From Escherichia phage vB_EcoM_G2285: DNA of 64,000 bases. The DNA is taken from sequence record MK327933.1, one strand, 5' to 3'. The translations under genes were made by a program, and so were the position numbers. The notes under the pieces are model-generated. The model saw nothing but the letters and a program-made list of their open reading frames with translations, was not told where the DNA came from and ran no database searches. Numbering within the stretch: position 1 is the stretch's first letter; the number at the start of each line of letters is the position of its first letter. Below, piece after piece: positions 1 through 64,000 of the stretch.

Positions 1-2
1 TG

Positions 3-671
3 AAACTTAATAAATGGACCTCTATAAACTCACAAGAAGATGTGGCTAAAGTCGAAACTATTCTACCACGTATAAATCTCCAAATGGTAGATTTCGTTTA
101 TAACCCAACGTTTAAAACGAATATATTGAATAACTCTCTTTTGAGTAAATCGACTAAGGATATTGTAGACCAATACAACCCATCACCAATTAAAATGATT
201 TTTGAACTGAGCATCTTTACTCGTTATGAAGATGATATGTTCCAAATCGTTGAGCAAATTATTCCATATTTTCAGCCGCATTTTAATACGACTATGATTG
301 AGCAATATGGGCAGGATATTCCATTTGAAAGGGATATTAAAGTCGTATGGATGGCAGCAGCAATGGATGAACAAATAGACGGTGATAATTTATCTCGTCG
401 ACGTTTAGAGTGGTCATTAACATTTGAAGTAAATGGATGGATGTATCCTCCGGTAGGCGCAGCAGAAGGCCTTATTAAAACGACTTATCTTGATTTTCAT
501 GCTAATGAACGAGACCTTCAATCAGCCGCCAGCGTTTTTGAATCAGTTGATACAGAAATTAAACCGAGAGACGTTGAAGCACAAGATTGGAATGGTGAAG
601 TTGAACAAACTTATACTCATGATATTCCAATCCCGACTCCACCAACCCCTCCTGGTCCTAGAAAACAATAA
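3..671 (+). CDS. 15: Tail sheath stabilizer/completion protein gp15, 5'-truncated by window edge
   Basis: Frame open from window start; lies immediately upstream of gene 16 as in T4; track ORF 42..671 begins at an internal GTG. Confidence 0.75.
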   Translation, partial: KLNKWTSINSQEDVAKVETILPRINLQMVDFVYNPTFKTNILNNSLLSKSTKDIVDQYNPSPIKMIFELSIFTRYEDDMFQIVEQIIPYFQPHFNTTMIEQYGQDIPFERDIKVVWMAAAMDEQIDGDNLSRRRLEWSLTFEVNGWMYPPVGAAEGLIKTTYLDFHANERDLQSAASVFESVDTEIKPRDVEAQDWNGEVEQTYTHDIPIPTPPTPPGPRKQ

Positions 672-2997
<2,326 letters not shown>

Positions 2998-3024
2998 AAA
3001 TAAAGCAAATTAAGAGGAATTAAA

Positions 3025-5007
3025 ATGGCACTTCTCTCTCCGGGCGTTGAGCTCAAAGAAACTACCGTACAGAGTACTGTAGTTAATAACTCCACTGGTA
3101 CTGCTGCCCTGGCTGGAAAATTCCAATGGGGACCTGCATTCCAGATTAAACAAATCACTGATGAAGTTGCATTAGTTGATATGTTTGGTACTCCTAATAC
3201 GGATACAGCAGATTATTTCATGTCTGCTATGAACTTCCTTCAATATGGTAATGACCTTCGTGTTGTACGTGCAGTTGATCGTGATACTGCTAAGAACTCA
3301 TCTCCTGTAGCAGGCAATATTGAATTCACAATCTCTGCCGCTGGTAGTAACTATGCGGTTGGTGATAAAATTATCGTTAAGTATTTGACCGAAACTGTTG
3401 AAGCAGATGGTTATGTCACTTCAGTTGATGTCGATGGTAAAATTCTTAACATTTATATCCCAACCGGTAAAATTATTGCTCGTGCAAAAGAAATTAATGA
3501 ATATCCGGCATTGGGTTCTAACTGGACCGCCGAAGTTGCCAGTTCTTCTTCTGGACTCTCTGGCGTTATTACAATTGGTTCTATCGTAACCGATTCTGGT
3601 ATTCTGTTAACTGAAGTTGAAACTTCTGAAGAAGCTATTACTTCTCTAACTTTCCAAGAATCTATTAAAAAATATGGTGTCCCAGGCGTAGTTGCTCTTT
3701 ATCCTGGTGAACTTGGCGACCAGCTCGAAATTGAAATCGTATCTAAAGCAGACTATGACAAAGGTGCTTCAGCCCAGTTAAAAATTTATCCTGATGGTGG
3801 TACTCGTGCATCTACGGCTAAAGCAATCTTTGGGTATGGCCCACAAACTGATGACCAATATGCAATTATCGTTCGTCGTAACGATGCTGTAGTCCAGAGT
3901 GTAGTTCTTTCTACTAAACGCGGTGAACGCGATATTTATGGTAGTAATATCTTTATTGATGATTTCTTTGCTAAAGGCGCAAGCAATTATATTTTCGCTA
4001 CTGCACAAGGTTGGCCAAAAGGTTTCTCTGGCGTAATCAAACTGGGTGGCGGCTTATCATCTAATGAAACGGTTGACGCCGGCGATTTAATGGAAGCTTG
4101 GGATTTGTTTGCTGACCGCGAATCTGTTAATGCGCAGTTGTTTATTGCTGGTTCTTGTGCAGGTGAATCTTTAGAAGTTGCTTCTACAGTTCAGAAACAT
4201 GTTGTAGCAATTGGTGATTCTCGCCAAGATTGCTTGGTTCTTTGCTCACCTCCACGTTCAACTATAGTCGGTATTCCTGTTAATCGTGCAGTTGATAATC
4301 TGGTTGATTGGCGTACTGCGTCAGGAACTTACACTGATAATAACTTTAATGTAAGTTCTACTTATGCCGCTATTGATGGTAACTATAAATATCAATATGA
4401 TAAATATAATGATGTGAATCGTTGGGTTCCATTAGCTGCTGATATTGCTGGTCTTTGTGCTCGCACAGACAATATTTCTCAGCCTTGGATGTCTCCTGCT
4501 GGTTATAACCGTGGACAAATTCTTAACGTTATTAAGCTTGCAATTGAAACTCGTCAACCACAGCGTGATCGTTTGTATCAGGAAGCTATTAACCCTGTTA
4601 CTGGTACCGGTGGTGATGGGTATGTTCTGTACGGTGATAAAACTGCCACTTCTGTTCCTTCACCATTTGACCGTATTAACGTTCGTCGTTTGTTCAATAT
4701 GGTTAAAACGAACATTGGTTCAGCATCTAAATATCGCCTGTTTGAATTGAACAACGCATTTACCCGTTCTTCTTTCCGTACAGAGACTTCTCAATATCTA
4801 CAGGGTATTAAAGCTCTCGGTGGTGTATATAACTTTAAAGTTGTTTGTGATACTACCAATAACACACCAGCAGTTATCGACCGTAATGAATTTGTAGCTA
4901 CTTTCTACTTACAACCTGCCCGCTCGATAAATTATATTACGTTGAACTTTGTAGCAACAGCAACTGGTGCCGATTTCGACGAACTGATTGGTGCTGTAGG
5001 TAGTTAA
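3025..5007 (+). CDS. 18: Tail sheath protein gp18
   Basis: 660 aa, T4 gp18 length and sequence pattern. Confidence 0.95.
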   Translation: MALLSPGVELKETTVQSTVVNNSTGTAALAGKFQWGPAFQIKQITDEVALVDMFGTPNTDTADYFMSAMNFLQYGNDLRVVRAVDRDTAKNSSPVAGNIEFTISAAGSNYAVGDKIIVKYLTETVEADGYVTSVDVDGKILNIYIPTGKIIARAKEINEYPALGSNWTAEVASSSSGLSGVITIGSIVTDSGILLTEVETSEEAITSLTFQESIKKYGVPGVVALYPGELGDQLEIEIVSKADYDKGASAQLKIYPDGGTRASTAKAIFGYGPQTDDQYAIIVRRNDAVVQSVVLSTKRGERDIYGSNIFIDDFFAKGASNYIFATAQGWPKGFSGVIKLGGGLSSNETVDAGDLMEAWDLFADRESVNAQLFIAGSCAGESLEVASTVQKHVVAIGDSRQDCLVLCSPPRSTIVGIPVNRAVDNLVDWRTASGTYTDNNFNVSSTYAAIDGNYKYQYDKYNDVNRWVPLAADIAGLCARTDNISQPWMSPAGYNRGQILNVIKLAIETRQPQRDRLYQEAINPVTGTGGDGYVLYGDKTATSVPSPFDRINVRRLFNMVKTNIGSASKYRLFELNNAFTRSSFRTETSQYLQGIKALGGVYNFKVVCDTTNNTPAVIDRNEFVATFYLQPARSINYITLNFVATATGADFDELIGAVGS

Positions 5008-5017
5008 TAAGACGCCT

Positions 5018-5039
5018 GATGGGCTATTTCGGTAGCCCA
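5018..5039 (+). terminator. Hairpin after gene 18 (ATGGGCTA-tttcgg-TAGCCCAT)
   Basis: 8-bp inverted repeat right after the gene 18 stop; no strong U-run. Confidence 0.3.
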
Positions 5040-5047
5040 TATAAATA
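5040..5047 (+). promoter_or_regulatory. Late promoter TATAAATA upstream of gene 19
   Basis: Exact TATAAATA in the 18-19 spacer. Confidence 0.5.
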
Positions 5048-5119
5048 TACTATATCGTTTAAAAATTAATTCTATGGGCCTCCGGTTAATCCTAAGCCCA
5101 TATTACTACAGAGGCTAAT

Positions 5120-5611
5120 ATGTTTGTAGATGACGTAACTCGCGCCTTCGAATCAGGTGATTTCGCTCGCCCTAACCTGTTCGAAGTAGAAATCTCTTAT
5201 CTTGGGCAAAACTTTAGCTTCCAGTGTCGTGCTACGGCTCTTCCAGCTGCAATCGTTGAAAAGGTTCCTGTTTCTTATATGAACCGTAAAATTAACGTGG
5301 CTGGTGATCGTACATTCGATGATTGGACTATTACAGTAATGAACGATGATGCTCATAGCATTCGTCAGAAATTTGTTGATTGGCAAGGTATTGCAGCAGG
5401 ACAAGGTAATGAAATTACCGGTGGTAAACCTGCTGAATATAAAAAGTCTGCTATCGTTCGTCAATTTGCCCGTGATGCTAAAACGGTCACTAAAGAAGTT
5501 GAAATTGTCGGCTTGTGGCCTACTAACGTTGGCGAAGTATCTCTTGACTGGGACAGCAATAACGAGATTGAAACGTTCGAAGTAACTCTTGCTCTTGATT
5601 GGTGGGAATAA
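5120..5611 (+). CDS. 19: Tail tube protein gp19
   Basis: 163 aa, T4 gp19-like. Confidence 0.9.
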   Translation: MFVDDVTRAFESGDFARPNLFEVEISYLGQNFSFQCRATALPAAIVEKVPVSYMNRKINVAGDRTFDDWTITVMNDDAHSIRQKFVDWQGIAAGQGNEITGGKPAEYKKSAIVRQFARDAKTVTKEVEIVGLWPTNVGEVSLDWDSNNEIETFEVTLALDWWE

Positions 5612-5659
5612 TCTGGTTGGGGAGAAATCCCCAGCTTCCCGTGATGACGGAGAAGTCCA

Positions 5660-5667
5660 TATAAATA
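5660..5667 (+). promoter_or_regulatory. Late promoter TATAAATA upstream of gene 20
   Basis: Exact TATAAATA 29 nt before the gene 20 ATG. Confidence 0.55.
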
Positions 5668-5695
5668 TAACTATAATTCCCATTCGGAGAATACA

Positions 5696-7319
<1,624 letters not shown>

Positions 7320-7321
7320 TA

Positions 7322-7549
7322 ATGGACGATTTAATTCAAGCTATTAAATCAAACGACCTCGTTGCTACTCGAAAGTTTTTTGAAAGTGCAATGGCAGAAA
7401 AAACGGTTCGTTTGATTGAAGCACGCAAAGCAGAAATCGCTTCTCAATTTTTGATTGAAGGCGAAGAACCTGAAGAAGAAGAGAAAGCTTCGGAAGACGA
7501 CGAAGATGATGACGATGAAGACGAATATGATGATGAGGACGATGAATAA
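7322..7549 (+). CDS. 67: Prohead core protein gp67
   Basis: 75 aa with acidic D/E tail; position between 20 and 68. Confidence 0.8.
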
Positions 7550-7974
7550 TGTATCTTATCCCTGAATCTTATGAATTGGTACTCGAAAATGTCGAAGCAC
7601 TTATTCCTGAAGCACAGGGCCGAATCGATGCATTGTCTTCTGCTCTCGATATTGACGATATAAATACTATTATCGAGAACATGCTTGAAACTGAAACGGA
7701 TTTAGCTGTTGCAATGGCTTCCATTATTAATGAAGAACAGTTAAATGAGTTTATCGTTAAACATGTTTCTTCTCGCGGTGAAGTCACTCGCACTAAAGAC
7801 CGTAAAACTCGTGAACGTAACGCGTTCCAAACCACTGGTCTTTCTAAAGCAAAACGTAGACAAATCGCTCGTAAGGTCGTTAAAGCTAAAAAAGCTAACC
7901 CTTCAGGCCAAGTTAAAGGCTTGCGTAAGCGTAAAAAAGCTCTTAAACGTCGTAAAGCATTAGGATTAAGCTAA
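7549..7974 (+). CDS. 68: Prohead core protein gp68
   Basis: 141 aa, basic C-terminus; T4 order. Confidence 0.8.
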
Positions 7975-8615
7975 TGAATAAACCCGAGTTACTTATTGAA
8001 ACTTGGGGTCAACCCGGTGAGATTATTGATGGCGTTCCAATGTTGGAATCTCATGATGGAAAAGATTCTGGCTTAAAACCAGGGCTTTATATAGAAGGTA
8101 TTTTTCTTCAGGCAGAGGTTGTTAACCGAAATAAGCGTTTATATCCTAAACGCGTTTTGGAAAAAGCAGTAAGTGACTATATTAAAGAACAAGTCGCAAC
8201 CAAACAAGCCCTTGGAGAATTAAACCATCCACCTCGTGCAAATGTTGACCCCATGCAAGCCGCTATCATTATTGAAGATATGTGGTGGAAAGGAAACGAT
8301 GTATATGGACGTGCTAGAATTATTGAAGGCGACCATGGTCCCGGCGATAAATTAGCTGCTAATATACGAGCTGGTTGGATTCCAGGTGTTTCCTCTCGTG
8401 GTCTTGGTTCTTTAACCGACACCAATAAAGGGTACCGTATCGTGAACGAAGGATTTAAATTAACCGTCGGCGTAGATGCCGTATGGGGACCTTCTGCTCC
8501 AGATGCTTGGGTTACTCCTAAACAAATATCAGAATCAGAGAATTCGGTGGAAATCACCAAAAACAGTGCTGATGAAGCATTTAAAGCTCTCGCAGAGAGT
8601 TTAAAAGCATTATAA
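7974..8615 (+). CDS. 21: Prohead core protease gp21
   Basis: 213 aa, T4 gp21-like. Confidence 0.9.
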   Translation: MNKPELLIETWGQPGEIIDGVPMLESHDGKDSGLKPGLYIEGIFLQAEVVNRNKRLYPKRVLEKAVSDYIKEQVATKQALGELNHPPRANVDPMQAAIIIEDMWWKGNDVYGRARIIEGDHGPGDKLAANIRAGWIPGVSSRGLGSLTDTNKGYRIVNEGFKLTVGVDAVWGPSAPDAWVTPKQISESENSVEITKNSADEAFKALAESLKAL

Positions 8616-8618
8616 ATA
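8611..8618 (+). promoter_or_regulatory. Late promoter TATAAATA upstream of gene 22
   Basis: Exact TATAAATA overlapping the gene 21 stop. Confidence 0.5.
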
Positions 8619-8648
8619 ATAATGTAATCTAAACCACAGGACACTAAA

Positions 8649-9461
8649 ATGATCAAAGAACAACTTTTGAAAGAAGCTCAGAACATCGAGACTTCAGTTG
8701 CTCTTAATAGTGTTTTCGAATCAGTAGAACTGTCTCCGGACGTTAAAGCTAATTTCAGCACTGTATTCGAAGCCACCGTTAAGCAGGAAGCAGTCAAACT
8801 GGCTGAATCTCATATCAAAGCCATCGCCGAAAAAGCCGAAGAAGAAGTTGAAAAGGCTAAAGAAGATGCTGAAGAGAAAGCTGATAAAAAATTGGCTGAA
8901 CAAGCTTCTAAATTCCTAGACCATCTTGCAAAAGAATGGCTCGCAGAAAACCAAATCGCAGTTGATAAAGGCATTAAAGCTGATTTGTTCGAATCCATGC
9001 TTGGTGGTCTGAAAGAACTGTTTGTTGAACATAACGTTGTTGTTCCAGAAGAATCTGTAGATGTTGTAGCAGAAATGGAAGAAGAGCTGGCCGAACATAA
9101 AGAAGAAACCGCTCGTTTGTTCGAAGAAGTTACCAAACGTGATGCATATATCAATTACGTTCAGCGTGAAACCGCTATTAATGAAAGCGTAAAAGACCTG
9201 ACTGAATCTCAGAAAGAAAAAGTTATTGGCCTGGTTGAAGGTATGGATTATTCTGACGCATTTGGTACTAAGTTAACTGCTATTGTAGAAATGGTTAAAG
9301 GTTCTACTAAAGAAGAAGCCGCTATTACCGAAAGTATAAATACAGTTGACAATGACGCTGCCGGTCTTAATTTTGTTGCCGAAGCAGTTGACACTACCAC
9401 AACTCAGGTAGAACAGAATTCTAATGTAAGTTTATATGCGAAAGTCGCATCTCGTTTCTAA
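8649..9461 (+). CDS. 22: Prohead core scaffold protein gp22
   Basis: 270 aa acidic coiled-coil-like protein, T4 gp22-like. Confidence 0.9.
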   Translation: MIKEQLLKEAQNIETSVALNSVFESVELSPDVKANFSTVFEATVKQEAVKLAESHIKAIAEKAEEEVEKAKEDAEEKADKKLAEQASKFLDHLAKEWLAENQIAVDKGIKADLFESMLGGLKELFVEHNVVVPEESVDVVAEMEEELAEHKEETARLFEEVTKRDAYINYVQRETAINESVKDLTESQKEKVIGLVEGMDYSDAFGTKLTAIVEMVKGSTKEEAAITESINTVDNDAAGLNFVAEAVDTTTTQVEQNSNVSLYAKVASRF

Positions 9462-9478
9462 TTTAAAGGTTAACACAA

Positions 9479-11047
9479 ATGACTACTATCAAAACTAAAG
9501 CTCAGCTCGTAGACAAATGGAAAGAACTGCTGGAAGGTGAAGGCCTGCCGGAAATCGCTAATAGCAAGCAGGCTATTATCGCTAAAATCTTCGAAAACCA
9601 GGAAAAAGATTTCGAAGTATCCCCTGAATATAAAGACGAGAAAATCGCTCAGGCATTTGGTTCTTTCTTGACCGAAGCTGAAATTGGTGGTGACCATGGT
9701 TATAATGCTCAGAACATCGCAGCGGGTCAAACCTCTGGTGCAGTAACCCAAATTGGGCCGGCAGTTATGGGTATGGTTCGTCGTGCTATTCCTAATCTGA
9801 TCGCTTTTGATATTTGTGGTGTTCAGCCTATGAACAGCCCTACCGGTCAGGTATTTGCTCTCCGTGCAGTATATGGTAAAGACCCTATCGCTGCCGGCGC
9901 TAAAGAAGCTTTCCATCCGATGTATGCTCCAGACGCGATGTTCTCTGGTCAGGGTGCTGCTAAGAAATTCCCAGCTCTGGCTGCTAGCACACAAACCACT
10001 GTAGGTGATATCTATACTCACTTCTTCCAGGAAACTGGTACTGTATATCTGCAAGCTTCTGTTCAAGTAACAATCGATGCTGGTGCGACTGATGCTGCTA
10101 AATTAGATGCCGAAGTTAAGAAACAAATGGAAGCTGGTGCACTGGTAGAAATCGCTGAAGGTATGGCTACTTCTATCGCTGAACTCCAGGAAGGTTTCAA
10201 CGGTTCTACCGATAACCCATGGAATGAAATGGGCTTCCGTATCGATAAACAAGTTATCGAAGCTAAATCTCGCCAGCTGAAAGCTGCTTACTCTATCGAA
10301 TTAGCACAAGACCTCCGTGCAGTACACGGTATGGATGCTGACGCTGAACTGAGCGGTATTCTGGCTACAGAAATTATGCTAGAAATCAACCGTGAAGTTG
10401 TTGATTGGATTAACTACTCGGCACAGGTTGGTAAATCTGGTATGACCCTGACTCCGGGTTCTAAAGCTGGTGTATTTGACTTCCAGGACCCGATTGATAT
10501 CCGTGGTGCTCGTTGGGCCGGTGAAAGCTTTAAATCTCTGTTGTTCCAGATTGATAAAGAAGCAGTTGAAATTGCTCGTCAAACCGGTCGTGGTGAAGGT
10601 AACTTCATTATCGCTTCCCGTAACGTAGTTAACGTACTGGCTTCAGTTGATACTGGTATTTCTTACGCTGCACAGGGTCTGGCTTCTGGTTTTAATACCG
10701 ACACTACTAAGTCTGTATTTGCCGGTGTACTTGGTGGTAAATACCGCGTATACATCGACCAGTATGCTAAACAGGATTACTTCACCGTTGGTTACAAAGG
10801 CGCTAACGAAATGGATGCAGGTATTTACTATGCTCCTTACGTTGCACTTACCCCACTGCGTGGTTCCGATCCTAAGAACTTCCAGCCGGTAATGGGCTTT
10901 AAAACTCGTTACGGTATCGGTGTTAACCCGTTTGCTGAAAGTTCCCTGCAGGCTCCAGGTGCTCGCATCCAGTCCGGTATGCCGTCTATCCTGAACAGCC
11001 TTGGTAAGAACGCTTACTTTAGACGTGTATATGTAAAAGGCATCTAA
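9479..11047 (+). CDS. 23: Major capsid protein gp23
   Basis: 522 aa, T4 gp23-like. Confidence 0.95.
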   Translation: MTTIKTKAQLVDKWKELLEGEGLPEIANSKQAIIAKIFENQEKDFEVSPEYKDEKIAQAFGSFLTEAEIGGDHGYNAQNIAAGQTSGAVTQIGPAVMGMVRRAIPNLIAFDICGVQPMNSPTGQVFALRAVYGKDPIAAGAKEAFHPMYAPDAMFSGQGAAKKFPALAASTQTTVGDIYTHFFQETGTVYLQASVQVTIDAGATDAAKLDAEVKKQMEAGALVEIAEGMATSIAELQEGFNGSTDNPWNEMGFRIDKQVIEAKSRQLKAAYSIELAQDLRAVHGMDADAELSGILATEIMLEINREVVDWINYSAQVGKSGMTLTPGSKAGVFDFQDPIDIRGARWAGESFKSLLFQIDKEAVEIARQTGRGEGNFIIASRNVVNVLASVDTGISYAAQGLASGFNTDTTKSVFAGVLGGKYRVYIDQYAKQDYFTVGYKGANEMDAGIYYAPYVALTPLRGSDPKNFQPVMGFKTRYGIGVNPFAESSLQAPGARIQSGMPSILNSLGKNAYFRRVYVKGI

Positions 11048-11071
11048 TCTTAATTGATTAAATCTTATTTT

Positions 11072-11097
11072 GGGAGACTTCGGTCTCCCATTTTTGG
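11072..11097. terminator. Bidirectional intrinsic terminator (GGGAGAC-ttcg-GTCTCCC plus T-run)
   Basis: Perfect 7-bp stem with UUCG tetraloop and T-run after the gene 23 stop; also closes the converging minus-strand ORF. Confidence 0.7.
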
Positions 11098-11099
11098 TT

Positions 11100-11369
11100 T
11101 TATTTCTGTGCAATTTCGATGTAAGTTTTCAAAATATTTTGCCAATTAGGCATACCTTCTTGGACATATGCTGGAGAACAGTCTTTGTTTTTGAATGATG
11201 CAAGTTTATCAGTGGCCCAATAACCTTTAGCTCGAGCTTCAGAATCAACTTTCATCCATACTTTGTTGAAGGCGTTACCATTAACTTTTGCACCATATTT
11301 TTCTACTAACTTAACCGCTTCAGCTTCCAGAACTTTTAAAGTATCTCTTAAGAAACGTGCTTTAGTCAT
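11100..11369 (-). CDS. Hypothetical early protein, antisense in the 23-24 spacer
   Basis: 89 aa ORF with GAGGAG Shine-Dalgarno and its own sigma70-like promoter; no recognised homolog. Confidence 0.55.
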   Translation of the reverse strand: MTKARFLRDTLKVLEAEAVKLVEKYGAKVNGNAFNKVWMKVDSEARAKGYWATDKLASFKNKDCSPAYVQEGMPNWQNILKTYIEIAQK

Positions 11370-11399
11370 TTTGTTTACTCCTCTGTAGTTGATAAGTCT

Positions 11400-11429
11400 A
11401 TAGTATCACATACCAAATACGTTGTAAAC
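11400..11429 (-). promoter_or_regulatory. Early sigma70-like promoter (TTTACA-N18-TACTAT)
   Basis: Promoter-like hexamers upstream of the 89-aa ORF; same motif recurs before other minus-strand early genes. Confidence 0.4.
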
Positions 11430-11435
11430 AATCTT

Positions 11436-11443
11436 TATAAATA
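11436..11443 (+). promoter_or_regulatory. Late promoter TATAAATA upstream of gene 24
   Basis: Exact TATAAATA 28 nt before the gene 24 start. Confidence 0.55.
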
Positions 11444-11470
11444 ATCTATATCACATAAGGAAAAAATGCA

Positions 11471-12754
11471 ATGAGTAAAATCCAAAAATTATTGCGTGAA
11501 TCTACAACGTCTACTAGCAACTCAATTGGTCGCCCAAATCTCGTTGCTTTGACTCGCGCTACGACTAAATTAATATATTCTGACATTGTAGCAACACAAA
11601 GAACTAATCAACCTGTTGCTGCTTTTTATGGTATCAAATATCTTAACCCAGACAATGAATTTACATTTAAAACTGGTGCTACTTATGCTGGCGAAGTTGG
11701 ATATGTAGACCGAGAAAAAATTACTGAACTCACAGAAGAATCAAAAGTCACACTAAATAAAGGTGATTTTTTCAAATATAATAATATCGTTTATAAGGTG
11801 TTAGAAGATACACCATTTGCAGATATTCGAGAAAGTGATCTAGAATTAGCTCTTCAGATTGCAGTCGTTCATTTAAAGGTACGGTTATTTTCAGATGCAG
11901 CGGTAACAAGCAAATTTGAAAGCTCTGATAGCGAAATTTCTGATGCAAGATTCCAGATTAATAAATGGCAAACTTCAGTCAAATCTCGTAAACTTAAAAC
12001 CGGCCTCACGGTTGAATTAGCGCAAGATTTGGAAGCGAATGGATTTGATGCCCCTAACTTCTTAGAGGATTTGCTTGCTACTGAAATGGCTGATGAAATT
12101 AATAAAGATATTCTTCAGTCTTTAATTACTGTATCGAAACGTTATAAAGTTACTGGAATTACTGACACCGGATTTATTGACTTGAGCTATGCATCCGCTC
12201 CAGAAGCAGGTCGTTCATTATATCGAATGGTGTGTGAAATGGTATCACACATTCAAAAAGAGACAACTTATACTGCAACGTTTTGTGTAGCCTCAGCTCG
12301 TGCAGCTGCTATTCTTGCTGCTTCTGGTTGGTTAAAACATAAGCCAGAAGATGACAAGTATCTTTCACAAAATGCTTATGGATTCTTGGCAAATGGATTA
12401 CCTCTTTACTGCGATACCAACAGTCCATTAGATTATGTTATTGTGGGTGTTGTAGAAAATATCGGCGAAAAAGAAATTGTAGGGTCCATCTTTTATGCTC
12501 CATACACTGAAGGAGTAGATTTAGATGACCCGGAACATGTCGGTGCTTTTAAAGTTGTAGTTGATCCAGAAAGCTTGCAACCGTCTATCGGATTATTGGT
12601 TAGATATGCTTTATCAGCAAATCCTTACACAGTAGCAAAAGATGAAAAAGAAGCGAGAATAATTGATGGCGGGGACATGGATAAAATGGCAGGACGTTCA
12701 GACTTGTCTGTTTTACTCGGTGTTAAGCTACCAAAAATTATCATTGATGAATAA
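11471..12754 (+). CDS. 24: Head vertex protein gp24
   Basis: 427 aa, gp23 paralog-like, T4 gp24 length. Confidence 0.9.
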   Translation: MSKIQKLLRESTTSTSNSIGRPNLVALTRATTKLIYSDIVATQRTNQPVAAFYGIKYLNPDNEFTFKTGATYAGEVGYVDREKITELTEESKVTLNKGDFFKYNNIVYKVLEDTPFADIRESDLELALQIAVVHLKVRLFSDAAVTSKFESSDSEISDARFQINKWQTSVKSRKLKTGLTVELAQDLEANGFDAPNFLEDLLATEMADEINKDILQSLITVSKRYKVTGITDTGFIDLSYASAPEAGRSLYRMVCEMVSHIQKETTYTATFCVASARAAAILAASGWLKHKPEDDKYLSQNAYGFLANGLPLYCDTNSPLDYVIVGVVENIGEKEIVGSIFYAPYTEGVDLDDPEHVGAFKVVVDPESLQPSIGLLVRYALSANPYTVAKDEKEARIIDGGDMDKMAGRSDLSVLLGVKLPKIIIDE

Positions 12755-12760
12755 AACAAA

Positions 12761-12782
12761 GGGACCTTACGGTCCCTTTTTC
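12761..12782. terminator. Bidirectional terminator (GGGACC-ttac-GGTCCC plus T-run)
   Basis: Hairpin between converging genes 24 and rnlB with flanking A/T runs. Confidence 0.6.
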
Positions 12783-12783
12783 G

Positions 12784-13782
12784 TTATGATACTAATTCAA
12801 TCCATGCAGGACGCAGAACATCTTGCACCATTCGGACTAATTCTTTCTTAACAAGATTCGGATTATCAGATGATGTTAATACAATACCTTCGCGAGAAGT
12901 TTCTTCCAGAATATCTTGAACAGTCAATCCCATCACTTTGCCAAAATCTTTTGGCGTTACATCCCCAATCTTAGAAATCACATTATTAACACGATTTAAT
13001 GTAACATAGCAAGCTAGAACATCAAGCAAGTTTTTGTCAATTTCGGTTAATGGAACCTGAGTTTTAATAGGCTTATCAGACTTTTTCTTTTCACTGAATT
13101 TAGAGTTCTTGCACTTAATAGCTACACGAGTACCGTTTGGCAGCCATTTAGGGAAACAAGGCTTCAGAACATAACCTTCTGCTGTATTATTGCCAATAAC
13201 ATTAGCATCAAATACGCAATTATTTGCTTCGACAAGGTCTTCTGACGCAGTAGCATTATAAGCGGCTAAGACGGAATCAAGGTCGTTTGGAATCGTGATA
13301 AGAGAATCAAATGTTCCACGTCCAAGCATTGGTGCCATTTTAAAACCGAATTCATTACAGAAATCTTGCATTTCGTAATCGGTCAAATACGTATTATCAC
13401 CACTTTCTGTATTGATAAGGATATCGAACACATAAAAATCTTTTTCACCGTAGTCAACACCTTTCTGGATTCCACCACCAGCGAATTCACCAAAGACCTG
13501 ATATGATACAGCTCGAGAACTACCCATTACTTCTTGAACGTTTTTAATAGCCTTATCATACTTCTTGAGTACAATTTCATAACCATAAAAATCTTCTGCT
13601 GGAAGAATAGGGCCTGTGCGCTTGGCGCATGTGACGTTGTCACGTTCAATTATTAACGAGAAGTTGGTCCCATGGATTTTCTCACGTGCTACCCAAACAC
13701 CAGTAGACAAACCATTAGTGTAGAGTTTTTCAATAAACTTAGAGTTATAGTGGTTTTCAAGACTGCTGTATTTCTTAAACAT
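12784..13782 (-). CDS. rnlB: RNA ligase 2 (RnlB)
   Basis: 332 aa; nucleotidyltransferase lysine motif EKIHG; matches remembered T4 Rnl2. Confidence 0.9.
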
Positions 13783-13873
13783 AAATCACCATTATAAATA
13801 ATAATATCAAAATAATTAGCAGAGACTCTATCTCTGGCCCAATGTTTAATTTGAATGGATAGAACCTAGATTC

Positions 13874-13900
13874 ATTATACCATCAAAAAATGTAAAGCAT
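13874..13900 (-). promoter_or_regulatory. Middle promoter (MotA box ATGCTTTA plus TATAAT)
   Basis: MotA-box-like element about 13 nt upstream of a TATAAT -10, upstream of rnlB. Confidence 0.4.
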
Positions 13901-13901
13901 A

Positions 13902-14153
13902 TTAGAACTTGATTTCTATCCAGCGCCCATCACGCTGGTCGTGATTAATTTTGTACTGAAAGCCATTATCACGTAACCACTGCCCGACTTGCTCGGTGAT
14001 AGTTAAATCATTCTTTGACGGGTAGTACGTGAATTGTGTCTGGCCTTTGTCAGCGGCTTTCTCTGCCATCGCAGAGAAGTTAGTAATAAAATCACTCAAC
14101 AAATTAGCTTTAGTGGCCAGAGCCCTTTCTCTTAATTCCTGTGCAAAACTCAT
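13902..14153 (-). CDS. Hypothetical protein (24.2/24.3-like position)
   Basis: 83 aa ORF in T4-like position. Confidence 0.5.
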   Translation of the reverse strand: MSFAQELRERALATKANLLSDFITNFSAMAEKAADKGQTQFTYYPSKNDLTITEQVGQWLRDNGFQYKINHDQRDGRWIEIKF

Positions 14154-14350
14154 TTCTTCACCTTTTTGTTAATCAAACGTTTACGGTATACAACTTTTTC
14201 TTTTGCTTTAAACTTTGACCGAGCTATCTCGGCTTTAGTCCATAGTAATCCAACTTCTTTAGGTTGTAAACCAATTTTTTGAGCAATTTCTACGAATGAA
14301 AATCCCGCCTCATGTAATGTATAAACTTCAACTTCAGCTCTCATAATCAA
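14150..14350 (-). CDS. Hypothetical small basic protein
   Basis: 66 aa ORF overlapping neighbour by ATGA. Confidence 0.5.
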   Translation of the reverse strand: MIMRAEVEVYTLHEAGFSFVEIAQKIGLQPKEVGLLWTKAEIARSKFKAKEKVVYRKRLINKKVKK

Positions 14351-14409
14351 TCCCGTACTATTTGGTTTGTGCCATTATATACATTAATCTCAAGTTGTGT
14401 TTTGTATGC

Positions 14410-14440
14410 TTTAAAAACGAAGAAAGGGGCCGAAGCCCCT
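14410..14440 (-). terminator. Intrinsic terminator after hoc (GGGGC-ttcg-GCCCC plus T-run)
   Basis: Hairpin with tetraloop followed by T-run on minus strand just past the hoc stop. Confidence 0.6.
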
Positions 14441-14445
14441 TACGA

Positions 14446-15576
14446 TTATGGATATGTATAGATGATACCAGTTTCCAAAGCAGTTTTATGGATGATGTAT
14501 CCATTACGTGATTCTTGAACATCAACTTCTGGATAGTCTTTCAACATCTTCTGAAGAGTGTAACGATGCAGGTAGTATTTACTATCCGGATCTTCAGTTT
14601 TCCAATCTTTACCTTCTTCAGTCATTTTTTGTATTTCATCCATAACCCACCAACCGCACCAGATGTAAGCTGAAGTACGATGTGGAAGAGGATGAACATA
14701 AGGTAATTCACCTTCTGGTTCTGGAGCAACTTTATCAGTTACCTGAACTTGACCTTCCGCTGTAATAGTTTTGCTATCATAATCAGTAGCAGTAACAGTA
14801 GCAGTAACTTCAATAGTTTGACTTCCAATAGATGAGGTATCAACGGTATATACATTAGTTGACCCTTCTACAGGAGAAGAATCTTTCTTCCATGAATACG
14901 TAATTTGCGCTTCTTCTGGAGCATCCGTAACATTAGCCGTAAATGTAGCTGAAGCATCTTGCTGAACGTTAATAGAAGGAGGAGTCAATGTAACCTGTGG
15001 ATTCATTGTCTTCTTATTAACCGTTAATGATACTTCATTCGAAGTAACTTCCTTTGCATCATAATCTGTCGCGGTTACTTGGGCTACACATTTAATTCTT
15101 TTTACTCCACTTGTAGTTGGAGTATAGCTAAATGTAGAGTTAGTTTCTCCACCAACCTGTGAATCATCTACATACCATTGATAAGTAGCGTTTGCGCCCG
15201 ATGGCTGCGAAGCTAAAGCGGCAGTAAATTCAATAGCTGTTCCGATTACTCCAGCTGAAGGGCTATTAGGAGTTACGGCTAAGGTAGTCGACTGTGTCTT
15301 ATTTTTAACTGTGATAGTTGTTGTCGCTTCAGCCGTTTCCGGGCCTCCTTCAGAAAGTGTATTTGTTGCAACAACTTTAATTGTTTTTGTTCCAGCAGGT
15401 CCTTTTAACACATAATCAAAAGTTTCTGCCGATCCTACTTGAGGAGCATCGTCTACACTCCATGCATAGGTAATAGTTCCGCCTCCAGTTTCACCACTGG
15501 GTGTAGCAGTAAACTGCTGAGTCTGATCTATAACTCCGGTAGGTGTTTTAGGAGTTATATCAACTGTAAAAGCCAT
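14446..15576 (-). CDS. hoc: Highly immunogenic outer capsid protein Hoc (Ig-like repeats)
   Basis: 376 aa, matches remembered T4 Hoc along its length. Confidence 0.9.
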   Translation of the reverse strand: MAFTVDITPKTPTGVIDQTQQFTATPSGETGGGTITYAWSVDDAPQVGSAETFDYVLKGPAGTKTIKVVATNTLSEGGPETAEATTTITVKNKTQSTTLAVTPNSPSAGVIGTAIEFTAALASQPSGANATYQWYVDDSQVGGETNSTFSYTPTTSGVKRIKCVAQVTATDYDAKEVTSNEVSLTVNKKTMNPQVTLTPPSINVQQDASATFTANVTDAPEEAQITYSWKKDSSPVEGSTNVYTVDTSSIGSQTIEVTATVTATDYDSKTITAEGQVQVTDKVAPEPEGELPYVHPLPHRTSAYIWCGWWVMDEIQKMTEEGKDWKTEDPDSKYYLHRYTLQKMLKDYPEVDVQESRNGYIIHKTALETGIIYTYP

Positions 15577-15585
15577 AAGTTATCC

Positions 15586-16254
15586 TTATTTTAATGTTAC
15601 GAAAGAAGAATTGCGTGTTTCACGAATTAAAACTGATCCATCGCGATTAATATAATAAATTAAGCTAAATAATGTTTGGTGAGCAGAAGCGTGCACAAAA
15701 CTAGTTGGGCGAGATTTCCAATCTGGGGTTTCGGCTATCCATTGATAAATCCACCAAGGAACAGTAACATATCCTGGGCCTTTGCCTAATTTAATGAGTG
15801 TAGGACTAAAATTTTCAGGCAGAACAAATTTTACTTCTTTATTTACCTCTGTCTCAGGCTCTTTTTCAGATTCAATAACCTGAGTAATTGCTTCTTCGAA
15901 TTTATCATGGTCGAATTCTTTTTCTTGTTCGACAACTTCTAATACTTCAACTTGTTCTGTTGGAGAATCAAACAACAGAATAGCTTCTTCTTTAACTTCT
16001 TCGTTGGTGAAATTAACACCGTCCACATCATCTGCGGCAGTAATTAAATCGGTGATAGATAATCCATCAGTTTCAGGTAATGGTTCATCAGCCAGTGCGT
16101 TAAGAGCTTCTTCGATATCAATAACAATATTATCGAATGATTTTGTTTTCTTAACACTAATGCCAAATTGTTTCGCATATTCGAACAGTTTAGCTTTGGC
16201 TTCCTTTTTATCAGAAAGAGCACGTAACTCTTCAATATAGTCTTTATCGATCAT
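15586..16254 (-). CDS. inh: Inh, inhibitor of prohead protease gp21
   Basis: 222 aa acidic protein between hoc and uvsW as in T4. Confidence 0.7.
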   Translation of the reverse strand: MIDKDYIEELRALSDKKEAKAKLFEYAKQFGISVKKTKSFDNIVIDIEEALNALADEPLPETDGLSITDLITAADDVDGVNFTNEEVKEEAILLFDSPTEQVEVLEVVEQEKEFDHDKFEEAITQVIESEKEPETEVNKEVKFVLPENFSPTLIKLGKGPGYVTVPWWIYQWIAETPDWKSRPTSFVHASAHQTLFSLIYYINRDGSVLIRETRNSSFVTLK

Positions 16255-16267
16255 GATATTTCCTCAT

Positions 16268-16275
16268 TATAAATA
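16268..16275 (+). promoter_or_regulatory. Late promoter TATAAATA upstream of uvsW
   Basis: Exact TATAAATA 30 nt before the uvsW ATG. Confidence 0.5.
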
Positions 16276-16304
16276 TAACTATATTTATTACATGGTAATT
16301 TGAC

Positions 16305-17819
16305 ATGACTGACATTAAAGTACATTTTTATGATTTTAGTCACGTGCGCATTGAATGCGACGAAAGTACGTTTTACGAACTTCGTGACTTTTTTAGCTTT
16401 GAAGCTGACGGGTATAAATTTAACCCAAAATATCGCTATGGGAACTGGGATGGTAGAATTCGACTTTTAGATTACAATCGTTTGTTACCATATGGACTTG
16501 TAGGACAAATAAAAAAGTTCTGTAACAATATGAGTTATTCTGTATGGATTGACCCTAAAATCTTTGAGACCGAAGACCTTACCAGGGAAGATTTTGACGC
16601 ATGGCTTTCTAAACAAGAAATTTATTCAGGCAACGCCAAAATCGAACCGCATTGGTATCAAAAAGATGCAGTATATGAAGGACTAGTTAATCGTCGTCGA
16701 ATTTTAAACCTTCCGACATCAGCAGGTAAATCACTAATCCAAGCACTTTTAGCTCGGTATTATCTAGAGAACTATGAAGGTAAAATTCTCATTATCGTCC
16801 CTACAACAGCATTGACAACCCAGATGGCTAATGATTTTGTTGATTATCGCTTGTTTAGTCATTCGATGATTAAGAAAATTGGCGGTGGTGCTGATAAAGC
16901 GGACAGAGCTAAAAACGACGCTCCAATTATTGTTGGCACATGGCAAACAGTAGTTAAGCAGCCTAAAGAATGGTTCTCTCAGTTCGGTATGATGATGAAC
17001 GATGAATGCCACTTAGCAACAGGCAAAAGTATTTCTTCAATCATCTCAGGATTAAATAATTGCATGTTTAAATTCGGTTTATCCGGCTCATTAAGAGACG
17101 GAAAAGCCAATGTAATGCAGTACGTAGGTATGTTCGGTGAAATCTTCCGTCCTGTTAGCACGTCTAAATTAATGGAAGATGGACAGGTAACTGAGCTTAA
17201 GATTAATAGTATTTTCCTTCGTTATCCGGACGAATTCACCATTAAATTAAAAGGTAAAACATACCAAGAAGAAGTTAAAATTATTACCGGACTAAAACGA
17301 CGTACAAAGTGGATTGCTCAACTTTCAGTCAAATTGGCTAAGAAAGACGAGAACGCCTTTGTAATGTTTAAACACGTTACACACGGTAAAGAAATATTTG
17401 AAGCTATTAAAGAGCTTGGATACGAAAAAGTTTATTACGTATCAGGTGAAGTTGATACCGAAACACGTAACGCGCTTAAAGTCATGGCAGAAAATGGTAA
17501 AGGCATTATTATTGTCGCATCATATGGAGTATTCTCTACTGGTATTTCAGTCAAGAATCTTCATCATGTTATTTTTGCCCATGGTGTTAAATCAAAAATT
17601 ATCGTACTTCAAACCGTAGGTCGCGTGCTTCGTAAGCATGGTTCTAAAGCTGTTGCTACAGTTTGGGATCTCATCGATGACGCAGGTGTAAAACCTAAAT
17701 CATTAAATACTAAAAAGAAGTATACTCATCTTAATTACTTGTTAAAACACGGTATTGATCGTATCCAACGTTACGCTGATGAGAAATTTAACTATGTAAT
17801 GAAAACAATTAATTTATAA
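16305..17819 (+). CDS. uvsW: UvsW DNA/RNA helicase (SF2)
   Basis: 504 aa; Walker A LPTSAGKS and DECH box. Confidence 0.9.
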   Translation: MTDIKVHFYDFSHVRIECDESTFYELRDFFSFEADGYKFNPKYRYGNWDGRIRLLDYNRLLPYGLVGQIKKFCNNMSYSVWIDPKIFETEDLTREDFDAWLSKQEIYSGNAKIEPHWYQKDAVYEGLVNRRRILNLPTSAGKSLIQALLARYYLENYEGKILIIVPTTALTTQMANDFVDYRLFSHSMIKKIGGGADKADRAKNDAPIIVGTWQTVVKQPKEWFSQFGMMMNDECHLATGKSISSIISGLNNCMFKFGLSGSLRDGKANVMQYVGMFGEIFRPVSTSKLMEDGQVTELKINSIFLRYPDEFTIKLKGKTYQEEVKIITGLKRRTKWIAQLSVKLAKKDENAFVMFKHVTHGKEIFEAIKELGYEKVYYVSGEVDTETRNALKVMAENGKGIIIVASYGVFSTGISVKNLHHVIFAHGVKSKIIVLQTVGRVLRKHGSKAVATVWDLIDDAGVKPKSLNTKKKYTHLNYLLKHGIDRIQRYADEKFNYVMKTINL

Positions 17820-17833
17820 GGGCTTCGGCCCTT
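17818..17833 (+). terminator. Hairpin after uvsW (AAGGGC-ttcg-GCCCTT)
   Basis: UUCG tetraloop hairpin; weak downstream U-run, may be a stability hairpin. Confidence 0.35.
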
Positions 17834-17844
17834 AGGAGATAAAA

Positions 17845-18075
17845 ATGGTACTTGAATTTAAACAATTTTTATACGAAGCATCTATTGACGAATTCATGGG
17901 TAAAATTGCTAGTTGTCATACCCTAGAAGGGCTTGAAGAATTGGAAGCTTATTATAAGAAACGTATAAAAGAAACGGAATTAAAAGATACAGATGATATT
18001 TCTGTCAGGGATGCCTTAGCAGGTAAGCGTGCCGAACTTGAAGGCGATGATGAGGATGAGGAAGAAGACTTCTAA
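17845..18075 (+). CDS. uvsW.1: UvsW.1
   Basis: 76 aa acidic-tailed ORF immediately after uvsW, as in T4. Confidence 0.7.
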   Translation: MVLEFKQFLYEASIDEFMGKIASCHTLEGLEELEAYYKKRIKETELKDTDDISVRDALAGKRAELEGDDEDEEEDF

Positions 18076-18077
18076 TT

Positions 18078-18107
18078 AAAAAAAGGCCCGACCTTTTTGG
18101 AAGGGCC
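18078..18107 (-). terminator. Intrinsic terminator for the uvsY operon (GGCCC...GGGCC plus T7 on minus strand)
   Basis: GC stem followed by a 7-nt T-run on the minus strand, downstream of the 55-aa ORF. Confidence 0.45.
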
Positions 18108-18132
18108 AAAAACCATAGGCAAAAAGGTAACA

Positions 18133-18300
18133 CTATAGTAAAAGTTGGGTTTCGTTCAATTGCTCTTCTGAACTTTCTGAAACCGGCAATTGTTGGACAT
18201 AATTATAACAAGGACCAGGATGTGCTGGGCCTTTGTCTGTTTCAACAACCAATGCAGAATCGATTGGAGTTTTACAGACAACACAAATCTTATCTGACAT
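18133..18300 (-). CDS. UvsY.-2-like small protein (55 aa, two CxxC motifs)
   Basis: Hand-translated ORF below the 60-aa track cutoff: MSDKICVVCK...PGPCYNY...; position as T4 uvsY.-2. Confidence 0.5.
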   Translation of the reverse strand: MSDKICVVCKTPIDSALVVETDKGPAHPGPCYNYVQQLPVSESSEEQLNETQLLL

Positions 18301-18332
18301 GATTGCCTCCTAAGTTGAAATTACATATCTAT

Positions 18333-18557
18333 TTATACAACTCTCATATGCATATCAATGCCCATATCTTTAGAATAAAAATATTCATCAAGATATCCGG
18401 CAAATTTTCCTTTAATATAAAGGACGTCTTCACCACACGGGTGGTTCGCCAGAATACGAATATCCTGACGACGTAGACGATACTTTTCCATTAAGAATTT
18501 AATTTCAGTTTCAAATTCTTCGTCATTATTAAAGGCATCTTCAATTGAATAACGCAT
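18333..18557 (-). CDS. UvsY.-1-like protein
   Basis: 74 aa ORF directly downstream of uvsY. Confidence 0.6.
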   Translation of the reverse strand: MRYSIEDAFNNDEEFETEIKFLMEKYRLRRQDIRILANHPCGEDVLYIKGKFAGYLDEYFYSKDMGIDMHMRVV

Positions 18558-18970
18558 TATTGCCCCGCTTCAAATTCTCGCATATCCTGGATATGTTTAA
18601 GTGCAAAACTACGAGACTTAACTGCGTCAAGTGCACCACTACAGAACTCAAGTAAAATTCCCCAGTATTGTAAAGTAGTCTCTATTTTAAGCACATCTTT
18701 ATCTGCAGCCAGGACAGTTTTCATTTCAGATTTCTCATATCGGTCCATACTGAATTCATCACCATCACCTCGTCCCGAGTAGTAGTCTAATCTTGCTTTT
18801 AGAGCAGTTTTCTTCTGAGTCTCTACACGCAACATTTCTTTACGAATAAATGAGTGCTTACGTAGCCATTTGCTGTATAACTTAACATTATTCGCCGTCT
18901 CATATTGCAACTTTGTCGTATCAATAGCTAAGTCTGCGTCTAACTCTTCCTGTAAATCTTCCAGCTTCAT
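18557..18970 (-). CDS. uvsY: UvsY recombination mediator
   Basis: 137 aa, matches remembered T4 UvsY. Confidence 0.9.
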   Translation of the reverse strand: MKLEDLQEELDADLAIDTTKLQYETANNVKLYSKWLRKHSFIRKEMLRVETQKKTALKARLDYYSGRGDGDEFSMDRYEKSEMKTVLAADKDVLKIETTLQYWGILLEFCSGALDAVKSRSFALKHIQDMREFEAGQ

Positions 18971-19024
18971 AATATTCTCTCTTTAACTAATAATCTCCCG
19001 GCTGTATCGGAAGGACCTAAAACC

Positions 19025-19050
19025 ATTATACATAGGTTGCCTTGAAGCAT
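19025..19050 (-). promoter_or_regulatory. Middle promoter for uvsY (MotA box TGCTTCA plus TATAAT)
   Basis: MotA-box-like element 12 nt upstream of a perfect TATAAT. Confidence 0.45.
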
Positions 19051-19448
19051 TACACTCTATTGCTTGACGCTAACTGAAGTTTAATTTGTTCAATATCGTC
19101 AGGGTTGTCTACGACTGAAAATCTAATCTCTACTATAACAGTATAGTCATCATATACTGGCGTTACACTTACAGAAAGTTTGTCGATGCGTGGCTCATAG
19201 TTACGAACAGCCGCCTGGATATTACGCTCAATCGTATCGGCTGTAAGTGGTGTCATGTTCTCGAAAAGTTCGTCGACCAAATCGCATCCAAATTCAGGGT
19301 CGAAGGGGCGTGAGCCTTTTCTAGTTGTCACTATACCAAGAAGACTATTTTTAATAGAACGAAGTCCTACAGAACGAGCAACGTCCTTGTTCCAATCCAT
19401 ACGCATTTCTGGGTCGATATCTGAATAAAGTTTATTGATATTAGACAT
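19050..19448 (-). CDS. 25: Baseplate wedge protein gp25
   Basis: 132 aa, T4 gp25-like. Confidence 0.9.
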   Translation of the reverse strand: MSNINKLYSDIDPEMRMDWNKDVARSVGLRSIKNSLLGIVTTRKGSRPFDPEFGCDLVDELFENMTPLTADTIERNIQAAVRNYEPRIDKLSVSVTPVYDDYTVIVEIRFSVVDNPDDIEQIKLQLASSNRV

Positions 19449-20074
19449 TATAGTAACTCAAAGAATTCTTTGAGGCCTCGTATTGTGTGAACGTGTGACG
19501 CCCCACATTTGGGACATTTAATAGGGGTTGCTAGATAAATTGATGGTGATACTAAAAGATTTTTAATATTGATCATGTCATCTTCTGTTATAAGGCCGTA
19601 AAGGTCGTTTATTTCTGCTTCAGTTAAATCTTCAACAGGGATGGACTCTCCATTGACAAAAACGGCCTCAATACATGAAGCAATCATTAATGCGATATTT
19701 TTATCGTCAAATAATTTAGGTTGTCGGAACTTAATTTTAATACCGCTGAACGAATACCAGGGATCGGCCTGTTCATCTAATTGAGTGTGCAATAAATTCA
19801 TATAGACTTGAAATGAATGCCCACAGGAACAATTCCAGGTGTGTTCTTGATTCACTTCACCTAATGAATGTGCCCACAGATTTACCAACAATAGCTCTGC
19901 TTCTTGTTTAGTCAAGTTTTTAGCATTAGAGCAATTAGTGATAATATTGTTCACTGCGGATTCAATAGTACCGGTAGCCCGCGCACCTATGAGTCCTAAA
20001 TATTCTTTTAAAGTAAAGGCTCTACAATTCACTTCTTTATCGCCTAAACGTACGGTAAACGTATATTTGTACAT
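19448..20074 (-). CDS. 26: Baseplate hub protein gp26
   Basis: 208 aa, position and size as T4 gp26. Confidence 0.85.
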   Translation of the reverse strand: MYKYTFTVRLGDKEVNCRAFTLKEYLGLIGARATGTIESAVNNIITNCSNAKNLTKQEAELLLVNLWAHSLGEVNQEHTWNCSCGHSFQVYMNLLHTQLDEQADPWYSFSGIKIKFRQPKLFDDKNIALMIASCIEAVFVNGESIPVEDLTEAEINDLYGLITEDDMINIKNLLVSPSIYLATPIKCPKCGASHVHTIRGLKEFFELL

Positions 20075-20092
20075 GTTAACTCCTTTATTGTG

Positions 20093-20104
20093 TATTTATA
20101 AATA
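20093..20104. promoter_or_regulatory. Divergent late promoter palindrome TATTTATAAATA (gene 26 leftward, gene 51 rightward)
   Basis: TATAAATA reads on both strands in a 12-bp palindrome between divergent genes 26 and 51. Confidence 0.55.
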
Positions 20105-20121
20105 ATAGAAAAGGAGTAATT

Positions 20122-20874
20122 ATGGCTAATATAATTCGTTGTAAATTACCGGATGGTGTTCATCGTTTTAAGCCGTTCACCGTGGCGGATTATAGAGACT
20201 TTTTACTAGTTAGAAATGATATCGAACATCGTTCGCCACAAGAACAAAAAGAAATAATTGCCGATCTGATTGATGATTATTTTAACGAATACCCTAAAAC
20301 ATGGCAACCATTTATATTCCTGCAAGTTTTTGCAGGCTCTATAGGCAAAACAAAAGTTCCCGTTATTTTCACTTGCCCTAAATGCTCTAAAGAAAAAACT
20401 GCACCATTTGAGATATATCAAAAAGAACTAGTCGAACCTGAACTTGATGTTGCTGGTATAAAAATACGTTTTTCTTTCCCTGAAAAGTTTTATGACAACA
20501 AAGCATTAATGATAAGTGAAAACATAAAAGAAATATATTATAATGATGAATGGTATCCATGGAATGATTTGACTGAAGAGAACCAAATCCAAGTAATAGA
20601 AGCAATAGACATTGACTCGCTCGAGAAGGTTATTGCTTCTATGAACCCTATTAATTTGACCCTTAGATTAGGTTGTTGTGAACATCATGTTAAAACATAT
20701 ACTGACATCTTAGAGGTTTTTAAATTGTTAGTTAACCCTGATGAGATTTTTACATTCTATCAGATAAACCATTCACTAGTAAAGAGTCAATACACATTGG
20801 ATTCTATTATGCAAATGATTCCTGTTGAACGTGGTATTGCTTTAACATTAGTAGAAAAGGACCATAAAAAATGA
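20122..20874 (+). CDS. 51: Baseplate hub assembly catalyst gp51
   Basis: 250 aa, T4 order. Confidence 0.85.
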
Positions 20875-22043
20875 CAGTATTCCAACGTCCAGGATATCCT
20901 AACTTAAGCGTTAAATTATACCAAGATTATTCGGCTTGGCAAGAAAATAGATACGTTGAACTCGCGGCAACAATAACAACTTTAACCATGCGAGATTCAC
21001 TATATGGAAGAAATGAAGGGATTCTTCAATTTTATGACACTAAAAACATCCACACTAAAATGGATGGTAGACAGATAGTTCAAATCTCTGTTTCAAATTC
21101 AAACACGCCTCTCCAAGTTAGAACTCGAATTTATGGATGTAGACATTATTCTGTGTCTGTGGACTCAAAAGGCGACAATATTATTGCAATTGAGCTTGGA
21201 ACAATACATTCTATAGAGAACCTTAAATTTGGGCGTCCATTCTTCCCAGACGCAGGCGAATCTATACGTGAAATGTTAGGTGTCATATACAAAGATCGTG
21301 CGTTAATTACTCCGCCAATAAACACTATTAATGCTTATGTTCCTGATATCCCTTGGACAAGCACATTTGATGATTATTTGGCATATGTCAGAGAATTAGG
21401 ACTTGCTACAGCGAGTGATAAGTTCGTATTCGTATGGCAAGATATTTTAGGCGTAAACATGATTGACTACGATACTCTTATTGGTCAGGAAGGCATTAAG
21501 ATGGTTGTAGGTGAGCCAAATACCGTAGGTCAGTATATTCAAGAGCTTGAGTATCCATTAGTATGGGATTTCACCTGGATGACTAAAGCCAACCAATTTA
21601 CAAGAGACCCTATTAAAAACGCCACAATATTTGCCCATTCATTTTTAGATACATCTATTCCGGTTATTGTTACAGGCGATGGTGATAATGCTATTCTTGT
21701 GTCAAGATCCGGTGGATATTCCGAAATGACCTATCGTAATGGATTTGAAGAAGCAAGTCGTCTTCAGACAATGGCTCAATATGACGGATATGCTAAATGC
21801 ACTACTACAGGTAATTTTAACATAACGCCTGCTACTAAAATTATATTTGTTGACCAAAAGAACCAATTCAAATCCGAATTTTACGTCGATGAAGTTATTC
21901 ATGAGTTATCAAATAACAACTCACAAACTCATCTGTACATGTTTACCAACTCAATGGTGTTAGAACCTGTTAACCCAGTTAAGGTTAAAAATGAACTTAA
22001 ATCTGATTCTACCTCTAAAGAAAATAATTCTACCACAGTCTAA
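20871..22043 (+). CDS. 27: Baseplate hub protein gp27
   Basis: 390 aa, T4 gp27-like. Confidence 0.9.
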
Positions 22044-22524
22044 TAAAAAGGTAATGATTCCCAAATTAGGGCTCAAACATTATAATCTTTTAAAGGACGT
22101 TAAAGGCCCTGATGAAAACATGAAAATCTTAGCTGATTCTATTTGTAAAAATATGAGTCCCGCCGATTTTGATTTTGCATGTCTACACATATTGGAATTT
22201 AATAACAAACTTAAGTCTGAAGTTGAAAAAGATGGATTCACTTATAAACTAGATGACGTCTATGTATGCCAACGAACAGAATTCCAATTCCAAGGTAATA
22301 CTTTTTATTTTAGACCCCCAGGCAAATTTGAACAATTCGCTACAATCAGTGAAATGCTATCAAATTGCTTAATAAAAGTTAATGACGAAGAGAAAGAAAT
22401 TTCTTTCCTTGAGATGCCTGCTTTTGTAATCAAATGGGCAGAAGACCTTTCGACAACTATTGCTATTCCAGGCCCTAATGGCCCTATTAAGGGTATAGCA
22501 GAAATTATTGGATTGCTTGAATGA
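21991..22524 (+). CDS. 28: Baseplate hub distal subunit gp28
   Basis: 177 aa, overlaps gene 27 end as in T4. Confidence 0.85.
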
Positions 22525-24293
22525 AACCTGAAGAAATGAAATCCATGCGTAGAAATAAGGTCATTGCCGATAATAAACCACAAAAAGTAGCTGCAACAGC
22601 AGCTACCGATTCATTAGAAGCATTGAATGACATTTCATCAAAACTAGACGATGTCCAAGCCGCGTCTGAACTCACATCACAAAGTGTAGAAGATAAAGGC
22701 AATGGAATTATTGAATCAATTGGAGACTTAAAGAATTCGACAGATAATACTGCTGAAGGCACAGAGCTTATCGCAGAAGTTATTGAAAAACAAACTGAAG
22801 TCACTAAAAGTATAAACGAAGTTTCTAGTGCAATAAGCTCTAAGTTAGACCGATTAGCTACATTATTAGAGCAAAAATTACAAACATCTACCGCTATTCA
22901 AAATACAGGAGGCACCTCTCTTGAAGTAATTGAGAACGCAATACCTGTTAAAGTGGTTGAGAATGAAACTTCTGATGAGCTGTTTAAAGCATTCCCTACA
23001 CCTGAAAAGATTGATAATAAGCCAGACGAAGATTTCTTCCCGGCCCCGGTTCAAGAAAGTGCTAATTCTACTTCCGATTCTAAAGGCGGAATTAGCTTTA
23101 AATTGAGCGATAAAATTGCAATGCTCACCAAAACAGTTCAAGCAGGGTTTAATAAATCAATATCAATTTCAGACAGAATTGCTGGAATGCTTTTCAAATA
23201 CACTATAACGGCTGCTATTGAAGCAGCAAAAATGGCCGCACTTATTCTTGGTATTGTTATCGGTATTGATTTATTGATAGTCCATTTCAAATATTGGACA
23301 GACAAGTTCACTTCTGCCTGGGATTTATTTGATGAAAACTTTACTAAATTCTCCGATGAAGCTAAAGAGTGGGGTAAATTCTTAAGTGATATATTCACTT
23401 CTATTGACTCGATAAAACAATTGTGGGAAGCTGGGGACTGGAGTGGTTTAACCGTTGCTATTGTCAAAGGTGTAGGAACAGCATTAATGAACTTAGGTGA
23501 ACTAATTCAATTAGGAATGGCTAAACTCTCTGCGTCTATATTGCGTGCTATAGGTTTTGGCGATACAGCGGACGAAATAGAAGGACGCGCTTTGGAAGGA
23601 TTCCAAGAAACTACTGGGAACACATTAAAGAAAGAAGACCAAGAGAAAGTCGCTAAATATCAAATGAAGCGTGACGATGGGGAATTAGGAACCGTTTCTA
23701 AAGGTCTTGATATGTTACAACGCGGCAAAACATTCGTTACTAACTGGGTTCGTGGTAATGACAATAAAGAAGAGTTTAGTACAAGCGATGAGCGTGCTGC
23801 GGAATCGGCAAAATTAAAAGAGTTACCTGAAGAGGAGCGTAAAGAGGCGTATATAAAAGCTAATGAAACTCGTGCGGCACTAGTTAGATTTGAGGATTAT
23901 ATCGATAAAATCGATATGACTAATCCGGAAAATGCTAAAAACGTCGAGAAGTCTTATGCTGATTTAAGTAAACTTATTAAAGACCCTGAACTTAATAAAA
24001 CTCCTGTTGTTAAAAAGGAATTAGATGCTAGATTTGAAAAGCTAAATAATAAAATGGCTGAAGCCAAAAAGGCTCAGACAACAGTTAAGCCTGAATCTTC
24101 GTCTAAATCTCCGGAAGCAAAACAAGTTCAGTCAATAGAGAAAGGACGTGCTTCTGAATCTAAACAACAGCAACCGGTAGCGGCTATTAGTAACACAAAT
24201 AATGTCGTCAAAAAGAATACCGTAGTCCAGAATATGACCCCTGTAACAAGTACAACGGCTCCTGGAATTTTCCATGCCACCGGTGTTAATTAA
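22521..24293 (+). CDS. 29: Baseplate hub / tail length determinator gp29
   Basis: 590 aa with internal hydrophobic segment, T4 gp29 size. Confidence 0.9.
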   Translation: MKPEEMKSMRRNKVIADNKPQKVAATAATDSLEALNDISSKLDDVQAASELTSQSVEDKGNGIIESIGDLKNSTDNTAEGTELIAEVIEKQTEVTKSINEVSSAISSKLDRLATLLEQKLQTSTAIQNTGGTSLEVIENAIPVKVVENETSDELFKAFPTPEKIDNKPDEDFFPAPVQESANSTSDSKGGISFKLSDKIAMLTKTVQAGFNKSISISDRIAGMLFKYTITAAIEAAKMAALILGIVIGIDLLIVHFKYWTDKFTSAWDLFDENFTKFSDEAKEWGKFLSDIFTSIDSIKQLWEAGDWSGLTVAIVKGVGTALMNLGELIQLGMAKLSASILRAIGFGDTADEIEGRALEGFQETTGNTLKKEDQEKVAKYQMKRDDGELGTVSKGLDMLQRGKTFVTNWVRGNDNKEEFSTSDERAAESAKLKELPEEERKEAYIKANETRAALVRFEDYIDKIDMTNPENAKNVEKSYADLSKLIKDPELNKTPVVKKELDARFEKLNNKMAEAKKAQTTVKPESSSKSPEAKQVQSIEKGRASESKQQQPVAAISNTNNVVKKNTVVQNMTPVTSTTAPGIFHATGVN

Positions 24294-24301
24294 GGATTAT
24301 T

Positions 24302-25411
24302 ATGATTAGTGTAAAAGAAATAGTAGTAGATGCAAAGGATTTAAATAAAGCAATCCCAGTCTCAGAAAGTGCTGGGCAAAGCACTAAAACCGAAACAACT
24401 ACTAAAACTTATGTTGCTCAATTTCCTACAGGAAGAGCAGCCGGAAATGACTCCACAGGAGACTTCCAGGTAACAGACCTTTATAAGAATGGATTATTAT
24501 TTACCGCGTACAATATGTCTGCACGCGATTCAGGATCCCTCAGGAATTTACGTCCGGCATATGCCGGTACTTCATCTAATGGTATCATATCAGATTTAAC
24601 TGATAATGTGAAAGATGCAGTGACTAAATTCTCAAATGGCTTGCTTCCTGCCGGAGCTAATAAGTCTACTATAAACAAAACTCCTGTTGCTAATATACTT
24701 TTGCCACGTTCCAAATCTGATGTTGATACAACTTCACATCGTTTTAATGATATCGGTGATAGCCTTATTACTAAAGGTGGAGGTACTGCTACAGGTGTTT
24801 TAAGTAACATTGCTTCTACTGCAGTTTTTGGTGCATTAGATTCTATTACTCAAGGGCTTATGGCTGATAATAACGAGCAGATTTATACGACTTCTCGTAG
24901 TATGTATGGCGGTGCTGAGAACCGTACTAAAGTCTTTACATGGGATTTAACTCCTCGTTCAACTGAAGACCTTATGGCTATTATAAACATTTACCAGTAT
25001 TTTAACTATTTCTCATATGGTGAGACCGGTAAATCACAGTACGCCCAAGAGATTAAAAGTTATTTAGACGAATGGTACCGTTCAACGTTTATTGAGCCTA
25101 TGACACCAGAAGATGCAGTAAAAAATAAGACATTGTTTGAAAAGATTACTGCGTCATTAACAAATGTATTAGTTGTAAGCAACCCTACAATTTGGATGGT
25201 TAAAAACTTTGGACACACGTCTAAATTTGACGGGTTAACCGATGTATTTGGCCCATGTCAAATTCAAAGCGTACGTTTTGATAAAACTCCAAATGGACAA
25301 TTTAATGGTCTTGCTGTTGCTCCTAACTTACCATCAACATTTACGTTAGAGATAACAATGCGAGAAATTATTACATTAAACCGTTCTTCACTTTATGCGG
25401 GGACTTTCTAA
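24302..25411 (+). CDS. 48: Baseplate tail-tube junction protein gp48
   Basis: 369 aa, T4 order. Confidence 0.9.
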   Translation: MISVKEIVVDAKDLNKAIPVSESAGQSTKTETTTKTYVAQFPTGRAAGNDSTGDFQVTDLYKNGLLFTAYNMSARDSGSLRNLRPAYAGTSSNGIISDLTDNVKDAVTKFSNGLLPAGANKSTINKTPVANILLPRSKSDVDTTSHRFNDIGDSLITKGGGTATGVLSNIASTAVFGALDSITQGLMADNNEQIYTTSRSMYGGAENRTKVFTWDLTPRSTEDLMAIINIYQYFNYFSYGETGKSQYAQEIKSYLDEWYRSTFIEPMTPEDAVKNKTLFEKITASLTNVLVVSNPTIWMVKNFGHTSKFDGLTDVFGPCQIQSVRFDKTPNGQFNGLAVAPNLPSTFTLEITMREIITLNRSSLYAGTF

Positions 25412-26373
25412 TGTACTCTTTAGAAGAATTTAATAACCAAGCTATAAATGCAGATTTCCAACGAAACAATATGTTTAGTTGTGTATTTGCTACTACACCA
25501 TCAACCAAATCGTCTTCACTAATTTCGTCAATTGGTAGTTTTGCTTATAATAACTTAGGGTTGGATTCCGATTGGCTAGGATTGACTCAAGGTGATATCA
25601 ATCAGGGCGTAACAACCCTGATTACAGCAGGAACACAGAAATTAATTCGAAAATCAGGTATAAGTAAATATTTGATTGGAGCAATGAGTCAACGTACGGT
25701 ACAAAGCTTGTTAGGTGAGTTCACAGTAGGATCTTATCTGATAGACTTCTTCAATATGGCATATAATAATACAGGTTTAATGATTTATTCTGTAAAAATG
25801 CCTGAGAACCGATTATCTTATGAAACGGATTTCAACTATAACTCACCGAACATCCGAATTACCGGCCGTGAAATGGACCCATTAGTAATAAGCTTTAGAA
25901 TGGATTCCGAAGCATCTAACTTTAGAGCAATGCAAGACTGGGTAAACTCGGTCCAAGACCCTGTAACAGGTCTTCGTGCTTTACCACAAGACGTCGAAGC
26001 AGATATTCAGGTTAATTTACATGCACGAAATGGTTTACCACATACCGCTGTCATGTTCACCGGATGTATTCCTGTTAGTGTCTCTTCTCCTGAGTTAACG
26101 TATGATGGTGATAATCAGATAACAGTTTTTGATGTAACATTTGCTTATCGCGTTATGCAATCAGGTGCTGTAAATAGACAGGCTGCTTTAGAATGGCTTG
26201 AATCAGGACTTATTAGTAGTGTTTCAGGAATGTTTGGAAATAATCAGAATGATTCTGGTCTAGGAAGTGCAGTATCAAGACTTTCTAGATTAGGTGGGAC
26301 TGCTGGAGGTGTGTCTAATATAAACACATTGACAGGTGTGGTGAATTCTGCGTCAAGAGTTTTAGGACTATAA
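25411..26373 (+). CDS. 54: Baseplate tail-tube initiator gp54
   Basis: 320 aa, T4 gp54 size. Confidence 0.9.
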   Translation: MYSLEEFNNQAINADFQRNNMFSCVFATTPSTKSSSLISSIGSFAYNNLGLDSDWLGLTQGDINQGVTTLITAGTQKLIRKSGISKYLIGAMSQRTVQSLLGEFTVGSYLIDFFNMAYNNTGLMIYSVKMPENRLSYETDFNYNSPNIRITGREMDPLVISFRMDSEASNFRAMQDWVNSVQDPVTGLRALPQDVEADIQVNLHARNGLPHTAVMFTGCIPVSVSSPELTYDGDNQITVFDVTFAYRVMQSGAVNRQAALEWLESGLISSVSGMFGNNQNDSGLGSAVSRLSRLGGTAGGVSNINTLTGVVNSASRVLGL

Positions 26374-26379
26374 GAAAAA

Positions 26380-26396
26380 GGGAGACAACGTCTCCC
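26380..26396. terminator. Bidirectional terminator hairpin (GGGAGAC-aac-GTCTCCC)
   Basis: 7-bp GC stem between converging gene 54 and the minus-strand early genes. Confidence 0.55.
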
Positions 26397-26405
26397 TTTA
26401 GGGGT

Positions 26406-26699
26406 TTATTTACGGAATGAAAGGAATGCTGGTGCTCGGAATGGAGTATCATCTTTAGAGTATTTAACTAATACGACCATTGGTACCTCTGTTTCTAAAT
26501 GACCCGTCACTACACCCATAAAAATTTGATCGGTGTGTTCAGGGTCACGAAAGTTTTTAAGAGGTTCCATAGCAATATGGAATGCACCTGGGAATACTCG
26601 ATTCAATTCGTCAATCACAGCTTCGTTAAAAACATCATCCGCTGGGATAGCATCTTCAACTACTAGTTCTTGACCATTAAAGCGAAGCATAGATTTCAT
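26406..26699 (-). CDS. Hypothetical protein (alt.-1-like), start reassigned to an internal ATG
   Basis: Track ORF 26406..26771 would contain its own promoter; ATG at 26699 has a GAGGA Shine-Dalgarno, giving 98 aa. Confidence 0.5.
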   Translation of the reverse strand: MKSMLRFNGQELVVEDAIPADDVFNEAVIDELNRVFPGAFHIAMEPLKNFRDPEHTDQIFMGVVTGHLETEVPMVVLVKYSKDDTPFRAPAFLSFRK

Positions 26700-26728
26700 A
26701 ACGTTTTCCTCATGTTGTTGATGGGATG

Positions 26729-26757
26729 ATAGTATCACACATCCATGTGTTTGTAAA
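26729..26757 (-). promoter_or_regulatory. Early sigma70-like promoter (TTTACA-N17-TACTAT)
   Basis: Promoter-like hexamers just downstream of the alt stop. Confidence 0.4.
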
Positions 26758-28845
26758 CTATCCTTGGACAAATTTAAACGGAACCGATTCTAAATCCATT
26801 AAAGATGCTAACAGTTTCAATCCTTTAGGTGCACTAGTTTTTTCTATAAATGAGGAGAACGATACCGGCTCATCTGATTCGATTTCACCCGTCATAGCAA
26901 CTACCTCGCCTGTTTCCATGAGAACATCACCATCGTAAATGACAGCTTCGTCCAACTGGTCCGAGGACATGACTTCAGCTTGAATAAATTTAAGGTTGGA
27001 TTCTAAACCTGCACCAGTGTCAGATGACGCATCTGTAATTTTATTTATCTGCAAGAGAATGCCTCTAGGCAAAATAATTTCTTGCTCATTAGGGTGATTA
27101 CTCAACTGTCCTGGATAAATCACGTTAACTTTATGGGCGCCATCAATAGCCCATCCAACATTAACACGAATTTGTTCTGGCGCATGCATAGCGGTACGCA
27201 CCAGACTAGGAGAAATAGTAACACCTTCGTCATTATTGTCAATGTTAAGCTCTTTGCGAACTTCTTCAGGAGCAAGTCCAAGGGCAACGTTCTCTTTAAA
27301 CCCACCGAAAATAATAGGAGCTAGTGAAGTGGAAACATAGTTTCTGAAATAGAATACCTTATTTTTAACCATTGCTTCATAAATAGGCATTCTGATAGAC
27401 TGAGCTCTATATAACGTTAGTCCTTCAGGTAAACGGTCTCCATTTAAAAACGCCGAATCAAGACCATCAATAGCGCGTTTAACTTCATCTTCATCTGCAA
27501 CATCGTAAAAATCTGGTTTATAACGACCTAACAACATATTATTGATATCGGTATACGCGGAAGAGGCATATTCGCGAATAGCTCGTTTTTCAGCAACAGA
27601 GTATTGTTTAGGGTCCCGATTCATTGTTATATTAAAGGTGCCTCTAGCCGATTCTCGTGCATAAGTATACATCACATTAGACAAGAACGCTGATTTACGT
27701 TGTTTCCAAGTTTTTTCAGATACTTCAGCTAAAACATCGTCGGCCAGTTGGAAATTATCCCGTCTAAAATCTTCAAACCATTCGTCTTTAATAGAGTCTG
27801 CAATTTCATTTGCAGCTTCAACAAAAGCAGTTAATGCTTTAACAGATGTTGTTTTTCCAGTTTTAATTTTCTTAGCAAACTTTTCTAAAGTTGGCTTAAT
27901 AACACTACCATAAGAAACTTCATCAGCAAATCTAAAGGATTCATCAATATGATTATAAATCTTATTTTCGATATCAGCAACTAAAGTGCCTTTTGCTGTG
28001 GATGATGCTTGGGCTAGTACGATTTCATATGCTTCAGGAAGTAATTCGGCTGTAGCCGGGCCACTAACTTCTTTAGCAGAATTTTCGTATTTCTGGAATA
28101 ACTCACCTTCTTGGCGGTCAGCTTCTAAAGATTGGCTTGCGGCAATAGCGCGCCGAGAAATTTTAGTACGAGCAATAACAGGCTTATCTTTACGTTTTTC
28201 TTCTACAGCAGCAATAGAACCAGCGATAGCCGTTTCTTTGGTGACCTTTTCACCAGTCTTTTTACTCACATAAACTTCGCCAACATCAGAATCTACTTTC
28301 GTGTATAACTCTGTGTTAATGTTAGGGATGCCTTTAATATCTTCAATGTTGGCATTTTTACGAACCATCATCACATAGGTGTGTTTACCTGTGAATTGAT
28401 ACATTGCCGACAATACTTTAAAACGACCACCGGTTTTAGTAGAAACTAAACGAGCAAGAAGAGTTTGAAGCTGTTGTCCACGTCCTTTCAATTTCTTGGT
28501 AGGGAATCGGAACAGAACTGCATCCATACGAAGAGCTTTAACTTGTTCATATACTGTATTGAAAATGGTGTTGATTGCATCAATAGGAGCAGGACCAAGG
28601 CCATTTTTCAATTCGGCGAGATTACCCTTTTCAGACAGACTCATAATAACAACATGAGCGTATTTGTCGCCAAGTTTAACTTGTTTTACAGCGTCGCCTT
28701 CGGAAAGGTAAGAGAATAAACGAACTACAATATTTGTATCGATATCACCAATTTTCCAGACTTGTGGAACTTTAGCTTTAGGGTTCAAATTGACGACAGG
28801 AAGACTGCCTTCAGATTCAAACACTTCATTTAATTGTTCAGACAT
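26758..28845 (-). CDS. alt: Alt ADP-ribosyltransferase (packaged into the head)
   Basis: 695 aa; position between 54 and 30; conserved segments (NYVSTS, PNEQEI, LPRG) recalled from T4 Alt. Confidence 0.8.
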   Translation of the reverse strand: MSEQLNEVFESEGSLPVVNLNPKAKVPQVWKIGDIDTNIVVRLFSYLSEGDAVKQVKLGDKYAHVVIMSLSEKGNLAELKNGLGPAPIDAINTIFNTVYEQVKALRMDAVLFRFPTKKLKGRGQQLQTLLARLVSTKTGGRFKVLSAMYQFTGKHTYVMMVRKNANIEDIKGIPNINTELYTKVDSDVGEVYVSKKTGEKVTKETAIAGSIAAVEEKRKDKPVIARTKISRRAIAASQSLEADRQEGELFQKYENSAKEVSGPATAELLPEAYEIVLAQASSTAKGTLVADIENKIYNHIDESFRFADEVSYGSVIKPTLEKFAKKIKTGKTTSVKALTAFVEAANEIADSIKDEWFEDFRRDNFQLADDVLAEVSEKTWKQRKSAFLSNVMYTYARESARGTFNITMNRDPKQYSVAEKRAIREYASSAYTDINNMLLGRYKPDFYDVADEDEVKRAIDGLDSAFLNGDRLPEGLTLYRAQSIRMPIYEAMVKNKVFYFRNYVSTSLAPIIFGGFKENVALGLAPEEVRKELNIDNNDEGVTISPSLVRTAMHAPEQIRVNVGWAIDGAHKVNVIYPGQLSNHPNEQEIILPRGILLQINKITDASSDTGAGLESNLKFIQAEVMSSDQLDEAVIYDGDVLMETGEVVAMTGEIESDEPVSFSSFIEKTSAPKGLKLLASLMDLESVPFKFVQG

Positions 28846-28879
28846 AGTGTTTTCCTTTTAGTAATAATTTATATTTATG

Positions 28880-28901
28880 CCAAAAAGAGCCCGAAGGCTC
28901 T
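28880..28901 (-). terminator. Intrinsic terminator (GAGCC-ttcg-GGCTC plus T-run)
   Basis: UUCG tetraloop hairpin and T-run on minus strand, upstream of alt. Confidence 0.55.
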
Positions 28902-29110
28902 TAATCCACAATCGGAAGCAAAGTACGATAAACTTCAAAATTAGGGCCTTTTTCGTACCCATTAACGTTATCTACGAAAACCCGATACGAATTTTCATTA
29001 GGAAAATCTAATATAATCTGAGAGCAAGAGGTGGAAACATCTCCACCATCCTTCTTAGCTACAATAACTGTTTCTAAATAAGCTTTCATTATAAACCTGT
29101 CTGGGACCAC
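28901..29110 (-). CDS. Hypothetical protein (alt.1-like)
   Basis: 69 aa ORF between gene 30 and alt. Confidence 0.45.
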   Translation of the reverse strand: MVPDRFIMKAYLETVIVAKKDGGDVSTSCSQIILDFPNENSYRVFVDNVNGYEKGPNFEVYRTLLPIVD

Positions 29111-30582
29111 GGTCCAAATACGTCTTCAAACGAATCCGCTTCTGTTTTATCAAAACGGAACCCTTTAATAATTGGAAGGAAAATACCTACAGTACCTTCA
29201 CGGCCTTTAGAATGAACCCAACCATTACATTCACAATCAGCGATACGTCCAATTAATTTACCTTCACGAGCTTCGGTCATTAATCGTTCACGGTCTAAAT
29301 CATGACGCTCGTCTAAAGGAATAAGAACCTTTACACCGTCAACTGTTTTATGAGTTGTATCTTTAAAACCTGAACCACAATCGGTTGTAATACGACGACA
29401 ACGTGATACGAGTTCGACACCACCTAATTTGTTAGGGTCTTTAGAGTGTTCATAGTATCCTACAACTTCTAAAGCGATATCAATAACTTCTTTAAATTTA
29501 ATTAGGTTCTTAGAGCGTTTGTTTTCCCAGTATGAATCACGGTTTTTAAGGATAATACCTTCAAGACCTTGGTCAACATATTTTTTATAAACCACTTTAG
29601 CTTCATCAAGATTACGAACTAACTGGTTTTCGATAGGTTCAATTCGTTTAAAGCCTTCAGCCATATTTTCAAGAGCAGCAAAACGAACATCGTATTTCTG
29701 ACCTTTAATTTTGCCATCAGAATAGACTTCATCTAAAGGAACATAGTCCCAGGCTTGAAGAACCATACCTTCCGCTTCTTTAGGAGAAATAGTCCCTTGA
29801 AGAGATTTATTTGCTAAACCATTTGAAGTGCTACGGTCTGCAACTTGCACTTCTTCGGATTCTTCATTATCACCAAATAAGAACGACAGGTCATTTCCTG
29901 AGCTCACAGCCTTTTTAATATCGAATGAATGATAAACTAATTCACCGTCGATTAAAACCCCATTAGGGTGTCTTTCACGAGCTTCTTTAGTCATTTCCAT
30001 TAGTTCATCCGCTAATAGAGTAAGACCATGATATTCGTTGCCGGCACGAGAAAAGAATTGAACACCATCATCGCGAACTTCAGCGAAACAACGAGCACCA
30101 TCTGCTTTTAATTGGGCAAATGCAGGCCATTTAATATTTTTAGTAATCAATTTCTCATCATATGCAGATGCTAACATCTGTGGTTGCAATTGAATAAGTC
30201 CAGGCCACACCTTATTCGCTATAGACACTGAAGCACCTACTTCAAGGTCGCGCATCATTACACGACGAAGGACTTCTACATCATCAGGTTTACCATCAGC
30301 GATATAACCCATGAGCTCTTTAATTGCAGCATTACCAGTGAGTTTACGAGTGGCTAATGTGAACTCAATAAAATCCAACATGGCATCTAATTCAAGAAGA
30401 CCATACGCTTGAGACCTTTCACCTGGTCCTGGCCATTTCTTAATATAATACTGGATACCACGTGCATATGTTAAACGATACACACGTTCAAGTAATTTGT
30501 TGTCCTTATTTTTCTTAAGGATTTCCTGTTTTGTTTTAGTAGAACCGATCGCAGCTATTTGGTTTAAAATATCTAAAATCAT
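29089..30582 (-). CDS. 30: ATP-dependent DNA ligase gp30
   Basis: 497 aa; adenylation lysine motif KADGAR; matches remembered T4 ligase. Confidence 0.95.
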   Translation of the reverse strand: MILDILNQIAAIGSTKTKQEILKKNKDNKLLERVYRLTYARGIQYYIKKWPGPGERSQAYGLLELDAMLDFIEFTLATRKLTGNAAIKELMGYIADGKPDDVEVLRRVMMRDLEVGASVSIANKVWPGLIQLQPQMLASAYDEKLITKNIKWPAFAQLKADGARCFAEVRDDGVQFFSRAGNEYHGLTLLADELMEMTKEARERHPNGVLIDGELVYHSFDIKKAVSSGNDLSFLFGDNEESEEVQVADRSTSNGLANKSLQGTISPKEAEGMVLQAWDYVPLDEVYSDGKIKGQKYDVRFAALENMAEGFKRIEPIENQLVRNLDEAKVVYKKYVDQGLEGIILKNRDSYWENKRSKNLIKFKEVIDIALEVVGYYEHSKDPNKLGGVELVSRCRRITTDCGSGFKDTTHKTVDGVKVLIPLDERHDLDRERLMTEAREGKLIGRIADCECNGWVHSKGREGTVGIFLPIIKGFRFDKTEADSFEDVFGPWSQTGL

Positions 30583-30848
30583 TTGATGTCCTCGATTTTG
30601 GTTACGGTTCTATTATAAGCCACTTCATCTAGAAGCGATTTCAGCGTTTTCTGATAAGTGGTAATCCATTTACCGAGACCTTCAACATAGTATTCTGAAA
30701 TGTAGATGAACCCTTGTTCAACACACTCTTTAAATATTTCTGCGTCTTTTACTGAACGAAACAATGGCCGGTCTCGAAAGAACATGTTAACGTGACCGTA
30801 GTCACGCGTTGTGTTTTTGCCATCTGTAATATCATGAACTACAAACAT
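30579..30848 (-). CDS. Hypothetical protein (30.1-like)
   Basis: 89 aa ORF overlapping the gene 30 start. Confidence 0.5.
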   Translation of the reverse strand: MFVVHDITDGKNTTRDYGHVNMFFRDRPLFRSVKDAEIFKECVEQGFIYISEYYVEGLGKWITTYQKTLKSLLDEVAYNRTVTKIEDIK

Positions 30849-30857
30849 AATTAACCC

Positions 30858-31046
30858 TTAACAATTTATAGACCAAGTCCATTTAGACGAATCTAAAGGA
30901 AAGTTTTGAATCGTCCACCACGGCTGCATATCAGTTGGTCCTGGGGTTCGCCAGGTATATGGAGTACGTGTTGTCGAGGGGCCACCAATTTGATTAGGCC
31001 ATGCACCTGGACTTGTTGCACCAGATTCTTTAAGCAAATCCGCCAA
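30858..31046 (-). CDS. Putative 62-codon Trp/Pro-rich ORF in frame with the upstream HAD-like gene across a single UGA (doubtful)
   Basis: TTG-initiated track ORF; first codon directly abuts the UGA stop of the upstream ORF in the same frame; GC-rich and compositionally atypical. Confidence 0.25.
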   Translation of the reverse strand: MADLLKESGATSPGAWPNQIGGPSTTRTPYTWRTPGPTDMQPWWTIQNFPLDSSKWTWSINC

Positions 31047-31682
31047 TCATTTTAAAAGGTCTTCACGATCTGAATCTGAATTATGCTCAGGTGGAACCAA
31101 ACGAGATTCAATATCATCCCACGTGTGTACACGTTGTGCAGTACGAGGAATGGCATCACGTTCACCACGGGCCAACCAATAAATCGGTACATTGAGAATT
31201 TCTGCCGCATGGTCACAGTGATGAGCTAAATCGTCAACGTAACAAATTACGTTATATTTTGTTTTAGCTAGTTCGAATAATTGTTCCTTTGACGAATCAT
31301 GACCACACATCATTACTTCAGAAAAGGCACCTGGGAACAAAGCATTCAAATTAAATTGTCTATTCAATCGAGCATCAATTGAATCACCTAGCGCCGTCAC
31401 GGCTACAAAATTATAGTCTTCTTTTAGTTTATTGATAACTCGAAGAGCATCTGAATAAGGCGCTAAGTAACGAATAAAATCAGAGCGATTATATTTTTCT
31501 ATTAATTGTTTACCAAGGTTATCGTCGGTATTGAATAGTTTACCAGGAGAAATAAATTTTTCATCCTGAATCATTTTTAAAATATGTTCTAATGGAAGAT
31601 TATATTTTTGGGCAAAATAAGGAAGTCCAGATTGCCAGCTTAAACATACACCATCAATATCAGTCAAAATAGTAGGCTTCAT
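31047..31682 (-). CDS. HAD-superfamily hydrolase-like protein (30.2 position; possible nucleotidase)
   Basis: 211 aa; N-terminal DIDGV motif and later YVDDL acidic motif. Confidence 0.6.
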   Translation of the reverse strand: MKPTILTDIDGVCLSWQSGLPYFAQKYNLPLEHILKMIQDEKFISPGKLFNTDDNLGKQLIEKYNRSDFIRYLAPYSDALRVINKLKEDYNFVAVTALGDSIDARLNRQFNLNALFPGAFSEVMMCGHDSSKEQLFELAKTKYNVICYVDDLAHHCDHAAEILNVPIYWLARGERDAIPRTAQRVHTWDDIESRLVPPEHNSDSDREDLLK

Positions 31683-32146
31683 AAAGAGTCTCTTAATAGG
31701 TTTAACACATCAATAAATTCAGCTTCGGTTAGTATTGTATCATCTTTTGTTAGACCACTGGCCATGCTGTGCTTCAAAATTTTTCCTTTAGAGGCTTGTA
31801 AGGCATCACGAAACCCCTTGTTTTGGATCGCGGCTTCAAAATACGCATTTGTGTATAATTCTTTCCACGCTTCGGAGTATCTTGAAAACGGAACTCCTAA
31901 CCAGAAGAGAGTCCCACGGTCCTGAGCTCTTGCATAAGACCTTCCAGCTTGCTGTGCGGCCAGTCCTGACAGCCCAAATATACGTCTTTGTTGTTCAACA
32001 TTTTTCACCTTACATCCTTGGAGAAATCCTTCAAGACCTCCGAATTGAATACCATCCATAACAAAAGGCCATTGAGCAAAGTTACTTAATGCACACGACG
32101 GCCACTTGAAATTACTTCTTATTTCTAATTCAGACATCTTTAACAC
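31679..32146 (-). CDS. NADAR/YbiA-like domain protein (30.3 position)
   Basis: 155 aa; LSNFAQWPFVMDG...EGFLQGCK resembles the E. coli YbiA N-terminal signature FSNFAAWPIKVDG...EHYFQAQK. Confidence 0.55.
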   Translation of the reverse strand: MLKMSELEIRSNFKWPSCALSNFAQWPFVMDGIQFGGLEGFLQGCKVKNVEQQRRIFGLSGLAAQQAGRSYARAQDRGTLFWLGVPFSRYSEAWKELYTNAYFEAAIQNKGFRDALQASKGKILKHSMASGLTKDDTILTEAEFIDVLNLLRDSL

Positions 32147-32348
32147 TTATAATTTCAACATCAGCCCAATGACCGTATCCAGGTATACGGTCTTCGATAG
32201 ATAAATTTCTGACATTTTTAGGCATTTTAATTGACGTAACGTATGGTTCTAAACGGTTTTCCGCGTAATATGGAAAAACGTCGGTTACACGATAAGTAAC
32301 TTCAATCATTTCCGTACCAAACAATTTCTGGATTAATTTATTCAACAT
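32130..32348 (-). CDS. Hypothetical protein
   Basis: 72 aa ORF; start overlaps the end of the upstream -1 frame. Confidence 0.45.
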   Translation of the reverse strand: MLNKLIQKLFGTEMIEVTYRVTDVFPYYAENRLEPYVTSIKMPKNVRNLSIEDRIPGYGHWADVEIISVKDV

Positions 32349-32351
32349 GTT

Positions 32352-32576
32352 TCAACCCTTTAATAGGAGATAACTCTTTACCCATACGTATGTCAGAAGT
32401 CCCATCAACCCATTGAACAGCATACGCTTCATTGACAATTCCAGCGGCGGTTTTAAATTCATATACTGCTCAATTTCACATACTGAACCATTTTTATGTT
32501 TCCATAAGCAAATCGTATCAATAGAACCTGCGATACCGTTAGAAACATATTTGCGTTCGAAGTTGGTGTAGTTCAT
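32352..32576 (-). CDS. Hypothetical protein; possible -1 frameshift at the U_UUA_AAA heptamer 32451-32457
   Basis: 74 aa zero-frame ORF with a hydrophobic tail; the -1 frame opens at the heptamer and runs 37 codons into a TAATG overlap with the next gene. Confidence 0.4.
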   Translation of the reverse strand: MNYTNFERKYVSNGIAGSIDTICLWKHKNGSVCEIEQYMNLKPPLELSMKRMLFNGLMGLLTYVWVKSYLLLKG

Positions 32577-32675
32577 TTTATTCTCCAGTTGTTTTATTGA
32601 TTAGGTGGTACAAGTCTATAGTAACACATCCTACAGGAGAGTAAACATCTTTTTTAAACTTTTTCTGCCCTAAAC

Positions 32676-32701
32676 GCACAAAAGGGAGACCGAAGTCTCC
32701 C
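32676..32701 (-). terminator. Intrinsic terminator (GGGAGAC-ttcg-GTCTCCC plus T-run)
   Basis: Perfect hairpin and T-run on minus strand just past the 59-aa ORF stop. Confidence 0.65.
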
Positions 32702-32706
32702 TAAAA

Positions 32707-32886
32707 TTATGCAACAACCTTTCCAAAACGAGAAGCATCATCTCGAAGAACTGCACGTGCTCTGCGCATGATCTTCTCAACTGTTTGATTAATACGATAG
32801 TTCGACCCACGCTTGTATCCAGCGCGTTTAGAGGTACCATCAACTTTCTTTTCAACTGCTTTCTTTGCTTTAGCTTGTTTTGCCAT
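32707..32886 (-). CDS. Small Lys/Arg-rich protein (59 aa)
   Basis: Hand-translated MAKQAKAKKAVEKKVDGTSKRAGYKRG...; below track cutoff; Shine-Dalgarno AAAGAG, ends at the terminator. Confidence 0.45.
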   Translation of the reverse strand: MAKQAKAKKAVEKKVDGTSKRAGYKRGSNYRINQTVEKIMRRARAVLRDDASRFGKVVA

Positions 32887-33148
32887 TATAAATTCTCTTT
32901 AAATGAAAATGCAGGACTTATTGACATTGCCTGCGCAAGCCCTCAAGGGGAACATAGGTTTTGGATATTTAACGACAGGATAACCATAAACCTGTCATCA
33001 TACCAACCACGACTTAGACAGATAACCTTTTCTGACGCGTGATAGTACAAAATACATTCAAGAGGTACACCGTAAAACTGCCGTGGTCTTAAAACTATAA
33101 TGATTCGCAAATCATTAATCAGACAGTTCGACGGCTCCTCGATTTAAC

Positions 33149-33397
33149 TTACTTCAGGGTAATAACAAAATGACGTACTGCTTTACGAGCTGCAGAAGCC
33201 AAAGGCTTAGCATATTTCAGTTCATCTTTTGCTTCCAGTTCAGAGGCCAAAGCTGCCTGTACCGGGTTCAGATGTTTGAAATAACGCAGGATTTCCAGTG
33301 CTTCGGCTTCAACATCAATCGACGCGCCGTAGTTTTCGTGACCGTTATTCCATGCGTTTCGTTGCAGTTCAAGAGCGTGTTGTAATTGTTTAATCAT
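33149..33397 (-). CDS. rIII: rIII lysis inhibition accessory protein
   Basis: 82 aa, near-identical to remembered T4 rIII. Confidence 0.9.
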   Translation of the reverse strand: MIKQLQHALELQRNAWNNGHENYGASIDVEAEALEILRYFKHLNPVQAALASELEAKDELKYAKPLASAARKAVRHFVITLK

Positions 33398-33521
33398 TTT
33401 AAATTCTCAATTCGAGATAATATTTAGTAGCCACGTTCGTCTGAATTTCACCTTCTTTCGACAAGTCTCTCAGTTGTAGGCTACCGCTTAGAAGAGTGTT
33501 CTCTTCATATAGTTATTTATA

Positions 33522-33854
33522 TCACTTATAAAGACACGGAATAGCTTTATAGTGGCATGTTACGAATTTCTGTTTAATTTCTTTAGGTTGTTTAAGTCCC
33601 AAAGCCACAAATGGATGTGGAACATTTCGAATTTGTCCAACTGGTAGTGGAGTCAAATCACCGACTTCAACAAAACCTTCAGGAACATCAGGACCCACAG
33701 AATGAACTACACATAGTTCAGGAACTTCACCTTGAACACGTTTACCAATCACAAGTCCTGATTCGGTAACTTCTTCATCACCTGCTTGAGCGGGTTCAGA
33801 AACCAGAATGACATATTCACCAACAGCACGAATTGGGAGTTGTACTTCAGACAT
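33522..33854 (-). CDS. 31: Co-chaperonin gp31 (GroES analogue)
   Basis: 110 aa, matches remembered T4 gp31. Confidence 0.9.
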
Positions 33855-33884
33855 CTTATTTCCTTGTTGTTTGACGATAGATTA

Positions 33885-33910
33885 ATAATACCATACTATT
33901 CGTAAAGCAT
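33885..33910 (-). promoter_or_regulatory. Middle promoter for gene 31 (MotA box ATGCTTTAC plus TATTAT)
   Basis: MotA-box-like element about 11 nt upstream of the -10. Confidence 0.4.
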
Positions 33911-33911
33911 A

Positions 33912-34220
33912 TTACATAAGAAGCAAACGTTCTACCGGAGTACCATCAACCGAAATTACTTTATCAAGGCGGAAAGAACGCCACTGACCTAACTTGGTAT
34001 CGAATGCTCGAACTGATTCACGAGGTTCAGAACGAACTTCTGTTGCCGGATTGTTATTTTCATATTTGACTTCAAGTTCATCGCGGGAGGCAAACATCGT
34101 ACGAACATCACCGTTAGCCTTTTCAAATACAACACAATGAACGCCTACAGACAGAATAGTTTTAATACGTTCACGAAGAACCATAGTTTCTTGTTCAGTT
34201 AAAATCATATTATTCACCAC
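33912..34220 (-). CDS. Hypothetical protein (31.1-like)
   Basis: 102 aa ORF. Confidence 0.5.
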   Translation of the reverse strand: MVNNMILTEQETMVLRERIKTILSVGVHCVVFEKANGDVRTMFASRDELEVKYENNNPATEVRSEPRESVRAFDTKLGQWRSFRLDKVISVDGTPVERLLLM

Positions 34221-34791
34221 AAAAGTTTCGAATTTGTTCCCAATTCAGAGAACGAAGATTATTACGAGAGTACTGAATTACTTCAATACCAGCTTGTTTA
34301 AGAATGTCTGCCCAATTTTCAGGAGACCGGTCATATAATTCTGCATATACAACCTTTTTAATGCCTGACTGTGTGATAGCTTTAGTGCAATCAGGACATG
34401 GAGAAAGTGTCGTATACAACGTAGCACCTTCAATAGAATTACCTTTACGAGCTGCAAACAAAATTGCATTCAATTCAGCATGGATTTCGTTATTAGCAGA
34501 CCATACACTATGAGCAGCCCGATGTTCTTTAGCCAAAACAAAATTATCTGCCCGTCCAAATGCTGTAGTGCCTTCTTTATGTCCAGCAACGATGTCCGGG
34601 CTTGGTTTATTCTTCAACCAGCCGTTTTCGGATGCATGTTCGCAACAGTTTGTACCACCTGAAGGAGAGCCATTATAACCTGTAGAAATAATGCGTCCAT
34701 CTTTTTCAATGACGGCACCAACTTTCCATGAACAACATTTTGATTCTTGAGAAATCAAATAAGCAATTTGAAGATATGTGCTAGCTTTCAT
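34210..34791 (-). CDS. cd: dCMP deaminase (Cd)
   Basis: 193 aa; zinc-binding HAE and PCxxC motifs; T4 Cd-like. Confidence 0.9.
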   Translation of the reverse strand: MKASTYLQIAYLISQESKCCSWKVGAVIEKDGRIISTGYNGSPSGGTNCCEHASENGWLKNKPSPDIVAGHKEGTTAFGRADNFVLAKEHRAAHSVWSANNEIHAELNAILFAARKGNSIEGATLYTTLSPCPDCTKAITQSGIKKVVYAELYDRSPENWADILKQAGIEVIQYSRNNLRSLNWEQIRNFCGE

Positions 34792-35783
34792 TATTGAACC
34801 TTATTAATATAAGTTAACAGCTCTTTAGTTTGTTCCCAACTGATGCACGCATCGGTAACGGAAACGCCATAGGACATATTATCAGAAATTTTTTGATTTC
34901 CTTCATGTAGGAATGATTCTATCATAATTCCTTTGACCAAATCATTAGCTGCTAAATTTTTACCAATACCAATTTGATTGCTATAATGCCCAGCAGCGTT
35001 TGCATGGCTACAGTCAACCATTACATAATGATTCAGACCTACTGCACTTGCTTTGTTAGAAGCTTCTTGAATATCAGAAGAATGATAGTTCGGGCCGTTG
35101 GTCCCGCCACGCAATACGATATGCGTATTCTGATTACCTTCAGCTTCAACAATGCCTACAGTACCATCGACGTCCATACCCATATACCGATGAGGCCGGG
35201 CGGCACTATACATCGCGTCTGTAGCTACTTTAATAGAACCATTGGTCGCGTTCTTGAAGCCTACGCACATCGGTAGACCTGAAGCAATTTCACGATGTGT
35301 CTGACTTTCAGTCGTACGGGCGCCAATAGCAACCCATGAGAAAATACCAGAAAGATACTTAATCGTGAATGGGTCTAATACTTCAGTTGCTAACGGAAGT
35401 CCCATACGTAGAAGTTTACGACACAATGTTCGTGCAACTATAAGACCGTGGTTCATATCAAAACTTCCGTCAAGATATGGATCATTTACAAGACCTTTCC
35501 AACCTACGGTAGTTCGAGGCTTTTCAAAATAAACGCGCATCACTAACAGAACATTAGGAAGACGAGTTTGAAGTTCAGCCAGACGTTTGCCGTATTCAAC
35601 AGCAGCAATAGGGTCATGAATTGAACAAGGACCTACAACAATAAGTTTGCGTGGGTCTTCACCGTTCATAATCGAATTAACTTGTTCGCGATGAGAAGCC
35701 ACTTGTGATGCGTAAGCTTCCGACAAAGGAATAATCTCAGCCAGTTCTTTTGGAGAAATAAGTTTTCTGACGACAGGTAACAT
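34791..35783 (-). CDS. 3-deoxy-D-arabino-heptulosonate-7-phosphate (DAHP) synthase, class I (AroG/AroF-like)
   Basis: 330 aa; GPCSIHD, MRVYFEKPRTTVGWKGL, IGARTTESQ, GFKN, LRGG, CSHAN, EGNQ, TDACISWE motifs; stop overlaps the cd start (TAATG). Confidence 0.85.
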   Translation of the reverse strand: MLPVVRKLISPKELAEIIPLSEAYASQVASHREQVNSIMNGEDPRKLIVVGPCSIHDPIAAVEYGKRLAELQTRLPNVLLVMRVYFEKPRTTVGWKGLVNDPYLDGSFDMNHGLIVARTLCRKLLRMGLPLATEVLDPFTIKYLSGIFSWVAIGARTTESQTHREIASGLPMCVGFKNATNGSIKVATDAMYSAARPHRYMGMDVDGTVGIVEAEGNQNTHIVLRGGTNGPNYHSSDIQEASNKASAVGLNHYVMVDCSHANAAGHYSNQIGIGKNLAANDLVKGIMIESFLHEGNQKISDNMSYGVSVTDACISWEQTKELLTYINKVQ

Positions 35784-35791
35784 AACAATCC

Positions 35792-35980
35792 TTAGTAGAT
35801 ATAAACAGATTCTGATTCAACAATACCTTTAACCGGATTAGACAGGCTAAGTTGGTAGTACTCAGATTTATGACCATTCTCGATAGTAATGAGATAGCTC
35901 TCATTATAGTGTTCCGTATACTCGAGTTGCTTCAACAAGACCATCACTGCATAATTTAAGATTAGTAATTTGGTCACCAT
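35792..35980 (-). CDS. Hypothetical protein; overlaps previous ORF by 77 nt in the +1 frame
   Basis: 62 aa ORF; may be a separate gene or the frameshifted continuation of 35904..36140. Confidence 0.3.
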   Translation of the reverse strand: MVTKLLILNYAVMVLLKQLEYTEHYNESYLITIENGHKSEYYQLSLSNPVKGIVESESVYIY

Positions 35981-36140
35981 CTTTAGGATTAACGATTATG
36001 AGAAAAGAACGTGGAGATTCTTGAATAACTCGTAATGTTGCATCTTGGAAACGTTCAGACACTTTATTGATGAGTGCTTGAGCAAATTCTTTTACTTTAA
36101 TCTGAAATTCGTGTACTGTAATTGGGTTTTCACTTAGCAT
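35904..36140 (-). CDS. Hypothetical protein
   Basis: 78 aa ORF with early promoter upstream. Confidence 0.4.
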   Translation of the reverse strand: MLSENPITVHEFQIKVKEFAQALINKVSERFQDATLRVIQESPRSFLIIVNPKDGDQITNLKLCSDGLVEATRVYGTL

Positions 36141-36200
36141 TTCTATTTCCTCATTTGTTGGTAGAGTTATAGTATCACAACTCCACCATGTTGTAAACCA

Positions 36201-36482
36201 TTAAATTGCTTTGCATTCAATTTTTTGTGTACCGAAATTGATATCACATTGGATAACTAAATCGCCGTCAAGATCAAATACCACGATGACGTGTGCAGAC
36301 CCAGGGAGAAGAGTAATAGCAATAGAATCTACTTGGTCTGGGAGCAAAGCATTGAGTACATGAGTTAGTTGAGCATGAACTCTGAGTTCGGCCGCATTAT
36401 CAAGCACTTCAAACATATTATTAGCAATAATCTGACTGAAGACTACCTTTACAATTTCAGAATAAGTAGGGAACAGTTTCAT
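36201..36482 (-). CDS. Hypothetical protein (cd.x-like)
   Basis: 93 aa ORF. Confidence 0.45.
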   Translation of the reverse strand: MKLFPTYSEIVKVVFSQIIANNMFEVLDNAAELRVHAQLTHVLNALLPDQVDSIAITLLPGSAHVIVVFDLDGDLVIQCDINFGTQKIECKAI

Positions 36483-36489
36483 AATTACC

Positions 36490-36714
36490 TCAGTGTACAG
36501 TATTTACTTTAACTCGAACAACAAATCGCTCGGTTGGTTCACCTACAGGAACAAACTCTACATGATATTCGCCTTTGTAACGAGTATTCAGGTCGTTACG
36601 AATTTCGGTAAGCTTGTTGATTAATGTAGAACTCATATTAAGTCCCACTAGTTTACGAAGCATTTTGTATGCTTCATCTTCGATTTCATGATGTTTATCG
36701 TACATAGTTTTCAT
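36490..36714 (-). CDS. Hypothetical protein (cd.x-like)
   Basis: 74 aa ORF. Confidence 0.45.
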   Translation of the reverse strand: MKTMYDKHHEIEDEAYKMLRKLVGLNMSSTLINKLTEIRNDLNTRYKGEYHVEFVPVGEPTERFVVRVKVNTVH

Positions 36715-36886
36715 TTAACCATTCAATTGCCTGGTCGACGTTATCAAATATACCGCCGTCCAAACGTTCTTCATGCTCATAGTCCAGCACATCAATACCG
36801 AACTGTCCATTTACTAAAGGCCAGGCAACAAACAAATATTCTTTATGCTGTTCGATGGCCTCAATCACTTCATATAATCGTTTCAT
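36695..36886 (-). CDS. Hypothetical protein (cd.x-like)
   Basis: 63 aa ORF, ends adjacent to the pseT start. Confidence 0.45.
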   Translation of the reverse strand: MKRLYEVIEAIEQHKEYLFVAWPLVNGQFGIDVLDYEHEERLDGGIFDNVDQAIEWLNENYVR

Positions 36887-37973
<1,087 letters not shown>

Positions 37974-37974
<1 letters not shown>

Positions 37975-38273
37975 TATTTTATTCCTAAGAAAGTTTCAAG
38001 AATACGAATGTTATGCTCGCGCCGGTCTTTATTAATTTCAGCAACGTTTTTATTAATTGACGTACTTCTAACGTTTGAAGAAATAAATTTAATCATATGA
38101 CTTTTGAGTTGTTGCAAATCCAACCCTTTTTCTTTAGCAGCTTTACGAAGAGCTTTACCTGCTTCATCTAGTGCCTTTGCTGCATCTTTGTCATAATTGA
38201 CAAGTGACATTCCACGGCAGATATCAATATACTCATCAGACCGTTTGATGTAATTCTCTAGTAATGTTTTCAT
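37974..38273 (-). CDS. Hypothetical protein
   Basis: 99 aa ORF. Confidence 0.45.
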
Positions 38274-38300
38274 TTAGATTTCCTCAATTATCCATAGGAG

Positions 38301-38329
38301 CATTATACTCTGCTCCCGAGAGTTTGTAA
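38301..38329 (-). promoter_or_regulatory. Early sigma70-like promoter (TTTACA-N17-TATAAT)
   Basis: Consensus-like -35 and perfect -10 upstream of the 99-aa ORF. Confidence 0.45.
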
Positions 38330-38330
38330 A

Positions 38331-38555
38331 CTATTTTACTAAAGATTCAATATACTCATGAAGAGCTTTAGTCGCTACTGCCCACTTATTCTGATATTCA
38401 TTTTTCAGATTAGCACGAGACTGAACTAACAAGCGGTCATTAGTCGGAGGCAAAGATTCTAATCGTTGAATCTGTCGCCCATAAATCATAGCCGCCATTT
38501 CAGATTCATAGATAAGCCCTTTAACGTGTTCAAGCTGTTCTTTAGTCATTGGCAT
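38331..38555 (-). CDS. Hypothetical protein
   Basis: 74 aa ORF. Confidence 0.4.
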   Translation of the reverse strand: MPMTKEQLEHVKGLIYESEMAAMIYGRQIQRLESLPPTNDRLLVQSRANLKNEYQNKWAVATKALHEYIESLVK

Positions 38556-38836
38556 TTTTCCTCTTTTAAACCACTACGATAATAACATAACATAGTCTTC
38601 TGGTCATGTACATATCTTTTTACGTCGTTTAACCAGATACGAAATTCTTGAGAGTCTTCAAATGGCATTCCAACCCACGGATTACCATCAATAACCTTTA
38701 CTTGCCATTTCTGGTTGTATTCGGAAATAGGCGTAGGCCATGAAGGATGTAAAGTTTCTTTAGGGCTTACTGGCACATCCTGAGTACATCCAACTAGGAG
38801 ACCAATAGATAATACAACTGCGGTTAATTTAATCAT
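38546..38836 (-). CDS. Putative o-spanin (outer-membrane lipoprotein; pseT.2 position)
   Basis: 96 aa; signal peptide with lipobox LLVGC; adjacent to i-spanin-like ORF. Confidence 0.6.
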   Translation of the reverse strand: MIKLTAVVLSIGLLVGCTQDVPVSPKETLHPSWPTPISEYNQKWQVKVIDGNPWVGMPFEDSQEFRIWLNDVKRYVHDQKTMLCYYRSGLKEEKCQ

Positions 38837-39189
38837 TCTGAGAGCTTCCTGAGGTCTTCTGCAAAGGAATCGAAGGACCTGTTGATTTGTTTTTCAACCA
38901 ATCCTGGTTTACTTGCCACCACGTTCTTCTTCTTCGAATCCTTACGGAGCTTTTCATTTTCGGCCTTAAGTTGGTCAACTAAAACACGGTTCTTATAAGT
39001 CATTTCTTCGATTGACTGATATTGAACCTTGAAGTCGTCTAATACTTTAGCATTGTTTTTAGCAGTCTCTTTAACAGAAGCCAATTCAGTATTCAGCGAA
39101 TCGACTTTATGGTTCAGAAATGCTATTGTTACAGTAGCAACAACCGCAAAAGCTGCCACTACAATATATGATGCATTTACTTTAAGCAT
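38833..39189 (-). CDS. Putative i-spanin (N-terminal transmembrane helix plus coiled coil; pseT.3 position)
   Basis: 118 aa; hydrophobic N-terminal helix followed by charged coiled-coil-like region. Confidence 0.6.
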   Translation of the reverse strand: MLKVNASYIVVAAFAVVATVTIAFLNHKVDSLNTELASVKETAKNNAKVLDDFKVQYQSIEEMTYKNRVLVDQLKAENEKLRKDSKKKNVVASKPGLVEKQINRSFDSFAEDLRKLSE

Positions 39190-39677
39190 GTTTGAATAAT
39201 CTCAATGATTTCGTCTCGGGATAATCCATTGATAAGAACGGTTTTCAAACCATCACACTGGATTTTGTACGATTCAAACAATACACACAACTCTTCTGCT
39301 GTATGATACGGACTTGAAATTCCGAGGCGGTTGAATTTGTCGGTAAGAGGGTCGCAAATAATGTAGAATTTTATACCTGCGATATGTACGTTTGGTTGAC
39401 TAATATTAATGAACACATTAGCGTCATATTTAGTCAAATTGTTTTGAAGAAATTCTACCATGGCATTAACTGCTTCCGGCATAGCTTCGCGTTTCTCTTC
39501 AGCGTATCGGGTGGAATACTCTTTTTGTTTTACTTTCTTTTTAAGATTTTTGGCCAGTGTAACACGTAGGTCAGTAAGATAACCAACTGCACGTCCTTTC
39601 TTAAAGACCCGGATTCCGTCAGTTGTGTCTCCAAAAGCGGTTACGACCATATCGTTAGTAATCAATTGCATATTCAT
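39177..39677 (-). CDS. alc: Alc-like protein (start placed at internal MNMQL)
   Basis: Position between the spanin pair and rnlA as in T4; internal start gives about 166 aa. Confidence 0.5.
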   Translation of the reverse strand: MNMQLITNDMVVTAFGDTTDGIRVFKKGRAVGYLTDLRVTLAKNLKKKVKQKEYSTRYAEEKREAMPEAVNAMVEFLQNNLTKYDANVFINISQPNVHIAGIKFYIICDPLTDKFNRLGISSPYHTAEELCVLFESYKIQCDGLKTVLINGLSRDEIIEIIQTCLK

Positions 39678-39739
39678 AATTTTCTCCTCGTGTTGTTGAT
39701 AAAAGCCATAGTAACACCATCCTTGGTGTTTGTAAACCA

Positions 39740-40873
<1,134 letters not shown>

Positions 40874-40891
40874 TCAGTTAGTTTTTTTTAA

Positions 40892-40920
40892 ATTGTACCA
40901 CAATCCTTGTGGTATGTAAA
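40892..40920 (-). promoter_or_regulatory. Early sigma70-like promoter (TTTACA-N17-TACAAT) upstream of rnlA
   Basis: Promoter-like hexamers before the rnlA start. Confidence 0.4.
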
Positions 40921-41331
40921 CTACTTTTTCTTATGTTGGATATTCCAAGGCGGGTTGAACTTTTTGATAAAAAGCGGTTCTTCAAGGTCCATTGTTGCGA
41001 TGGTCATTGAACCAAGTTCGTTGGTGACTGAAAGGTCAAAACATTGGCGGGCCCAGAATTCAACCTTTTTGCCTTGCATTAAGGCATCCAAAATCATAAG
41101 TGATTTTCTTGAATCTGAAGTCTGGTCTTTTCGATTTATGGCTGTTCGATAATAGTTAATGCGTTTCTTTAAATTCTTGGTTTTACCAATATACACAAGT
41201 TCGTCATCTATAGCAATAGCATATATGACATTTTTCTTATTAGGGACATCGACTGTTTTAATTGTTGCATCTTCTAATAGCTCCAATTCCGTATATTTAA
41301 TAAAGGAATATTCGGCGGCGATATCTTTCAT
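40921..41331 (-). CDS. denA: Endonuclease II (DenA), GIY-YIG family
   Basis: 136 aa; GIY-YIG-like IYAIAIDDELVYIGKT. Confidence 0.85.
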   Translation of the reverse strand: MKDIAAEYSFIKYTELELLEDATIKTVDVPNKKNVIYAIAIDDELVYIGKTKNLKKRINYYRTAINRKDQTSDSRKSLMILDALMQGKKVEFWARQCFDLSVTNELGSMTIATMDLEEPLFIKKFNPPWNIQHKKK

Positions 41332-41339
41332 AATAAAGT

Positions 41340-41353
41340 GGGACCGAAGTCCC
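41340..41353 (-). terminator. Hairpin GGGAC-ttcg-GTCCC downstream of nrdB exon 2
   Basis: UUCG tetraloop hairpin between the nrdB stop and denA start. Confidence 0.45.
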
Positions 41354-41357
41354 GTCC

Positions 41358-41860
41358 TTAGAAATATTTTTTGTACGAATTGATTACATTTTGGTCTACA
41401 TCATTATCAATTTGTGCGACAAGATAAGAACTGATTTCAACTTCTTGTGGGGCTGCTTGAACCAAATCAGAGTTCAAATACTCACGAATCCATGGAATAG
41501 GATGACGAGTTGATACGTCTTTAAGAGGACATGGCAGACCACAACTACGCATACGAGACACGGTAAGATAATCCACAAATTCACTTAGGATTTTAACATT
41601 TAGACCTGGAAGAGCACCATCTTTAAACAAGTGTTCAGCCCATTCTTTTTCTTGAGCGTTAACTTCCATGAAAATATCAACTGCTTCTTGTTCACACTCT
41701 TGAGCAATTTTGACCCATTCATCACCGTCTTCGCCATCTTGTAAAGCACGAATAATATATTGAGTGCCCTTGAGGTGGAGCTGTTCATCACGAGCAATGA
41801 ACTTCATAATCTTGGCATTACCTTCCATGATTTCCATATTCTTGTGGAAGTTAAAGGTAC
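41358..41860 (-). CDS. nrdB: Ribonucleotide reductase small subunit NrdB, exon 2
   Basis: Continuation ...TFNFHKNMEIMEGNAKIMKFIARDE...; 3' splice site after an omega G; exon lengths sum to 393 codons. Confidence 0.7.
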
Positions 41861-42949
41861 CGTATGTTCGATTGAGCTCGCTAATTCTCAACCCGTTCTC
41901 TTATGAACTGCTGCATGTTACCATGCAGTCCAGACTATATCACAATCCCGGAGGGATTCTCCCCATTTCGAGTCGCTTGACCCTACGTCCGAAGACTAGT
42001 CGTTGAACCTTGTTTTGCAATTGTCGCCGTGCCATCGTTTATATGTTGATGGTGATAAATCTTTCTTATCACAATATGGACAATTCAATTGAATTCTATT
42101 TGGATTTAATTTACATCTGTCATTATGTTTTAGATAAAATCCAGGACCTTTACCAATGTGACCACAGAAATCACATGTGATTTCTTTTTGTGCAGGATGG
42201 GTCCCGTTCTTAACCATTTCTAATGTTTTTGCTGATGTTCTTTTCTTATGGTCTTCTGATAAGAAATGATGTGAACCGTCATTTACCCGTTTTGATTGAG
42301 TTTCTGACTGCATTTTACCACCGCAAAATACATGAGTACCTTCTTTTATAGCTGCAATATTGCGTTCTTTAACTTTTGCAATATGCTCAGCTTGTTGAAA
42401 ATTATGTATACCTAATGCAACTCTATTTAAATTAGATTTACGCTGTATTTCACCATCTAAAAGATGAAATGTACCATTTTCTATCTTAGATTTAATAGAG
42501 GCAATATTTTTAGCTCGTACTTCAGGGATATTAAAAATCTGGATTTCTCTAGATTTTGCGGCTTTAGAAGCTAATTCAGAAATTTCTTCAGGAGAATATT
42601 TCATTCTAAGCTTTATAGCATGACAAGCCTGGTAATCTTTTTGAGCTAAATGTATATCATAATGTTCCTGTATAGAAAGGCACATCAAATTATCTAAATC
42701 ATTATTTTCACGGTTACCGTCTTTATGATGCATTTCGTATGTTCTTCCATCAGAATCTTTAGGTATAGGTCCGTTAGCATCTATCCAAATTTTTCTATAG
42801 TTCAATTGTGCATCCTCTTAAAAGTATAATCATATTTATATTATACTAATTAAAGGTGCAAGCAAAACCTTGGCTGCTAGTTTTCCATAAAGGACTTTCC
42901 AGCAATTAAAGGAGTTTTCGATAAACGTTACCGTTTAAAGGCGCATTTT
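41861..42949 (-). mobile_element. Group I self-splicing intron in nrdB, carrying I-TevIII (1089 nt)
   Basis: Interrupts the conserved NrdB motif FYVSFA|C; 5' exon ends in U, intron begins UAA and ends in G; boundaries inferred by hand. Confidence 0.7.
41996..42805 (-). CDS. I-TevIII HNH homing endonuclease (intact, 269 aa)
   Basis: HNH motif HHKDGNRENNDLDNL plus C-terminal Cys-rich zinc-finger-like region; within the nrdB intron. Confidence 0.85.
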   Translation of the reverse strand: MNYRKIWIDANGPIPKDSDGRTYEMHHKDGNRENNDLDNLMCLSIQEHYDIHLAQKDYQACHAIKLRMKYSPEEISELASKAAKSREIQIFNIPEVRAKNIASIKSKIENGTFHLLDGEIQRKSNLNRVALGIHNFQQAEHIAKVKERNIAAIKEGTHVFCGGKMQSETQSKRVNDGSHHFLSEDHKKRTSAKTLEMVKNGTHPAQKEITCDFCGHIGKGPGFYLKHNDRCKLNPNRIQLNCPYCDKKDLSPSTYKRWHGDNCKTRFND

Positions 42950-43625
42950 ACGCAAAAGATACATAAAAACGAATAGCTTCCAATGCGTTGATTACATGGA
43001 GGCAAAGGTAAAGAGATTTCATTAAAGCACGTTTAGCTTCGGCTTCTTGTTTAATAGCTCGGTTTAAACGAAAGACGGCATCAGGAGATTCTTTAGCTAG
43101 TTCTACAAATTCTTTAGCGTTTTCCCAATAACGAGCTTTAACCAGAACATCATCATAATATCGTCCGATAGATTCGGCACGCTTCATAATAGCTTCATCT
43201 AATACAATCTCATCAAACACCTTCGATGGATCTGTATAAAGATTTCGCATAATATGAGTATATGAACGAGAGTGAATAGTTTCACTGAAAGTCCATGTAG
43301 CAACCCATGTATCTAATGAAGGGTCTGAAAGCAATGACATAAGTACCGCAGATGGTGCTCTACCTTGGATAGAATCTAATAATGATTGATACTTAAGGTT
43401 GTTGGTAAAGATGTCCTGTTGGAACTGTGGAAGCTTATTAAACTGGGCCGAATCCAACATCAAGTTTACTTCCTCGGGACGCCAAAAGAACGAGAGCTGC
43501 CGCTCAATGAGTTCTTCAAATACTCGATGTCGTTGAATATCATATCGAGCTAAACCTAATCCAGAACCAAAGAACATCGGTTCATTCAAAACATTGACTT
43601 GTTGTGTGTTAAAAACTGTACTCAT
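42950..43625 (-). CDS. nrdB: Ribonucleotide reductase small subunit NrdB, exon 1
   Basis: 225 codons ending ...ALEAIRFYVSFA; the apparent stop is the UAA that begins the intron. Confidence 0.75.
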
Positions 43626-43678
43626 TATATTTTCTCACTTAGTTTAACTCATCCATGAGTAAATTATAATCAAAAGTC

Positions 43679-45934
43679 TTAAAGCTTACAAGCAGAACAA
43701 TCTTCTGCTTTAGGTGTTTCTAATTCATAGTCGTCTGTACCAGACCCATCACGAGTGTTATGATAGTAGAGGTTTTTTCCGCCAAAGTACCAGAAGTAAA
43801 GCAGATCGTCAAGCATTACTGACATTGGCACTTTACCTTTCTCAAATACTGCAGGGTCATAGTAAGTATTAGCAGAAGCAGATTGACACACCCATTTCAA
43901 CATGATAGCAACTTGGGTCAAATAAGGTTTATTACCTTTCTTAGCAAGTTTCCACGCATAGTCGTAAAGACTCATGTTATGTTCGATATTAGGAACAACC
44001 TGACGGAAGTTGCCTTCTTTAGATTCTTTAATACTTACTGGACCACGTGGTGGCTCAATCCCATTTGTAGAGTTAGATACTTGACTGCTTGACTCACAAG
44101 GCATGAGTGCAGACAACGTTGAGTTACGAATTCCATGTTCTTTGAGTTCAGCTCGAAGTTCTTCCCAATCACATACGTAGTTCGGGGCTGCGATTTGGTC
44201 AATCTTTTTATTGTACCAGTCGATAGGTAATTCGCCTCTAGACCATTTAGTGTCTGAATAATACTCGCAACATCCTTTTTCTTTGGCGAGTTTGATTGAT
44301 GCTTTGATAAGGCCATATTGCAATCTCTCAAACAATTCATGAGTCAAATCGTTAGCGTCTTCATATGAAGCAAAGTTAGAAGCTAACCATGCAGCATAGT
44401 TCGTAACACCAACACCAAGATTACGACGCTTTTTGGCTTTTAAAGCTTCTGGAACCGGATAATCTTGATAGTCTAACAGGTTATCAAGTGCACGTACTTG
44501 TACTTCAGCAAGTTCATTAATTTTATCTTGGTCTTGCCAATCAAATTTATCTAATACAAAGGCAGAAAGAGTACAGAGGCCCACTTCAGCATCAGGACCA
44601 TTCACATCATTAGTTGGAATAGCGATTTCACAACATAAGTTACTCTGTCGAATTGGAGCTTTTTCACGAATAAATGGAGTGTAGTTATTCGTGTTATCAA
44701 CAAACTGTGGATAAATTCGAGCAGTACCAGAACGTTCAGTCATGAACAATTCAAAGAGTTCTAGTGCTTTGATTCTTTTCTTTCTGATTGTTGGGTCTTT
44801 TTCAGCTTTCTCATAAAGCTCACGGAATTTATCTTGATCTTCAAAGAATGAGTAATATAGTTCGCCTGACATTTCGTGAGGGCTAAATAAAGTAATATAA
44901 TCATTTTTACCAAGGCGTTCCATCATGAGGTCATTAATCTGAATTCCGTAGTCCATATGTCGAATACGGTTTTCATCCACGCCTTTGTTATTTTTCAGAA
45001 CTAATAGGTTCTCTACTTCTAAGTGCCACATCGGATAATACGCTGTAGCAGCACCACCACGAATACCACCTTGAGAACAAGATTTTACTGCAGTTTGGAA
45101 ATGTTTCCAGAATGGAATAACACCCGTATGTCGAACTTCACCCATACCGATCTTAGAACCTTCTGCACGAAGCATACCAACGTTGATACCAATACCAGCT
45201 CGTTTAGAAATATATTCAATAATTGATGCTGAAGTTTTGTTAATAGATTTTAACGAATCACCGGCTTCAATAACTACACAACTAGAGAACTGGCGAGTCG
45301 GAGTACGAGCACCTGCCATAATTGGGGTTGGCAATGAAACTTGATGAGTAGAAACGGCATCATAAAAACGAATAATATGTTTCAAACGGTCATGAGTTTC
45401 GTCTTGGTGTAAGGCCATGCCAATAGCCATGATAGCAAACTGTGGAGTTTCATAAATCTTCCCAGTTGTTTTATCTTTAACTAGATATTTTTCTTTAAGC
45501 TGCATAGCACCAGCATAAGTCAGGTCAAAGTCTCGTTCATGTTTAATCTGTGAATCGAGATAAATGATTTCTTCTGCAGAATATCTAGACAACAACTCAG
45601 GATCGTATTTGCCTTCATTAACACAATACGAGATATGGTCGATAAAAGCAGGCGGTTCAAACTGCCCATATACATCTTTACGAAGTGCAAACATTAGCCC
45701 TTTGGCGGCGACATACTGATAATCAGGTTCTTCGACAGAAATCGAGTTAGCTGCAACTTTAATACAAATCTTCTGGATATCTTTGGTGCTCATCCCGTCG
45801 ACAAGATGGGTCTTAATTTCTTCGTACAATTCATATGGGTCAATTTGTGTTCCTTCACATTGCCAAGTTAAGACTTGAATAATTTTCTGTGCATCAAAAT
45901 TTTGGGATACACCACTGCTCTTAGTTACTTGCAT
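43679..45934 (-). CDS. nrdA: Ribonucleotide reductase large subunit NrdA
   Basis: 751 aa class Ia RNR alpha subunit, T4 NrdA-like. Confidence 0.95.
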   Translation of the reverse strand: MQVTKSSGVSQNFDAQKIIQVLTWQCEGTQIDPYELYEEIKTHLVDGMSTKDIQKICIKVAANSISVEEPDYQYVAAKGLMFALRKDVYGQFEPPAFIDHISYCVNEGKYDPELLSRYSAEEIIYLDSQIKHERDFDLTYAGAMQLKEKYLVKDKTTGKIYETPQFAIMAIGMALHQDETHDRLKHIIRFYDAVSTHQVSLPTPIMAGARTPTRQFSSCVVIEAGDSLKSINKTSASIIEYISKRAGIGINVGMLRAEGSKIGMGEVRHTGVIPFWKHFQTAVKSCSQGGIRGGAATAYYPMWHLEVENLLVLKNNKGVDENRIRHMDYGIQINDLMMERLGKNDYITLFSPHEMSGELYYSFFEDQDKFRELYEKAEKDPTIRKKRIKALELFELFMTERSGTARIYPQFVDNTNNYTPFIREKAPIRQSNLCCEIAIPTNDVNGPDAEVGLCTLSAFVLDKFDWQDQDKINELAEVQVRALDNLLDYQDYPVPEALKAKKRRNLGVGVTNYAAWLASNFASYEDANDLTHELFERLQYGLIKASIKLAKEKGCCEYYSDTKWSRGELPIDWYNKKIDQIAAPNYVCDWEELRAELKEHGIRNSTLSALMPCESSSQVSNSTNGIEPPRGPVSIKESKEGNFRQVVPNIEHNMSLYDYAWKLAKKGNKPYLTQVAIMLKWVCQSASANTYYDPAVFEKGKVPMSVMLDDLLYFWYFGGKNLYYHNTRDGSGTDDYELETPKAEDCSACKL

Positions 45935-46021
45935 ATATTCCTCAGTATAGGTTGATAGACATTACTCCAAACGGGATAGTATTTATCCCGTTAATTTATT
46001 ATACACTTTTAAACTGAAGCG

Positions 46022-46276
46022 TTAATTATCCACAGCAATAATTTCTTCATATTCTTTAGGTGTCAAGACTGTGATATCAAAATAAACCAACGGTTCTTTT
46101 TCTATACCGAATCCACCACAGAATTCACGATATTCGTAAATTCGTTCATGTGAATAACAAATGAATCGTTCACCTTTAACTGTGATTTCACTATTTGGTG
46201 AAGGGATATCTAGTTCGGTAGGATTTTTCATTTCAAAAATTGTGGTGCCATATGAATTAATAAAACGTAAAATCAT
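46022..46276 (-). CDS. Hypothetical protein (nrdA.1-like)
   Basis: 84 aa ORF between td and nrdA. Confidence 0.45.
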   Translation of the reverse strand: MILRFINSYGTTIFEMKNPTELDIPSPNSEITVKGERFICYSHERIYEYREFCGGFGIEKEPLVYFDITVLTPKEYEEIIAVDN

Positions 46277-46588
46277 TTATACCGCCATTTTAGCTTTGAT
46301 AGTTGGATGAGATTCGTAATTTTTAAGAACGAAATCAGAATGTGTCATCGTTCCAGTAACCCAGTCCATTTGGATTTTTGTAGGCCAATTCTCAAAATTA
46401 CTAGGCCAATTAATTTCAAGAGAACATAACTCTTTAGGTTCACGACGAAGAACTTCTTTGCATTGTTCTACATGATTGCTGTAGATATGCGTATTGCCGC
46501 CTGAGAACACTAAATCACCTGGGATAAGGTTACACATCTTCGCTACAATATGAACTAACGTAGCATATGATGCAATATTAAATGGAAG
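46277..46588 (-). CDS. td: Thymidylate synthase Td, exon 2
   Basis: Starts LPFNIASYATLVHIVAKM...; track ORF start ATG is the intron-terminal AUG. Confidence 0.85.
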   Translation of the reverse strand, partial: LPFNIASYATLVHIVAKMCNLIPGDLVFSGGNTHIYSNHVEQCKEVLRREPKELCSLEINWPSNFENWPTKIQMDWVTGTMTHSDFVLKNYESHPTIKAKMAV

Positions 46589-47604
46589 CATTATGTTCAG
46601 ATAAGGTCGTTAATCTTACCCCGGAATTATATCCAGCTGCATGTCACCATGCAGATCAGACTATATCTCCAACTTGTTAAAGCAAGTTGTCTATCGTTTC
46701 GAGTCACTTGACCCTACTCCCCAAAGGGATAGTCGTTAGGCATTTATGTAGAACCAATTCCATTTATCAGATTTTACACGATAAGTAACTAATCCAGACG
46801 AAATTTTAAAATGTCTAGCTGCATCTGCTGCACAATCAAAAATAACCCCATCACATGAAATCTTTTTAATATTACTAGGCTTTTTACCTTTCATCTTTTC
46901 TGATATTTTAGATTTAGTTATGTCTGAATGCTTATGATTAAAGAATGAATTATTTTCACCTGAACGATTTCTGCATTTACTACAAGTATAAGCAGAAGTT
47001 TGTATGCGAACACCGCACTTACAAAACTTATGGGTTTCTGGATTCCAACGCCCGTTTTTACTTCCGGGTTTACTGTAAAGAGCTTTCCGACCATCAGGTC
47101 CAAGTTTAAGCATCTTAGCTTTAACAGTTTCAGAACGTTTCTTAATAATTTCTTCTTTTAATGGATGCGTAGAACATGTATCACCAAACGTTGCATCAGC
47201 AATATTGTATCCATTAATTTTAGAATTAAGCTCTTTAATCCAAAAATTTTCTCGTTCAATAATCAAATCTTTCTCATATGGAATTTCTTCCAAAATAGAA
47301 CATTCAAACACATTACCATGTTTGTTAAAAGACCTCTGAAGCTTTATAGAAGAATGGCATCCTTTTTCTAAATCTTTAAAATGCCTCTTCCATCTCTTTT
47401 CAAAATCTTTAGCACTTCCTACATATACTTTATTGTTTAAAGTATTTTTAATCTGATAAATTCCGCTTTTCATAAATACCTCTTTAAATATAGAAGTATT
47501 TATTAAAGGGCAGTCCTACAATTTAGCACGGGATTGTCTACTAGAGAGGTTCCCCGTTTAGATAGATTACAAGTATAAGTCACCTTATACTCAGGCCTCA
47601 ATTA
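46589..47604 (-). mobile_element. Group I self-splicing intron in td, carrying I-TevI (1016 nt)
   Basis: Intron begins UAAUUGAGGCCUGAGUAUAAGG and ends ...CAUAAUG as in the T4 td intron; exons join in frame (GGU|CUU). Confidence 0.9.
46736..47473 (-). CDS. I-TevI GIY-YIG homing endonuclease
   Basis: 245 aa; GIY-YIG start (GIYQIKNTLNNKVYVGS); matches remembered T4 I-TevI. Confidence 0.95.
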   Translation of the reverse strand: MKSGIYQIKNTLNNKVYVGSAKDFEKRWKRHFKDLEKGCHSSIKLQRSFNKHGNVFECSILEEIPYEKDLIIERENFWIKELNSKINGYNIADATFGDTCSTHPLKEEIIKKRSETVKAKMLKLGPDGRKALYSKPGSKNGRWNPETHKFCKCGVRIQTSAYTCSKCRNRSGENNSFFNHKHSDITKSKISEKMKGKKPSNIKKISCDGVIFDCAADAARHFKISSGLVTYRVKSDKWNWFYINA

Positions 47605-49003
<1,399 letters not shown>

Positions 49004-49049
49004 TTTTATTTGATAGGGCTACTATAACATAACCCTATCTGATTGTACA

Positions 49050-49442
49050 CTACTTTTTAAAAGTTTTTTGCAAAAGTTTGATGATTTCGTCGACGTTGGT
49101 TTCATCTACAATACAATGGATTTTTGTTACACCTAAAGTTATACCTTCGTTAGTAGGTTGAGGCTTTACTAAATCTACCTCAGTAAAGTATTTGAACTCG
49201 TCAGGATAAATCTCAAAATAAGTTTCAATTTCACCACCGGCAGAACATACCGTACCATCTTCCATAGTTACACTTACTACGTTTGACGTATCGCTATCAT
49301 AATCAGGTTCCATTCCGTTTACAACAAAACTAGGCCCGTGGAGTTCAATCAATTTTAACATCTTAGCGTTATTATGTGGTGCTTCTTGAACAAAGTCGTC
49401 TTTAAATATAAGATTTTCCGATTTCCATTTTGATTTCCTCAT
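49050..49442 (-). CDS. Hypothetical protein (frd.2/frd.3-like)
   Basis: 130 aa ORF. Confidence 0.45.
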   Translation of the reverse strand: MRKSKWKSENLIFKDDFVQEAPHNNAKMLKLIELHGPSFVVNGMEPDYDSDTSNVVSVTMEDGTVCSAGGEIETYFEIYPDEFKYFTEVDLVKPQPTNEGITLGVTKIHCIVDETNVDEIIKLLQKTFKK

Positions 49443-49517
49443 GTTGTTGATAGGTCTATACTAACACATCTAGGGAAGAAGTAAACAACTTTTTCGGCAA
49501 TTTACAGATACTCAAAA

Positions 49518-49535
49518 GGGAGACCGAAGTCTCCC
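49518..49535 (-). terminator. Intrinsic terminator after gene 32 (GGGAGAC-ttcg-GTCTCCC plus T-run)
   Basis: Hairpin identical to those at 32684 and 57840, followed by a T-run on minus strand. Confidence 0.65.
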
Positions 49536-49541
49536 AATTTA

Positions 49542-50441
49542 TTATAGACCAGCTAACAGGTCATCGAGGTCGCCATCGTCAGAAGACGAGGAACTCATGA
49601 AGTCATCTTCAGTTTTTGCAGAACCAAAGGCTTCCATGTCTTTATCAAAATCGTCAAGGTCAGAAGCAACTTTATCTGCAACAGAAGCTGCGGCAGCTGC
49701 TGCACCACCAAGAGCGGCAGTACCAAGAACTTGATTAAATTTAGTATTCAATTCTTCAAACGATTTGAACTTATCTTTAGAAGTCATTTCAGAAAGGTCA
49801 ACCATTTGTTCGAACAATTCTTTCTGGAAAGATTCATCATCAATGTTTGGAATTGCAGATTGATTCAGGAATTTAGATTCGTCGTAGTTACTGAAACCAG
49901 AAACCTGTTTAACTTTCAGCACGAAGTTAGCACCTTCCCATGGGCAAGTTACATCAACAGGAGTTTCACCCATTTCAGTATCGACTGCAATCATTGCATT
50001 GATTTTGTCCCAAATCTTTTTACCGAAACGATATTTAAATACTTTACCTTCATTATCTGGAGCTTGTGGGTCTTTAACAACCAGGATATTAGCCCAATAA
50101 GAAGTTTTACGTTTCAGTTGAGAATATTCAGTTTTGTTGGTATTGTACAGGTCATTTTTACTAATGTACTGACATACAGGACAAGAGTCATAATCACCGT
50201 GTGTAGATGAACAGGTTTCAATATACCATTTACCATTTTTCTTGAACCCGTGGTTAACAAGAATTGTAAACGGAAGTGCGTCATCTGTTTTCGCCGGCAG
50301 GAAACGAATTACCGCTTGACCATTACCGGATGCATCGAGTTTCAGCTTCCATTCACCTTTATCTTCTGAAGAGAAACCTTTGTTACCATTCAGTTTAGCC
50401 ATCTGAGCTGCGAGGTCTGCGGTACTTTTACGTTTAAACAT
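49542..50441 (-). CDS. 32: Single-stranded DNA-binding protein gp32
   Basis: 299 aa; matches remembered T4 gp32 (MFKRKSTA...) with acidic C-terminus. Confidence 0.95.
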
Positions 50442-50558
50442 TTTATTTGCCTTTATTTAGATTATTAATTAAATTTTACAGTTGGTTGCTACGACACTTA
50501 TACCTCGTAGCTGGTATGTTTTATTTATACGGTAATTCTAACACAGATAAAATAAAGC

Positions 50559-51212
50559 TTAATACTTACATGATTTTATTGTTTCTATGAACAATTTCTT
50601 AGCAGCATTTCTATCGATTTGAAGTATTTTTCGATATGCCTTTAATTTGGTAGAATAATTTTGCCAGACTAAGTTATCGGTGAGTTCGTCGTGCTTATCT
50701 ATAATATTCAAAAATGAGTCCAACAATAAGAAAGTCTCAAATGAAATTATATTGCTTTGTAGCAATTTGAATATGTAGCTCGACTGAACGTTGTTATTAT
50801 AATCAAATATCTCTTGAAGCGCACTAACTTCAACTTTCTTACTAAAATAGTAGATGTTACGTACGTCTTCAGCAAACGTCTCCTTGGCTTGTTTGAGACG
50901 TCCAATATATTCCCTATAGAAAACTAATGCATCAGCGTCTGATATCTCACCAATCCATGCGTCTTGGTTAGCAACTAAGTTGCTTATGAATATCAAGGTG
51001 AGTTCCTTCAATTTATATTTCTCTGCTAGTTTTTCAAAGAAATATTTATCTCGGCGTTTTTGATACGCGTTATCCGAAACACGCATGCACCAGTTATATT
51101 TGATTACGTCATACCGACCACCAAAATGGTTTTTGCACATCAAGTATAGTTTATATACCGATTTTCCATTAATATAACGTTCTCCATCAGGAGGCATGCG
51201 TATTTTAATCAT
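50559..51212 (-). CDS. 59: Helicase loader gp59
   Basis: 217 aa, T4 gp59-like. Confidence 0.9.
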   Translation of the reverse strand: MIKIRMPPDGERYINGKSVYKLYLMCKNHFGGRYDVIKYNWCMRVSDNAYQKRRDKYFFEKLAEKYKLKELTLIFISNLVANQDAWIGEISDADALVFYREYIGRLKQAKETFAEDVRNIYYFSKKVEVSALQEIFDYNNNVQSSYIFKLLQSNIISFETFLLLDSFLNIIDKHDELTDNLVWQNYSTKLKAYRKILQIDRNAAKKLFIETIKSCKY

Positions 51213-51547
51213 AATAAGAAATCTAACGTATTAGTTTTTTCGCCACGAGCAACTGATGGGCGAAGCATGTTTTCGTCAATTGCTTCGCTTGTAATTTTTT
51301 CAACAATTCCTGTAGGAATAAATTTAGCAAATTGTGTTTCTGGAATAGAATTTTCTTCCAAGAAAGCAGTTGTTGCTTCTAAATAAGACATACCAAATTG
51401 TTCAACCATGGATTCGATAATGAATCCGTTTTCTTGCCGGTCAAGCAATTTAGCGATATCATCTTTATCGTGTTTTACTGCTAATTCTTGTTCAGATAAA
51501 CCGGCCTCATCAACCGGTTTAATATCACTTAGTGAAAACTGTGTCAT
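51209..51547 (-). CDS. 33: Late transcription co-activator gp33
   Basis: 112 aa, T4 order and size. Confidence 0.8.
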   Translation of the reverse strand: MTQFSLSDIKPVDEAGLSEQELAVKHDKDDIAKLLDRQENGFIIESMVEQFGMSYLEATTAFLEENSIPETQFAKFIPTGIVEKITSEAIDENMLRPSVARGEKTNTLDFLL

Positions 51548-51794
51548 AAAGCTCGACTACCTCTTCGTTTTCAGCTTCAAATTGATCACGAGCGTCTTTA
51601 TGATAAAGAGCTAACAAACGATTAAACATTTTTCCATCGACACCAAGCTCTTCTTTAGCACGAGTACGAATGTCTTTAATCAGTTCATTATAACCAGAAA
51701 TTTTAAGTTTGTTATCGGAAGCTTCCTTGACTAGTTTAGCCAGTTCTTCACCATGCACATCTTGATTAAATTCAACTGCTTCTTTCTTAGCCAT
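51525..51794 (-). CDS. dsbA: DsbA double-stranded DNA-binding protein (start at internal MAKKE)
   Basis: 89 aa from the internal ATG; position between rnh and 33. Confidence 0.65.
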   Translation of the reverse strand: MAKKEAVEFNQDVHGEELAKLVKEASDNKLKISGYNELIKDIRTRAKEELGVDGKMFNRLLALYHKDARDQFEAENEEVVELYDTVFTK

Positions 51795-51801
51795 GTTTAC
51801 C

Positions 51802-52719
51802 TCAGAATTCATTAATTACACTTGTTAATTTAGAAAGACCAGATTTTACAAAGTATGAATAAATCTTGCCTTTAGGTTGTTGTTTATATGAGTTATAATA
51901 CTCTATAATGGTTGAAGCAATATTATCAGGGATATAATCAAAATCAATGAGAACCAAATTTTCTTGATACCGTTTATATTCTTCTGCACTTAATAATACT
52001 TCAGCTTGAGAACGGTCATTGGCAATTGCTTCAATAATCGATGTTTTCATACTCGGGGTTCGTTCACCATCAACTCTGGTAAACCAGAAGTCTCCACGAA
52101 CTCGAACAGATGCAACACCATCCTTACGGTCACCTTTAAGAATTTTAGTCATGCAATCAATTTCAGCAGAACCATTCTTAATTTTAACCCATTTTTTCTG
52201 TGGTGGCGACCACTGTTTAACGTTAGGATATTTGTGTAATTGCGTAAAGTCACCATCTGATGCAACAATACATACCTTATGACCAGCTAATGACAAATAT
52301 TTAGTTAATACACCGATATGGTCGTCCGCTTCATACTTGTCAATATCCATTACAACGTATGGCATGTATTTCTTAATCTCATCAACAACTTGATGGAGTG
52401 CAGTAAAATATCCTTCCCAATCCCACTTTGAAGCTTCACGATCGGTTTTACGATTTTTCTTGTAATAGTAAGCAAAGTCACGACGCCAATAACCTGAAGT
52501 AGCATTATCCATACACAATACAAATTTTGTATAGCCTTGCTTACGGAACATCACTACGTTTTTACGAATTGAATTCAAGATTACATGTCGAACCATTGGA
52601 ACAGTAATTTTATCGCCGTCTTCAAAGTTGTTTAATGCGGCCGCCAATGCAATGTTACTAAAGTCGGCAAGTGCAATACCTTCTTTGTAATCTTCATCCA
52701 ACATCATTTCTAAATCCAT
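51802..52719 (-). CDS. rnh: RNase H (5'-3' exonuclease, FEN-like)
   Basis: 305 aa, matches remembered T4 RNase H. Confidence 0.9.
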   Translation of the reverse strand: MDLEMMLDEDYKEGIALADFSNIALAAALNNFEDGDKITVPMVRHVILNSIRKNVVMFRKQGYTKFVLCMDNATSGYWRRDFAYYYKKNRKTDREASKWDWEGYFTALHQVVDEIKKYMPYVVMDIDKYEADDHIGVLTKYLSLAGHKVCIVASDGDFTQLHKYPNVKQWSPPQKKWVKIKNGSAEIDCMTKILKGDRKDGVASVRVRGDFWFTRVDGERTPSMKTSIIEAIANDRSQAEVLLSAEEYKRYQENLVLIDFDYIPDNIASTIIEYYNSYKQQPKGKIYSYFVKSGLSKLTSVINEF

Positions 52720-52751
52720 ATGAACCTCTTGTTCAGTTAGTCAACTTGTCT

Positions 52752-52780
52752 ATAGTAACACACTCATTTGAAAGCGTAAA
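52752..52780 (-). promoter_or_regulatory. Early sigma70-like promoter (TTTACG-N17-TACTAT) upstream of rnh
   Basis: Promoter-like hexamers in the rnh-34 divergent spacer. Confidence 0.4.
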
Positions 52781-52784
52781 CTGG

Positions 52785-52792
52785 TATAAATA
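52785..52792 (+). promoter_or_regulatory. Late promoter TATAAATA upstream of gene 34
   Basis: Exact TATAAATA about 31 nt before the gene 34 ATG. Confidence 0.55.
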
Positions 52793-52822
52793 AGTATTAT
52801 TGAAACAATAAAGGAAAAACGA

Positions 52823-55800
52823 ATGGCCGACATCAAACGTAAGTTCAGAGCCGAAGACGGTCTGGACGCCGGTGGCGACAAGATTGTTAACGTAGCATTA
52901 GCCGACCGTACAGTAGGTACTGATGGCGTAAACGTTGACTTCCTGGTACAAGAAAACACCGTTCAAGTATATGATTCTACGCGTGGATATAACAAAGGAT
53001 TTGTTGTTCTTTATGACAACCGATTATATCAAGCAATAAATGATATCGTGTCTCCTTCCGGGGCATTTAACCTTTTACAATGGCGTGCAGTTCGTACCGA
53101 TGCACAATGGATAACTGTCGCTTCTGGGACTTATCAACTTTCTTCAGGTGAATCGATTTCGGTTAACACTGGTGCCGGTAATGATATGGTTTTCACATTA
53201 CCAAATGCGCCGGTTGATGGTGATACTGTTGTTTTGGCTGATATTGGTGGAAGAACCGGGACAGTTAAAGTACAGATTAACGCGTCTGTGCAGAGTATTT
53301 TAAACTTTAGAGGTGAACAAGTTCGTACAGTTTTAATGACGCGCCCACGTTCACAACTATTGTTTGTGTTTAGTAATCGTTTGTGGCAGATGTATATTAC
53401 CGATTATGGTAAAGAATCAATCACTGTTACACCTGCTGCACCATATCAAGCACAAGCAAATGATTTTATCGTTCGTCGTTTTACTAGTGCAGCACCAATC
53501 AACATTACACTTCCACGTAATGCTAACAATGGTGATATAATCAGCCTAGTCGATTTAGATAAATTAAACCCACTGTATCATACAATTGTTAAAACATTTG
53601 ACGATACAACGTCTATTGGTGAAGTCGGGACTCATACTGCCGAAGGCAGAAATGACTCCGACGCGTTTTTTGTTTTTGATGCTGCAAATAGTTTATGGCG
53701 TATATGGGAAGGCGACCAGAAATCGCGTCTTCGTATTATCCGTGCGGATTCAAATATTCGTCCAAATGAAGAAGTTCTTATTTTTGGCACAAATAACGCT
53801 ACAGCCGGAACTATTAATCTTACGCTGCCTTCCGGAATTTTGAGTGGTGACACTGTTAAAATTTCAATGAACTACATGCGTAAAGGCCAAACAGTAAAAA
53901 TTAAAGCTGCCGAAGGTGATACAATTGCTTCTTCTGTTGCATTGCTTCAGTTCCCTAAACGTTCTGAATATCCACCTGATGCTCAATGGGTCTCTGTTAC
54001 TGAACTAGAATTCAATGGCACTACTTCATATGTTCCTGTATTAGAATTATCGTATATCGAAGACACCGTTGCTGGTACACGTTATTGGGTTGTTCAACAA
54101 AACGTCCCTACGGTAGAACGTGTTGATGCTGGAACTGATACAACTAGAGCTCGTGTAGGTGTTATTGCTCTTGCTACTCAAGCGCAAGCAAATGTTGATT
54201 TAGAGAATACTCCAGCTAAAGAAGTGGCTATTACTCCTGAAACGTTGGCAAATCGTACAGCAACTGAAGCTCGACGTGGTATCGCTAAAATTGCTACAAC
54301 AGCACAAGTTAATCAGAATTCCACAGCATCATTTGTGGACGATACTATTGTTACGCCTAAAAAACTAAATGAGCGTACAGCAACTGAAACTCGTCGCGGT
54401 CTTGCTGAAATTGCTACTCAGGCTGAAACCGATGCTGGTCTTGATGACACAACGATTATTACACCTAAGAAACTGCAGGCACGTCAGGGTTCAGAAACAC
54501 TATCTGGTATAGTTAAATATGTATCAACTACTTCTGCTACTCCTGCTGAAACTCGTGGGGCCGCAGGCACTAACGTTTATAATAAAACCGTAAATAATTT
54601 AACTATTTCTCCTAAAGCCCTTGACCAATATAAAGCAACTTATGCTCAACAAGGTGCAGTAATTTTAGCTGTTGATAGTGAAGTAATTGCTGGTCAATCC
54701 CAAGCAGGTTATTCTCACGCTGTAGTAACTCCTGAAACACTACATAAGAAAACTTCTACTGATGGACGTATTGGTTTAATTGAAATTGCTACGCAAGCAG
54801 AAACTAATGCTGGGACTGATTATACACGTGCAGTAACGCCTAAGACGTTAAATGATAGGAAAGCTACGGAAGGATTATCCGGCATAGCCGAACTTGCTAC
54901 GCAAGTTGAATTTGATACTGGAACTGACGATACTCGTATCTCAACTCCACTGAAAATTAAAACTCATTTTGATTCTTCTGACCGTACCAGTGTTAATTCT
55001 GATTCCGGACTTATTGAAGAAGGAACCTTGTGGAACCATTATACTCTTGATATTTCTAAAGCAAATGAAACACAACGTGGTACACTTCGCGTAGCGACCC
55101 AGGCAGAATCTAATGCAGGAACTTTAGATGATGTTCTTATTACTCCTAAAAAGCTTTTAGGGACTAAGTCCACTGAAACGTCTGAAGGCGTAATTAAGGT
55201 TGCTACTCAGGCTGAAACTATAACAGGAACTTCTGCTAATACTGCTGTATCTCCTAAGAATTTAAAATGGATTGTCCAGAATGAACCAACATGGGCTGCT
55301 ACTACAGCAATTCGTGGATTTGTTAAAACTTCATCTGGTTCAATTACATTCGTTGGTAATGATACAGTTGGTTCAACACAACCTTTAGAATCATATGAAA
55401 AAAATAGCTATGCTATATCTCCATATGAATTAAACCGTGTACTTGCTAACTACTTGCCATTAAAAGCAAAAGCTGCTGACGCAAATTTATTAGATGGTCT
55501 AGATTCATCTCAGTTCATTCGTAGGGACATTGCACAGACGGTTAATGGTTCACTAACCTTAACCCGACAAACGAATCTGAGTGCCCCTCTTGTATCATCT
55601 AGTACGGCTACGTTTGGTGGTTCGGTATCTGCTAATAGTACATTAACTATTTCTAATACAGGTGCTTCAACTCGCTTAATATTTGAAAAAGGTCCACAAA
55701 CTGGAAACAACCCTGCTCAGGCGATGAATATCCGTGTATGGGGTAACCAATTCGCCGGCGGTTCTGATACATCTCGTGCTACGATATTTGAAGTTGGTGA

Positions 55801-56698
55801 TGAAACATCTAACCACTTTTATTCACAACGGGATAACCTTGGTAATATTACTTTCAGCATCAACGGTACAGTTCGGCCGATTAATGTTAATGCATCCGGA
55901 ACATTGAATGCTAATGGTGCGGCAACATTTGGACGTTCGGTGACAGCACAGGGTGAATTTATAACCTATAGCGCAAACGCATTCAGAGCAATTAGTGGTA
56001 ATTACGGATTCTTTATTCGTAATGATGGCGGCAGCACATATTTTATGCTTACTGCATCTGGTGATCAGACTGGCGGATTTAATGGATTACGTCCTTTAGC
56101 TATTAATAATGCATCCGGCCAAGTAACGATTGGTGAAAGCTTAATCATTGCCAAAGGTGCTACTATAAATTCAGGTGGTTTAACTGTTAACTCGAGAATT
56201 CGTTCTCATGGCACTAAAACCGCTGATTTATACACCCGTGCACCGACATCTGATACTGTAGGATTCTGGTCAATTGACATTAATGATTCAGCTACTTATA
56301 ACCAATTCCCGGGTTATTTTAAAATGGTTGAAAAAACTAATGAAGTGACTGGGCTTCCATACTTAGAACGTGGCGAAGAAGTTAAATCTCCTGGTACATT
56401 GACTCAGTTTGGTAATACACTTGATTCACTTTACCAAGATTGGATTACTTATCCAACAACTCCAGACGCACGTACCACTCGCTGGACACGTACATGGCAG
56501 AAAACTAAAAATTCTTGGTCAAGTTTTGTTCAGGTATTTGATGGTGGAAACCCTCCTCAACCTTCTGATATTGGAGCTTTACCTTCTGATAATGCAACAA
56601 TCGGAAACTTGACAATAAGGGATTTCTTAAGGATTGGTAATGTCCGCATTATTCCAGACCCTGTGAATAAATCTGTTAAATTCGAGTGGATTGAATAA
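52823..56698 (+). CDS. 34: Long tail fibre proximal subunit gp34
   Basis: 1291 aa with internal repeats, T4 gp34 size. Confidence 0.95.
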   Translation: MADIKRKFRAEDGLDAGGDKIVNVALADRTVGTDGVNVDFLVQENTVQVYDSTRGYNKGFVVLYDNRLYQAINDIVSPSGAFNLLQWRAVRTDAQWITVASGTYQLSSGESISVNTGAGNDMVFTLPNAPVDGDTVVLADIGGRTGTVKVQINASVQSILNFRGEQVRTVLMTRPRSQLLFVFSNRLWQMYITDYGKESITVTPAAPYQAQANDFIVRRFTSAAPINITLPRNANNGDIISLVDLDKLNPLYHTIVKTFDDTTSIGEVGTHTAEGRNDSDAFFVFDAANSLWRIWEGDQKSRLRIIRADSNIRPNEEVLIFGTNNATAGTINLTLPSGILSGDTVKISMNYMRKGQTVKIKAAEGDTIASSVALLQFPKRSEYPPDAQWVSVTELEFNGTTSYVPVLELSYIEDTVAGTRYWVVQQNVPTVERVDAGTDTTRARVGVIALATQAQANVDLENTPAKEVAITPETLANRTATEARRGIAKIATTAQVNQNSTASFVDDTIVTPKKLNERTATETRRGLAEIATQAETDAGLDDTTIITPKKLQARQGSETLSGIVKYVSTTSATPAETRGAAGTNVYNKTVNNLTISPKALDQYKATYAQQGAVILAVDSEVIAGQSQAGYSHAVVTPETLHKKTSTDGRIGLIEIATQAETNAGTDYTRAVTPKTLNDRKATEGLSGIAELATQVEFDTGTDDTRISTPLKIKTHFDSSDRTSVNSDSGLIEEGTLWNHYTLDISKANETQRGTLRVATQAESNAGTLDDVLITPKKLLGTKSTETSEGVIKVATQAETITGTSANTAVSPKNLKWIVQNEPTWAATTAIRGFVKTSSGSITFVGNDTVGSTQPLESYEKNSYAISPYELNRVLANYLPLKAKAADANLLDGLDSSQFIRRDIAQTVNGSLTLTRQTNLSAPLVSSSTATFGGSVSANSTLTISNTGASTRLIFEKGPQTGNNPAQAMNIRVWGNQFAGGSDTSRATIFEVGDETSNHFYSQRDNLGNITFSINGTVRPINVNASGTLNANGAATFGRSVTAQGEFITYSANAFRAISGNYGFFIRNDGGSTYFMLTASGDQTGGFNGLRPLAINNASGQVTIGESLIIAKGATINSGGLTVNSRIRSHGTKTADLYTRAPTSDTVGFWSIDINDSATYNQFPGYFKMVEKTNEVTGLPYLERGEEVKSPGTLTQFGNTLDSLYQDWITYPTTPDARTTRWTRTWQKTKNSWSSFVQVFDGGNPPQPSDIGALPSDNATIGNLTIRDFLRIGNVRIIPDPVNKSVKFEWIE

Positions 56699-56706
56699 GA
56701 GGTATT

Positions 56707-57834
56707 ATGGAAAAATTTATGGCTAAGTTTGGACAAGGATACGTCCAAACGCCATTTTTATCGGAAAGCAATTCAGTACGATTTAAATTAAGCATAGCGG
56801 GATCTTGCCCGCTATCAACATCTCCTGCTTATATTAAGTTTCAAGATAATCCACTTGGGTCCCAGGTTTTTTCCGTTGGATTAAACGTTCGTGTAATAAA
56901 TCCTACAACAGGTGCAGTAGTTGAATCTAAGTCATATAATTTCTCTACTGAAAACGACGCAACGTCAAGTGCATTTGTTACTTTCATGGACACATATGCT
57001 TCAAATTTTATATTTGCTCTTGTTACTAACGCTAAAACAAACTTTCCACCCGAAGTTCTTGCATGGTTTACTAAAGCTGGGAGTTCTGTTATTCCATTAG
57101 CTCAACAAGTTTTAAATATAGTGGACATTTCTTATTCGGCATTTTATATTTCTGGTAAGAATGCTATAGCACTAGAACATATTAAGTATAGTAATAAGAA
57201 AACTTCAACCGACTATAGTACACCACTTGATGTTGTGTACGACATGATCGATGATATTGGTGCTACCGGCTTCCCTAGACGTACGTATGAATCGTCAGAC
57301 ACATTTTTATCTGCTGTTGGAGGTACTAATAATGAAATTAAAAGGATGCCTACAACGTCCCTTATTACACCTCTCGCTGGGTATAAATTGAAGCCTGGAG
57401 ATTTCCTTTATATGAAATTCCAACTAATGGCCGATGCTGATTTGTTAGCACAAGGGACGACACGACTTTCTATTCGTTTCTTTAAATCTCCTTCTACTTC
57501 ACCTATTTCATTTAAGGATACAAACTTTGATGGGGTTGCAGGTGAATGGAAGATATATGAAGACTACATAGAAATTCCTGCTGGTGCTGACGGGTTCACG
57601 ATTTATTGTTATCGTACAGCTCCAGTTGGGCAAGGTGGATTAAGAAACGTTATATTCACCGAAGTATCATGTAATGGAAGCGTTTCAAAACCTGCTGAGT
57701 TTGGTATAAATGGTATTCGTGTAAATTATGTTTCAGAATCTTTAAGTGCTCCAGACATAATGACATTACCTACTCAATCTTCAACTGATACTGGTAAGGT
57801 ATTTGGACAAGAATTTAAAGAAGCATCAGAATAA
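56707..57834 (+). CDS. 35: Long tail fibre hinge connector gp35
   Basis: 375 aa, T4 order. Confidence 0.9.
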   Translation: MEKFMAKFGQGYVQTPFLSESNSVRFKLSIAGSCPLSTSPAYIKFQDNPLGSQVFSVGLNVRVINPTTGAVVESKSYNFSTENDATSSAFVTFMDTYASNFIFALVTNAKTNFPPEVLAWFTKAGSSVIPLAQQVLNIVDISYSAFYISGKNAIALEHIKYSNKKTSTDYSTPLDVVYDMIDDIGATGFPRRTYESSDTFLSAVGGTNNEIKRMPTTSLITPLAGYKLKPGDFLYMKFQLMADADLLAQGTTRLSIRFFKSPSTSPISFKDTNFDGVAGEWKIYEDYIEIPAGADGFTIYCYRTAPVGQGGLRNVIFTEVSCNGSVSKPAEFGINGIRVNYVSESLSAPDIMTLPTQSSTDTGKVFGQEFKEASE

Positions 57835-57839
57835 ATTTA

Positions 57840-57864
57840 GGGAGACCGAAGTCTCCCATTTTTG
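57840..57864 (+). terminator. Intrinsic terminator after gene 35 (GGGAGAC-cgaa-GTCTCCC plus T-run)
   Basis: Perfect hairpin plus ATTTTTG right after the gene 35 stop. Confidence 0.65.
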
Positions 57865-57872
57865 TATAAATA
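57865..57872 (+). promoter_or_regulatory. Late promoter TATAAATA upstream of gene 36
   Basis: Exact TATAAATA immediately after the terminator, 25 nt before the gene 36 ATG. Confidence 0.55.
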
Positions 57873-57896
57873 TGGTATACATATAAGGAGACAACT

Positions 57897-58559
57897 ATGG
57901 CCGATTTAAAAGCTGGTAGTACAACTGGCGGTGCCGTTATATGGCATCAAGGTAATTTCCCTTTAATGCCAGCAGGTGATGACGTCCTGTATAAAACGTT
58001 TAAACTCTATTCAGAATATAATAAACCACAAGCTGCTGATAACGATTTCGTTTCTAAAGCTAATGGTGGTACTTACGCCGTGACCGTTCGATTTAATGGA
58101 GGCGTACATGTTCCTACTGTAGGTAGTAGTCAACAGTGTGGTGTTTATCCAGGTAACGGTGATGCAGCTACTTTTGCTATGGCAAATATAGATATTGTTT
58201 CGTGGAATGGTATTGGTTTTAAATCATCGCAAGGTTCAGCAGCTCGAACTGTTGTAATTAATGCACGTAATGGTGATATTAATACAAAAGGCGTTGTGTC
58301 GGCAGCTGGTCAAGTAAGAAGCGATATGACTGCTCCGGTTGCAGCAAATGATCTCACAAGAAAAGATTATGTTGATGGACGAATAAATATTGTTACGGAT
58401 AACGCAAATTCCCGTGTATTGCGTAAAGGCGATACCATGACTGGTACTTTAACAGCACCAAACTTTTTCTCACAGAATCCGGCGTCTGAGGCTAATCATG
58501 TTCCTCGTTTCGACCAGATTGTAATTAAAGATTCTGTTCAAGATTTCGGCTATTATTAA
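57897..58559 (+). CDS. 36: Long tail fibre distal subunit gp36
   Basis: 220 aa, T4 gp36 size. Confidence 0.9.
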
Positions 58560-58567
58560 GAGGACTT

Positions 58568-61500
58568 ATGGCTACATTAAAACAGATACAATTTAAAAGA
58601 AGCAAAGTGGCAGGTGCACGTCCTGCTGCTTCAGTATTAGCCGAAGGTGAATTGGCTATAAACTTAAAAGATAGAACACTTTTTACTAAAGATGACCTCG
58701 GTAATATTATTAGCCTAGGCTTTGCTAAGGGCGGGGATATTAACGGTAATGTAACCCAAAATGGTGGTTATTTACAGAACGGTACATATAATCTCAATGG
58801 AAATCAGTTTGTTTATGCAGGAAAATATATTGAATTTTTACCTAAAATAGCTGGTAATGGCGCTTGGGTAAATCAACACCTAAATAAAGCTCCTATCTTT
58901 ACAGATTTAAGTTCAACTACTGCTGTTTCAGAATACCATCCGCTGATTAAACAACGCTATAAAGATGGAACTTTTTCTGCTGGCACATTAGTAAACGAAG
59001 GTAGTTTTAAATTCCATTATATTGATGAAACCGGGACTTCAAAATACTGGACTTTTAATAGAAATGGTAATTTCATCGTAGATTCTGGCAATATTGAAGT
59101 TCGTACCGGTAATATTTCTGCTTCAGGCAATATTAACTCCGCTAATGGTATTATCACCGGGCCTGAAATTGTTACCAAAAATATTAATTTCAGTACAAAA
59201 ACATTTGTCGCTAACGCCAACATCGGGTATGATTGGGTTTCTTTACCTACCTGGGTTTATAATCCGCCAGCTGATGGTTCTGATAATACTACTAACGGTT
59301 TAAACTATTTGCGTAAATTGCGTGCATCAAGTGCATCAAGTATTTTCCATGAAATTGCTGATTGTCGAAAAGGCAAGCCGCAAGAAATTTCTTGGTGGAC
59401 TGGTGTAGGTCCTTCGTCTTTCCAATGGGCGTTTGATACCTCTGGGCGTATTACCGCAGGTAAATCTATTTCAGTAGGTCTTCCTGATAACGGGGCAAAT
59501 GGACGTTATCCTTTAGATTCTGCCATTTCTATTGGTATTGCAATTGGTGATAATGACACCGGTATTAAATGGGTCCGCGACGGTGTTATTGATTTCATGG
59601 CTAACGGTATTTCATCCGCTACCATTTTGAATAACGGTATTAACAGCACTAAGAAATTGATGGTCGGTTATAGCCGCGATTCTGGTACTACTTGGGATTT
59701 TCCTAATAATAATCAGGCAATGTTTACAGCAAGAACTGATGTTGATGGAAATAATAACGGTGATGGACAAACTCATATCGGTTATAGCAGCAATGCCAAG
59801 ATGTATCACTATTTCCGTGGTACAGGTCGTATGGCTGTTGGTATGGCAGAAGGTTTAATTGTTGAGCCAGGTATTTTAGATATTAAAACTGGTTCAAATT
59901 CATTAAATTTACGTGCTGATGGAACTATTTCTTCTATTCAAAGAATTAAATTTGATAACGGGGTACTTCTTACCGGGGCTAGAGCTGACGGTATTCAACT
60001 TGATGCGCCTACATCAGTAGATGGCACTAAAACTATACTGTGGGGTGCTGGTACTCGCGCAGGTCAGAATAAAAACTATATATCTATTAAAGCGTGGGGT
60101 AATTCATTTAATGCCACTGGTGATAAATCTCGTGAAACCGTTTTTGAAGTATCAGATTCACAAGGTTACCATTTTTATTCTCAGCGAGTTGCTCCTGGTG
60201 CAGGTTCTACTGTCGGACCTATTCAATTCCGAGTTAATGGCGGTTTATTAACTTCAGGTAGTATTGTTGCTTCCGGTTCTATTACAACTGAATCTTCTTT
60301 GAGTGTTAATAATGGCATGTCAGTAAACGGCCAAGCTAAATTCGGCGGAACAGCAAACGCATTGAGAATTTGGAACGCTGAATATGGCGCTATTTTCCGT
60401 CGTTCAGAAACAGCATTGCACATTATTCCTACCCTTAAAGACCAAGGAGAAAATGGTGAAATAGGTAATCTTCGTCCATTGAGCATCGCACTTCATAACG
60501 GTATGGTACAAATGCGTCATTCTGTCACGTTAGGCGATGATGGTAGAGGTGGCAATATGATTACTGTGGACAACGATAACAAACGTGTTGTTGTTGCTAG
60601 TAATAGTCGTATTTCTCCTAATTACCGTATGCAGATAGGACATTCCGCTTATATTGATGCTGAATGTACTAATACTGTTCGACCGGCTGGTGCAGGTTCA
60701 TTTGCTTCCCAGAATAATGAAGACGTTCGTGCCCCGTTCTATATGAATATTGATAGAACAGATACAAGCGCTTATGTTCCTATTGTGAAACAAAGATACG
60801 TTCAAAATAATAGTTGTTATTCTATTGGTACTTTAATTAATGGTGGTAACTTTAGAGTTCATTATCATGAAGGTGGAGACGGTGGTTCGACTGGTGCTGT
60901 TATAAAGGATCATGGATGGGAATTTAATAAAAACGGTGATTTTTATTCTCCTGGTAAATTAGGCGCTGGTAATGTTCGTATTGGTACTGATGGTAACATC
61001 ACTGGCGGCACTGGTAATTTTGCTAACTTGAATACCACAATAAATAACCTTAAGACGGATATTGTGTCGAGTTACCCAATTGGTGCTCCGATTCCTTGGC
61101 CTACTGATACACCTCCTGACGGTTACGCTATTATGGAAGGTCAGACCTTTGATAAGTCTGCATATCCAAAGTTAGCTGTTGCATATCCTAGCGGTGTTAT
61201 TCCAGATATGCGCGGGCAAACTATCAAGGGTAAACCTAGTGGACGAGCCGTGTTAAGTGCAGAAGCTGATGGTATTAAGTCTCATAGCCATAGTGCATCT
61301 GCTTCAAGTACTGACTTAGGCACTAAAACCACATCGTCGTTTGATTACGGCACTAAAACCACGAATAACACCGGGGCGCATACGCACAGTGTGAGCGGTA
61401 CAGCCGCAAGTGCCGGAAACCATACTCATAGTGTCACAGGCGCATCAGCAGAAAGACGGTACACACCAAATGGGTCAACACATGAGGTAGTGGCTGCGGT

Positions 61501-61714
61501 CAGGGTGAATACAAGTGCTGCAGGAGCGCACACTCATAGTGTCAGCGGCACAGCTGCATCTGCAGGTGCTCACGCACATACTGTCGGTATTGGTGCTCAT
61601 ACGCACTCTGTTGCGATTGGCTCACATGGACACACCATCACCGTTAACGCTGCTGGTAACGCGGAAAACACGGTTAAAAACATTGCTTTTAACTATATCG
61701 TTCGTTTAGCATAA
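58568..61714 (+). CDS. 37: Long tail fibre distal subunit / receptor-binding protein gp37
   Basis: 1048 aa; C-terminal His-box repeats ([15 protein letters not shown]) and conserved end ...[18 protein letters not shown]. Confidence 0.95.
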
Positions 61715-61719
61715 GGAGA

Positions 61720-61739
61720 GGGGCTTCGGCCCCTTTTTA
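61720..61739 (+). terminator. Intrinsic terminator after gene 37 (GGGGC-ttcg-GCCCC plus T5)
   Basis: UUCG tetraloop hairpin and T-run directly after the gene 37 stop. Confidence 0.65.
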
Positions 61740-61743
61740 TAAT

Positions 61744-62295
61744 ATGAAACTCTATCACTATTATTTTGACACTAAAGAATTTTACAAAGAAGAAAATTAT
61801 AAACCATTAAAAGGCGTAGGATTTCCGGCTCATTCGACACCAAAAAAACCTTTAGACCCTAAAGAAGGCTATGCTGTTTTATTTGATGAACGCGAACAAG
61901 AATGGGTATATGTTGAAGACCATCGTGGAAAAACAGTATGGACTTATGATAAGCAAAAAATTGTTATTGACACTCCGGGTGCTCTTCAAAATGTTACTAC
62001 GGAAGAACCTGGTGAATTTGACATTTGGACCGACGACGGGTGGAAGGAAGATGAAGCATATAAACGCGTAGTTCAACGTGATAAGAAAATTCATGAACTC
62101 TATAAATTATTCAGTGTTTTAAGTTCTCTTATTGACGCAGAGGTTGCTAATAGAGAAGAAAAGCGAAAATTTAAAGAGCTCAAAAAATTCTTTGCCCTTT
62201 TAGAAAAACACGAACATCTTGGCGGTGAATTCCCTAAATTCCCTGACCTTGAAAACAAATCTATTGTCAAAACGATTATAAATATCTTTAAGTAA
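61744..62295 (+). CDS. 38: Tail fibre assembly chaperone gp38 (T4-type)
   Basis: 183 aa; matches remembered T4 gp38 (MKLYHYYFDTKEFYKEENYKP...). Confidence 0.85.
   Translation: MKLYHYYFDTKEFYKEENYKPLKGVGFPAHSTPKKPLDPKEGYAVLFDEREQEWVYVEDHRGKTVWTYDKQKIVIDTPGALQNVTTEEPGEFDIWTDDGWKEDEAYKRVVQRDKKIHELYKLFSVLSSLIDAEVANREEKRKFKELKKFFALLEKHEHLGGEFPKFPDLENKSIVKTIINIFK
62277..62284 (+). promoter_or_regulatory. Late promoter TATAAATA upstream of holin gene t
   Basis: Exact TATAAATA inside the gene 38 3' end, 21 nt before the t ATG. Confidence 0.5.
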
Positions 62296-62304
62296 GGAGG
62301 TATT

Positions 62305-62964
62305 ATGGCAACACCAAAAGTATCATTTTCGCCTAGTGATATTCTATTTGGGTTGCTAGATCGTATTTTCAAAGATAACGCTACTGGAAAGGTTTTAATG
62401 TCCCGAGTAGCGGTAATTATTCTTTTGTTCCTAATGGCACTAATATGGTACAAAGGAAGTATTTTGCTGGATTATTATGTAAGAGCTAAGTATGATACTT
62501 ATACTGAAATAATCCAAAAAGAACGAGCTTTACGTTTTGAATCTGCGGCTCTAGAACAACTGCAAATAGTTCATATCTCATCTGGTGCAGATTTTAGTGC
62601 TGTGTATTCTTTCAGACCTAAAAACTTAAATTATTTTGTCGACCTTATAGCTTATGAAGGCAAACTACCTAGCACAATTTCTGAAAAGTCCCTTGGCGGA
62701 TTCCCAGTGGATAAAACGGCCAATGAATATATAATTCATTTAAGTGGCCGTCATTTCTCATCTAAATCTGAATTTGCATTTTTGCCTACAAAATCTAAGA
62801 CTGCCGAACTTTCTTATATGTATAGTTGTCCATACTTTAATTTGGATAACATCTATGCCGGAACTGTGACGATGTATTGGTATAAGGGGAGTAATATACT
62901 TGAGGAAGATCGCTTAGCGGCTATATGCAACCAAGCGATCCGAATACTAGGAAGGGCTAAATAA
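62305..62964 (+). CDS. t: Holin T
   Basis: 219 aa; single transmembrane segment and large periplasmic domain; matches remembered T4 T holin. Confidence 0.9.
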   Translation: MATPKVSFSPSDILFGLLDRIFKDNATGKVLMSRVAVIILLFLMALIWYKGSILLDYYVRAKYDTYTEIIQKERALRFESAALEQLQIVHISSGADFSAVYSFRPKNLNYFVDLIAYEGKLPSTISEKSLGGFPVDKTANEYIIHLSGRHFSSKSEFAFLPTKSKTAELSYMYSCPYFNLDNIYAGTVTMYWYKGSNILEEDRLAAICNQAIRILGRAK

Positions 62965-63237
62965 TTAGTTGTTAGAATACATCGCTAAATGACGATAAAT
63001 ATTTTCAAAACCTTCATTGAATTCACTAATCAGTGTTTTCTTTTCTTCGGCAGTTAAATTTGTAATTAGTTTTCTGAACGAATTCTGATTTAGCTGCCGA
63101 CCATCTTTTTTAATTCCAATCTCATTCAAGAATCCGATGAAACTTGCTCGGTCTTCAACAATATCTTCCCTAGAGAATTTAATCAAAATAGAAGCAATAG
63201 TAATAATTTCACGTACGATTTCAATATCTTTATTCAT
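62965..63237 (-). CDS. asiA: Anti-sigma70 protein AsiA
   Basis: 90 aa, matches remembered T4 AsiA. Confidence 0.9.
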   Translation of the reverse strand: MNKDIEIVREIITIASILIKFSREDIVEDRASFIGFLNEIGIKKDGRQLNQNSFRKLITNLTAEEKKTLISEFNEGFENIYRHLAMYSNN

Positions 63238-63283
63238 AACGTTTTATTCATTCCACTTAGTTGATATGGATATAGTACCATTA

Positions 63284-63445
63284 TCAGTGTTGATTGTAAA
63301 CAGCTTTTTCTACGCTTTTAACGTAATTGGTATAGTCTTCCTGTTCGTACGAGTGTAAGGCTAAGAACAGAGCTAATAGTTCATTATAGACTAAAGCCTC
63401 ACGCTCACGTTCGGCCTCTACTACGTTCTGAAGATTATGGCTCAT
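63284..63445 (-). CDS. Hypothetical small protein (start placed at internal MSHNL)
   Basis: Track ORF 63284..63499 overlaps the upstream gene; the internal ATG gives 53 aa. Confidence 0.35.
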   Translation of the reverse strand: MSHNLQNVVEAEREREALVYNELLALFLALHSYEQEDYTNYVKSVEKAVYNQH

Positions 63446-63734
63446 ATTGTTCCTTATAACTATCAATGTAGTCCTGTATGTCAAAGAATGATATTTCATA
63501 TTCTAGGACATTAAGAGCCCGTTCTTCAGTATAGTCAGAACCAAAGACGATAGTGATTTCACCGGGTTTAGAATGACTGAAATCAACACTAAACTCAAGT
63601 CGAGAGCAGACTTCATCTTCCATATCTATGATAACACTACGATACACTTCTCGGTTAATCTGATAAAGCTCTGCAAGTTCTTCACAACGAATAACAAGTT
63701 CAGTGGCAGGATTTTCTTTGATTTTAGTAAGCAT
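63435..63734 (-). CDS. arn: Arn-like acidic protein (anti-restriction nuclease), start at MLTKIKENPAT
   Basis: 99 aa acidic protein adjacent to asiA as in T4; the track ORF N-terminal extension is judged spurious. Confidence 0.5.
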   Translation of the reverse strand: MLTKIKENPATELVIRCEELAELYQINREVYRSVIIDMEDEVCSRLEFSVDFSHSKPGEITIVFGSDYTEERALNVLEYEISFFDIQDYIDSYKEQYEP

Positions 63735-63817
63735 AGTCTTTACCCTTATGTTTTTGTTTACGTTTAGATTGAAGTTCTGATTTCTTCTTGTCCTTATGGA
63801 CGGAAGCCTTATTGAAA

Positions 63818-64000
63818 TCATGTTTTGCTACAAGATTGTTCATAATGCTTTATAACCTCGTTTAAACATTTACTAGTGAAAGAAAACTTTTTAGCCACAG
63901 AACATTCGATAATGTGCTCTTTCAAATCTTTAGAGTCGGTATATCCCATCTCAGTAATAAAGTGGCGAATTAAAGCTTTATTCTTATCATTAACAGAATT
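63818..64000 (-). CDS. Hypothetical protein, C-terminal 60 codons only (gene starts beyond window end)
   Basis: Frame open from the window edge to a TGA at 63818-63820; the other two frames are closed. Confidence 0.4.
   Translation of the reverse strand, partial: NSVNDKNKALIRHFITEMGYTDSKDLKEHIIECSVAKKFSFTSKCLNEVIKHYEQSCSKT

Follow-up and report, generated by a model that had tools for sequence, protein, structure and literature searches.

A probable early accessory gene in a variable slot between genes 23 and 24 of Mosigvirus phages

T-even phages and T7 carry small accessory proteins (AsiA, Arn, Dmd, Acb2/Vs.4 and the T7 gp0.x proteins; ~60-100 aa) that are expressed early from sigma-70 promoters, are dispensable and have a patchy distribution, and it is to these that we liken the gene described here. 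In T4, the place in which this gene lies, between the major capsid gene 23 and the capsid vertex gene 24, holds segD, a free-standing GIY-YIG homing endonuclease gene. Edgell et al. (2010) could not identify a segD-specific promoter, and listed the activity of SegD as not determined. For the T4-type phages, the Krisch laboratory has proposed that recombination at the promoter-early stem-loop (PeSL) serves to shuffle ORFans (Arbiol et al. 2010, PMC2839356; Comeau et al. 2014, PMC4122927); the PeSL literature reports that such groupings are less frequent in the structural gene cluster.

The locus itself has been described in RB69. The site homologous to the one analyzed here was predicted by Nolan et al. 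(2006; PMC1524935 supplements) to be an early promoter (Pe:109605, score 29.9); they also listed a late promoter, Pl:109573, for gene 24, and reported the terminator "23-><-RB69ORF188c", which TransTerm predicted on the plus strand only. Our literature searches on RB69ORF188c/189c and on the accessions returned this report only. The gene, its early promoter and the adjacent terminator have been on record, by annotation or prediction, since the genome papers on RB69, and the feature in itself matters little.

We analyzed a 64,000-nucleotide stretch of phage DNA (hereafter, the window). The 501 bases around the ORF matched 169 phage records, 145 of them at 95% identity or more. The best matches were Mosigvirus (RB69-like T-even) phages from E. 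coli and Shigella, and the source phage is a Mosigvirus. In the near-identical phage PhAPEC2, the flanking gp23 and gp24 genes are followed by minus-strand rnlB, 24.2, 24.3 and hoc, in agreement with the ORFs of the window. A previous reading, made from the sequence alone, had described an 89-aa minus-strand ORF between genes 23 and 24 with a GAGGAG Shine-Dalgarno sequence. The ORF listing returned this frame with an ATG start, and the Shine-Dalgarno sequence is found 8 nt before it (Table 1).

Table 1. Features of the slot between genes 23 and 24, with positions in the window
Feature	Position	Strand	Basis
Left flank: gene 23 (major capsid protein)	9479..11047	plus	ORF listing and PhAPEC2 annotation
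Terminator hairpin of gene 23, with UUCG loop and U-tract; marks the 3' boundary of the ORF cassette	11071..11090	plus	
ORF, 89 aa, stop codon included	11100..11369	minus	ORF listing; phrog_6003 match; dN/dS; AlphaFold2 model
Shine-Dalgarno sequence GAGGAG	11378..11383	minus	8 nt 5' of the ORF ATG; read from the sequence
T-even early (sigma-70) promoter, GTTTACA-N17-TACTAT, TG extended -10	11400..11429	minus	Promoter scan; enriched early pattern
Gene 24 late promoter, TATAAATA	11436..11443	plus	Pattern search; back-to-back with the early promoter
Right flank: gene 24 (capsid vertex protein)	11471..12754	plus	ORF listing, annotation and tblastn

The ORF product belongs to a protein family that is already catalogued and is therefore not new. 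It matches the phrog_6003 profile (E 2.7e-44, residues 1-89 of the 90-position profile), which is also the family of RB69ORF188c/189c and includes JS98 orf173, IME08 orf166 and VR20_187. By tblastn, the family is present in 218 phage records. In ~120 of these the protein is at least 90% identical to that of the window, and almost all other Mosigvirus copies are 97-100% identical to it; the 98 remaining records fall below 60% identity and, among the matches listed, are mostly Dhakavirus and Gaprivervirus at 27-37%. Metagenomic intermediates with 60-70% identity bridge the Mosigvirus and Dhakavirus/Gaprivervirus groups. AV118 is the sole record with a protein identical to the ORF product of the window. 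Codon 64 (window 11178-11180) specifies cysteine here (Cys64, within NKDCSP) and glycine in most other Mosigvirus-type copies retrieved; one further sequence, P0002, also has cysteine.

Further homologs are found in ABPH49-like Acinetobacter phages (~140-150 kb), where the gene lies in long arrays of small same-strand ORFs without a Pfam match. The homolog there has a hairpin terminator of its own, and a clear sigma-70-like promoter precedes it in two loci; a T7 gp0.6-like gene is found nearby in one locus. This setting is typical of early accessory genes. We also observed that these homologs, whose proteins are ~55-75% identical, share a leader motif, GGCA-N9-GCCAGCCAC, ~20-40 nt 5' of the start codon (L004 2961-2982, L012 4961-4982, L014 4624-4645 and 4962-4983, L015 4961-4982). 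The motif also precedes one neighboring gene, could by eye form a small hairpin, and may be an mRNA-stability or translational element.

To model the protein, we ran AlphaFold2 on an alignment of 18 family sequences in which M1, K3, F6, N30, G31, N32, N35, A45 and Q70 are invariant. The resulting model (mean pLDDT 93.9, pTM 0.79) contains helices at residues 3-25, 31-48 and 76-88 and a beta-hairpin at 52-60/66-70. An ABPH49-type relative in the BFVD database has the same fold (TM 0.88). The family is hydrophilic and almost cysteine-free, and the pI lies between 9.2 and 9.9 in 17 of the 18 members despite ~30% identity; we regard a basic pI as weak evidence.

The length of the ORF is not significant by itself, as spurious antisense ORFs of 156-198 aa occur nearby in the same AT-rich region. 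That longer frames arise there by chance, and that a generic sigma-70 scan of the region found 4 promoters where 4.6 were expected, no better than chance, would fit a frame that is merely open in an intergenic spacer and is no gene. Such a frame would not be expected to have dN/dS values far under 1, which we obtained in pairwise Nei-Gojobori comparisons of unsaturated close and intermediate pairs (omega 0.04 for ABPH49 vs P0013, with 17 synonymous and 3 non-synonymous differences; 0.09 for JS98 vs VR20; 0.16 for the window vs P0016). Synonymous sites are saturated between the window and P0005 ORFs (pS 0.79, pN 0.21). Nor would a chance frame have at least 18 homologs that extend over the full length, at identities as low as 28%, and share invariant residues, a model of the quality described above, or a conserved early promoter and ribosome-binding site, the GGAG core of which is retained 7-9 nt from the ATG in the JS98, VR20, P0016, P0005 and P0019 loci. 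The homolog alignment, the AlphaFold2 model, the conserved promoter and ribosome-binding site and the dN/dS values effectively refute the chance-frame explanation, the least probable of those we considered. Because of its conservation, its dN/dS and its structure model, and not because of its length, we take the ORF to be a genuine gene.

Upstream of this gene, a promoter scan identified TTTACA-N17-TACTAT with a TG extended -10 (11428-11400), for which transcription is expected to start near 11392-11394 on the minus strand. The sigma-70-like promoter of the sequence-only reading is therefore recovered in both of its hexamers, with a spacer of 17 nt and not 18. A pattern specific to early promoters, GTTTAC-N16-18-TANNNT, occurs at 14 sites in the window compared to 3.2 expected, and 13 of the 14, the ORF promoter among them, are on the minus strand. 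The ORF promoter closely resembles the other early sites (GTTTACAA...TGTGATACTAT): it combines GTTTAC, the 17-nt spacer, TACTAT and the TG extended -10 with an AT-rich upstream region (the complement of TATAAATA) and an orientation that places it before an ORF. As there is no TGCTT MotA box between its hexamers, it is not a middle-type promoter, and we rejected that assignment. Ahead of the homologs from Dhakavirus, Gaprivervirus and metagenomic T-evens, its hexamers are kept and the spacer has diverged.

The late-promoter motif is found at 19 sites in a pattern search that predicts 7.0. The copy at gene 24 is 7 bp away from the early-promoter -35 element and is conserved in all T-even loci examined. 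The class of the ORF promoter and its location on the minus strand support the earlier proposal that an early-type unit, complete in itself, lies within the cluster of late capsid genes; our literature searches for a transcriptome or time-course study of RB69 or a Mosigvirus found none that was usable. A second early-class sequence, GTTTACAACC...GGATTACTAT, is located on the minus strand at window 14242-14271, inside a 24.3-like ORF (14150-14350), and is presumably an internal promoter for 24.2 and rnlB. In the comparable region of RB69, Nolan et al. (2006; PMC1524935) predicted the early promoter Pe:112451.

At its 3' end, the gene faces the hairpin that follows gene 23, which had been read as a bidirectional terminator. 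The hairpin folds with -16.8 kcal/mol on the plus strand and -13.5 kcal/mol on the minus strand, and is followed by TTTTTGGTTT on the plus strand and by AAAATAAG on the minus (ORF) strand. Because the minus-strand tail has no U-tract and the hairpin is predicted as a terminator on the plus strand only, in agreement with the TransTerm result for RB69, we do not find support for the description as bidirectional. By comparison, the gene 24/rnlB terminator (12758-12779) scores on both strands. Judged from these tails, minus-strand transcripts may pause at the gene 23 hairpin or read into gene 23 in antisense.

If transcripts did read through, transcription itself could be the function, with the antisense RNA damping premature expression of the capsid protein and the ORF being incidental. 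The missing U-tract on the minus strand makes such read-through plausible, and the next terminator-like site on that strand (9987-9971) is well within gene 23. This explanation has to contend with a protein that is under strong purifying selection and folds confidently, with ABPH49-like homologs that lie in early-gene arrays and not beside capsid genes, with the many T-even phages that have an empty slot and no early promoter in it, and with VR20, where a T-run follows the hairpin on the ORF strand and would block read-through. Given the purifying selection and the homologs far from capsid genes in unrelated phages, we consider a purely antisense-regulatory role unlikely, with a chance of being correct that is very small.

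The hairpin is itself a repeated element. Identical 18-20-nt copies are found at 32684-32701, 49518-49537 and 57840-57858, making four in the window with that of gene 23, and the JS98 and LF82-9 loci have an identical stem. The repeated sequence is GGGAGAC-UUCG/CGAA-GUCUCCC. In our 501-base search, the second match in each record corresponds to this hairpin, and we rejected its reading as a paralog of the ORF. At 32.6-32.7 kb and 49.45-49.54 kb the hairpin lies 30-40 nt upstream of minus-strand early promoters, forming PeSL-like terminator-promoter composites, and the copy at 57.8 kb is directly 5' of a late promoter.

We then compared the slot between genes 23 and 24 across T-even phages and found four states. 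The slot is empty, with 81-85 nt that contain the terminator and the late promoter only, in Tequatrovirus RB32, Karamvirus EnC15 and Jiaodavirus KP179; it holds segD alone in T4, T6 and RB55; it holds the ORF alone in the window, JS98 and VR20; and in Dhakavirus IME08 and the Mosigviruses AV109 and LF82-9 it holds the ORF followed, after 3 nt, by a SegD homolog. The position that the sequence-only reading had given for T4 segD is correct, in the same slot and in the same minus-strand orientation. In RB32 the promoter and the ORF are both absent. Where the ORF is present in Mosigvirus, Dhakavirus, Gaprivervirus and several metagenomic T-evens, it is always between genes 23 and 24 and on the opposite strand. 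Dhakavirus, Gaprivervirus and related metagenomic T-evens have two tandem gp24 paralogs (24a and 24b) by the slot (L002 1-2399, L003 1-2394, L007 1337-3901, L010 1338-3897, L022 1-1429), compared to one in the window and in T4.

The neighboring core genes do not follow these differences. The gp24 of the window is at least 95% identical to that of hundreds of phage records, and tblastn matches to gp24 are found in 1418 phage records, compared to the 218 with the ORF family. Because RB32 gp24 is among those at 95% identity or more and yet the RB32 slot is empty, we conclude that slot content is uncoupled from the neighboring core genes. The RB69 record gives a partial match (92% identity over 56% of the query), in which indels of +1 and -1, together with clustered substitutions (AY303349 109291-109531; L005 1937-2177), break the frame into ORFs of 29 and 41 aa, those annotated RB69ORF189c and RB69ORF188c. 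These frameshifts are either real decay in a laboratory phage or an error in the 2003 sequence. The split ORF of the RB69 record and the genera with an empty slot indicate that the gene is non-essential.

The exchange of slot content is seen most directly in LF82-9, which, like AV109, carries a Dhaka-type ORF allele (31% identical at the protein level) plus a SegD homolog. The LF82-9 flanks are 95-96% identical to the window and align to 9935-11103 and 11378-14940. The upstream junction of the replacement falls right after GAGGAG, which is shared along with the promoter; on the opposite side are the hairpin, likewise shared, and the gene 23 3' end. The last gp23 codons are of the Gaprivervirus type. 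The SegD homolog of LF82-9 is 57% identical to T4 SegD (E 3e-86). Together, the four slot states and this replacement of allele plus segD between near-identical flanks support the earlier suggestion that the locus is a hotspot for gene exchange.

The association with segD raises the possibility that the ORF is part of a homing element, in which its product might serve SegD as a helper or an immunity factor, and that the window holds a remnant from which segD has been lost. The ORF-segD operons of IME08, AV109 and LF82-9, with their 3-nt gap, are what one would predict from this proposal, as is the fact that segD occupies this slot in T4 and is preceded there by a homologous promoter-like sequence. 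It is opposed by the ~120 Mosigvirus records that, with JS98, VR20 and several metagenomic T-evens, have the ORF without segD, by the presence of segD without the ORF in T4, T6 and RB55, and by the ABPH49-like phages, which carry the ORF and no endonuclease gene nearby. From the ORF-only, segD-only and ABPH49-like loci we conclude that the ORF and segD occur independently, and we regard membership in a homing element as quite unlikely, if somewhat less so than a function in antisense.

A role in the capsid, such as that of an assembly chaperone or a regulator of gp23 or gp24, would account for the conserved position between genes 23 and 24 in three T-even genera. Against this, the gene is on the opposite strand and has an early rather than a late promoter. 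T4, RB32, Karamvirus and Jiaodavirus form the same capsid without having the gene, and RB32, with its empty slot, has a gp24 that closely matches that of the window. As the context in the ABPH49-like phages is not one of capsid genes and consists of early-accessory-type arrays, a capsid-specific role is disfavored, and we consider it highly improbable. From these comparisons we are strongly confident that the ORF is a real, accessory, early-type gene that is swapped as a module.

What the protein does was approached by sequence, profile and structure searches. When the ORF and all 18 family members were scanned against Pfam, NCBIfam and PADLOC, no match passed the threshold; matches to DUF4859, DUF5380, SSO6904 and EcoRI were sub-threshold, each in few members only, and were rejected. 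Searches of PDB sequences with the single sequence and with a profile gave nothing better than E 0.1, and we discarded the matches at or beyond that value, to the RFC1 BRCT domain and to de novo helical bundles. With the AlphaFold2 model, Foldseek found no match in the PDB and a family member only in BFVD. An exhaustive HMM search of 1.84 billion representative proteins produced 9 matches. Those from outside the family are artefacts of repeats or chimeras: in P0025 and P0026, both long proteins with repeats, the match is to a low-complexity or NGN-containing segment, and P0023 comes from a chimeric 701-nt contig. The family member P0016 (90 aa, L007 4001-4273) has the JGI name "NADPH-dependent curcumin reductase CurA", a spurious annotation. 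More than 200 GenBank phage records name the ORF product hypothetical, and the database names are likewise "hypothetical protein".

These searches bear out the statement that the protein has no recognizable features, since they gave no family or fold match in Pfam, NCBIfam, PADLOC, the PDB or Foldseek. The structure prediction that had been called for yields a confident model with no PDB fold match, and a homolog with a housekeeping function, which would have spoken against the sequence-only reading, was not found in family or fold searches. We also found no likeness, in sequence or fold, to known anti-phage defence proteins or to solved anti-defence proteins, and the sequence, profile and structure searches returned no homolog or fold of known function that would back a binding, takeover or counter-defence role. 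We treat the regulatory or anti-defence role suggested by the sequence-only reading as conjecture.

We propose that the early promoter, the ribosome-binding site and the 89-aa ORF form a one-gene cassette, bounded by the gene 24 late promoter on one side and by the gene 23 hairpin on the other. Leftward transcription of the ORF in the first minutes of infection would be by host RNA polymerase with sigma-70, and the TATAAATA promoter would later fire rightwards for gene 24. The predicted product is small, soluble, cysteine-poor and basic, and is modeled as three helices and a beta-hairpin with no catalytic signature. Because it is small, soluble and basic and lacks a catalytic signature, we suggest that it may bind, stoichiometrically and without enzymatic action, to an acidic protein or nucleic acid of the host, and that this binding would serve host takeover or counter-defence. 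The gene is swapped as a unit through recombination between the conserved sequences on either side, and in some lineages it moves with the SegD-family homing endonuclease gene 3 nt downstream. The Dhaka-type allele may have reached Mosigvirus through SegD-associated co-conversion, as the gene arrangement suggests.

Taken as a whole, an early one-gene accessory cassette with a binder product and a history of module exchange is the explanation that we consider reasonably probable. Its individual parts differ in strength, and we offer the role in binding, takeover or counter-defence tentatively, as a possibility that falls somewhat short of an even chance. Of the readings compared, the one that we favor is that of an early accessory protein, dispensable and swapped as a module, which would bind a target in the host. 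A bolder version, in which the family is a new-fold early effector that binds directly to a host defence or a competitor phage function and so neutralizes it, with the Mosig and Dhaka alleles (~30% identical) as alternative specificities that co-conversion driven by SegD shuffles among genera at this slot, is in our view unlikely.

The ORF is compact and dispensable, has a confident model and no characterized relatives, and is thus suited to a screen for host interaction or counter-defence in therapeutic E. coli phages. That two deeply divergent alleles swap between otherwise near-identical phages also makes it a candidate for such a screen. With its four natural states, the slot is therefore a useful system in which to study how free-standing homing endonucleases drag neighboring cargo across phage genera.

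Among known genes, RB69ORF188c/189c, JS98 orf173, IME08 orf166 and VR20_187 agree with the ORF of the window in family, place and orientation; the window ORF is intact, whereas the RB69 reference frame is broken. T4 segD shares the slot and orientation of the ORF and has a homologous promoter-like sequence and the same late promoter upstream. We located this promoter-like sequence on the minus strand at ~107253-107281 of NC_000866 (L020 2354-2382), ~20 nt 5' of the segD ATG and homologous in position to the Mosigvirus early promoter. It reads TTTACA-N17-TATTAT with a TG extended -10 and fits 10 of 12 consensus positions; it is a consensus match only, with ATTTACA in place of GTTTACA. The gene products are different, as SegD has 223 aa with a GIY-YIG domain, and the 89-aa ORF product has no sequence or domain relation to it. 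The ORF product is too small for the GIY-YIG (Seg) family and shows no Pfam match beyond the sub-threshold DUF4859.

Compared to the PeSL, the window promoter and stem-loop are at opposite ends of the ORF and do not form one fused intergenic unit, the element upstream of the early promoter is the gene 24 late promoter and not a stem-loop, the hairpin is oriented as a terminator of the late gene 23, and the locus belongs to the structural gene cluster. With its promoter and stem-loop on opposite sides, the ORF cassette is not a strict PeSL. As in PeSL loci, an ORFan lies between a strong sigma-70-like early promoter and a conserved stem-loop, each of these two elements is a member of a family repeated in the genome, and the indels and replacements between relatives map to the promoter or stem-loop flanks. 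In these respects, the ORF cassette behaves like a PeSL-type module.

Follow-up and report, generated by a model that had tools for sequence, protein, structure and literature searches.

The gene 30-to-alc region of an RB69-like Mosigvirus, a variable T-even block with AdfN, a predicted HAD phosphatase and a probably feedback-insensitive DAHP synthase

Is the crowded run of small genes between lig and rnlA in Escherichia phage vB_EcoM_G2285 a single functional system, a store of genes directed against the host, or a collection of independent genes? A preliminary description of the window, by which we mean the whole 64,000-nucleotide stretch analysed (record MK327933.1), had reported a dense block of small ORFs at positions 30579-39189 and supposed that anti-defence and host-takeover factors would reside there. 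Here we show the identities and conservation of these genes, together with active-site residues and folds of their products, and conclude, with a probability of roughly 0.85, that the block represents, in Mosigvirus form, the hyperplastic region known from T4 between gene 30 and alc, made up of independently acting, mostly non-essential genes and not of the parts of one system. For the 11 small ORFs discussed below, independent action is presumed by extension from T4 genetics.

Judged by sequence, the window belongs to an RB69-like Mosigvirus T-even phage, with 97-98% DNA identity to sequenced Mosigviruses such as NicPhage, G53, JK45, APCEc01 and mogra, and the block corresponds by homology, gene for gene, to T4 30.1-pseT.3. 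A blastp comparison with T4 found orthologues for 18 window ORFs (44-97% identity) and bears out the T4 names (30.x, cd.x, pseT.x) given earlier, while order and strand are those of the T4 gene 30-alc region (30.1-30.9, rIII, 31, 31.1, cd, cd.1-cd.5, pseT and pseT.1-3) and of its RB69/Mosigvirus counterpart. Compared with T4, however, the window carries a DAHP synthase gene at the cd.1 position and additional homologues of RB69ORF227c, RB69ORF230c and RB69ORF231c, and it lacks 30.5, 30.6, most of 30.7, 30.8, 31.2 and cd.5. Content also varies between relatives, as had been anticipated: when presence and absence were scored by tblastn over six genera (seven loci compared), the gene content of the block differed between them. 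The DAHP synthase is missing from RB69 and T4, and RB69 has a truncated 30.3, both genes being intact in the window; in PEi20 and PhiKpNIH-6, 30.2 is present without 30.3. Matches to 30.9 and 31.1 were found at 7/7 loci, the Bragavirus match to 30.9 covering only 37% of the protein.

The block is flanked by lig (29089-30582) and alc (39177-39740), with rnlA (39740-40864) beyond alc and just outside it. Its density is real, with 21 intact genes and two degraded loci, all on the minus strand and head-to-tail, and an intergenic spacing of -20 to +9 nt except at six gaps of 57-262 nt. ATGA-type overlaps join neighbouring genes across the block, and the few-base overlaps of many neighbours would be compatible with translational coupling. 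The estimate of about 20 ORFs of 55-130 aa holds for 16 intact genes; five are larger, namely 30.2 (211/274 aa), 30.3 (152 aa), cd (193 aa), the DAHP synthase gene (330 aa) and pseT (299 aa), and two loci (32352-32576 and 35792-35980) are wreckage. In profile searches every intact ORF matched a PHROG or Pfam family (E 1e-27 to 1e-181), and dN/dS against T4 or PEi20 was 0.03-0.33 for all measurable ORFs, cd and pseT falling in the same range, which indicates purifying selection on the measurable genes.

Leftward transcription would proceed from a few promoters, early or middle, in the intergenic gaps. The sigma70-like early promoters previously claimed are at chance level as generic sites (28 observed, 27.4 +/- 4.9 expected), but a scan for the T4-type early motif (TT[TG]AC-N17-19-TAnnnT) placed 5/6 minus-strand matches inside short intergenic gaps. 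The best sigma70/T4 early promoter-like site lies on the minus strand at 38302..38330 (TTTACA-17-TATAAT, 11/12 positions). Further minus-strand sites of the T4 type, located by motif scan and sequence, are found at 32618..32645, with an A-rich upstream stretch, and in the cd.3/cd.2 gap at 36169..36197, where a T4 early promoter is annotated at the homologous place. A late-promoter TATAAATA box (33514-33521) accompanies rIII, and a MotA-box-like site with a -10 element (33909-33879) accompanies gene 31. Directly past the 30.9 stop codon is an intrinsic terminator hairpin (32677..32702, minus strand; AGGGAGAC-TTCG-GTCTCCCT followed by a T-run), and PhAPEC2 has an annotated terminator at the matching place.

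The statement that nothing beyond rIII, gp31, Cd, PseT and the spanins has a recognisable function proved wrong for three genes: 30.3, 30.2 and the DAHP synthase gene, the last of which had gone unnoticed. The DAHP synthase (34791..35783, minus strand; 330 aa) is of type I-alpha, AroF/G/H-like (Pfam PF00793 at 2e-75; TIGR00034 score 429, past the equivalog cutoff of 173), and matches the AroF structure 6agm at 5e-105. It occurs in 212 phage records, and three further genera have it at this locus; its gene overlaps cd by 1 nt and adjoins cd in four genera. Relative to the feedback-regulated E. coli AroF, AroG and AroH it shows 47-57% identity with all metal- and substrate-binding residues invariant, and does not reach the AroG- and AroH-specific NCBIfam cutoffs. 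Across the DAHP synthases of four phage genera the catalytic residues are invariant and allosteric residues are replaced: the phage enzyme starts about 10 residues later than AroG and lacks D6, D7 and I10, and its inhibitor site carries P150I, Q151K and S180P, conserved in all four genera. Feedback-resistant AroG variants include P150L and S180F, and AroG Q151 contacts the inhibitor and is involved in inhibition by Phe (PMC9529685). Because the N-terminal arm and the inhibitor-pocket contacts of Pro150, Gln151 and Ser180 are lost while the catalytic site is whole, these substitutions suggest that the enzyme is probably feedback-insensitive, and it would probably commit PEP and erythrose-4-phosphate to the shikimate pathway whatever the levels of aromatic amino acids.

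The product of 30.3 (31679..32137, minus strand) is a full-length, 152-aa NADAR DNA ADP-ribosylglycohydrolase (Pfam PF08010 at 5e-69), identical to T4 AdfN at 148/152 residues (97%), with four conservative substitutions. It retains the catalytic residues E36 and K43 as well as the C-terminal helix, which the truncated RB69 allele lacks. As in T4, the gene lies upstream of 30.2 and overlaps it. T4 gp30.3 is AdfN, an orphan DarG1-like NADAR antitoxin shown to defeat DarTG1 (Nat Commun 2025, PMC11825919). On this degree of identity we assign the window allele as AdfN, an anti-DarTG1 factor, which would strip ADP-ribose added by DarT1 off phage DNA; the counter-defence function of AdfN is already in print and hence no discovery here.

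Gene 30.2 (30858..31682, minus strand) is truncated to 211 aa (274 aa in relatives) by a CGA>TGA (opal) change at 31047-31049 relative to mogra and NicPhage; no other record was found with the same change. The codon removes the tail of about 60 aa, hypervariable and rich in Trp and Pro, that full-length relatives carry, and many natural homologues are tail-less proteins of about 200-220 aa. A homologue search found the family in T4-like phages only, and the HAD motifs D8xD10, T96, K132 and D150-D151 are kept across 40 homologues. The sequence gave no significant match to solved structures. With the AF2 model (pLDDT 92.8), however, Foldseek retrieved HAD subfamily I hydrolases, including 5'(3')-deoxyribonucleotidases. 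The phosphatases 2jao, 2i7d and 1q92, whose Rossmann-like core, helical cap and motifs (DxD, T, K, DD) 30.2 shares, matched at probability 1.0 and a TM-score of about 0.6, with a sequence identity of only 11-17%; dehalogenase-type HAD enzymes are also among the best structural neighbours beside nucleotidases. From its HAD motifs and modelled fold, 30.2 is predicted to be a HAD phosphatase dependent on Mg, with (deoxy)nucleotides as a possible substrate class.

The opal codon is one of several signs of decay. Compared with its closest relatives the window also lacks about 1.5 kb of the 30.5-30.8 interval: 30.5-30.7 were lost by illegitimate deletion and 30.8 is absent, four genes in total. The scar (32352-32576, minus strand) is an out-of-frame fusion of codons 1-39 of 30.7 with the end of 30.5, with a junction at 32459/32460 and 2-nt microhomology (breakpoints mapped against mogra and PTE-Eco05); Pfam PF06919 covers residues 1-40 of its ORF only, and the junction is absent from all phage records and IMG/VR contigs searched. 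The second degraded locus (35792..35980, minus strand) encodes a cd.2-like C-terminus (phrog_15876; PF24005 at 6.5e-6, below its cutoff). One relative has a 41-aa ORF annotated at this place.

The remaining genes, likewise on the minus strand, are small apart from cd and pseT. On the lig side are 30.1 (30579..30848; 89 aa, DUF3045, PF11243 at 8e-27, phrog_2054; 58% identity to T4 30.1, dN/dS 0.11), 30.4 (32130..32348; 72 aa, phrog_2042 at 1e-34, 51% identity to T4) and 30.9 (32707..32886; 59 aa, phrog_1427 at 2e-30), a very basic protein (pI 11.1, net charge +13) with 95% identity to its T4 counterpart over 40 aligned residues and 93% in the full codon alignment. They are followed by the lysis-inhibition accessory gene rIII (33149..33397; phrog_1457 at 4e-43, 93% identity to T4 RIII), gene 31 for the GroES-like co-chaperonin (33522..33854; Pfam Cpn10, 96% identity to T4 gp31), and 31.1 (33912..34208), a stand-alone WYL_2 (Sm/SH3-like beta-barrel) protein (PF10902 at 1e-9; 3503 representative clusters at E<=1e-3). 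The dCMP deaminase gene cd (34210..34791; 72% identity to T4 Cd, NCBIfam deaminase matches) is accompanied by cd.2 (35904..36140; DUF7320, PF24005 at 7e-35, 65% identity to T4), cd.3 (36201..36482; DUF7355, PF24051 at 4e-34, 78% identity to T4, dN/dS 0.04), the RB69ORF227c homologue (36490..36714; 74 aa, phrog_3609 at 5e-40), present in RB69, PEi20 and PhiKpNIH-6 but not in T4, and the acidic cd.4 (36695..36886; 63 aa, net charge -9, phrog_2360, 52% identity to T4).

Polynucleotide kinase/3'-phosphatase is encoded by pseT (36887..37786; 73% identity to T4 PseT, NCBIfam kinase and HAD-IIIA). Beside it lie the homologues of RB69ORF230c (37783..37974; 63 aa, phrog_8683 at 3e-42), found in 241 phage records from Mosigvirus and Klebsiella/Serratia T4-likes and lacking from the T4 locus compared, and of RB69ORF231c (37974..38273; 99 aa, basic, phrog_2364 at 4e-49), which was found in 708 phage records, T2 and RB27 among them, next to pseT, and is missing from T4. 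The series ends with pseT.1 (38331..38555; 74 aa, phrog_2347, 84% identity to T4), the o-spanin gene pseT.2 (38546..38836; phrog_812 at 1e-44, 71% identity to T4, lipobox LLVGC at residues 13-17) and the i-spanin gene pseT.3 (38833..39189; phrog_739 at 3e-33), whose product has an N-terminal transmembrane helix (maximum Kyte-Doolittle hydropathy 2.36 over 19 residues). A spanin role of T4 pseT.3 is reportedly discussed in one earlier paper.

Far from being dedicated to anti-defence, the block combines enzymes of nucleotide metabolism and RNA repair (cd, pseT) with the chaperonin cofactor of gene 31, genes for lysis (rIII, spanins), a metabolic enzyme (DAHP synthase) and a HAD phosphatase. Its content may be divided into characterised functions, predictable enzymes without a known role (30.2, DAHP synthase), 11 conserved small proteins and isolate decay. 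Among the first, Cd provides dUMP, PseT with RnlA mends tRNA cut by PrrC, gp31 stands in for GroES, and RIII and the two spanins work in lysis. Homology searches did not give a housekeeping annotation to every ORF: for 30.1, 30.4, 30.9, 31.1, cd.2, cd.3, cd.4, pseT.1 and the RB69ORF227c, RB69ORF230c and RB69ORF231c homologues, no tool returned any indication of function that would speak either way on their involvement in host interaction.

Could most of these uncharacterised proteins inhibit host immunity or other host functions, making the block chiefly an anti-defence and host-takeover island? PseT, RnlA and Alc of T4 are known to counter host functions, and their counterparts here, with rnlA adjacent to the block but not part of it, would fit, as would the differences in gene content between genera, which arms-race genes would produce. 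The AF2 model of 31.1 (pLDDT 83) gave weak Foldseek matches to the WYL domains of BrxR, CapW, PafBC and DriD, and to Hfq, and this sensor-like fold weakly resembles the domains with which the defence regulators BrxR and CapW bind ligands. Moreover, 30.3/AdfN is a proven counter-defence enzyme (PMC11825919). However, several members are clearly metabolic, chaperone or lysis genes; many small ORFs are under strong purifying, not diversifying, selection (dN/dS 0.04-0.33); the matches to 30.9 and 31.1 at all loci compared could reflect a conserved role just as well as an arms race; and no small ORF matched a characterised anti-defence protein or a solved structure in searches of Pfam, PHROGs and solved structures. 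We therefore consider such an island unlikely, the block being mixed.

A coordinated nucleotide-metabolism module, in which cd, pseT, the HAD phosphatase, the NADAR enzyme and a folate-feeding DAHP synthase act together with the small ORFs as subunits or regulators, appears improbable. It would draw on the action of cd, pseT and the nucleotidase-like 30.2 on nucleotides or nucleic acids and on the adjacency of the DAHP synthase gene to cd; T-even phages need folate for dTMP and hm-dCMP synthesis, and its pABA moiety derives from chorismate. Its members are nonetheless gained and lost independently, as the DAHP synthase and 30.3 illustrate, lysis and chaperone genes lie in between, and this isolate tolerates the loss of four genes. 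It is scarcely credible that many of the small ORFs are not genes but frames left open by chance where the DNA is AT-rich: two of them, the 30.7'-30.5' fusion and the remnant resembling cd.2, are indeed wreckage, and no minus-strand ORF of at least 35 aa in the window corresponds to the T4 30.3' internal frame, but the remaining ORFs all fall within phage protein families at E 1e-27 or lower, are kept across genera, have dN/dS far under 1, and show Shine-Dalgarno-like sequences and coupled start/stop overlaps.

The hyperplastic-region reading accordingly makes the block an ordinary, well-known variable stretch of T-even phages, most of whose small genes are still uncharacterised, and within it the expectation of anti-defence genes is vindicated for one gene, the already published 30.3/AdfN.

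The stretch between 30579 and 39189 is a real T-even accessory region that is already well represented in databases. Megablast searches matched it to 876 phage records, in 147 of which a single match covered at least 80% of the query, and the best matches were the Mosigviruses NicPhage, G53, JK45, APCEc01 and mogra (96-98% identity). Comparison with annotated relatives and with T4 identifies the block as the counterpart of the T4 segment that begins at gene 30 (lig) and reaches alc and rnlA, flanked here by lig (29089-30582) on one side and by alc (39177-39740) and rnlA (39740-40864) on the other, and the preliminary description had thus placed it correctly. It was also right about the tight packing: all of the genes lie on the minus strand, and at most junctions the neighbours overlap or nearly abut (-20 to +9 nt), with six longer gaps of 57-262 nt in between. 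All intact ORFs have a family match in Pfam or PHROGs (E 1e-27 to 1e-181), and the small ORFs have dN/dS values of 0.03-0.33 (Nei-Gojobori, against T4 or PEi20 orthologues, where dS was estimable); by the same method cd gives 0.16 and pseT 0.11. Together the family matches and low dN/dS indicate that these are real genes and not chance frames. The proposed count of about 20 ORFs of 55-130 aa holds in part, since 16 intact genes fall within that range, but five are larger (30.2, 30.3, cd, pseT and the gene for a DAHP synthase of 330 aa), and another two loci are in a degraded state. Rfam gave no match on the block or on the window as a whole.

Gene content was expected to vary among relatives, and a presence/absence table of seven loci from six genera confirmed this, with variation falling mainly in four intervals (30.4-30.9, cd-cd.2, cd.3-pseT and pseT-pseT.1). 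By blastp against T4, identity to the orthologue is 58% for 30.1, 82% for 30.2, 97% for 30.3, 51% for 30.4, 95% for 30.9 (over 40 aligned residues), 93% for rIII, 96% for gene 31, 44% for 31.1, 72% for cd, 65% for cd.2, 78% for cd.3, 52% for cd.4, 73% for pseT, 84% for pseT.1, 71% for pseT.2 and 48% for pseT.3. Relative to T4, the window lacks 30.5, 30.6, 30.8, 31.2, cd.1 and cd.5 and retains only a fragment of 30.7, whereas the DAHP synthase gene, which occupies the place of T4 cd.1, and homologues of the RB69 genes RB69ORF227c, RB69ORF230c and RB69ORF231c have no T4 counterpart. RB69ORF231c is found in 708 phage records, T2 among them, and RB69ORF230c in 241. The T4 internal out-of-frame gene 30.3' likewise has no counterpart, there being no minus-strand ORF of at least 35 aa inside 30.3 (31679-32146), and 30.3' is therefore probably not a conserved gene.

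The segment from 30.3 to gene 31 (31679-33854) stands apart from its surroundings: dS against T4 is 0.23-0.75 and the proteins are 93-97% identical, whereas dS in the flanking genes is 1.5-3.2. Such low divergence suggests past recombinational exchange between the Tequatrovirus (T4) and Mosigvirus (RB69) lineages. A laboratory chimera of RB69 and T4 was also considered as the source of this T4-like segment and was rejected because natural Mosigviruses carry the same sequence at 97-98% identity. The segment includes a deletion scar. An ORF at 32352-32576 joins the first 39 codons of 30.7 out of frame to the tail of 30.5, and the junction (32459/32460), with 2 nt of microhomology, marks an illegitimate deletion that removed the head of 30.5, all of 30.6 and most of 30.7. 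The absence of 30.8 is shared with PTE-Eco05. Downstream of the segment's lower boundary, 30.2 (30858-31682) ends after 211 residues at an opal codon (CGA to TGA, 31047-31049). Neither the 30.7-30.5 junction nor this opal codon was seen elsewhere among 50,697 phage records and IMG/VR contigs.

Beyond the block, nrdB is split (41361-43625, minus strand): 43625-42951 encodes residues 1-225, and 41858-41361 encodes residues 227-392. The two parts are separated by about 1.09 kb of sequence that contains a 269-aa ORF (41996-42805) with an HNH_3 endonuclease domain and looks like an intron or a homing-endonuclease insertion of the I-TevIII type, although no Rfam group I intron model reached its gathering score there.

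Outside rIII, gp31, Cd, PseT and the spanins, the ORFs had been described as lacking any recognisable function, and this description overlooked three genes. The first is 30.3 (31679-32137), which matches Pfam PF08010 (Phage_30_3) with an E-value of 4.8e-69 (231 bits; cutoff 36) and has four substitutions relative to T4 AdfN in its 152 residues; on this basis we assign it as AdfN, a member of the gp30.3 NADAR family. AdfN strips the ADP-ribose added by DarT1 from guanine in phage DNA and is required for DarTG1 resistance and also sufficient for it, its activity depending on catalytic Glu36, Lys43 and an intact C-terminal helix (PMC11825919). The sensitivity of RB69 to DarTG1 is due to the insertion of a single base, which truncates its AdfN allele, and the helix is lost in this inactive form (PMC11825919). 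The window protein keeps E36, K43 and the C-terminal helix (152 aa compared with 137 aa in RB69), and vB_EcoM_G2285 is accordingly predicted, unlike RB69, to resist DarTG1. The expectation that anti-defence genes reside in the block is thus borne out by 30.3, whose counter-defence function was already published in 2025, but the block also houses ordinary metabolic, chaperone and lysis genes. Among the last of these, pseT.3 (i-spanin, phrog_739) and pseT.2 (o-spanin, phrog_812) are adjacent genes with a 4-nt overlap, the former with an N-terminal transmembrane helix (hydropathy 2.36) and the latter with the lipobox LLVGC, as is characteristic of a two-component spanin of the Rz/Rz1-like type.

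The second overlooked gene is 30.2, for which motifs and predicted fold point to a phosphatase of the HAD superfamily. Homologues were found in T4-like phages only, and across 40 of them D8 and D10 of the DxD motif and K132 are invariant, and T96 and D150-D151 of the remaining HAD motifs are at least 90% conserved. The AlphaFold (AF2) model (pLDDT 92.8) has a Rossmannoid core with a cap domain, and a Foldseek search with it gave 96 matches in the PDB with E<=1e-3; the best 50 of them are HAD-fold proteins. The matches include HAD subfamily I hydrolases, 5'(3')-deoxyribonucleotidases among them, with TM-scores of about 0.6. The Pfam HAD_2 match lies below the family cutoff (E 0.01), and searching the PDB by sequence and by profile turned up nothing significant for 30.2, 30.3 or 31.1. 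What the opal codon removes is a 62-aa hypervariable tail rich in Trp and Pro, and since many natural homologues are also without it, the catalytic domain is probably intact.

The third is the DAHP synthase gene (34791-35783), which overlaps cd by one base. Its product matches PF00793 at 2e-75 (253 against a cutoff of 25.5) and TIGR00034 (428.8 against 173.2), and its closest solved relative is E. coli AroF (5e-105). In an alignment of the three E. coli enzymes (AroG, AroF and AroH) with four phage enzymes, the columns that we take to be the metal ligands (C61, H268, E302 and D326 in AroG numbering) and substrate residues (K97, R92, R99, R165, K186 and R234) are all invariant, and the sequence places the window protein among the type I-alpha DAHP synthases (AroF/G/H). 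The feedback site for aromatic amino acids, made up of the N-terminal arm with P150, Q151 and S180, has not been retained, a difference that concerns regulation and not membership of the catalytic family: in contrast to AroG, the four phage enzymes lack the first approximately 10 residues (AroG D6, D7 and I10), and those of all four genera carry P150I, Q151K and S180P. In AroG, Q151 has a part in inhibition by Phe, Q151 and S180 touch the inhibitor, and P150L and S180F have been reported as feedback-resistant variants (PMC9529685). From the loss of the arm and the substitutions at these positions we infer that the phage enzyme is probably deregulated, free of feedback inhibition by aromatic amino acids. 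The gene occurs in 212 phage records and occupies this position in Kanagawavirus, Marfavirus and Bragavirus as well, but is absent from T4 and from RB69, the type Mosigvirus (RB69 14252-14503 compared with 34791-35783), even though most sequenced Mosigviruses have one. With neither this gene nor a full-length AdfN, RB69 is, for this block, not representative of its genus. Searches of the accessible literature for functional studies of the phage DAHP synthase yielded annotation-level mentions only, and the same was true of pseT.1 and the cd.x genes. Adjoining the DAHP synthase gene is a 62-aa ORF (35792-35980) whose C-terminus resembles cd.2 (DUF7320), and which is probably the remnant of a duplicated cd.2-like gene.

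The remaining small ORFs do not resolve into housekeeping annotations. No search gave a functional lead for 30.1, 30.4, cd.2, cd.3, the acidic protein cd.4, pseT.1 or the three RB69ORF homologues, and after homology searches 31.1 and 30.9 are likewise without an assigned role. Scans of the ORFs lacking an assigned function against Pfam at a relaxed threshold (E<=1) and against NCBIfam gave chance-level matches only, and none of ten uncharacterised ORFs matched a PADLOC defence-system model at E<=0.01. The idea of a tandem family of paralogues made up of cd.2, cd.3 and RB69ORF227c was not supported (profile-profile probability at most 28%, with thin alignments). A very basic protein of 59 aa (net charge +13), 30.9 has a match in each of the seven loci of the presence/absence table, that in Bragavirus extending over just 37% of its length. 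The same seven loci all match 31.1 (33912-34208), a stand-alone protein that a profile score above cutoff (PF10902, 38.6 against 26.7) and a modelled small beta-barrel fold assign to the WYL_2 family (Sm-like SH3 beta-barrel). This family is very large, with 3503 representative clusters, most of them single-domain proteins 80-110 aa long; domain fusions offered no clue to function, as the multi-domain relatives contain repeated WYL_2 only. The AF2 model of 31.1 (pLDDT 83; five strands plus helices) weakly resembles Hfq and the WYL domains of BrxR, CapW, PafBC and DriD (E 0.04-0.3).

The sigma70-like early promoters proposed for the block found weak backing. A generic sigma70 scan gave 28 sites, the level seen in shuffles (27.4 +/- 4.9), but a T4-style promoter motif gave six minus-strand hits compared with 1.95 +/- 1.24 in shuffles, five of which lie in short intergenic gaps (38330, 36197, 33906, 33076 and 32645). 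As there are likewise six hits on the plus strand, it is the placement of these hits and not their number that is informative. T4 is annotated with an early promoter at the site homologous to 36197. Other signals comprise a late-promoter box (TATAAATA) upstream of rIII, a MotA-box-like site upstream of gene 31 and a strong hairpin terminator downstream of 30.9.

It has been suggested that AdfN may need an additional T-even protein (PMC11825919). The start of 30.2 overlaps the stop of 30.3 (ATGA), and 30.2 could be this protein; the near-universal 31.1 could serve to sequester, as a decoy or sponge, the ssDNA or nucleotide signals to which BrxR, CapW and other WYL-domain regulators respond. This reading as a whole, in which 31.1 and 30.2 would be undescribed counter-defence parts and the phage DAHP synthase a naturally deregulated enzyme redirecting shikimate flux in the infected host, is improbable, at roughly one chance in eight. 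The most useful new proposals are the probable deregulation of the DAHP synthase, the putative HAD phosphatase 30.2 and the predicted resistance to DarTG1. These results refine the annotation of the block and leave current understanding unchanged. Natural loss marks 30.5-30.8 and the 30.2 tail as dispensable. T-even accessory blocks still harbour unassigned genes, one of which, 30.3/AdfN, proved to be a counter-defence enzyme, and the eleven small genes of this block that are under purifying selection are well suited to inexpensive screening against defence panels and for toxicity.

Follow-up and report, generated by a model that had tools for sequence, protein, structure and literature searches.

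A premature opal codon in the conserved early gene 30.2 of Escherichia phage vB_EcoM_G2285 is probably a strain-private nonsense allele

The DNA considered here is a stretch of 64,000 nucleotides from Escherichia phage vB_EcoM_G2285 (record MK327933.1), referred to below as the window. On its minus strand, one reading frame extends from 31682 to 30858 and comprises 825 nt, or 275 codon positions, with a single internal stop. The first part of the frame is a HAD-like ORF of 211 codons (31682..31050), in which the sequence T-D-I-D-G-V occupies residues 7-12. The stop codon which closes it is directly followed by TTG (31046..31044), and this codon opens a further stretch of 62 codons. The layout of a HAD-like ORF, a single UGA and 62 codons in the same frame had been described in a first-pass annotation of the sequence and is borne out, with the frame lying on the minus strand. 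The features of the locus are the following.

31679..32146, minus strand: gene 30.3, the upstream neighbour (PF08010 Phage_30_3, E 5.1e-69)
31047..31682, minus strand: truncated gene 30.2, with ATG at 31682 and 211 codons plus TGA
31047..31049, minus strand: opal codon TGA, which is CGA (Arg212) in relatives
30858..31046, minus strand: 3' end of gene 30.2 left orphaned by the stop, with 62 codons and TAA (30860..30858)
30579..30848, minus strand: gene 30.1 (DUF3045), the downstream neighbour (PF11243, E 7.6e-27)

The TGA of gene 30.3 overlaps the ATG of gene 30.2 (ATGA), and a 497-aa ORF, annotated as DNA ligase in relatives, also lies downstream of 30.2. The same gene order, 30.3 - 30.2 - 30.1/30 (DNA ligase), is found in T4, RB69, JK45 and UGJNEcP4. 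Megablast matched 148-149 Mosigvirus (RB69-like) records at 95-99% identity, the best of them at 98.1%, and the best relatives are about 98% identical to the window across 24 kb. These sequence comparisons identify the window as part of a Mosigvirus, a T-even phage of the RB69 type, and the frame as its conserved early gene 30.2. JK45 and F2 are placed in Tequatrovirus in the NCBI taxonomy, yet they are about 97-98% identical to the Mosigvirus window here. Membership in the gp30.2 family (PHROG 420) is indicated by the 211 residues of the window, which are 98% identical to the protein P0001 (E 4e-137); the intact protein P0001 matches phrog_420 with E 4e-78. The annotation of PhAPEC2 describes the gene as similar to T4 gp30.2, and both in PhAPEC2 and in PTE-Eco05 exactly the same span is annotated as a single 825-bp CDS. 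The locus is therefore not a new feature, as 30.2 is already a known T-even gene.

With a GC content of 0.455, the extension behind the stop exceeds the overall value of the window (0.380) and ranks among the top 3.8% of 189-nt windows. Its 62 residues include 9 T, 8 P, 6 S and 6 W. It had been regarded as the only ORF in about 190 bp; it is the longest one there, but not the sole one, as ORFs of 42 and 49 aa overlap it in other frames. In the window, at least 62 open codons follow in frame after 4 of the 53 open stretches of at least 150 codons, and in the other three cases what is involved is a separate gene that has an ATG of its own, or a spurious antisense frame. The pattern is thus not extreme by sequence statistics alone, and it is the comparison with relatives which gives it meaning.

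In relatives, the orphaned 62 codons encode residues 213-274 of the 30.2 product. The affected base lies at window position 31049, where the coding strand has T and 13 of 13 aligned relatives have C. All 12 Mosigvirus relatives that were fetched have an uninterrupted 30.2 frame of 271, 272, 274 or 278 aa in which codon 212 is CGA; the 12 from which this codon was extracted include HX01 and ATK47, whose 30.2 was left unannotated. JK45 also has C at the mutated base. Between the window and PhAPEC2, gene 30.2 differs at 15 positions, 14 of them synonymous third-position changes and the remaining one TGA in place of CGA (Arg212), and the PhAPEC2 protein is identical to that of the window apart from codon 212. 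The distribution of the two alleles was examined with a 55-nt megablast query centred on the site and designed in such a way that every 28-nt seed must span it. With C in the centre, the query matched 148 phage records, 111 of which were identical over all 55 nt, and with T in the centre it matched none. Exact-match searches with the 31-nt sequence containing TGA found nothing in IMG/VR, JGI metagenome contigs or GTDB genomes, and the exact 211-aa product was absent from the records searched. Aligned with 13 relatives over 1,977 nt, the window carries seven private substitutions, the opal codon being one of them, which indicates that a private branch exists.

Since no record carries T and 148 carry C, the stop is interpreted as a single C-to-T nonsense change (CGA to TGA, Arg212 to opal) private, as far as these comparisons reach, to phage vB_EcoM_G2285. 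The transition would have converted codon 212 from an arginine codon into a stop and removed the last 63 residues of gp30.2. An opal nonsense mutation in a once-longer gene had been the first of the options listed in the first-pass annotation, and the intact 30.2 of 271-278 aa with CGA in relatives argues for it. Related genomes do not share the end of the 211-codon ORF with unrelated sequence behind it; they contain a longer, intact gene. The stop would then be an ordinary strain-private nonsense allele of a known gene and not a recoding signal, and we consider with good confidence that it is a real mutation.

The change could also be a sequencing or consensus error, in which case the T would be a miscall and the phage would have an intact gene with CGA. 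Such an error is considered unlikely. The change concerns a single base found in no other record, and this base comes after an AAAA run. In addition, the DNA of T-even phages contains modified cytosines, which can disturb some base-callers. Against these points, a screen of 68 annotated JK45 CDSs against the window revealed an in-frame stop in 30.2 and in none of the other 67, so that the sequence is clean apart from this codon. The lesion is a substitution rather than an error in homopolymer length, the other private substitutions occur at a normal rate (7 in 1,977 nt), and a second private lesion, a deletion joining genes 30.7 and 30.5, lies nearby. These substitutions and the deletion show that real private changes exist on this lineage.

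Selection on the gene was gauged by dN/dS, calculated as pairwise sums among the relatives. The core (codons 1-195) has a ratio of 0.056 and codons 196-211 have one of 0.23; the tail has 0.18 when phages of the same tail type are compared and 0.39 with the alternative ending of HX01 and AV109 included. All length differences and indels in 30.2 among relatives are multiples of three. From the indels in threes and the tail ratio of 0.18 compared with 0.056 in the core, it follows that the tail is, by this measure of selection, coding in the family and less strongly constrained by purifying selection than the core. Set against PTE-Eco05 and PhAPEC2, the tail of the window is free of frameshifts and nonsynonymous differences and has 0-1 synonymous ones, a comparison of low power. 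The number of private changes in the 189-nt tail is zero, where only about 0.7 would be expected, so the count is uninformative on the age of the stop. The description of the extension as a degenerating pseudogene tail is correct only in so far as the tail is now orphaned; it has no further lesions and no decay is visible yet, within the low power of that test.

The end of the tail is itself variable among the Mosigvirus relatives. In HX01 and AV109, the last ~25 codons of 30.2 form an alternative ending, PHWRYTNVGEHPVPPYWAVPQGYGTTKG instead of PWWTIQNFPLDSSKWTWSINC, which suggests a modular exchange of the tail end. The tail alone matched no Pfam or PHROG family. The possibility that the Mosigvirus tail is related by frameshift to the GIEYL...RPT tail of the T4 type was considered and rejected, as the motif is not encoded in the other frames of the tail DNA.

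The part of the protein upstream of the stop contains the complete set of HAD motifs: the DxD nucleophile of motif I, the Thr/Ser of motif II, the Lys of motif III and the acidic pair of motif IV. Across 95 homologs, D8, D10 and K132 never vary, and conservation is at least 90% for T96, D150 and D151. All these catalytic positions precede the stop, and the conserved core is complete in the 211 residues. AlphaFold2 was run on the intact 274-aa protein with the 95-sequence alignment. In the resulting model, pLDDT values stay above 90 throughout the core, to about residue 195, a helix spans residues 203-221 (block pLDDT 79-91) and is halved by the stop at 212, and residues 222-274 form a low-confidence coil (pLDDT 38-54). 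The W/P/T-rich tail is probably disordered, as far as the model indicates. The predicted structure has a Rossmann-like HAD fold with a cap domain, and the catalytic residues are located at strand ends, as HAD proteins would have them.

Comparison of the predicted core with the PDB by Foldseek gave 89 matches at E <= 0.001, and all 50 of those listed are HAD-superfamily entries. Among them, the 5'(3')-deoxyribonucleotidases and C1-capped HAD phosphatases (PDB 2jao, 2i7d, 1mh9, 3bwv, 3i76) match with E 1e-7 to 1e-5 and TM 0.6-0.69 normalised to the target (0.6-0.65 for the deoxyribonucleotidases), and the DxD nucleophile motif is present. Identity to these five entries is only 13-19%, and none of them has a W/P-rich tail. 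At the sequence level, the assignment of the core to a HAD subfamily failed and the fold search alone succeeded: HAD models scored below their curated thresholds (HAD_2 16.4 bits against a cut-off of 23.8; TIGR01428 13.5 against 125.4), and a PDB profile search gave no significant match. Literature searches on the function of gp30.2 or 30.2 returned nothing relevant.

The consequence of the nonsense change for the protein can be outlined from these predictions. Ribosomes would mostly stop at codon 212 and release a protein of 211 residues, which would keep the entire HAD-type catalytic core and lose half of the C-terminal helix together with the W/P-rich tail. By analogy with the many natural homologs which are tail-less, the truncated product is probably still an active HAD-type phosphatase. 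The halving of helix 203-221 could destabilise the truncated enzyme. The function lost with the tail is probably partner docking; the TWRTPG motif in it is common to T4.

Homologs of 30.2 differ widely in the region removed by the stop. The lengths of 98 homologs range from 176 to 347 aa, and many of them are tail-less (196-212 aa). Conservation stops near residue 195 (W188-x-D-I), and the tails beyond this point are hypervariable in length and sequence. Short forms include the 212-aa protein of UGJNEcP4 and a 199-aa form present on 12 contigs; these are compact, with the stop 1 nt before 30.1. As the homologs vary in length, conservation ends at about residue 195 and short compact forms exist, the tail is, on this comparative evidence, dispensable in evolution. 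One further candidate for a short 30.2, P0003 (220 aa, ENA metagenome, 39 member sequences), was rejected. Its C-terminus, RSEEHTSELQSQN, resembles a translated Illumina adapter, which we take to be AGATCGGAAGAGCACACGTCTGAACTCCAGTCAC, and the sequence probably reflects adapter contamination at a contig end rather than a true truncation.

Three groups of homologs are of use in placing the allele. The first group consists of the Mosigvirus 30.2 genes, such as those of PhAPEC2 (AHV82903.1, 274 aa) and RB69 (NP_861904.1, 271 aa), which occupy the same position between 30.3 and 30.1 at about 98% nucleotide identity. Their products have 271-278 aa and CGA at the codon in question, whereas the window product has 211 aa and TGA. 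The second is T4 30.2 (NP_049815.1, 278 aa), a long form with an orthologous HAD-like core and the same synteny, in which the gene is intact. The T4 tail is likewise aromatic and proline-rich and shares the TWRTPG motif with Mosigvirus; it is otherwise unrelated and ends with G-I-E-Y-L-Y-N-R-P-T, which is absent in Mosigvirus. A tail end of the form G-[IV]-E-Y-[LW]-x-N-[RQ]-P-T is common to T4-type, Klebsiella and Citrobacter phages, and it does not occur in Mosigvirus. As sequence patterns, the G-[IV]-E-Y and TWRTPG motifs look like short linear motifs within hypervariable tails.

The third group includes the short homologs (UGJNEcP4, 212 aa; Acinetobacter phage Acj9 30.2, 211 aa; the 199-aa forms), in which the core ends at about residue 195 and no long tail is present. 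Their length is similar to that of the 211-aa window product. They differ from it in being compact, with the stop 1 nt before 30.1, whereas the window retains an untranslated remnant of 189 nt. Such a remnant, read from the gene layout, marks a fresh lesion and not an evolved short form.

The intact frame behind the UGA leads to the question of whether the stop could be decoded. In functional readthrough or suppression, isoforms of 211 and 274 aa would be produced, with the host tRNA-Trp or a phage tRNA-Arg mutated to UCA as the decoder. A phage tRNA-Arg changed from UCU to UCA elsewhere in the genome would restore Arg212, and a matched opal mutation and opal suppressor in a natural T-even isolate would, if true, be an unusual case. 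In T4, opal suppressors were derived from tRNA-Arg; a literature search for a paper on the T4 tRNA-Arg opal suppressor found none. The closest relative has a tRNA-Arg(UCU), which is one base from an opal suppressor, and the tail frame of the window is still intact. UGA is also leaky in E. coli, with reporter readthrough of ~2% at 37 °C and 4% at 25 °C (PMC10570021).

The stop itself, however, is not conserved (0 of 148 relatives), and the 251 nt that surround and follow the UGA fold like shuffled sequences (z -0.26). The context is UGA-U, and a U after UGA provides the most efficient, i.e., the tightest, termination context in E. coli. No tRNA gene was found in the 64-kb window. The tRNA cluster of relatives is located about 55 kb away, beyond the window; in JK45 it consists of Arg-UCU and Met-CAU only, about 55 kb from 30.2 and outside the window span. 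An example of programmed UGA readthrough is the coat/A1 protein of phage Q-beta, in which one frame is likewise broken by a single UGA with coding sequence behind it. Programmed stops of this kind are conserved, and readthrough is the only route by which their extensions are expressed. The stop in 30.2, by contrast, is missing from all 148 relatives, and what lies behind it is the normal gene end. Programmed readthrough was rejected on the grounds of the unconserved stop and the lack of downstream RNA structure. The earlier suggestion of stop-codon readthrough or suppressor-dependent expression finds no support either, given a private stop, no stimulatory RNA structure and no tRNA in the window, and we regard functional readthrough or suppression as highly improbable. 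That the UGA is decoded at a meaningful rate, giving a tail-less HAD enzyme with a minor full-length isoform, is just as hard to credit. A few per cent of ribosomes may read through the private stop via the near-cognate tRNA-Trp, as an incidental and not a designed leak. By analogy with the reporter values, a small amount of R212W full-length protein is plausible.

Alternatively, termination could be followed by reinitiation at the adjacent UUG (31046..31044), in which case the tail would be made as a separate 62-residue peptide. Here, the stop and the possible start are adjacent (UGAUUG), and such adjacency can permit coupling in bacteria. No recognisable Shine-Dalgarno sequence precedes the UUG, however, and an overlapping AUG in another frame (A-AUG-A) would compete with it and opens an ORF of only 6 codons. 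In relatives, CGA-TTG lies within the gene, so the UUG was not selected as a start, and the tail alone is predicted to be disordered; reinitiation is thus very improbable. Finally, an unrelated open frame lying by coincidence behind the true gene end, the last option raised for the extension, is in practice excluded, for although 62 or more open codons come next in frame after about 6-8% of the window's long open stretches, the 62 codons of the extension are 98% identical to the annotated 30.2 C-terminus of relatives.

A private nonsense change in 30.2 may also influence the genes behind it. The ATG of 30.1 is located 9 nt past the ancestral 30.2 stop, and its Shine-Dalgarno sequence, AAGGG, overlaps that stop. 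The two genes touch or overlap at eight other T-even loci, where the distance from the 30.2 stop to the 30.1 start is -1 to +1 nt. With the premature stop, the untranslated gap before 30.1 grows from the 9 nt of Mosigvirus to 198 nt. The ligase start overlaps the 30.1 stop. A promoter and terminator scan found no more sites than in shuffled sequences and no minus-strand terminator in the tail. The tail mRNA, with 44 C and 42 G, is not C-rich over G and therefore offers no obvious Rho-loading site. The wider gap may modestly reduce the coupled expression of 30.1 and the ligase. Because 30.1 has its own Shine-Dalgarno sequence, the ligase start overlaps the 30.1 stop, the tail is not C-rich and no terminator was detected, the polarity effect predicted from these signals is probably mild, if there is any.

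The second private lesion is located 1.4 kb upstream of 30.2, also on the minus strand. It is a deletion (window 32341-32576, junction 32459-32461) which fuses codons 1-39 of 30.7 with codons 26-65 of 30.5, the two parts being out of frame, and removes 30.6. Its size is 1,026 bp in comparison with JK45 and ~675 bp in comparison with PTE-Eco05, with a microhomology of 3 nt. It leaves a chimeric ORF of 74 aa (32352..32576), and no phage record spans the junction. As this deletion is also private, the private changes occur in a dispensable early-gene block.

For annotation, the 211-aa and 62-codon ORFs are to be treated as one gene 30.2 interrupted by a premature opal codon; neither a pair of genes nor a case of recoding should be entered. 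The isolate can be seen as a natural experiment, being viable without the 63-residue W/P-rich tail of gp30.2 and also without 30.5-30.7. This agrees with the comparative evidence that the tail and the early-gene block are dispensable under at least some conditions. The 30.2 allele opens no new mechanism or question.

Other local differences were noted in the course of the comparison. At about 32577-32710, gene 30.8 is missing between 30.9 and 30.7; the same is the case in PTE-Eco05, and PhAPEC2 and JK45 have 30.8. Judging by single-piece matches, AV115 and AV109 also appear to be without 30.8. The td gene (thymidylate synthase; 46280-48153, minus strand) is divided into two exons, 48153..47605 and 46588..46280, which are parted by about 1,016 bp lacking in the uninterrupted td of JK45. 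This insert is presumably a group I intron as in T4. JK45 in turn has a segD-type homing endonuclease and an 82-aa hypothetical gene (437-1096 and 39217-39465) with no counterpart in the window, and the 88-aa JK45 gene beside segD has just 30% identity to the window. Such gene differences between JK45 and the window are ordinary mobile-gene mosaicism.

Follow-up and report, generated by a model that had tools for sequence, protein, structure and literature searches.

What does a small open reading frame upstream of the DNA ligase gene do for Escherichia phage vB_EcoM_G2285 (G2285), and could its product protect the phage from host defences that ADP-ribosylate DNA? The analysis covered a 64,000-nt stretch of the phage's sequence record (MK327933.1), referred to here as the window, and all coordinates are those of that stretch. 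A first-pass annotation, made from the sequence alone, had likened the frame to E. coli YbiA, a NADAR-family protein, and proposed either an ADP-ribose-processing, anti-defence role or a part in nucleotide metabolism. The frame itself was confirmed. It runs unbroken from 31679 to 32146 on the minus strand (155 aa if counted from its GTG, as in the ORF list), and the stretch that had been quoted from it, LSNFAQWPFVMDGIQFGGLEGFLQGCKV, is present within it.

The beginning of the gene, however, is better placed three codons further in than the GTG at 32146 that had been taken as the start of a 155-aa product. This GTG comes immediately after an in-frame TAA, and T4 has GCA at the same codon, whereas the ATG at 32137 is common to the window, T4 and RB69 in the alignment, and its equivalent is the annotated start in the records of both T4 and NBG1. 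Moreover, counting from this ATG brings the published functional residues to E36 and K43. For these reasons, the gene almost certainly starts at ATG 32137 and encodes 152 aa, and the codons ahead of it probably contribute nothing to the protein. The coding region can be laid out as follows:

31679..32137, minus strand: coding sequence of adfN (gene 30.3), 152 aa plus stop, based on the conserved ATG, PF08010, dN/dS and the AF2 model
32138..32146, minus strand: three extra codons, GTG TTA AAG, with an in-frame TAA just before the GTG; not conserved in T4

The adfN ATG shares nucleotides with the stop codon of 30.4, the ORF upstream (ATGTCTGA), and its TGA likewise with the ATG of 30.2. Such stop-start overlaps on both sides suggest that translation of adfN is coupled to that of its two neighbours.

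Judged by its sequence, the ORF is the gp30.3 orthologue (adfN) of a Mosigvirus-like T-even phage. The product matches PF08010 (Phage_30_3, “Bacteriophage protein GP30.3”) along the entire model (positions 1–138 of 138; E=5.1e-69; 230.9 bits, the cut-off being 36 bits), it matches phrog_652 with E=1.3e-51, and within the T4 superfamily ~1,500 phage genomes carry a homologue. The gene order alt, alt.1, 30, 30.1, 30.2, 30.3, 30.4 is common to the window, T4, RB69, PhAPEC2 and NBG1, and in each case adfN lies upstream of the ligase gene with 30.4 and 30.2 as its neighbours. As for the phage itself, it is a T-even member of the RB69 group (Mosigvirus), and a 24-kb stretch of the window is 97–98% identical to relatives that include Shigella phage JK45 and Escherichia phage KAW3E185; neither of the BASEL Mosigviruses Bas46 and Bas47, which could have linked the allele to a measured DarTG1 phenotype, appeared among the best 60 DNA matches listed.

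At the protein level, the 152-aa adfN product is 100% identical to that of the Mosigvirus PhAPEC2 and shares 97.4% identity with T4 gp30.3, from which it differs at four of 152 residues (K11R, E89P, I120V and M125I), none of them touching an invariant column of the family. Against T4, 42 nucleotide differences in adfN are accompanied by only those four amino-acid differences (dN/dS 0.04), and all 11 nucleotide differences from PhAPEC2 are synonymous. Because the nucleotide changes separating these genes are nearly all or all synonymous, adfN is a real gene rather than a chance frame, and is under strong purifying selection.

The NADAR connection is less easily made. When the window protein was searched by itself, PF08010 was the only match in Pfam, with PF08719 (the Pfam NADAR family) giving no match even at E<=10, and no matches were obtained from NCBIfam, PDB sequences or PADLOC. 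Since these single-protein searches were silent on the point, the link had to rest on the family profile, the members of the family, and the fold. The motif that the first-pass annotation had given for YbiA is genuine, since the solved structure of the E. coli protein (chain 2b3w_A) carries FSNFAAWPIKVDGKTWPTSEHYFQAQKF, and a profile of the gp30.3 family built from 66 homologues (35–87% identical to the window protein) aligns to exactly that segment of YbiA (E=0.0062, profile positions 14–67); by our own count, 11 of 28 positions are identical between the ORF stretch and the YbiA motif. Weak matches to PF08719 were also found in 23 of the 66 family members, the best of them at 1.5e-07.

The predicted structure extends this resemblance to the whole chain. 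An AF2 model of the window protein (pLDDT 92.4, pTM 0.88) has the fold of YbiA, with a helical core between two small sheets, and superposes on YbiA over 132 residues at 2.9 Å; the fold is that of a NADAR. A Foldseek search with the model returned three structures, the same three as published for T4 AdfN (PMC11257639). The divergence of the C-terminal half from YbiA, noted in the first-pass annotation, is therefore true of the sequence, where the profile match is restricted to positions 14–67, but not of the fold, which the model conserves across the 132 superposed residues.

Within this predicted fold, three residues and one helix are of particular relevance to activity:

32030..32032, minus strand: codon GAA of Glu36, read from the sequence; invariant in the 66 homologues
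32009..32011, minus strand: codon AAG of Lys43, read from the sequence; invariant in the 66 homologues
31769..31771, minus strand: codon CAC of His123; invariant in the 66 homologues, at the end of modelled strand 120–123
31682..31726, minus strand: C-terminal helix, residues 138–152, intact; model helix 138–151, without the RB69 frameshift

In the family profile, Glu36 and Lys43 correspond to the Glu and the Lys, respectively, in YbiA's TSEHYFQAQKF motif, and the substitutions E36A and K43A each abolish counter-defence by T4 AdfN (PMC11257639). One residue in the last β-strand of NADARs is diagnostic of subfamily, being Glu in the YbiA family, Asp in the BC4488/DarT1-linked family, and His in phage gp30.3 (PMC11125620). 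Neither the YbiA-subfamily Glu nor the DarG1-type (BC4488) Asp is present at this place; His123 occupies it in the window protein and in all 66 homologues. Further downstream, the alignment shows an extra T in RB69 at the equivalent of window position ~31727 that is found in neither the window nor T4, and the model predicts helix 138–151 with high confidence.

What such a protein does has been worked out largely in T4. Gene 30.3 of T4 was identified bioinformatically among phage NADARs by Schuller et al. (Mol Cell 2023), as cited in PMC11257639. The gp30.3 NADAR of an E. coli-infecting phage was then reported to remove guanosine-ADPr, and not thymidine-ADPr, in DNA (Cihlova et al., Toxins 2024, PMC11125620); in the same work, guanosine-ADPr was a substrate for every NADAR assayed and thymidine-ADPr for none. 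The name AdfN, for “anti-DarT factor NADAR”, was given by Johannesman et al. (bioRxiv 2024, PMC11257639; Nat Commun 2025;16:1598), who found the protein to be both necessary and sufficient for the resistance of T2 and T4 to DarTG1 (Nat Commun 2025;16:1598). Deletion of adfN from T2 or T4 lowers plaquing on DarTG1 hosts by ~4 logs, AdfN supplied in trans restores RB69 on such hosts in a manner that E36A and K43A abolish, and purified T4 AdfN de-ADP-ribosylates DNA and does not bind DarT1 (PMC11257639). RB69 itself is sensitive to DarTG1, and this sensitivity has been linked to a frameshift in its gene, where a single inserted T near nt 411 costs the protein its last helix (PMC11257639). In a transposon screen described in the HIDEN-SEQ preprint, insertions in T4 30.3/adfN were lost only on DarTG1 hosts; T4 adfN is dispensable on K-12 and essential only when DarTG1 is present (PMC11257639, HIDEN-SEQ preprint).

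In view of this work, the proposal of an anti-DarT NADAR was well founded, having been shown experimentally for a T4 orthologue with 97.4% identity, and by the same token it is already in print and is not new. The accompanying suggestion of a role in nucleotide metabolism found no support, and the earlier reservation that activity is uncertain is hard to maintain now that activity has been demonstrated for that orthologue. For the G2285 gene itself, the evidence comprises orthology, fold, residue conservation, an intact C-terminus and purifying selection. By analogy, it is highly likely that G2285 adfN encodes a guanine-ADPr DNA glycohydrolase that defeats DarTG1, just as in T4 and T2, because the proteins share 97% identity and the functional residues, the C-terminus and the signature of purifying selection have all been retained.

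The proposed mechanism is as follows. AdfN would be a small, single-domain NADAR that cuts the N-glycosidic bond by which ADP-ribose is attached to guanine in DNA, with Glu36 and Lys43 needed for its activity and His123 as the histidine typical of phage NADARs. During infection, the host toxin DarT1 would ADP-ribosylate guanines of the replicating phage DNA and AdfN would strip these adducts, acting enzymatically on the DNA and without binding DarT1. Replication could then proceed, and the abortive defence of DarTG1 would fail.

A caveat attaches to the substrate. In uninfected E. coli, T4 AdfN cannot detoxify DarT1 (PMC11257639, PMC11125620), and the substrate preference in vivo could be different for a Mosigvirus. 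RB69 DNA contains arabinosyl-hmC (PMC11257639), and Mosigvirus adfN might additionally be adapted to DNA that is modified differently from that of T4.

The genes around adfN bear on when it is expressed and with which partners. The first-pass annotation had placed it in the same early transcription unit as ligase and Alt, and both genes are indeed close by and on the same strand. The relevant features are:

29089–30582, minus strand: ligase gene 30, from the ORF list and T4 gene order
26758–28845, minus strand: alt (PF03496, E=3e-28)
32701–32677, minus strand: terminator hairpin GGGAGAC-TTCG-GTCTCCC with a T-run, after 30.9, read from the sequence
32618..32646, minus strand: candidate T4-early-type promoter, GTTTAC (32646–32641), 17-nt spacer and TACTAT (32623–32618), read by eye
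28882..28900, minus strand: intrinsic-terminator-like hairpin GAGCC-TTCG-GGCTC with TTTTT, between alt.1 and alt, read from the sequence

The candidate promoter resembles, in our own judgement, the early promoters of T4; an A-rich tract lies upstream of its GTTTAC, just after the hairpin at 32701–32677, and from there down to alt.1 the minus-strand genes are head to tail or overlapping. From this arrangement we infer a unit made up of 30.7', 30.4, adfN, 30.2, 30.1, ligase and alt.1, in which adfN would be made early from the promoter near 32640, with its translation coupled to that of 30.4. A generic sigma-70 scan did not flag the candidate at 32618..32646. The generic promoter and terminator scan as a whole returned no more sites than in shuffled sequence, and it missed both of the minus-strand hairpins that were read by eye. 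Beyond alt.1, the hairpin at 28882..28900 is followed by TATAAATT (28873–28866, minus strand), which stands immediately upstream of alt and resembles the T4 late promoter TATAAATA, and the NBG1 and PhAPEC2 records annotate a terminator at the place of this hairpin. A unit shared with ligase is thus plausible, but because a terminator and a late-promoter-like motif intervene, the inclusion of alt is unsupported.

This break is also relevant to another conceivable function, namely that the adfN product edits the ADP-ribosylation carried out by the phage's own Alt, ModA and ModB on host proteins or RNA, and so serves as a regulator rather than in counter-defence. The proximity of adfN to alt is conserved in T4, RB69, PhAPEC2, NBG1 and the window, and Alt does have an ADP-ribosyltransferase domain. 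Nevertheless, alt is set apart from the 30.x unit by the terminator and the motif resembling a late promoter, Alt travels in the phage particle according to the T4 record, the tested NADARs all hydrolysed guanosine-ADPr and none of them thymidine-ADPr (PMC11125620), and T4 adfN can be dispensed with on K-12 and is essential only against DarTG1. We therefore consider this role very unlikely. More remote is a metabolic or damage-control enzyme, with adfN encoding a YbiA-type N-glycosidase for small molecules such as riboflavin intermediates, NAD or free derivatives of ADP-ribose; the last-strand residue is the His of phage NADARs, where the YbiA family has Glu, and DNA de-ADP-ribosylation together with a DarTG1-specific phenotype has been demonstrated for the T4 orthologue, making this reading extremely improbable. 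It is equally hard to credit that adfN is an inactive or decaying allele retained solely by linkage, as in RB69, for while G2285 is a phage of the RB69 genus and neighbouring genes are damaged (30.2 has a nonsense codon and the 30.5–30.8 region has deletions), the adfN frame is full-length without the RB69 T insertion, every family-invariant residue is present, dN/dS relative to T4 is 0.04, and the 11 differences from PhAPEC2 are all synonymous.

The damage to the neighbours merits description in its own right. Gene 30.2 (30858–31682, minus strand) contains an in-frame opal nonsense codon, TGA at 31049–31047, where PhAPEC2 and NBG1 have CGA. This codon cuts gp30.2 from 274 to 211 aa, with the 62 codons downstream still in frame, and may represent a true mutation, a site of readthrough or an error of sequencing; a frameshift was considered and rejected, as the alignment gives an in-frame change of CGA to TGA. 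On the other side of adfN, around window positions 32352–32700 in the 30.5–30.8 region, ~1.4 kb of sequence found in the closest relatives is missing (~1.0 kb plus 0.35 kb). The missing segments correspond to positions 4463–5488 and 5693–6044 of the NBG1 locus L001, and comprise NBG1_210, 30.8, most of 30.7 and part of the 198-nt ORF NBG1_209. What is left includes a 74-aa ORF (32352–32576) that opens with the first 39 residues of gp30.7 (PF06919) and continues in other sequence. A ~90-bp stretch in this region matches two places in NBG1, and a repeat-mediated deletion is therefore possible. Farther away, a 330-aa ORF (34791–35783, minus strand) adjoins the dCMP deaminase gene, and its counterpart in NBG1 is annotated as DAHP synthase (2-keto-3-deoxy-D-arabino-heptulosonate-7-phosphate synthase). 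No counterpart was present in the T4 stretch compared. If the annotation is correct, this would be an enzyme of the aromatic-amino-acid pathway in a T-even phage.

The evolutionary history of adfN also appears to differ from that of the genes around it. Nucleotide identity to T4 is 85–98% at ~31550–32180 and 35–80% on both flanks, which delimits an island of ~630 bp that takes in the whole of adfN together with the 3' end of 30.4 and ~130 nt at the start of 30.2. Synonymous divergence from T4 (dS) follows the same pattern, at 0.48 for adfN versus 1.3–3.2 for alt.1, ligase, 30.1, 30.2 and 30.4; similarly low values are seen for rIII and gene 31. The simplest reading, albeit an unproven one that we put forward tentatively, is that Mosigvirus and Tequatrovirus lineages have exchanged the island by recombination. 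In T4, a second frame, gp30.3', is annotated inside adfN (31774–32001, minus strand), and in the window it meets a stop at codon 35, an interruption that speaks against conservation of 30.3' as a gene. The overlapping frame was considered as the cause of the low dS of adfN, and was rejected on account of this stop. Lateral exchange is favoured because constraint at the protein level alone cannot lower dS and the 30.3' frame is broken. If exchange did occur, the island would parallel in nature the laboratory crosses by which adfN was moved into RB69, and the counter-defence gene would be passing from one T-even genus to another as a mobile cassette.

The locus opens no new question, since experiments on an orthologue with 97% identity have already confirmed the hypothesis, and its practical value lies in annotation. 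The DarTG1 counter-defence function was published in 2023–2025, and records still read “hypothetical protein”. Among the matches listed, almost all GenBank records with adfN bear this label (there are ~1,500 carriers), while OR062947.1 has “ybiA-like protein” and a Rhizobium phage record has “swarming motility YbiA-like protein”. The PhAPEC2 record, for its part, annotates a shortened adfN coding sequence of 381 nt that begins at an internal ATG. The intact G2285 allele predicts that this phage, unlike its relative RB69, resists hosts that carry DarTG1, a prediction of consequence for host-range prediction and the design of phage therapy.

Among known systems, the more distant NADARs show what is particular to the phage protein. 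DarG1 (the Geobacter lovleyi NADAR, 8bat) and a Phytophthora NADAR (8bau) are 13–18% identical to G2285 AdfN, which is smaller than either, lacks their extensions of the fold, and has His rather than Asp in the last strand. Unlike DarG1, it is an orphan without a partner toxin; no DarT-like gene adjoins adfN, whose neighbours are 30.4 and 30.2, and PADLOC gave no match. T4 AdfN is no substitute for DarG1 in uninfected cells (PMC11257639, PMC11125620). E. coli YbiA (2b3w; PF08719) is ~20% identical, with sequence similarity detectable only in the N-terminal third, and it has a last-strand Glu where G2285 AdfN has His. Its context and proposed roles differ as well, ybiA being part of a LexA-controlled host operon (PMC11125620).

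The closest system is T4 gp30.3, that is, AdfN itself. Like the G2285 protein, it has 152 aa (97.4% identity) and E36, K43 and H123, and the two genes share the ATG overlapping 30.4, the stop-start overlap with 30.2, and synteny with ligase and alt. They differ in that T4 is a Tequatrovirus and G2285 is Mosigvirus-like, in the four substitutions, and in the interrupted 30.3' frame. RB69 gp30.3, on the other hand, shares the genus-level background of G2285 and is near-identical in DNA, but is a naturally defective form, in which the extra T near nt 411 removes the last helix. Since this frameshift is absent from G2285, its allele is predicted from the sequence to be active, like those of the DarTG1-resistant T-even phages.

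What the first reader, a model, noticed from the sequence alone, without database searches (positions are those of the whole stretch)
32707..33148. Unlisted 59-aa Lys/Arg-rich ORF and an unusually long 260-bp non-coding stretch downstream of rIII
A clean 59-aa ORF (MAKQAKAKKAVEKKVDGTSKRAGYKRGSNYRINQTVEKIMRRARAVLRDDASRFGKVVA) with a Shine-Dalgarno and a perfect terminator is missed by the 60-aa cutoff. The overlapping 61-aa track ORF in another frame runs through the terminator hairpin and looks spurious. Upstream, 32887-33148 has no ORF in any frame. It contains an 8-bp AT-rich palindrome (TAATGATT-cgca-AATCATTA), a GCAGG...CCTGC hairpin and the near-repeat GGTTATCTGTC / GGTTATCCTGTCG. For a T-even genome this gap is long and could hold a small RNA or a regulatory leader. 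The small basic protein could bind nucleic acid.
Basis: seen in the sequence. Interest (0 to 1): 0.4.

Follow-up and report, generated by a model that had tools for sequence, protein, structure and literature searches.

The report
Structured RNA leader before T4 gene 30.9
The small ORF is the already-annotated T-even phage gene 30.9, but the "empty" 262 bp in front of it is a conserved string of folded RNA modules, one of which forms a pseudoknot in related phages; no RNA database or T4 review I could search describes them.

Summary
The window comes from an RB69-like T-even phage (Mosigvirus). The 59-aa ORF (32707..32886, minus strand) is gene 30.9. It is a conserved, very basic "hypothetical protein", annotated in T4 and in more than 1000 phage records, so it is not new. 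The overlapping 61-aa ORF is spurious.

The rIII-30.9 gap is real. It measured 120-416 bp in all 56 related loci where both genes could be placed. It is a mosaic of independently folding sense-strand RNA modules:
- C: a hairpin.
- D1: a hairpin with an A-rich tail, present in all 51 distinct gap sequences. It forms an H-type pseudoknot in most genera and only a partial one in this window.
- D2: a small GC hairpin.

Covariation supports D1, E and B. The last 114 nt are 95% identical to T4, whereas rIII third codon positions are 69% identical. No module matches any Rfam family.

Acinetobacter T4-like phages have rIII but no 30.9, and they have no gap. The leader therefore belongs with 30.9.

Function is inferred only. 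The most likely role is cis control of 30.9 mRNA stability or translation, possibly autogenous. Related phages carry two further uncatalogued modules at this locus, including a 146-nt RNA (R) with 22 compensatory pairs.

The parts
33149..33397 (-). rIII (lysis-inhibition accessory protein, 82 aa), the upstream gene of the transcription unit
   Evidence: ORF; annotated as rIII in relatives
33062..33140 (-). It contains a GGAG (33135-33138), the RegB-type cleavage tetranucleotide.
   Evidence: RNAalifold on 20 distinct sequences gave 22 pairs, 4 with compensatory double changes. Nested deletions in KK4, ECO07P1 and L045 remove the interior but keep the outer helices. The window copy folds at -26.2 kcal/mol, z = -2.9.
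33049..33076 (-). Weak early-promoter-like string TTTACG-N16-TATTTT that overlaps the 3' side of module B; a candidate only
   Evidence: Read from the sequence and compared with the PST/T4 PeSL consensus TTTACW-N17-TAYWAT (PMC4122927). The sigma-70 scan did not report it.
33003..33047 (-). RNA module C: hairpin CAGA-AAAGGUUA-UCUG (33017-33036), which resembles the D1 hairpin and loop and looks like a degenerate paralogue. T4 lacks it.
   Evidence: the stem is CAGA/UCUG here and CAGC/GCUG in LF82-7, L019 and CC31. In CC31 it sits inside another stem. The fold is weak (-8.7 kcal/mol, z = -1.0).
32952..33000 (-). RNA module D1, the universal element. Extended hairpin UGAU-GACAGG / CCUGUC-GUUA with loop UUUAUGGUUAU, then an A-rich tail GUUAAAUAUCCAAAA and AACCUAUGU. 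In most genera the loop pairs with the segment after the tail to form an H-type pseudoknot of up to 9 bp. In this window only GGUU/AACC (4 bp) can pair.
   Evidence: Present in all 51 distinct gap sequences. On 33 distinct sequences 81% of cells pair against 69.5% when shuffled. The covariation score is 0.363 against 0.175 (0 of 500 shuffles reach it), and slid controls reach at most 0.162. Four P1 pairs and four P2 pairs show double changes. The covariance model gives a single hit in the 64-kb window (66.6 bits, E = 3.5e-14). It also finds D1 in sequences held out of the model.
32936..32950 (-). RNA module D2: small GC hairpin CCC(C)-UUGA-GGG followed by the conserved CUUG
   Evidence: Seen in nearly all gap sequences, with variable loop and stem length (CCCUUCGAGGG, CCUCUUAGAGGG, CCCUAUGGGG)
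32911..32934 (-).
   Evidence: Nine different stem sequences across lineages; 45 of 45 cells paired, and 18 cells changed on both sides against 4.5 in shuffles; covariation 1.228 against 0.326
32887..32910 (-). Ribosome-binding region of 30.9 (AAAGAG Shine-Dalgarno). A small hairpin AUUUUC/GAGAAU could sequester it.
   Evidence: The pairing probability of the SD region is not higher than in shuffled controls (0.45 against 0.47, p = 0.38), so sequestration is not supported.
32707..32886 (-). Gene 30.9 (T4 synonym 31.-2): 59-aa Lys/Arg-rich protein of unknown function
   Evidence: AlphaFold2 predicts a disordered N-terminus plus one helix at residues 34-54. No Pfam family and no solved relative.
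32677..32701 (-). Intrinsic terminator that ends the rIII-30.9 unit (GGGAGAC-UUCG-GUCUCCC-UUUUGUG)
   Evidence: ARNold terminators are annotated at the same place in relatives
32618..32646 (-). Early-type promoter GTTTAC-N17-TACTAT just after the terminator. Together with the terminator it forms a PeSL-type terminator/promoter cassette for the downstream genes.
   Evidence: Sequence; consensus from PMC4122927; homology with relatives breaks just downstream

Best explanation
SHOWN
- The ORF is gene 30.9 of the T-even phages.
- The 262 bp between rIII and 30.9 carry a chain of independently folding RNA modules on the gene (minus) strand: B, C, D1, D2 and E.
- D1, E and B keep their base pairing through compensatory substitutions in related phages.
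- D1 is present in every rIII-30.9 gap examined and nowhere else in this window.
- The 30.9-proximal 114 nt are more conserved than the neighbouring coding sequences.
- The long gap occurs only where 30.9 is present.

INFERRED
- The gap is transcribed as part of the rIII-30.9 message, which ends at the strong terminator after 30.9.
- It works in cis as the 5' leader of 30.9, setting the stability and/or translation of the 30.9 cistron independently of rIII.
- The most specific version is that the very basic gp30.9 binds the D1 hairpin or pseudoknot (and perhaps the GGUUAU-loop hairpin C) and represses its own synthesis. This would parallel gp32 acting on the gene 32 pseudoknot, or ribosomal proteins acting on their leaders.
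- Accessory modules (B and C here; A and R in relatives) are gained, lost, nested and reordered by recombination between co-infecting phages.
For: Identity of the ORF.

Gap always present, 120-416 bp.

D1:
- Found in all 51 distinct gaps.
- P1 and P2 covariation with shuffle and slide controls.
- One hit in the 64-kb window.
- Recovered in the held-out loci L057, L062 and L063 at E of about 1e-9. Absent from Acinetobacter rIII loci and from non-T4 30.9-homologue loci.

E stem: 9 stem types, 45 of 45 cells paired.

B: 22 pairs, 4 compensatory, with nested deletions that respect the helices.

Strand: G:U and U:G pairs are frequent at several positions (for example UG 12 and 15 in P2, GU 20 and UG 26 in the P1 extension). 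On the other strand these would be A-C mismatches.

Selection: D1-to-ATG is 94.9% identical between the window and T4. For comparison, rIII is 86.7% identical (68.7% at third positions) and 30.9 is 90%.

Linkage to 30.9 rather than rIII: Acj61 and Berthold have rIII and no 30.9, and the next gene follows within 50 bp or overlaps.

Transcription: T4 30.9 RNA is classed as 'early' in RNA-seq (supplement of PMC9697503).

Protein: gp30.9 is predicted as a disordered basic N-terminus plus one helix, typical of nucleic-acid-binding peptides.

Precedent: the gene 32 pseudoknot operator (PMC3014915).
Against: - There is no direct evidence for a cis effect or for gp30.9-RNA binding.
- The order of modules differs between genera. 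D1 lies 75 nt from the start codon here and about 300 nt from it in Klebsiella phages. That fits independent units better than one integrated operator.
- In this window and in all T4-type phages the pseudoknot helix P2 is reduced to 4 bp.
- Sequestration of the Shine-Dalgarno sequence is no better than chance.
- The whole-gap folding z-score is only -1.8.
- gp30.9 homologues in non-T4 phages have different leaders without D1.
- The gp30.9 protein was not classified in T4 proteomics.
Confidence: 0.45

Rival explanations
1. The modules are trans-acting or processed stable small RNAs, comparable to the T4 stable RNAs C and D. Alternatively they are decoys or ligand-binding RNAs used against the host. 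In this view they sit in this transcription unit without regulating 30.9.
For: - Modules are self-contained, with their own closing stems, and are reordered, nested and present or absent between close relatives.
- The 146-nt module R in relatives has 22 compensatory pairs and a covarying closing stem.
- R is 90-100% identical across Escherichia, Klebsiella and Enterobacter phages whose rIII proteins are only 67-77% identical to the window's.
- D1 resembles ligand-binding H-type pseudoknots: a hairpin, an A-rich tail, and a loop-to-tail helix.
Against: - D1 never occurs apart from 30.9.
- There are no promoter or terminator pairs around individual modules.
- No known riboswitch, ribozyme or sRNA family matches.
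- R shows no sequence similarity to T4 rnaC or rnaD.
- The gap shows no sequence similarity to E. coli genomes or plasmids.
- No data on processing exist.
Confidence: 0.25
2. The structures are transcription or processing punctuation rather than a regulatory operator. Module B would be a PeSL-like weak terminator followed by an early promoter, and E a leaky attenuator. The other hairpins would shield a long untranslated stretch from Rho, RNase E and RegB, so that 30.9 is expressed at a different level from rIII.
For: - B is a hairpin followed by UAGUUUUAAG, and then by TTTACG-N16-TATTTT. This resembles the PST/T4 PeSL consensus (PMC4122927).
- E is followed by a U-rich tract.
- In CC31 and LC53 a 7-8 bp stem followed by UUUUAUUA precedes the RBS.
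- A GGAG lies at the 5' end of B.
- A true PeSL lies right after 30.9, and homology breaks next to it.
Against: - The consensus scan found no promoter or terminator in the gap on the gene strand.
- B is absent from many phages that keep the gap.
- Covariation of the D1 pseudoknot and its conserved single-stranded tail is not explained by generic shielding.
- The E stem is only 5 bp with a 14-nt loop in this window.
Confidence: 0.2
3. The gap is decayed or unannotated coding sequence: small ORFs, or an N-terminal extension of 30.9 like the old 97-aa '11.1 kDa' T4 entry.
For: Several depositors-62-aa ORFs inside the gap. The old Swiss-Prot T4 entry reads from the ATGATG before D1 into 30.9 (P0036).
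Against: - The called ORFs differ in frame and position between genomes.
- 1-nt indels separate close relatives inside the modules: AGAAAAGG/AGAAAAAGG, CCTGTCG/CCTGGTCG, CCAAAACC/CCAAAAACC, TTTAAAGAG/TTTAAAAGAG.
- In this window a stop lies 5 codons upstream of the 30.9 ATG, and the ATGATG frame stops after 10 codons.
- The substitution pattern is paired, not codon-like.
Confidence: 0.04
4. The element acts at the DNA level, as a replication origin, a DnaA-box-like site (TTATCC) or a recombination hotspot.
For: One record (ATK47) labels 10 bp just upstream of 30.9 as an 'ori type 2 repeat'. The D1 loop contains TTATCC, which resembles part of a DnaA box (comparison made from my own knowledge of the consensus).
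Against: - Frequent G:U pairs make the structure strand-specific and therefore RNA-like.
- TTATCC is not kept in all lineages (for example GAGAACCGG in L051 and L054).
- The known T4 origins are elsewhere (my own knowledge, not checked here).
Confidence: 0.03

Closest known systems
T4 gene 30.9 (synonym 31.-2; PHROG 1427; Swiss-Prot 'Uncharacterized 11.1 kDa protein in Gp30-rIII intergenic region')
   Same: The ORF is this gene. It has the same position between rIII and the 30.8 region, about 90% nucleotide identity to T4, and the invariant core SKRAGYKR-SN-RI...RAR.
   Different: Nothing substantive. The 97-aa Swiss-Prot form is a T4-specific over-extension that the window sequence cannot encode.
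Gene 32 mRNA autoregulatory pseudoknot of T-even phages
   Same: It is an H-type pseudoknot in the 5' leader of a T-even gene that encodes a nucleic-acid-binding-type protein. It is followed by an A/U-rich segment containing UUAAA (PMC3014915). This is the model for the proposed autogenous control.
   Different: - There is no sequence similarity.
- D1 has a long A-rich third loop, and structured hairpins (D2, E) lie between it and the RBS instead of an unstructured UUAAA-repeat tract.
- Its distance to the start codon varies from about 75 to 300 nt.
- P2 is degenerate in T4-type phages.
- Binding by gp30.9 is untested.
PeSL terminator/early-promoter cassettes of T4-type phages (Arbiol 2010; Comeau 2014)
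   Same: They are short conserved intergenic stem-loop cassettes associated with indels and modular shuffling. A canonical example (terminator plus GTTTAC-N17-TACTAT) lies directly after 30.9 in the window. Module B has a hairpin followed by a promoter-like string.
   Different: PeSLs are repeated many times per genome and are defined by a terminator plus a promoter. D1, D2, E, A and R are single-copy, have no promoter, and are defined by covarying RNA helices.
Small H-type pseudoknot riboswitches (preQ1-I, SAM-II/V)
   Same: The topology of D1 in non-T4-type phages matches: a short hairpin, an A-rich 3' tail, and a tail-proximal segment that pairs with the hairpin loop.
   Different: - No Rfam match even in a 176-nt search space.
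- The tail is about 16 nt, much longer than in these riboswitches.
- No associated metabolic gene is present.
- P2 is lost in T4-type phages.
T4 stable RNAs C and D (species 1 and 2)
   Same: They are phage-encoded structured RNAs of unknown function, cut from a longer transcript. They are the only annotated non-tRNA RNAs of T4.
   Different: They sit at a different locus (the tRNA cluster), and module R shows no detectable sequence similarity to them by nhmmer (blastn-short against all gap sequences gave only chance 9-12-nt matches).

Membership tests
gp30.9 protein family (PHROG 1427) | Significant sequence match to the family profile | tested here: met
   phrog_1427 at E = 1.5e-30 covering residues 1-57; 113 homologous clusters
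gp30.9 protein family (PHROG 1427) | Conserved position downstream of rIII, followed by a terminator | tested here: met
Any Rfam 15 RNA family (4227 models) | Covariance-model match to the gap or to related gaps | tested here: not met
   Only chance-level hits, far below the gathering scores
H-type pseudoknot translational operator (gene 32 type) | Two helices, with the hairpin loop pairing to a downstream segment | tested here: inconclusive
   Both helices covary across 33 sequences. In the window itself only 4 of the 9 P2 pairs can form.
H-type pseudoknot translational operator (gene 32 type) | Unstructured A/U-rich tract with UUAAA repeats running from the pseudoknot to the RBS | tested here: not met
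   One UUAAA lies in the D1 tail. The D2 and E hairpins lie between D1 and the RBS.
H-type pseudoknot translational operator (gene 32 type) | Specific binding and repression by the protein encoded downstream | not testable with these tools
   Requires EMSA or footprinting and reporter assays
PeSL (promoter-early stem-loop) cassette | Terminator-like stem-loop directly followed by an early promoter (TTTACW-N17-TAYWAT) | tested here: inconclusive
   For module B: the hairpin with UAGUUUUAAG is present, but the promoter string is TTTACG-N16-TATTTT and the scan does not report it. For 32618-32701, after 30.9, the feature is met (outside the gap).
PeSL (promoter-early stem-loop) cassette | Many similar copies per genome, at the borders of variable genes | tested here: not met
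   D1 is single-copy in 64 kb. R is single-copy in 407 genomes.
Intrinsic (Rho-independent) terminator, for the element after 30.9 | GC-rich stem-loop followed by a U tract | tested here: met
   8-bp GC-rich stem, UUCG loop, UUUUGUG tail; -19.4 kcal/mol, z = -5.5
SD-sequestering translational hairpin | SD region paired more than expected from composition | tested here: not met
   Mean pairing probability 0.45 against 0.47 in shuffles, Wilcoxon p = 0.38, 32 distinct 3' ends

The most novel reading that the evidence does not exclude
The rIII-30.9 spacer of T-even phages, T4 included, would be a hotspot of previously uncatalogued, horizontally exchanged functional RNAs. These are the universal D1 pseudoknot, modules B and C, the E hairpin and, in relatives, the small hairpin A and the 146-nt multi-helix RNA R. 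They would work with the basic peptide gp30.9 as a small RNP, or act as ligand-sensing or host-targeting RNAs (for example decoys for host RNases or defence sensors), rather than merely as an mRNA leader.
Probability: 0.25. Interest if true: 0.8.

Novelty: new variant of a known kind. Interest (0 to 1): 0.55.

Why it matters
T4 is among the most closely studied genomes, yet this 244-bp spacer in T4 (262 bp here) carries no annotation. Neither it nor genes rIII and 30.9 are mentioned in the two T4 reviews I could search.

If the covariation holds up, T-even phages carry at least one universal structured RNA (D1) and several accessory ones that are absent from Rfam. They are tied to a conserved small basic protein of unknown function. 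That gives a concrete handle on gene 30.9: test autogenous control and test RNA binding.

It also offers a second possible example, after gene 32, of a pseudoknot operator in T4. In addition, it shows a clear case of RNA-module shuffling in a phage mRNA leader. The accessory 146-nt RNA R, found in about 400 genomes, is a candidate new RNA family in its own right.

Tried and rejected
- **Rfam searches.** I searched the window region, eight related loci and two short gap segments at permissive E-values. Only chance hits came back.
- **Promoter and terminator scan.** The consensus scan of 32400-33600 found nothing on the gene strand inside the gap.
- **SD sequestration.** I tested it with partition-function pairing probabilities against shuffles. 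It was not above chance, so I dropped the claim although small UCC/GGA-type hairpins can be drawn.
- **Mimicry of host RNA.** blastn of the gap against E. coli genomes and against plasmids gave no match.
- **Homology of module R to T4 stable RNAs C and D.** None.
- **gp30.9 function.** No Pfam family and no solved relative; the best match was SlmA at E = 0.13, which is meaningless. AlphaFold2 gives only one helix, so I did not run a fold search.
- **Suspected frameshift in 30.8.** Rejected. The window carries unrelated ORFs in that slot.
- **Extra copies of D1 in the window.** None.
- **Mini-ORF from the conserved ATGATG before D1.** The frame is not conserved. The ATGATG is better explained as the 5' strand of an extended P1 that pairs with GUUA.
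- **Literature.** Neither the spacer nor genes rIII and 30.9 are mentioned in PMC3014915 or PMC2988021. Searches for 'gp30.9' and '30.9' found only a citation to Driukas & Nivinskas 2003 (not held) and genome-annotation mentions.
Full report
**Source and gene map.** The window matches RB69-like T-even phages of the genus Mosigvirus (species mar005p1) at 98-99% over 32600-33450. All genes in this stretch are on the minus strand. In transcription order they are dCMP deaminase, 31.1, gp31 (33522..33854), rIII (33149..33397), the finding's gap (32887..33148), the 59-aa ORF (32707..32886), and a hairpin with a T-run.

**The ORF.** The 59-aa ORF is gene 30.9 (T4 synonym 31.-2).
- It is annotated as 'gp30.9 conserved hypothetical protein' in T4 NC_000866 (130364-130540) and in close relatives of the window.
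- tblastn finds it in 1003 phage records.
- It hits PHROG 1427 (unknown function) at E = 1.5e-30 and has no Pfam family.
- A profile search of 5.8 billion proteins finds 113 clusters. All named hits come from phage records and nearly all are called hypothetical.
- The old Swiss-Prot entry 'Uncharacterized 11.1 kDa protein in Gp30-rIII intergenic region' (97 aa; P0036) is the same gene, read from an upstream ATGATG. The window cannot encode that extension because a stop lies five codons before the ATG.
- The 61-aa TTG ORF in another frame is a mechanical artefact.
- The protein has about 18 basic and 5 acidic residues. AlphaFold2 with a 45-sequence alignment gives a disordered N-terminal half and a single helix at residues 34-54 (pLDDT 88-90 there). 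No solved relative exists.
- In T4 time-course omics the 30.9 RNA is classed 'early' and the protein is unclassified (supplement of PMC9697503).
- The ORF half of the finding is therefore correct but already known.

**The gap is a constant feature linked to 30.9.**
- In 56 related loci from INPHARED and IMG/VR where both genes could be placed, the rIII-30.9 spacer measured 120-416 bp, giving 51 distinct sequences with the window.
- Two Acinetobacter T4-like phages (Acj61 and Berthold, subfamily Twarogvirinae) have rIII but no 30.9. There the next gene follows within 50 bp or overlaps rIII.
- The spacer therefore travels with 30.9, not with rIII.

**The gap is a mosaic of modules.** I read all gaps in the direction of transcription. 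They are built from a limited set of short conserved blocks that are present or absent, reordered, and sometimes nested. The window contains:
- B (33062-33140)
- C (33003-33047)
- D1 (32952-33000)
- D2 (32936-32950)
- E (32911-32934)
- the ribosome-binding region (coordinates)

Compared with most mar005p1 relatives, the window, phage moha and F2 lack a 32-bp block A directly after the rIII stop codon. T4 has A, B, D1, D2 and E but lacks C. Many Klebsiella, Enterobacter and Serratia phages, and some Escherichia phages, carry an additional block R of about 146 nt.

**D1, the universal module.**
- D1 occurs in all 51 distinct gaps.
- In the window it is a hairpin GACAGG/CCUGUC, extended by UGAU/GUUA to 10 bp (-12.5 kcal/mol, z = -2.2). 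The loop is UUUAUGGUUAU. An A-rich tail GUUAAAUAUCCAAAA follows.
- In most genera the 5' part of the loop is complementary to the nucleotides right after the tail. Examples are UUAGUAGUU/AACUACUAA, UUGAAAGUU/AACUUUCGG, UUGUUGGUU/AACCAACGG and UUGUGAG/CUCACAA. This gives an H-type pseudoknot.
- I built a 33-sequence alignment using sequence anchors only and counted pairs. 81% of cells pair, against 69.5% after shuffling. 70 cells changed on both sides, against 32. The covariation score is 0.363 against 0.175, and 0 of 500 shuffles reach the observed score. All slid registers reach at most 0.162. Four P1 pairs and four P2 pairs show double changes.
- The P1 extension is compatible with this but does not itself covary.
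- In the window, and in all T4, Mosigvirus, Dhakavirus and Gaprivervirus phages, only GGUU/AACC of P2 can form. Here the element is a hairpin with a conserved tail and at most a vestigial pseudoknot.
- A covariance model of D1 gives one hit in the 64-kb window (66.6 bits; the next best is 14.4).
- The model finds D1 in sequences not used to build it (L057, L062, L063). It finds nothing in the Acinetobacter loci or in loci of distant 30.9 homologues from other phages.

**E, B, C and D2.**
Nine different stem sequences all pair (45 of 45 cells). 18 cells changed on both sides, against 4.5 in shuffles. Covariation is 1.228 against 0.326.
RNAalifold on 20 distinct copies gives 22 pairs. Compensatory changes occur in the palindrome (UAAUGAUU/AAUCAUUA to UAUCGAUU/AAUCGGUA), in CCGU/ACGG to CCAU/AUGG, and in the next helix. 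Three natural deletions remove inner parts but keep the outer helices. Diversity is low, so this evidence is weaker.
- C: a hairpin whose stem changes from CAGA/UCUG to CAGC/GCUG. I regard it as a degenerate copy of D1. Support is thin.
- D2: a 3-5 bp GC hairpin with variable loops.

**Strand, selection and coding.**
- G:U and U:G pairs are common at several positions of D1 and E. The structures therefore make sense only on the gene strand, as RNA.
- Between the window and T4, the 114 nt from D1 to the ATG are 94.9% identical. rIII is 86.7% identical (68.7% at third positions) and 30.9 is 90%. Against Dhakavirus and Gaprivervirus the leader is 96.5% and 90.5% identical, while 30.9 is 71% and 65%.
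- Single-base indels inside the modules separate close relatives. The small ORFs that some depositors call in the gap differ in frame and place. The gap is therefore non-coding and under purifying selection.

**What is not supported.**
- No Rfam family matches any module, even in very small search spaces.
- The consensus scan sees no promoter or terminator inside the gap on the gene strand. A weak TTTACG-N16-TATTTT follows the B hairpin and resembles the PeSL promoter consensus of Comeau et al.. It is only a candidate.
- A small hairpin that would sequester the Shine-Dalgarno sequence can be drawn in most lineages. Its pairing probability is not above shuffled controls (0.45 against 0.47, p = 0.38).
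- The whole-gap folding z-score is modest (-1.8).
- There is no similarity to E. coli genomes or plasmids.

**Mechanism.**
- Shown: conserved, strand-specific, covarying RNA structure in a spacer that is linked to 30.9.
- Inferred: the spacer is transcribed with rIII and 30.9 up to the strong terminator at 32677-32701. It acts in cis on the 30.9 cistron.
- I think the most likely specific mechanism is control of 30.9 mRNA stability or translation through D1 and the D2/E hairpins. Autogenous binding by the basic gp30.9 is an attractive version, by analogy with the gene 32 pseudoknot (PMC3014915). I give this 0.45.
- The shuffled order of modules and the autonomy of R argue for independent functional RNAs (0.25).
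- A punctuation role (terminator/promoter cassette, attenuator, shielding from Rho and RNases) gets 0.2.
- Coding or DNA-level explanations are unlikely.

**Novelty.** Gene 30.9 is known. The leader structures are, as far as I could check, not catalogued. Neither the spacer nor genes rIII and 30.9 are mentioned in two T4 reviews on transcription and post-transcriptional control. Full-text searches for 30.9 return only a citation of an expression study that I could not read (Driukas & Nivinskas 2003). From memory (not verified here), Truncaite et al. 2006 describe the terminator/promoter region downstream of 30.9, not this spacer. Structured mRNA leaders and pseudoknot operators are a known kind of element. 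The single-copy, modular, reshuffled architecture is a new variant of it.

Noticed in passing
Related loci, e.g. L010 about 1098-1243 (minus strand of the locus), L013 about 920-1065, L014, L021-L023, L025-L027, L029, L031, L033, L036, L038, L042, L047, L051, L052, L054-L057, L062. Absent from the window and from T4.: Module R is a structured RNA of about 146 nt in the rIII-30.9 spacer of many T4-like phages. RNAalifold gives 44 pairs, 22 with compensatory changes, plus a covarying closing stem and a GNRA-type hairpin. It occurs in 407 phage records, with 408 matches in total, and is never annotated as RNA. It is 90-100% identical across Escherichia, Klebsiella and Enterobacter phages. Its presence differs between otherwise matching spacers (L062 has it, L063 does not). 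It has no Rfam match and no similarity to T4 rnaC or rnaD. It is a candidate new RNA family.
   Followed up: partly
Related loci directly after the rIII stop codon or after D1 (e.g. L001, L004, L006/T4, L013, L017, L018). Deleted in the window between 33140 and 33148.: Module A is a block of about 32 nt (UUUUAGGUGAUUCGCUACCUUAGUGCGGCUAGAAAA). Its inner stem changes CGC/GCG, CAC/GUG, UGC/GCA and AGC/GCU around a conserved loop UACC(U/A)(U/A)AGU. Where A follows D1, its 5' strand is the same nucleotides as the 3' strand of the D1 pseudoknot, so the two pairings would be mutually exclusive. I read this by eye and did not count it formally.
   Followed up: partly
window 32130-32576 (minus strand), with the cassette at 32618-32701: Where relatives have gene 30.8 (122 aa), the window has two unrelated small ORFs: 74 aa at 32352..32576 and 72 aa at 32130..32348. 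Homology with phages moha and WFbE185 ends just after the start codon. The breakpoint lies next to a PeSL-type cassette, made of the 30.9 terminator plus the early promoter GTTTAC-N17-TACTAT. This fits the modular-shuffling model of PMC4122927.
   Followed up: partly
L058-L061, L064, L065 (metagenomic contigs): True but distant gp30.9 homologues (core TSKRAGYKRK-N-RV) occur outside the T4-like gene context. One pair sits next to a Shufflon_N-domain gene and an HMG-CoA reductase gene. Each has its own sigma-70-like promoter (TTGACT...TATACT) and a 75-100-nt leader with a hairpin, but no D1.
   Followed up: partly
Public records matching window 32707-32886 and 32887-33148: Annotation errors are propagating. 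gp30.9 or the spacer is labelled '1,4-alpha-glucan (glycogen) branching enzyme, GH-13-type' in several records, 'putative 11.1 kDa protein' in others, and gp31.1 is called 'tail fiber protein'. ATK47 labels 10 bp upstream of 30.9 as an 'ori type 2 repeat' without visible basis.
   Followed up: no
window 32911-32934 and 32980-32990: The conserved E-loop sequence CAAUAAG is complementary, with one mismatch, to the T4-type D1 loop UUUAUGG. This could be a long-range loop-loop contact that replaces the lost pseudoknot helix in T4-type phages. Both segments are invariant in that clade, so covariation cannot test it. L050 has CAAUAAG without UUUAUGG.
   Followed up: no
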